Assembly: GCA_051382335.1 (NCBI GenBank) | Contig: JBBCAX010000218.1 | Span: 1 to 14,063 of the forward strand | Direction: 5' to 3' | DNA: 14,063 nucleotides | Source: Deltaproteobacteria bacterium TL4 | GTDB lineage: Bacteria > SAR324 > NAC60-12 | In this document: positions 1-14,063 of the stretch, one piece after another | Numbering within the stretch: position 1 is the first letter of the stretch | Layout of the letters: the number at the start of each line of letters is the position of its first letter | The notes under the pieces: model-generated | Seen by the model: the letters and a program-made list of their open reading frames with translations, nothing else | Told to the model about the DNA's origin: nothing | The model's database searches: none | Made by a program: the position numbers and the translations under genes

Positions 1-2
1 AA

Positions 3-215
3 CGGGATTTGGACCAAACGCTGGAGATTCTGAAAAACTTCCGGATGTTTTTTCCGGAGTTTTCCGACAAAACCATCCGGGGAATGTTAGTCTATGTGGA
101 GACCGAGTCTTCCGTGAGAGAGGACGTTCTGCGATCGGGGCTGTATCTGGCCGCCATCCATGATGAAGTCTTTTCTCTTGAAACTCCCGCCAACTTCGCG
201 CCCAAAACCTTCTGA
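3..215 (+). CDS. 3' end of a gene truncated by the window edge; C-terminus resembles DUF3782/PD-(D/E)XK nuclease-like hypothetical proteins
   Basis: Frame is open from the window start to TGA at 213-215. The tail 'FRMFFPEFSDKTIRGMLVYV...GLYLAAIHDEVFSLETPANFAPKTF' resembles, from memory, the C-termini of that family. Confidence 0.5.
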   Translation, partial: RDLDQTLEILKNFRMFFPEFSDKTIRGMLVYVETESSVREDVLRSGLYLAAIHDEVFSLETPANFAPKTF

Positions 216-244
216 TGGATCTGGAGACTTTCTACCGTGTTTTT

Positions 245-366
245 GTGGTGCGCTCGCTTCGCTTAAGCGGCACCCTACCTTTTACCCTACCTTAAGTGGT
301 GCGCTCGCTTCGCTTAAGCGGCACCCTACCTTAAGTGGCGCGCTCGCTTCGCTTAAGCGGCACCCT
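245..366 (-). repeat. Three tandem copies of a ~34-bp GTAG-family REP-like palindromic element
   Basis: GTGGYGCGCTCGCTTCGCTTAAGCGGCACCCT starts at 245, 296 and 335. The minus strand reads GTAG-GGTGC-CGCTTAAGCG-AAGCGAGC-GCACC, i.e. a GTAG tetranucleotide followed by an imperfect hairpin. The third copy has GCAG instead of GTAG. Confidence 0.8.
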
Positions 367-445
367 GCCAGGGTTCCTGCAAACCCGCTAAAATCCAGCG
401 TTTATTTAGGAAAGATGTCTAGTGTAAAATAAAATTGGAGTTTCT

Positions 446-985
446 ATGTTAATTGAAAAAAGTATCCCCTTATTGGAAGAAATACTGGGTCCTTGGGAAA
501 AAGAAATCGGGAAGGATTATCAGGGGTATAAGAACCATGTCTATCGTGTCGTCCATTTCTGTTTGGCGTTGCATCCCGGCAACCAAGAAGGACGGGAAAA
601 GGTCATCATTGCGGGATGTTTTCATGATCTTGGGATCTGGACGAGCCACACTTTAAACTATTTGGAACCATCCATCGAATTGGTAAAAAATTACCTGAAA
701 ACAGAAAATAAAAATTCATTGCTGGATGAAATTGAGCTCATGATTTATTATCATCACAAAATCACACCTTTCGAGGATGGGAACTACCCTTTGGTAGAAT
801 CCTTCCGCAAAGCGGATCTGGTAGATGTTTCTTTAGGCATGATGCGTTCCGGGTTATCAAAAGAACAGGTCCAGTTGGTGAAAAACAATTTCCCTAATTC
901 CGGCTTTCATCACACATTGCTTCGACTGATCTCCTCAGAGTTCAAAAGAAATCCCTTAAAACCGCTGCCAGTGATGAAATGGTAG
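446..985 (+). CDS. HD-domain (metal-dependent phosphohydrolase-like) protein, 179 aa
   Basis: GGAG RBS at 437-440. Motifs YKNHVYRV, GCFHDLGIW, YYHHK and FRKADLVD give the H...HD...HH...D pattern of the HD superfamily. Confidence 0.75.
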   Translation: MLIEKSIPLLEEILGPWEKEIGKDYQGYKNHVYRVVHFCLALHPGNQEGREKVIIAGCFHDLGIWTSHTLNYLEPSIELVKNYLKTENKNSLLDEIELMIYYHHKITPFEDGNYPLVESFRKADLVDVSLGMMRSGLSKEQVQLVKNNFPNSGFHHTLLRLISSEFKRNPLKPLPVMKW

Positions 986-999
986 CGCCTCATCGGGCT

Positions 1000-1767
1000 T
1001 CAGGTGAATTCGAGCAAGGCTTCATCGGCAAGTGACCGTAAGATATTAAAGATATTTTCCCAGTTTTCTTCGCCTTGATTCAAAGCCATGGCTCCATGAA
1101 GGACGCCATATCTTTTTTGAAAAGGGTCATGAACGTAACGTTCTTTAAACGATACGATAGATCTCAAAATATCGCCATACTCAAAGTTTGCAAGCAGACA
1201 GTAGAGCATTTTCGTATTGAAGTCAGCATCAGCACGCGCAAGCTTGGCAATTCCGTCCCGATTTAAATCATAGGGATATTCTTGTTCGTCTGTGATCCGT
1301 TTTAACAGTAAAACCATCTCAACATTGGTGGTGTAATTTCCTTGAAGCATTTCTTTTGCTCTCGATTTTAGCGGATCGGAGCCATTCTCTGTAATTCGTT
1401 GATAAAACTCCCACAATAATTTATTACACCCCATGATATCCAGTTGCGCATCCTCTAATTGACGTGTCCATTTCACTTTAAGCCAATGGCCAAAGAGTTG
1501 GTAGCTTCCATCAGGATTCCGCTTTAATTGGCTTAGGTCACGATGGTATCGTGCCGCATAACGTTGAGCCAGAAGTTCTGTTGTGTTGACAATCACTCGC
1601 AAGGGAACATCCAAATCAACTCTTCCTTCAAAAACTACCATCGCCCCGCCGTTATCCAGGGAGTGCGGCTCAAATTGCTCATAGGTTGCTCCGATGCCTC
1701 TCATCGTGCGGACAATCATTGTCACACCAGGTATCGCTTCTATAGATTCTCGTTCACGAATGGTCAT
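1000..1767 (-). CDS. Hypothetical protein, 255 aa
   Basis: Long ORF with an AAAGGGGA RBS-like sequence upstream of the ATG. It converges on the HD gene with a 14-bp gap. No family recognised. Confidence 0.7.
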   Translation of the reverse strand: MTIRERESIEAIPGVTMIVRTMRGIGATYEQFEPHSLDNGGAMVVFEGRVDLDVPLRVIVNTTELLAQRYAARYHRDLSQLKRNPDGSYQLFGHWLKVKWTRQLEDAQLDIMGCNKLLWEFYQRITENGSDPLKSRAKEMLQGNYTTNVEMVLLLKRITDEQEYPYDLNRDGIAKLARADADFNTKMLYCLLANFEYGDILRSIVSFKERYVHDPFQKRYGVLHGAMALNQGEENWENIFNILRSLADEALLEFT

Positions 1768-1925
1768 GATTTCCCCTTTTTTGTTATCGCGCTTGGTCCG
1801 AATTTTCCTTTATTTAAGAGATTCTAATTTGTTTATTTTCATGATCACCCTATAAGATGCAAGAGCTTTGATAAAAATAATTTTATTCCCGACTCAGGTA
1901 TCTCCTCTTTTAGCTCGCTTGTACC

Positions 1926-1952
1926 TTGCACCTTTAGTGTGAAATCTATAAT
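1926..1952 (+). promoter_or_regulatory. Candidate sigma70 promoter for the crotonase gene, and possibly the cbi operon
   Basis: TTGCAC (1926-1931) and a perfect TATAAT (1947-1952) lie in the divergent intergenic region. The spacer is only 15 bp, which is suboptimal. Confidence 0.35.
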
Positions 1953-2005
1953 TTGGTTATCAAACTGAAACTGGATTATTAAAGTGATTTAACTTGAGGG
2001 CGATT

Positions 2006-3331
2006 ATGATTGATCTTAGAAATTTTGAGCACCACCAGATAAAAGAACTACTGACTTTGTTTGACACTATTTTCGGGAACCATCCTTCTCAGGAAGAAGT
2101 AACAACGGTGCTCACCTTTCTGAACACCTCTGTTCGTAAAATCGTTTCCATTGTGGACGATGACAATCCAAACGAGTCTGTAGATCCACAACTAAATGAG
2201 CTGATTGCTGAACTCAAAAATCATAAGCTCACAACAAAAGCGGGAAACAATCAGATTTCTCAAATCATCAACAGTTTTGTTGATTTATTCAAGACCTATT
2301 ATAAGTTTGTGGATAAAAATAAACGCATGGTTTCAGAACTGTGCAATGTTTTTCGAATTATCACAGAAGTCTATCTTCGAACAGACCCACACGATGAGCC
2401 TCGAAAGAAGGAGATCCGTGTCGGGATTAATGACTTAGTGGAGAACTGGCTTGCAGGAAAAATTATACCTCCCTCTTCCAGTCAAGAGTTTGAGGATGGC
2501 GAAGACTTTCTCACCTCTTCAGAACATATTGAGGTTGGGCCTCATGAAGGACTGCCACAACTTGATACCGTTGAACTGGAACTGCAAGGACAAGTCGCTC
2601 TTGTTAAATTAAATCGTCCGGAAAAGCATAATGCCATGAACCGGCAAATGCTTGGGGATATTGACACAGCCTTTCGTGTTTTGGAGCACTCTGAAGAAAC
2701 CCGGGTGATTGTCCTTACCGGGAATGGAAAAACTTTTTGTTCCGGTGCGGATTTGGGAGAAATGAAAAGTACCAACCGCATGCATCAACAAGAGGAATGG
2801 TCTGTTTTATTTGTCAGTGTGTTACGACGCATTTTGGATTGTCCCAAGCCGGTTGTCGCGGTGATTCATGGCCCTGTAATGGGCGGCGGAATTGGACTCA
2901 TGTGTGCGGCGGATATTATTTTATCATCAGACCATGTTATGTATGCGTTTCCAGAAGTTCGTTTAGGAATTGCGCCTGCTATTATTTCGCCTTTGGTCTT
3001 GCCCCGGATTGGTGTCTCTCAATCCAAACGCCTGATGCTGACCGGAGAACGATTTAATGCGCGGCAGGCCAAGGAATGGGGATTGATCCACGAAATAGCC
3101 GCACCTGAAGCGCTTGCGGAACTACAACACGCCTTCGTTAGCCAATTGTTGCAAGGAGGTCCTAAAGCTCAAGCCGCTTGTAAAACGCTCATCCAACATG
3201 TTCAGAACCATGACCTGGATAGTAATTTGGAGTACGCAACCCATTTACTCAATCAATTACGCCAAGGGGAAGAGGCTCAAGAAGGAATGAAAGCCTTCTT
3301 AAAGAAACGTGCTCCCCATTGGATAAAGTAA
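2006..3331 (+). CDS. Enoyl-CoA hydratase/crotonase family protein (methylglutaconyl-CoA hydratase-like) fused to an unknown N-terminal domain
   Basis: The C-terminal ~255 aa carry LNRPEKHNAM, FCSGADL, GPVMGGGIGL, FPEVRLGIAP and EAQEGMKAFLKKRAPHW. ATG at 2006 follows GAGGG and is preferred over TTG 1994. Confidence 0.85.
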   Translation: MIDLRNFEHHQIKELLTLFDTIFGNHPSQEEVTTVLTFLNTSVRKIVSIVDDDNPNESVDPQLNELIAELKNHKLTTKAGNNQISQIINSFVDLFKTYYKFVDKNKRMVSELCNVFRIITEVYLRTDPHDEPRKKEIRVGINDLVENWLAGKIIPPSSSQEFEDGEDFLTSSEHIEVGPHEGLPQLDTVELELQGQVALVKLNRPEKHNAMNRQMLGDIDTAFRVLEHSEETRVIVLTGNGKTFCSGADLGEMKSTNRMHQQEEWSVLFVSVLRRILDCPKPVVAVIHGPVMGGGIGLMCAADIILSSDHVMYAFPEVRLGIAPAIISPLVLPRIGVSQSKRLMLTGERFNARQAKEWGLIHEIAAPEALAELQHAFVSQLLQGGPKAQAACKTLIQHVQNHDLDSNLEYATHLLNQLRQGEEAQEGMKAFLKKRAPHWIK

Positions 3332-3387
3332 AAAGCTTGAGTTTTAACTTCCATAAGACACAACCTTCATCTAAGCCATAAGGACCG

Positions 3388-4308
3388 ATGGAACACGGAA
3401 AACAACCCAATAAAAAAGCGATTGTTCTTGCGAATTTCGGCACAACCCATCCCTCTGCGGTGCAAGCCTTGACACACACCCAAAGTGTTGTTCAAAAAAC
3501 CTTTCCCGAGATTCCGGTTCAAATTTGTTTTACCTCCAACATGGTTCGGAATATCTGGAAAAAACGGCAAGAAAATAAAAAAGGGTGGCTGGATCAAGGC
3601 GTTAGCAAAGAAATTATGGGCGCGAAAAGTTTTTTGGGCGTCATTGGAGAACTACAGAATGCGGGGTTCCGAACCATCATTGTTCAGCCAACTTACATTG
3701 CCCATGGAGAACAGTTTGAAGATTTACGATCGTATGTTCATGGACTGCAATCCATTCAAACCATTAAAAAGCGATGGATGCCTTTTGAACAAATTGTTCT
3801 GAGTCGTCCCACTTTAGGCACTCATGGAATCGAATATAACTATCGGGATGATGTTGCGGAGGTGGTTAGCAGTTTGGTTGCGGACGTAGAACTGGCACGG
3901 AGGTACCAAGCGGATATTGTTTATGTCGGACATGGAAATGAATATTTTTCGGCGGGAATCTATTCGGAAACTCAAAAAGAATTTCGAAAACAATACCCCG
4001 ACATCAAAACTTTCATTGGCGTTGTTGAAGGTTATCCCTTGCTGGAGGATTTGATGGGACCGTTACAACAAGAAGCCAAGAAGAAATTAATTTTGAAACC
4101 TTTTATGGTTACCGCCGGAGAACACGCGCATAGTGATCTCGCTGGAGAAACGGGTTCCTGGAAAACTGATTTGTCGGACGCGGGGTTTGAGGTCATCTCT
4201 ATTTTGGAAGGTCTGGGCTCAAACCCGGAATTCGCCCAGCTTTATGCAAAGCGAATTCAGCAAACAGCCCATGAGCATGGCATCGATTTAACCTCCCAGA
4301 ATGAATAG
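3388..4308 (+). CDS. cbiK: Sirohydrochlorin cobaltochelatase (anaerobic, CbiK type)
   Basis: Motifs AIVLANFGTT, FTSNMVR, IIVQPT, YVGHGN, GVVEGYP, LKPFMVTAGEHAHSDLAG, SWK and GLGSNP. AAGGA RBS. First gene of the cbi cluster. Confidence 0.9.
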   Translation: MEHGKQPNKKAIVLANFGTTHPSAVQALTHTQSVVQKTFPEIPVQICFTSNMVRNIWKKRQENKKGWLDQGVSKEIMGAKSFLGVIGELQNAGFRTIIVQPTYIAHGEQFEDLRSYVHGLQSIQTIKKRWMPFEQIVLSRPTLGTHGIEYNYRDDVAEVVSSLVADVELARRYQADIVYVGHGNEYFSAGIYSETQKEFRKQYPDIKTFIGVVEGYPLLEDLMGPLQQEAKKKLILKPFMVTAGEHAHSDLAGETGSWKTDLSDAGFEVISILEGLGSNPEFAQLYAKRIQQTAHEHGIDLTSQNE

Positions 4309-4320
4309 TTGAGCATTGGA

Positions 4321-5667
4321 ATGAAAGCCATCATGATTGCGGCGCCTTCAAGTGGAAGTGGAAAAACCTCCATAACCATGGGACTCCTCAGAGCTCTTGC
4401 GCAACAGGGTTTGGACGTCTGCGCGTTCAAGGTTGGACCTGATTATATTGATCGCGGATTTCTTGAAATCGCGTCTCAAAAACCAGGTGGAAATTTGGAT
4501 TTACACCTGCAAGGGGAAGAGGGCGTTTGGTACGCGCTGAGTTTAGCTCAAAGTGAGTTTTGTCTCATTGAAGGGGTTATGGGGTATTTTGATGGAATTT
4601 ATAACACCTGGGAAAATTCAAGCTACCATCTCTCTCAGCTATTGGGGATTCAAACCGTATTGATTTACACGCCTCAAGGGGAGATGTTCAGCGCGATTCC
4701 CAAAATCAAAGGGATGGCTGATTTTGAGCGTTCCAATATCAAAGCGGTTATTTTTAACAAGGTTTCTCCACACACCTATGAACTTTTGAAAAACGCGATG
4801 GAGTCCCATACCGCCTTAAAAGTTTTGGGCTTCATTCCCCCAATGGAAAGCCTTCAACTGCCCAGTCGGCATTTAGGTTTGGTTCAAGCCCAGGAAATTG
4901 AAAGTGTGGATGAAAAGATTCAGCTCTTGGCTCAAGTCATTGAAAACCATCTAGATATCCCTGCTTTCCTCGAATTGATGCAAGAGGTTCCTCAACAAGA
5001 TTCAGGTTTAGTTTCGGCTTTGGTTAAAACAAAAATTACCATTGCGATTGCGAAAGATCAGGCCTTTTCATTTTATTACCAGGAAGATCTGCGTTTGTTG
5101 GAGCAAGTCGCTACGGTTCGATACTTTTCTCCCCTTCATGACTCCGTGTTGCCTTGCTGTGACTTACTCTACCTGGGAGGCGGGTACCCTGAAGTTTATG
5201 GGAAAGAACTCGCGCAAAATGACTCCATGCTCCGTTCCATTCGTGACTATGGAGAAAGAGGAGGGTTTATTTATGCGGAGTGTGGAGGCTTGATGTACTT
5301 GGGCGAATCGATTGATGACGCAAAGATGGTTGGTTTATTCAACGGAAAAAGTTCATTAACCCCACAACTTCAACGCTTTGGTTATATTGATATCGAACTC
5401 AAACAGGATTGCTTTTTAGGCAAAACAGGAGCTTCCTTGAGAGGCCATGAGTTTCATAAGTCGATAACCTCGATCCAGGATGAGCCTCTCTTTCATATTC
5501 AGAAAACCAAGGGCGATCAAAAATGGGAGTGTGGTTATACCTACAAAAATGTGATCGCAGGATATCCACATATCAGTTTAGCTGGCAATCCCAAAGTAGT
5601 TGAAACCATGCTGAACACGATTCAAAAGGCAAAGAACCAACTCATTGAGAAAAGTGATGTATCTTAA
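4321..5667 (+). CDS. cbiA: Cobyrinate a,c-diamide synthase (CbiA/CobB)
   Basis: P-loop SSGSGKT, FKVGPDYID, IEGVMGYFDG, SRHLGL, and glutaminase-domain motifs GGGYPE, YAECGGLMYL and GHEFH. Alternative start TTG 4309. Confidence 0.95.
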   Translation: MKAIMIAAPSSGSGKTSITMGLLRALAQQGLDVCAFKVGPDYIDRGFLEIASQKPGGNLDLHLQGEEGVWYALSLAQSEFCLIEGVMGYFDGIYNTWENSSYHLSQLLGIQTVLIYTPQGEMFSAIPKIKGMADFERSNIKAVIFNKVSPHTYELLKNAMESHTALKVLGFIPPMESLQLPSRHLGLVQAQEIESVDEKIQLLAQVIENHLDIPAFLELMQEVPQQDSGLVSALVKTKITIAIAKDQAFSFYYQEDLRLLEQVATVRYFSPLHDSVLPCCDLLYLGGGYPEVYGKELAQNDSMLRSIRDYGERGGFIYAECGGLMYLGESIDDAKMVGLFNGKSSLTPQLQRFGYIDIELKQDCFLGKTGASLRGHEFHKSITSIQDEPLFHIQKTKGDQKWECGYTYKNVIAGYPHISLAGNPKVVETMLNTIQKAKNQLIEKSDVS

Positions 5668-6283
5668 AGATCCAGTACAAATTGAAACCCGAAGTATGGA
5701 AATTATCGAAGCAGAGATGGATCCCCATCAATGGAATGCTGAAGAATTAGCTGTTGTCAAACGAACCATTCATACAACAGGCGATTTGGAATATCAGCAT
5801 TTGGTGGACATCAAAGCTGACGCCATTGCTTCAGGCATGAAGGCGATTGAATCAGGCTGCCGCATTGTGACTGATACCCAAATGGCGTTTTCAGGAATCA
5901 ATAAACGAATACTGGAACAATTCAACTGCCGGATTGATAATTTCATGACACATGATGAAGTTTTCCGGATCGCAAAAGAACAAGGCATCACCCGAGCTAT
6001 GGCCGCAATGGAGTTTGCGTCTCAGGAAGGCGTTGATATTTTTGTGATCGGCAATGCGCCAACAGCGTTATATAAAATTGGAGAACTCATCGAACAACAA
6101 AAAGTAACGCCTAAATTAGTGATAGGAACTCCTGTCGGTTTTGTCGGAGCCACGGAATCTAAAGACTATATTCGCCAATTTAAGATTCCTTCCATTACCA
6201 CCATTGGCAGAAAAGGCGGCAGTGCGGTTTCTGCCGCAATTATGAATGCGATCCTTTTGTTGACCAGGGATCGAAATCAATAA
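5657..6283 (+). CDS. cbiC: Cobalt-precorrin-8 methylmutase (CbiC/CobH)
   Basis: IETRSMEII, RTIHTTGD, ITRAMAAM, VIGNAPTAL, PVGFVGATESK and GRKGGSAVSAAIMNA. ATG 5657 overlaps the end of cbiA. Confidence 0.95.
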   Translation: MYLKDPVQIETRSMEIIEAEMDPHQWNAEELAVVKRTIHTTGDLEYQHLVDIKADAIASGMKAIESGCRIVTDTQMAFSGINKRILEQFNCRIDNFMTHDEVFRIAKEQGITRAMAAMEFASQEGVDIFVIGNAPTALYKIGELIEQQKVTPKLVIGTPVGFVGATESKDYIRQFKIPSITTIGRKGGSAVSAAIMNAILLLTRDRNQ

Positions 6284-6300
6284 AACAAGGAGGATTCGTG

Positions 6301-7383
6301 ATGGAAGCGACTTATGTGATTAAGCATGGAAAGCAACTCAGAAAAGGCTATACCACAGGAAGTTGTGCCGCGGGCGCGGCAAAAGCGGCGGCGATGATGC
6401 TGGTTTCGCAGAAAGTCGTGGATCTGGTCGAAATTGAAACACCTGCAGGCGTTAAATTACAATTATCGGTGTTGGACACTGAAATCACAAACGAAAGTGC
6501 GTCTTGCGCGGTTGTTAAAGACTCTGGCGATGATCCTGACGTTACGGATAAAGTTAAAATCTACGCAACCGTCAAAAAGCGTTCCGATGGTGAGATTATT
6601 ATTGAAGGGGGACAAGGAATTGGACGAATTACCAGAGCAGGATTTATTGGAACCCCGGGTGATGCCGCTATTAATCCTGTGCCTCGGAAGATGATTGGTG
6701 AAGAAGTCGGTCGTGTCGCCAAACATGGGTGGGACGTCTTGATTTACTGCCCTGAGGGCGAAGCCATCGCAAAGAAAACCTTCAACGCCAACCTTGGTAT
6801 TACAGGCGGAATTTCTATTTTGGGAACAACGGGTATTGTTGATCCCATGTCAGAAGAAGCCTGGAAACAAAGTGTGTTTCTTGAAATTGACGCCATCGAA
6901 TTCGCGAAATCTCCAGAAATCATCCTTTACTTAGGCAATTACGGACAACGCCTGATAGCGCAACTCGCGTTGACAGCGCCCTCGGTTAAAATTTCGAATT
7001 TCATAGGCGAGACCTTGTTGTATTGTCAAACCCAGTCTTTTGAAAAGGTGACCTTAATCGGACATATTGGGAAATTGTCAAAATTAGCGTTAGGCGCCTT
7101 CAATACTCATAGCAAAGTATGCGATACCCGGATTGAAGCCTTTGTCTATTATCTGGCTTTGGCAGGCGCACCCCTGAGTTTGCTGCATCAAGTGAATCAA
7201 TGTGCTACAGCGGAAGAAGCCCTGCGTTACCTGATTAAAGAAGACGCCTATGCCACCATTTTTCATGAGATGGAACTGGGGTGTGTGGAGCGGATCAGGC
7301 GTTATTTAAAAGATCCCGAGTTCAATATTCAGGTCATTTTGTTTTCTATTGATTATGGCTTATTAGGGAGCGCGAGATCATGA
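6301..7383 (+). CDS. cbiD: Cobalt-precorrin-5B C1-methyltransferase
   Basis: LRKGYTTGSCAAGAAKAA, KDSGDDPDVT, AINPVPRKMI, GGISILGTTGIVDPMS and GHIGKLSKLA. AGGAGG RBS at 6288-6293. Confidence 0.96.
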   Translation: MEATYVIKHGKQLRKGYTTGSCAAGAAKAAAMMLVSQKVVDLVEIETPAGVKLQLSVLDTEITNESASCAVVKDSGDDPDVTDKVKIYATVKKRSDGEIIIEGGQGIGRITRAGFIGTPGDAAINPVPRKMIGEEVGRVAKHGWDVLIYCPEGEAIAKKTFNANLGITGGISILGTTGIVDPMSEEAWKQSVFLEIDAIEFAKSPEIILYLGNYGQRLIAQLALTAPSVKISNFIGETLLYCQTQSFEKVTLIGHIGKLSKLALGAFNTHSKVCDTRIEAFVYYLALAGAPLSLLHQVNQCATAEEALRYLIKEDAYATIFHEMELGCVERIRRYLKDPEFNIQVILFSIDYGLLGSARS

Positions 7384-7976
7384 TTTCCGTAGTAGGAATG
7401 GGGCCTGGAAATATCCGGTATTTAACACAAGAAGCCATTGACGTTATCAGAACCGCGGACAGACGAATCGCTTTTGGACGGATCGCGAAAACCGCGGAAC
7501 AAATTGCCAAACCCGTCATCGAAATACAACGGGTTCAGGAAGTCTTGGACGCAATCGAAGCAGGTCAGCATAACGCTATCCTGGCCTCCGGGGATGCCTG
7601 TTTTTATGGAATTCTGGAATACTTGAAAAGCAAAGGGGTGGTCATTGACTCGGTTTCGCCAGGACTTTCTGCATTTCAATACATGATGGCCAAGCTCAAA
7701 CGGAGTTGGAGTCATGCGGCTTTGGTGAGTTTACACGGAAGCGATGATCAATTCCCAATTATTGAAAACCACCCGTTATCCATTGTCTTGACCGATCATC
7801 AAAATACGCCCAATCGCATTTCTCAAAAACTACGAGAGTCGGGAGTCTCCGGAAAAATGCTCATCGGCTATAATTTATCTTATGACAATGAATGGATTGG
7901 AGAAAGTCTCATCGGAGAAGAAATAGAAGAAAAACCAGGAATCTCTTTAGTGGTGGTGGAACATGAAATGGATTAG
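7380..7976 (+). CDS. cbiE: Cobalt-precorrin-7 C5-methyltransferase
   Basis: VVGMGPG, LASGDACFYG, PGLSAFQY and SLHG. ATGA overlap with cbiD. Lies directly before cbiT. Confidence 0.9.
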   Translation: MISVVGMGPGNIRYLTQEAIDVIRTADRRIAFGRIAKTAEQIAKPVIEIQRVQEVLDAIEAGQHNAILASGDACFYGILEYLKSKGVVIDSVSPGLSAFQYMMAKLKRSWSHAALVSLHGSDDQFPIIENHPLSIVLTDHQNTPNRISQKLRESGVSGKMLIGYNLSYDNEWIGESLIGEEIEEKPGISLVVVEHEMD

Positions 7977-8514
7977 AGATGAAGCGTATATTCGTGGAAC
8001 AACGCCAATGACCAAGTTTGAAATCAGGTCGATTTCCTTAGCGATGCTGGAAGTGGAACCCCATGAGGTGTTACTCGATATTGGGGCCGGAACCGGTTCT
8101 GTCAGCATTCAGGCCGCTTTGCTTGGGGCACAAGTCTATGCGATTGAAATGTCTGATGAGGGTTGTTCCTTAACGCGGCAAAACGCGTCCCTGTTTGAGG
8201 TTGAGATGCATCTGATTCAAGGCATAGCTCCAGAGGCGATGAAGCAGGTTCCTGATTTCAATAAGTGTTTTATTGGCGGCAGCCACGGACAGTTGCAGGC
8301 GATCATGGAAACCGTCGATCAGCGTTTGGCTTCAGGAGGACAGGTTGTGGCCAACTTTATCCGACTCGAAAATCTGTTACTGTTTAAAAAATTTCTCGAA
8401 CAGCAAGACTATCAGAACATCGAAACCCGAATGATTCAAGTGTCCTTAATGGACTCAATGGGAATGATGCGAGCACAAAACCCTGTTGTCATTATAGGAG
8501 CCAAAAAAGCATGA
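7963..8514 (+). CDS. cbiT: Cobalt-precorrin-6B C15-methyltransferase (decarboxylating)
   Basis: PMTKFEIR, class I SAM motif LLDIGAGTGSVSI, FIGGS and AQNPV. Confidence 0.92.
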   Translation: MKWIRDEAYIRGTTPMTKFEIRSISLAMLEVEPHEVLLDIGAGTGSVSIQAALLGAQVYAIEMSDEGCSLTRQNASLFEVEMHLIQGIAPEAMKQVPDFNKCFIGGSHGQLQAIMETVDQRLASGGQVVANFIRLENLLLFKKFLEQQDYQNIETRMIQVSLMDSMGMMRAQNPVVIIGAKKA

Positions 8515-9167
8515 AAAAACTTATAGGTATCGGCGTAGGTCCCGGAGATCCAGAGTTGATCACCGTGAAAGCCGTGAACGCCATTCAAAATTGCGCTTAT
8601 GTTTTTGTACCTAAAAATAAGGGAGATAGTCTTGCCGGAAATATTGCCGCACCGTATTTAAAAGATAAACCGCTCTTGGAACTTGCTTTTCCCATGGGAG
8701 AAGATAATGCTCAACGTTATATTCAAGCGGCAAAAACCATCAATGAGACGTTGAATTCAGAGGAAACCGGTGTGTTCTTAACGTTGGGAGACCCTCTTAC
8801 TTACAGCACCTTTGCTTATTTAAGGCAGGAAGTAATCGGACTTGGGATTGAGGTGTCTGTTATTCCAGGAATTACTTCTTATCATGCGGCCGCCGCCGTT
8901 TTGGGAGAAGCGATAACCCTCAGGGATGAAGCCTTCTATCTTGCCGATGGAAATGTTGAAGAGGAGGTTTTGACGTTCGTCGATTCAGTCTGTATTTTGA
9001 AACCTCTGAAAAATATGGAAACTCTCTTGGATCGTCTTGAAAAACATGATTTCCATTATGTGTATGTCAAGCGCTGCGGTCAAAAGGGAGAAACCATTCT
9101 CAAAGAGCGGAACCTGATTCTTCAGGAAACCGATTATCTGTCATTGATTTTAGCAAAAAGGAATTAA
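8511..9167 (+). CDS. cbiL: Cobalt-factor II / precorrin-2 C20-methyltransferase (CbiL/CobI)
   Basis: GIGVGPGDPELITVKAV, FPM, FLTLGDPLTYST, IPGITS and C-terminal YLSLIL. ATGA overlap with cbiT. Confidence 0.92.
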   Translation: MKKLIGIGVGPGDPELITVKAVNAIQNCAYVFVPKNKGDSLAGNIAAPYLKDKPLLELAFPMGEDNAQRYIQAAKTINETLNSEETGVFLTLGDPLTYSTFAYLRQEVIGLGIEVSVIPGITSYHAAAAVLGEAITLRDEAFYLADGNVEEEVLTFVDSVCILKPLKNMETLLDRLEKHDFHYVYVKRCGQKGETILKERNLILQETDYLSLILAKRN

Positions 9168-9168
9168 C

Positions 9169-9924
9169 ATGGTTTATTTTGTGGGTGCGGGACCAGGCGA
9201 TGTCGACTTGATTACCGTCAAAGGACGTCGTTTGTTGGAACAAGCGGATGTCGTGATTTATGCGGGATCCCTGGTATCGGAGCAACACCTGAAGTTTTGC
9301 AAAGCGGAATGTGAATACCACGACAGTGCGTCCATGACTCTGGAGGAAACAGATCAACTGATTCAAGAGGCAGAGAAACAAAAGAAAATGGTGGTTCGAC
9401 TGCATACCGGAGATCCAACAATTTTTGGAGCGATTCAAGAACAAATAAAATGTTTGGAAAAAGAAAATATTTCCTTTGAAATTGTTCCAGGCGTTAGTTC
9501 TTTTACGGCAAGTTGCAGTGTTCTTAATCGTCAATTCACGTTGCCCGGAGTCAGTCAAACGGTTATTGTCACTCGGATGGAAGGAAAAACGTCAGTTCCT
9601 GAGGCTGAAAATTTGGAATCCCTGGCAGCGCATAAATGTTCGATGGCCATTTTCCTTTCCGTACAACAAATCGACGAGGTCGTGTTTCATTTGAGCAAGG
9701 GTTATGAGGACCAAAAAGTTCCAGTGGCTGTGGTTTATAAGGCAACGTGGCCTGATCAGAAAATTGTCAAAGGAACCTTAATCGATATCGCCGGAAAGCT
9801 CAAAGAGGCCAATATTAATAACTTTGCCATGATTTTAGTCGGATATTTCCTGGATACAGAGTTCGAGCGGTCGATGTTATACCACCCCGCGTTCACGCAC
9901 CGTTTCAGAGAGAAAACCTTGTGA
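9169..9924 (+). CDS. cbiF: Cobalt-precorrin-4 C11-methyltransferase (CbiF/CobM)
   Basis: VYFVGAGPGDVDLITVKG, IYAGSLV, VRLHTGDP, FTLPGVSQTVIVTR, VYKATWPDQ and LYHPAFTHRFR. Confidence 0.96.
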   Translation: MVYFVGAGPGDVDLITVKGRRLLEQADVVIYAGSLVSEQHLKFCKAECEYHDSASMTLEETDQLIQEAEKQKKMVVRLHTGDPTIFGAIQEQIKCLEKENISFEIVPGVSSFTASCSVLNRQFTLPGVSQTVIVTRMEGKTSVPEAENLESLAAHKCSMAIFLSVQQIDEVVFHLSKGYEDQKVPVAVVYKATWPDQKIVKGTLIDIAGKLKEANINNFAMILVGYFLDTEFERSMLYHPAFTHRFREKTL

Positions 9925-10934
9925 AATTGGCCTGCATCGCATTCACTCCAGAGGGAAGGAACCTCGCCCTGAATATTCAACAACGCTTTGACGGCAAGGT
10001 GGATCTGTATTCCAAAGAGAATTATAAGGAGAGCCTCCCCCTCATTTTTGAACAGTATGACGGCCTTGTGTTCCTTTCTTCCACAGGCATTGCGGTACGT
10101 CTTTCCGCTCCCTTCCTTAAAGATAAAAACACAGATCCCGCGATAGTGGTTGTCGATGATTTGGCACGCTACGCCATCAGCCTGGTGTCTGGACATTTAG
10201 GGGGAGCCAACGAATTAACGGAGTCCCTCGCAACGCTGTTGAAATGTCAACCCATCATCACGACGGCCTCTGATGGCAGAGGAATTGAGGCGATTGATCT
10301 CTTTGCGCAAAAACATAACCTGGTCATTGGAGATATGAATGACGCGAAAATCATTACCGCAATGATGCTTGAAGGCAAAAAGATTCAAATCCTGCTCGAA
10401 AGTGGAGAAGGCTATGAAAGCCTGTCTCCAAATGACAAGGAGAAGGGGCTGCGAATCCAATATCCCTACCTGGTTGAAGAACACCCTGAGGGTTGTGTGT
10501 TTATTACATCAGCGACTCGGGTTGAGTGCAAGTTACCTTCGGTTTTACTCCACCCTAAAATCCTCAACCTTGGCGTTGGATGCAGGAAAGGGAAAACAAA
10601 AGACGAGCTATTCAACGCCATTGTTTCTGTTTTTGGAACCCATCATTTAAGCCTGAAGAGCGTCAAAAGACTGGCAACCCTTGAGCTTAAAATCCAAGAA
10701 CCGGGCATCCAGAAAATTTGCCAAGAACAAGGGTGGGAATTAAAAGGTTTTTCAAACGCGGAAATTGAAGCGGTACAAGTACAGTTTGAGCAAAGTGCCT
10801 GGGTGCAAGCTTCTGTTGGCGTAACCGGAGTTTGTGAACCCTGCTGTTATCTTGCGGGCGGAACCCTCATTGTGAACAAAACGGCAATCAACGGTATCAC
10901 CGTGTCCGTATCCAGAGAGCGTATTTATGGCTAA
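9921..10934 (+). CDS. cbiG: Cobalt-precorrin-5A hydrolase
   Basis: GIAVR, KDKNTDPAIVVVD, ISLVSGHLGGANEL, PIITTASD, LGVGCRKG and GVCEP. GTGA overlap with cbiF. Confidence 0.94.
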   Translation: MKLACIAFTPEGRNLALNIQQRFDGKVDLYSKENYKESLPLIFEQYDGLVFLSSTGIAVRLSAPFLKDKNTDPAIVVVDDLARYAISLVSGHLGGANELTESLATLLKCQPIITTASDGRGIEAIDLFAQKHNLVIGDMNDAKIITAMMLEGKKIQILLESGEGYESLSPNDKEKGLRIQYPYLVEEHPEGCVFITSATRVECKLPSVLLHPKILNLGVGCRKGKTKDELFNAIVSVFGTHHLSLKSVKRLATLELKIQEPGIQKICQEQGWELKGFSNAEIEAVQVQFEQSAWVQASVGVTGVCEPCCYLAGGTLIVNKTAINGITVSVSRERIYG

Positions 10935-11646
10935 GTTGTATGTTATTGGCATCGGTCCCGGAGGAAAAGAACACCTCACTCAGCGAGCGCTTGAAGTCTT
11001 AAAACATTGTCAGGTGATTGTGGGCTACACCTATTACCTCAAACTGATTGAAGACTTGATTGAAGGGAAGTCCCTCATCAAAACAGGGATGACCGGTGAA
11101 ATAGATCGATGTAAACGGGCGATTGAAAAAGTTAAAGAAGGAATAGAGACTGGTTTGGTAAGCACCGGAGACGCGGGGTTGTACGGCATGGCAGGTCTGG
11201 CTTACGAACTTGGAAACGATATTGAAATTGAAGTCATTCCGGGGGTGAGCTCGGTCTTTGCCGCAGCAGCGGAAACAGGTGCTCCGTTGATGCATGATTT
11301 CTGTACCATCAGTTTGAGTGATTTACTCACCCCCTGGGAGATCATCGAAAAAAGAGTGGAAATGGCGGCCCAGGGTGATTTTGTGATTTCACTCTATAAT
11401 CCCAAAAGTCAGACACGAGTGGAACCTTTCAGAAACACGGTTTCCATCATTTTGAAATATCGCCAGGATTCAACACCTGTGGCTCTCGTCAAAAACGCGG
11501 GACGGGAGGGAAAGGAGCAAATCATTACCACCTTGGCCAACATCGATTACGATTTTGTCGATATGAAAACCATTGTCATTATCGGGAATAGCCAAAGCTA
11601 TATCCAAAATGGAAAAATCATTACACCCAGAGGTTATGCACTTTGA
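10927..11646 (+). CDS. cbiH: Cobalt-precorrin-3 C17-methyltransferase (CbiH/CobJ)
   Basis: LYVIGIGPG, STGDAGLYGMAG, GAPLMHDFCTISLSDLLTPW, LYNPKS, VDMKTIVIIGNS and ITPRGY. Confidence 0.96.
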   Translation: MAKLYVIGIGPGGKEHLTQRALEVLKHCQVIVGYTYYLKLIEDLIEGKSLIKTGMTGEIDRCKRAIEKVKEGIETGLVSTGDAGLYGMAGLAYELGNDIEIEVIPGVSSVFAAAAETGAPLMHDFCTISLSDLLTPWEIIEKRVEMAAQGDFVISLYNPKSQTRVEPFRNTVSIILKYRQDSTPVALVKNAGREGKEQIITTLANIDYDFVDMKTIVIIGNSQSYIQNGKIITPRGYAL

Positions 11647-11649
11647 AAG

Positions 11650-12335
11650 CTAGAGTGTGGACACAAAGATCGGAAACTTTTCCACCTGTGCAGGTGTAGG
11701 TCGTCCAAATCAGTTTAATTTTTTTCCCCACTTTTTGGAACTCTCACCAATGTAGAGAGACTCTATGCTGTGATAGGTCCAATAGTTTTCAGAGTTAGCC
11801 TGTTTTTTTACATTGAAGAACTCCCGTTTTAGAAGGCCCTATGTTATTCGAAAAAGTATCTGAAATGTTTCAAGATTGGGTTGGCCTATTTAATAAGGCG
11901 ATGTAAATTCATGAAGCGCGCTTTGGTCGATACTTTGGGAGGCGTCAAAAATGCCAATACGGTTTGTTTGAGTCCTTTGGACGCTTGTCTACAGGCGGAT
12001 AGGAACGTTTGGAAGAGAGGATGATTTTGATATTCATGTTTCAGTAGCTTGGCAATAGCGTGAGAAATATCGCTAAGCATATCGCTGCCCATTCCTCTTT
12101 CGGTTAAAAGTCTCACAGCTTTAGATAAATCGCATCCACCATCTTTGAGATAGGCGAGGGGGCGACCATAAACAGCGATCACACGACTCAAAAATTCCGC
12201 GATTTTTTCGCCAGTCCACGAGACCGATACTGCGACGGCAAAACAGTTCACTTCGGAGAGCGTTGGGGCGCTCGGATGTAGAGCATGATGGTTTGCGTTG
12301 AGTCCGAGAATCGTCAGTATTTTACCGGCGCCGTT
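11650..12335 (-). mobile_element. Decayed insertion-sequence remnant; possible terminal sequence CTAGAGTGTGGACAC at 11650-11664
   Basis: Transposase fragment plus ~200 bp of downstream non-coding DNA ending 3 bp after the cbiH stop. No partner inverted repeat is visible, so the left boundary is tentative. Confidence 0.45.
11847..12335 (-). pseudogene. Internal fragment of a DDE-type transposase, with no start codon and an in-frame stop
   Basis: The frame of ORF 11886-12251 stays open upstream to ~12338 (GAGKILTILGLNANHHALHPSAPTLSEVNCFAVAVSVSWTGE). It contains YLKDGGCDLSKAV, DISHAIAKLLK and PPKVSTKARFMNL, which I recall from an IS transposase family. After the TAG at 11886-11888 the same frame continues ANPILKH. 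Confidence 0.65.
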
Positions 12336-12474
12336 ACCTTAGGAACACGGTTTGTTCGCTGTTTGCTGGCTGGTTTCCCGCCAGTGCCGCATGATCGGTT
12401 CCATAGCATTGAAAGCCAGTGGCTTTCCTATAGGGGACTTTCACACCATCAGATCACGCCCATATTGGGCGTAC
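12335..12474 (-). ncRNA. 5' fragment (start of domain I) of a group IIC-like intron, truncated
   Basis: The minus strand reads TTGT|GTACGCCCAATATGGGCGTGATCTGATGGTGTGAAAGTCCCCTATAGG. The GT start, the ACGCCCA/TGGGCGT hairpin and the GGTGTGAAAGTCCC element match the pattern of IIC intron 5' ends. No RT ORF and no domain V or VI are present. Confidence 0.65.
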
Positions 12475-12566
12475 ACAAACGCATAGACTACAGCCATTTT
12501 TGGCACACGAAAACTGATCAACAGGCGACGATCTCAAACGGGTGCTAGTCATGCTAAGCGTTAGCA
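12475..12566 (+). mobile_element. attC: Integron attC recombination site, with R'' interrupted by the intron fragment
   Basis: Residual R'' AC (12475-12476), 5-bp spacer AAACG, L'' CATAGACT (12482-12489) pairing with L' AGTCATG (12547-12553) with an unpaired 4th base, 6-bp spacer CTAAGC, and R' GTTAGCA (12560-12566). An RBS and ORF follow immediately. Confidence 0.75.
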
Positions 12567-12584
12567 TCACAATGGAGGGAAAAA

Positions 12585-13235
12585 ATGAACATAATAGCGA
12601 TAAAACAATTAGAATCTGGTAAAAATGTGTTTTTTATCACGGATGAGTACGAAGAATACACACTTGAGGAAATAATAACTCTAGTGAAAAAGGGTAAAGT
12701 GGATAACGTACAAACGGTGTGTACAGAGATCGGTACGCAATATATTAGGTCTAAAGCGAATCAATTCAAAAGTGATAATCTTGATAGTATCGCTATTTCG
12801 TGTAACGAAAATGATTGTTTACTTTTTGATTTAAAATATCTTTATTTGAAAGCTCAAAATGGAAGAATAAAGCGTAAATGGAAAGCTACTGCTGGAAATC
12901 AGGGTTCTACAGCGCAGGATCAGTATAAATCGGATTATGGCCCTCTTCCTGAGGGTGAATACGAAGTGAGGTTTGATAAAACTCTTGATTTTGAAAATAG
13001 TAAAAGCCTTTGGGATAAACTTAAATGGATTGTTAAAAGTCCATCATGGGGATTTGTTAATACTCCACTTTATCCATCAAAAGATAATGAAATGTACGGT
13101 CGGGGGGATTTTTATATCCACGGAGGGACAACGCCAGGGTCAAACGGTTGTATTGACTTGGCTGATAAAAATGAGGATTTCCATATCCTTTTAAGACTGT
13201 ATCACAGAAATTTTCGGTTAATTGTTCAATATTGA
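12585..13235 (+). CDS. DUF3892-like N-terminal domain fused to a Tlde1/DUF2778-like L,D-transpeptidase-fold domain
   Basis: GGAGGG RBS. N-terminal YTLEEIITLV...YIRSKANQFKSDNLDSI is DUF3892-like. C-terminal GPLPEGEY...WG...GRGDFYIHGG..PGSNGCI gives the His/SxGC catalytic signature. Confidence 0.75.
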   Translation: MNIIAIKQLESGKNVFFITDEYEEYTLEEIITLVKKGKVDNVQTVCTEIGTQYIRSKANQFKSDNLDSIAISCNENDCLLFDLKYLYLKAQNGRIKRKWKATAGNQGSTAQDQYKSDYGPLPEGEYEVRFDKTLDFENSKSLWDKLKWIVKSPSWGFVNTPLYPSKDNEMYGRGDFYIHGGTTPGSNGCIDLADKNEDFHILLRLYHRNFRLIVQY

Positions 13236-13239
13236 AATC

Positions 13240-13800
13240 ATGAAGAAATTAAAACAGATACTAGATAACAAACTATTTTTTCAATACTTTCCTTTGATCC
13301 TTTTTTTAGTTCTCGTTTTGATTGCTCAGATTGATGCTGTGTTTTCATCAAAGGGTCTTTGGTCACTGAATGAAATAGATGATCCCTATGTAAACTATTA
13401 TCAGAATAGCTTAATCTCTAATATACAACTCATCGCTATATTTATTGATTGTATGATTTTGCTTCTTATTTTTTTAAAGGTTACAAGATTAAAAAATGAA
13501 TTATTATCCAAAGGCTTAATGTTTTTTTTATTACTTGGAGTTTTCTTTATTTGGTTTGAATTATGGTATGGTTCAACTTTTTATTATGGCGAAGTCAGAG
13601 ATAAACAGGGGTTACCATTGACATTAAATAATATTGGAATTGTTGGGAGCATTTTATTTTTGCTGTATTTCCTACTAAATATAAAATTATTTATAAAGCT
13701 TAAAACCATATCCAAAATCGGCATAGTTTTCATAGTCATCTGTGGGCATTGGGTTGCGGTAAAAATGCTGGAAATTCCCTGGAATTTTGTATCTTCATAA
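13240..13800 (+). CDS. Multi-pass membrane protein (~5 hydrophobic segments); candidate immunity or partner protein
   Basis: ATG lies 4 bp after the upstream stop (alternative TTG 13222). Several long hydrophobic stretches with a polar loop WFELWYGSTFYYGEVRDKQGL. AT-rich like the upstream gene. Confidence 0.7.
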   Translation: MKKLKQILDNKLFFQYFPLILFLVLVLIAQIDAVFSSKGLWSLNEIDDPYVNYYQNSLISNIQLIAIFIDCMILLLIFLKVTRLKNELLSKGLMFFLLLGVFFIWFELWYGSTFYYGEVRDKQGLPLTLNNIGIVGSILFLLYFLLNIKLFIKLKTISKIGIVFIVICGHWVAVKMLEIPWNFVSS

Positions 13801-13821
13801 TTCTGATTATACCGGATTTGG

Positions 13822-13843
13822 GGGAGGGCTTCGATAGCCTCCC
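13822..13843. terminator. GC-rich hairpin, possible terminator between convergent genes
   Basis: GGGAGGGCT-TCGAT-AGCCTCCC stem with one bulge, 21 bp after the stop at 13800. It has no clear U-tract. Confidence 0.3.
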
Positions 13844-13982
13844 AGAGAAACTGAAATCAAGAGATTTTGGGCATGTTTCTGAGATCAAGATTTTTACCTA
13901 ACAGTTTGAGTAGGCCCACTTCACTTGGGCAGACTGTGGATGTCTTTTTTTAGCTTCCTAATTCTATTAAAACAGGCCCGTT

Positions 13983-14063
13983 TTAGTTCATTTTCGGGTC
14001 TGGCAATTGGAGGATGGGTTCCCCCAAAGCTCTTCTAAGTTCGTCTAACCAATGCTGAGGTTC
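13983..14063 (-). CDS. Possible 3' end of a gene entering from beyond the window
   Basis: The minus strand is open from the edge: EPQHWLDELRRALGEPILQLPDPKMN-TAA. Too short to identify. Confidence 0.4.
   Translation of the reverse strand, partial: EPQHWLDELRRALGEPILQLPDPKMN

Follow-up and report, generated by a model that had tools for sequence, protein, structure and literature searches.

A probable fossil of a group IIC-attC intron in a damaged attC site, and intron-filled attC sites elsewhere in the genome of Deltaproteobacteria bacterium TL4

Features of the locus

The window, by which we mean the whole 14,063-nt stretch of DNA analysed here, carries between positions 11697 and 13800 a transposase gene remnant, the beginning of an intron, a degenerate attC site and two genes on the plus strand.

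11697..12332, minus strand: remnant of an IS-type transposase gene, 97-98% identical to G000:C253
12285..12548, plus strand: 87-aa ORF spanning IS, intron and attC; a chimera, not a gene
12335..12474, minus strand: 5' part of domain I (nt 1-140) of a group IIC-attC intron, by BLAST and copy alignment
12475..12566, plus strand: degenerate attC of a 106-bp family, by box geometry and sister alignment
12475-12476, plus strand: R'' remnant AC, followed by a 5-bp spacer to 12481
12475..12478, minus strand: bottom-strand TTGT of the attC, the IBS1 target, to which the EBS1 ACAA of full copies is complementary
12482-12489, plus strand: L'' box, CATAGACT
12547-12553, plus strand: L' box, AGTCATG
12560-12566, plus strand: R' box, GTTAGCA, preceded by a 6-bp spacer
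12585..13235, plus strand: gene for a 216-aa protein with DUF3892 and Tlde1 domains, by domain match
13222..13800, plus strand: gene for a 192-aa hydrophobic protein, no family match

The 87-aa ORF was rejected as a gene, as it is chimeric and belongs to no Pfam family; similar antisense frames run over other copies of the intron. Neither a second attC nor an integrase was found within the window, and the locus thus counts neither as an integron nor as a CALIN. Judged by eye from the translations, positions 3388-11646 hold a cobalamin biosynthesis cluster, and the debris of IS, intron and attC starts right after it. Short multi-copy repeats lie beside the IS end (11667-11696), the end of another multi-copy element is found at the contig edge (13800-14063), and positions 233-361 hold three direct repeats of 39 nt that each contain a short palindrome rich in GC.

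The 140-nt stump and its full-length relatives

Read on the minus strand from 12474, the sequence begins GTACGCCCAATATGGGCG and stands immediately 3' of the bottom-strand TTGT. The earlier note, made from the letters of this DNA, had proposed that 12335-12474 is the 5' end of a group IIC-like intron inserted directly after this TTGT in an attC site, that only about 140 nt of the element are left, and that a BLAST search of the genome might reveal full-length copies and what they encode. The search bore this out: the 140-nt piece has 41 BLAST matches in the genome, most full-length ones being 94-98% identical, the junction at 12474/12475 reads TTGT followed by GTACG, and the piece corresponds to nt 1-140 of introns that are complete elsewhere in two forms. 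One is an RT-coding copy of 1985 nt (C217:476-2460), and the other is an ORF-less copy of 707 nt (C362:1097-1803) with no ORF over 63 aa. Assignment of the stump to one of these forms is impossible, since nt 1-357 are common to both.

The full copies match Rfam models RF02001, RF01998 and RF00029 above the gathering score and thus qualify as group II introns. Nothing was found in the window by Rfam up to an E value of 5, as the domains covered by the models lie past the end of the stump. The RT of the family scored 370 bits on TIGR04416 (cut-off, 300) and showed only the RVT_1 and GIIM domains in Pfam, with no endonuclease domain. Among plasmid sequences, its best matches show 51% identity; two of the three that were opened lie in attCs belonging to class 1 integrons and the third lies beside an attC-like hairpin. 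In an RT tree of 19 rows, the family was placed together with four RTs from class 1 integrons and with two sister introns, C177 and C6; the support of 89/90 is moderate, short of what the tool takes as strong. Four other class C-like rows fell outside this group. The closest solved structure to the sister RT of C6 was the GsI-IIC RT.

EBS1 is ACAA in most copies, complementary to the IBS1 sequence TTGT, and is deleted in the window copy. Six copies carry the variants ACCA or CCAA, which do not track their exons; covariation of EBS1 and IBS1 within the genome was rejected on account of these mismatches, and it was likewise rejected for metagenome copies, in which TGGT and ATGT exons stand with ACAA. 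Compared with known IIC-attC introns, the family carries about 60 extra nt within the 5' portion of domain I. The GTACG start, which the earlier note had taken to be unusual, turned out to be normal for the lineage and no novelty: all five attC-type plasmid introns examined begin with GTACGCCC directly after TTGT. Together, these results support the view that the homologues of 12335-12474 are 5' ends of introns of the IIC-attC kind, located after attC bottom-strand hairpins and mostly at TTGT.

The stump itself cannot splice, because EBS1 and domains II-VI are gone. It carries three substitutions (intron nt 10, 11 and 30) that are present in no other aligned copy. The window locus is thus likely an inert remnant of a known intron class, the stump being ordinary and likely inactive.

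The attC site in the window is degenerate

The L'' and L' boxes pair at 7/7 positions with one extra base, and the 5- and 6-bp spacers are exact. Such geometry was found at 0.051% of 65,263 TTGT sites genome-wide, a fraction that includes real attC sites. The attC-like geometry of the window site is therefore not due to chance. According to PMC3053210, attC sites are defined by RYYYAAC and GTTRRRY cores and measure 57-141 bp. In the window, R'' is cut after AC and R' (GTTAGCA) matches GTTRRRY at 5/7 positions, so that the full pair of cores is missing; this fits a decayed, interrupted site, not a working attC. In addition, 9 nt of the stem next to L'' are absent, which are kept in all seven aligned sisters, and the fold reached -9.5 kcal/mol compared with -11.7 to -18.0 in the sister sites and was not better than that of shuffles (z = -0.83). 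The earlier note had called the site canonical and had suggested folding its minus strand. The spacers and the 7/7 L-box pairing stand, while the shortened stem, the imperfect R' and the hairpin, weaker than in the sisters and shuffle-like, do not agree with that description.

A home-made covariance model, R1, was built from 19 other attC sites (17 free sites of this genome and two from class 1 integrons). R1 gave no match to the window attC up to E = 10. Given two sister sites, it matched that at C197 weakly (18.2 bits, E 0.005) and missed that at C114; in the genome-wide search, in which 150 of 1372 candidates were scored, none of the 106-bp family was listed. In the view of the earlier note, its reading would have been contradicted by the absence of a covariance-model match together with homologues of 12335-12474 lying neither at intron 5' ends nor next to attC sites; the former happened with the home-made R1, and the latter did not.

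Introns are also borne by seven sister attCs within the 106-bp family, of which no intron-free complete member was found. This last point, the weak folding of the window copy and its lack of an R1 match would all be expected if the hairpin were some other palindromic repeat into which an ordinary IIC intron, of the kind that targets hairpins, had inserted, and terminators are also usable by IIC-attC introns (PMC7923331). Such a repeat would, however, have to show exact 5-bp and 6-bp spacers and 7/7 L-box pairs with an extra base, and most of its sister sites would have to carry a GTTRRRY-type R', as they do here. Moreover, at both C114 and C197 the sister site is followed by a two-gene unit and then by another intron-split R''. 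We therefore regard a non-attC repeat as very unlikely and treat the site as a degenerate attC.

Proposed history of the locus and the downstream gene pair

Past intron nt 140-141, the window sequence enters the inside of a transposase-like gene. The corresponding protein (G000:C253:73177-74551) is at least 424 aa long and matched transposase-named clusters in the ESM Atlas at 0.96-0.97; no family was found for it in Pfam and NCBIfam. The remnant in the window is cut on its 5' side at the intron junction and has also lost about 620 bp internally, the two ends of this second deletion having 7 nt in common. At the intron/IS junction at most 1-2 nt are shared, and no intron 3' end was found within the window.

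With high confidence, we read this stretch as the 5' 140 bases of a IIC-attC intron at the TTGT of a damaged attC, likely a fossil left by a deletion beside a broken transposase. An intron RNP would have reverse-spliced into the folded attC bottom strand, with EBS1 ACAA pairing with TTGT, and would have split R''. The remaining 570-1850 nt of the intron may then have been lost in a later deletion that also took away the upstream cassette and, from the neighbouring IS, its 5' part; attC and stump would have decayed afterwards. We infer this order of insertion, deletion into the IS and decay as the simplest reading.

The junction could also be an assembly chimera of two repeats, the real locus having a full intron. 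The assembly consists of 445 contigs, many of which are broken inside this intron family, and the junction is given by the assembly alone. Among public runs, one DNA run contains 7% of the words, its short contigs bridge no junction, and no RNA run containing them was listed, which speaks neither for nor against a chimera. An overlap of 1-2 nt at most is nevertheless too little for a k-mer join, and private changes are present in each of the three parts, stump, attC and IS piece, as would suit a real copy that is old and has decayed. A chimera is accordingly considered extremely improbable, and the deletion-left fossil remains our reading of the junction.

The 216-aa gene is likely the first gene of a downstream cassette. 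It has a 31% identical paralogue at G000:C114, where a sister attC with an intron is followed by the paralogue, a hydrophobic gene and a closing intron 3' end. The 192-aa hydrophobic protein of the window likely represents a putative partner (immunity-like) gene of the cassette; no alignment was obtained between it and the partner gene at C114. Since the broken R'' should block recombination, the Tlde1-domain gene pair in the window is likely a stranded cassette, and the arrangement at C114 supports this reading.

An outward promoter (Pout) driving this cassette would offer a reason for the stump to have been retained. Promoters of this type are common, not universal, in domain I or II of IIC-attC introns. 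Those documented in PMC3001079 (Table 3) lie mostly at nt 66-119 of domain I, and the stump has the right orientation. The domain I of this family is longer, however, and its TTGCCY -35 hexamers at nt 166-177 lie past the break. In full copies, a sequence scan picked out weak TTGCCY candidates between nt 144 and nt 177, and it found none in the stump. A sigma-70 scan gave no site inside the stump and two sites, both from 12566 onward, where 0.7 +/- 0.9 were expected, and the three private substitutions of the stump also count against its retention as a promoter. There is thus only a slight chance that the stump has been kept for this function, and an inert remnant is the reading that we prefer.

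Intron occupancy of attC sites across the genome

The genome-wide attC census combined a rule-based scan with BLAST extension (80 loci, three of which were dropped) and 10 added model matches. The rule-based scan returned 86 rows, compared with 2-3 in shuffles, and 52 of these rows were dropped before the census. The dropped rows comprised three single matches and two multi-copy palindromic families that mimic attC in the loose scan, one with units of 108-111 bp (33 rows), the other with units of 119 bp (16 rows).

The census comprised 87 sites, namely 35 occupied sites, 14 free sites with TTGT, 27 free sites with GAGT (a 123-125-bp family) and 11 other free sites, among which, by eye, C19:650 also has TTGT and C299:7166 is doubtful. 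Occupancy was thus about 35/50 for TTGT-type attC sites versus 0/27 for the GAGT-spacer family; the Fisher value of 3e-13 for this difference is overstated, given that sites are related, that occupied sites seeded the search, that 150 of 1372 model candidates were scored and that the assembly is fragmented. The GAGT family has the spacer TCGGC, with GAGT on the bottom strand, and is found in short-cassette arrays (C246, C265, C31, C40, C283 and others). No occupied site had its best match to a seed of this family.

At the 35 occupied junctions, the sequence was exactly TTGT in 25 cases and TTGG in five, and five junctions were shifted by 1-2 nt. The 41 classified intron 3' ends (16 of the ORF-less type, 19 of the RT type and six others) were directly followed by T in 39 cases, and four of them were tandem junctions. 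The four head-to-tail tandems (C217:475/476, C177:102/103, C152:165-167 and C400:1514/1515) include some that join different intron families, and two are joined through a T. The junctions that read TTGG or are shifted could have arisen by re-insertion where an intron was already present.

Two full-length integron integrases are present in the genome, and the one at C413 heads a cassette array, making up a complete integron. By eye, the cassette genes of this integron include a putative cytosine methyltransferase gene, a nuclease-like and a Vsr-like gene.

An ORF-less lineage within and beyond this genome

The exact ORF-less motif occurs 14 times in the genome with 14 different downstream flanks, three of them tandem. 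Seven RT-type copies span one spot in the maturase region, where four, located at different sites (C217, C197, C309 and C400), are one base longer than the other three, and the frame is shifted at this spot in both translated copies (C217 and C197). Uninterrupted long RT frames were found in two sister introns, C6 (443 aa) and C177 (430 aa, stop to stop). The 14 flanks, the frameshifted RT copies and the intact RT frames of C6 and C177 suggest that the ORF-less copies likely spread in trans, as far as their sequences tell; gene conversion between copies is an alternative to such spread.

Of 40 relatives, eight had a match to the 707-nt query, and three complete 699-nt ORF-less copies at TTGT were found in the genome G015. 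Searched with a 23-nt motif that lies immediately before domain V, the GTDB collection yielded 10 matches. Five of these, of the 699-nt type, are in one genome and were counted once; the other five are in four MAGs labelled Desulfocapsaceae, Leptospira, Patescibacteria and Proteobacteria, which could be mis-binned, the matches lying on short contigs or contig ends. The same motif had 14 metagenome matches, seven of them complete at 640-876 nt. Identity over domains III-VI was 58 to 100%. In the consensus fold of 11 copies, the stem of domain IV is closed and a near-invariant hairpin immediately precedes domain V; two-sided changes were seen in 17/57 pairs, most of them outside domain IV. The conserved, non-coding domain IV was seen in L007:820-1104, L010, L028 and L046-L068.

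Some ORF-less copies end in CCCTCT instead of CCGAT. Some metagenome copies are inserted at TGGT, ATGT or ATTT, and R1 matched an adjacent hairpin in five of the eight ORF-less copies from outside the TL4 genome on which it was run. Because of these variant targets and the 5/8 hairpin matches, the attC specificity of the ORF-less lineage is not absolute.

We tentatively propose, as an idea that we hold somewhat less probable than its opposite, that an intron epidemic, of which the stump would be one trace, has affected the chromosomal integron pool, filling about 70% of the TTGT attCs. Some of the copies involved, protein-less or frameshifted, would depend on an RT supplied in trans. The ORF-less form would then be an old lineage of its own with a domain IV conserved across distant bacteria, two spacer bases would give the GAGT family, the largest attC family of the host, its immunity, and intron pressure may shape the expansion of attC families.

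Relation to known introns

IIC-attC introns, which insert antisense into the attC bottom strand at TTGT/T (PMC7923331), have already been described, as has their presence in arrays without an integrase (PMC7923331, PMC3001079 and PMC8876359). The introns studied here share with them the antisense position at this target, the GTACGCCC start after TTGT, EBS1 ACAA, and an En-minus class C RT that groups with theirs in the tree; they differ in having an ORF-less form and the roughly 60 extra nt, and the window copy differs in being a 140-nt stump. Truncated group II introns are more numerous than intact ones in bacteria, according to PMC3245105. UHB.F1, in a soda-lake cassette array described in PMC7923331, is likewise a truncated IIC-attC remnant opposite to cassette transcription; it is 5'-truncated, whereas of the window copy nothing but the 5' end is left, next to the remnant of an IS.

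Group II introns lacking an ORF are reported to be rare in bacteria (PMC4424553 and PMC3245105) and to lie nearly always beside a related RT-coding intron (PMC4424553), and attC occupancy by introns is given as low in PMC3001079. Multi-copy ORF-less introns beside RT-coding relatives likewise occur in Thermosynechococcus elongatus, whose IIB1 introns are known to be mobilised in trans (PMC8643678). Those introns were tested experimentally, whereas here we infer trans mobility for introns of the IIC type that are attC-specific. We did not find an ORF-less IIC-attC family or an occupancy this high described in the literature searched; older papers or supplements may list ORF-less or multi-copy IIC-attC introns.

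The stump is of little weight, and the leads are the ORF-less lineage, the GAGT family that introns have left untouched, and the occupancy pattern of the genome. In this genome, occupied sites stand next to free ones, one family is unoccupied, and there are tandems as well as ORF-less copies at many different sites; it offers a natural test of the rules by which IIC-attC introns choose their targets and of the effects of introns on an integron. If the ORF-less domain IV is a minimal RT-binding module, the lineage would represent a compact attC-targeting retroelement and a way into trans mobilisation in class C.

Non-IIC attC introns of the UHB.I2 type insert into the top strand, in the same sense as the cassettes; the window element, being on the bottom strand, is not of this type. 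A separate top-strand attC intron like the UHB.I2 type is present elsewhere in the genome. At C362:971-1101, a 131-bp attC has been invaded twice, by a bottom-strand ORF-less IIC intron at R'' and by a different intron on the top strand in R'. This second intron starts with GTGCG, matches RF02005 and is inserted after GTTG; introns of the same type were also found at C165:957 and C42:1051, and all three copies follow GTTG.
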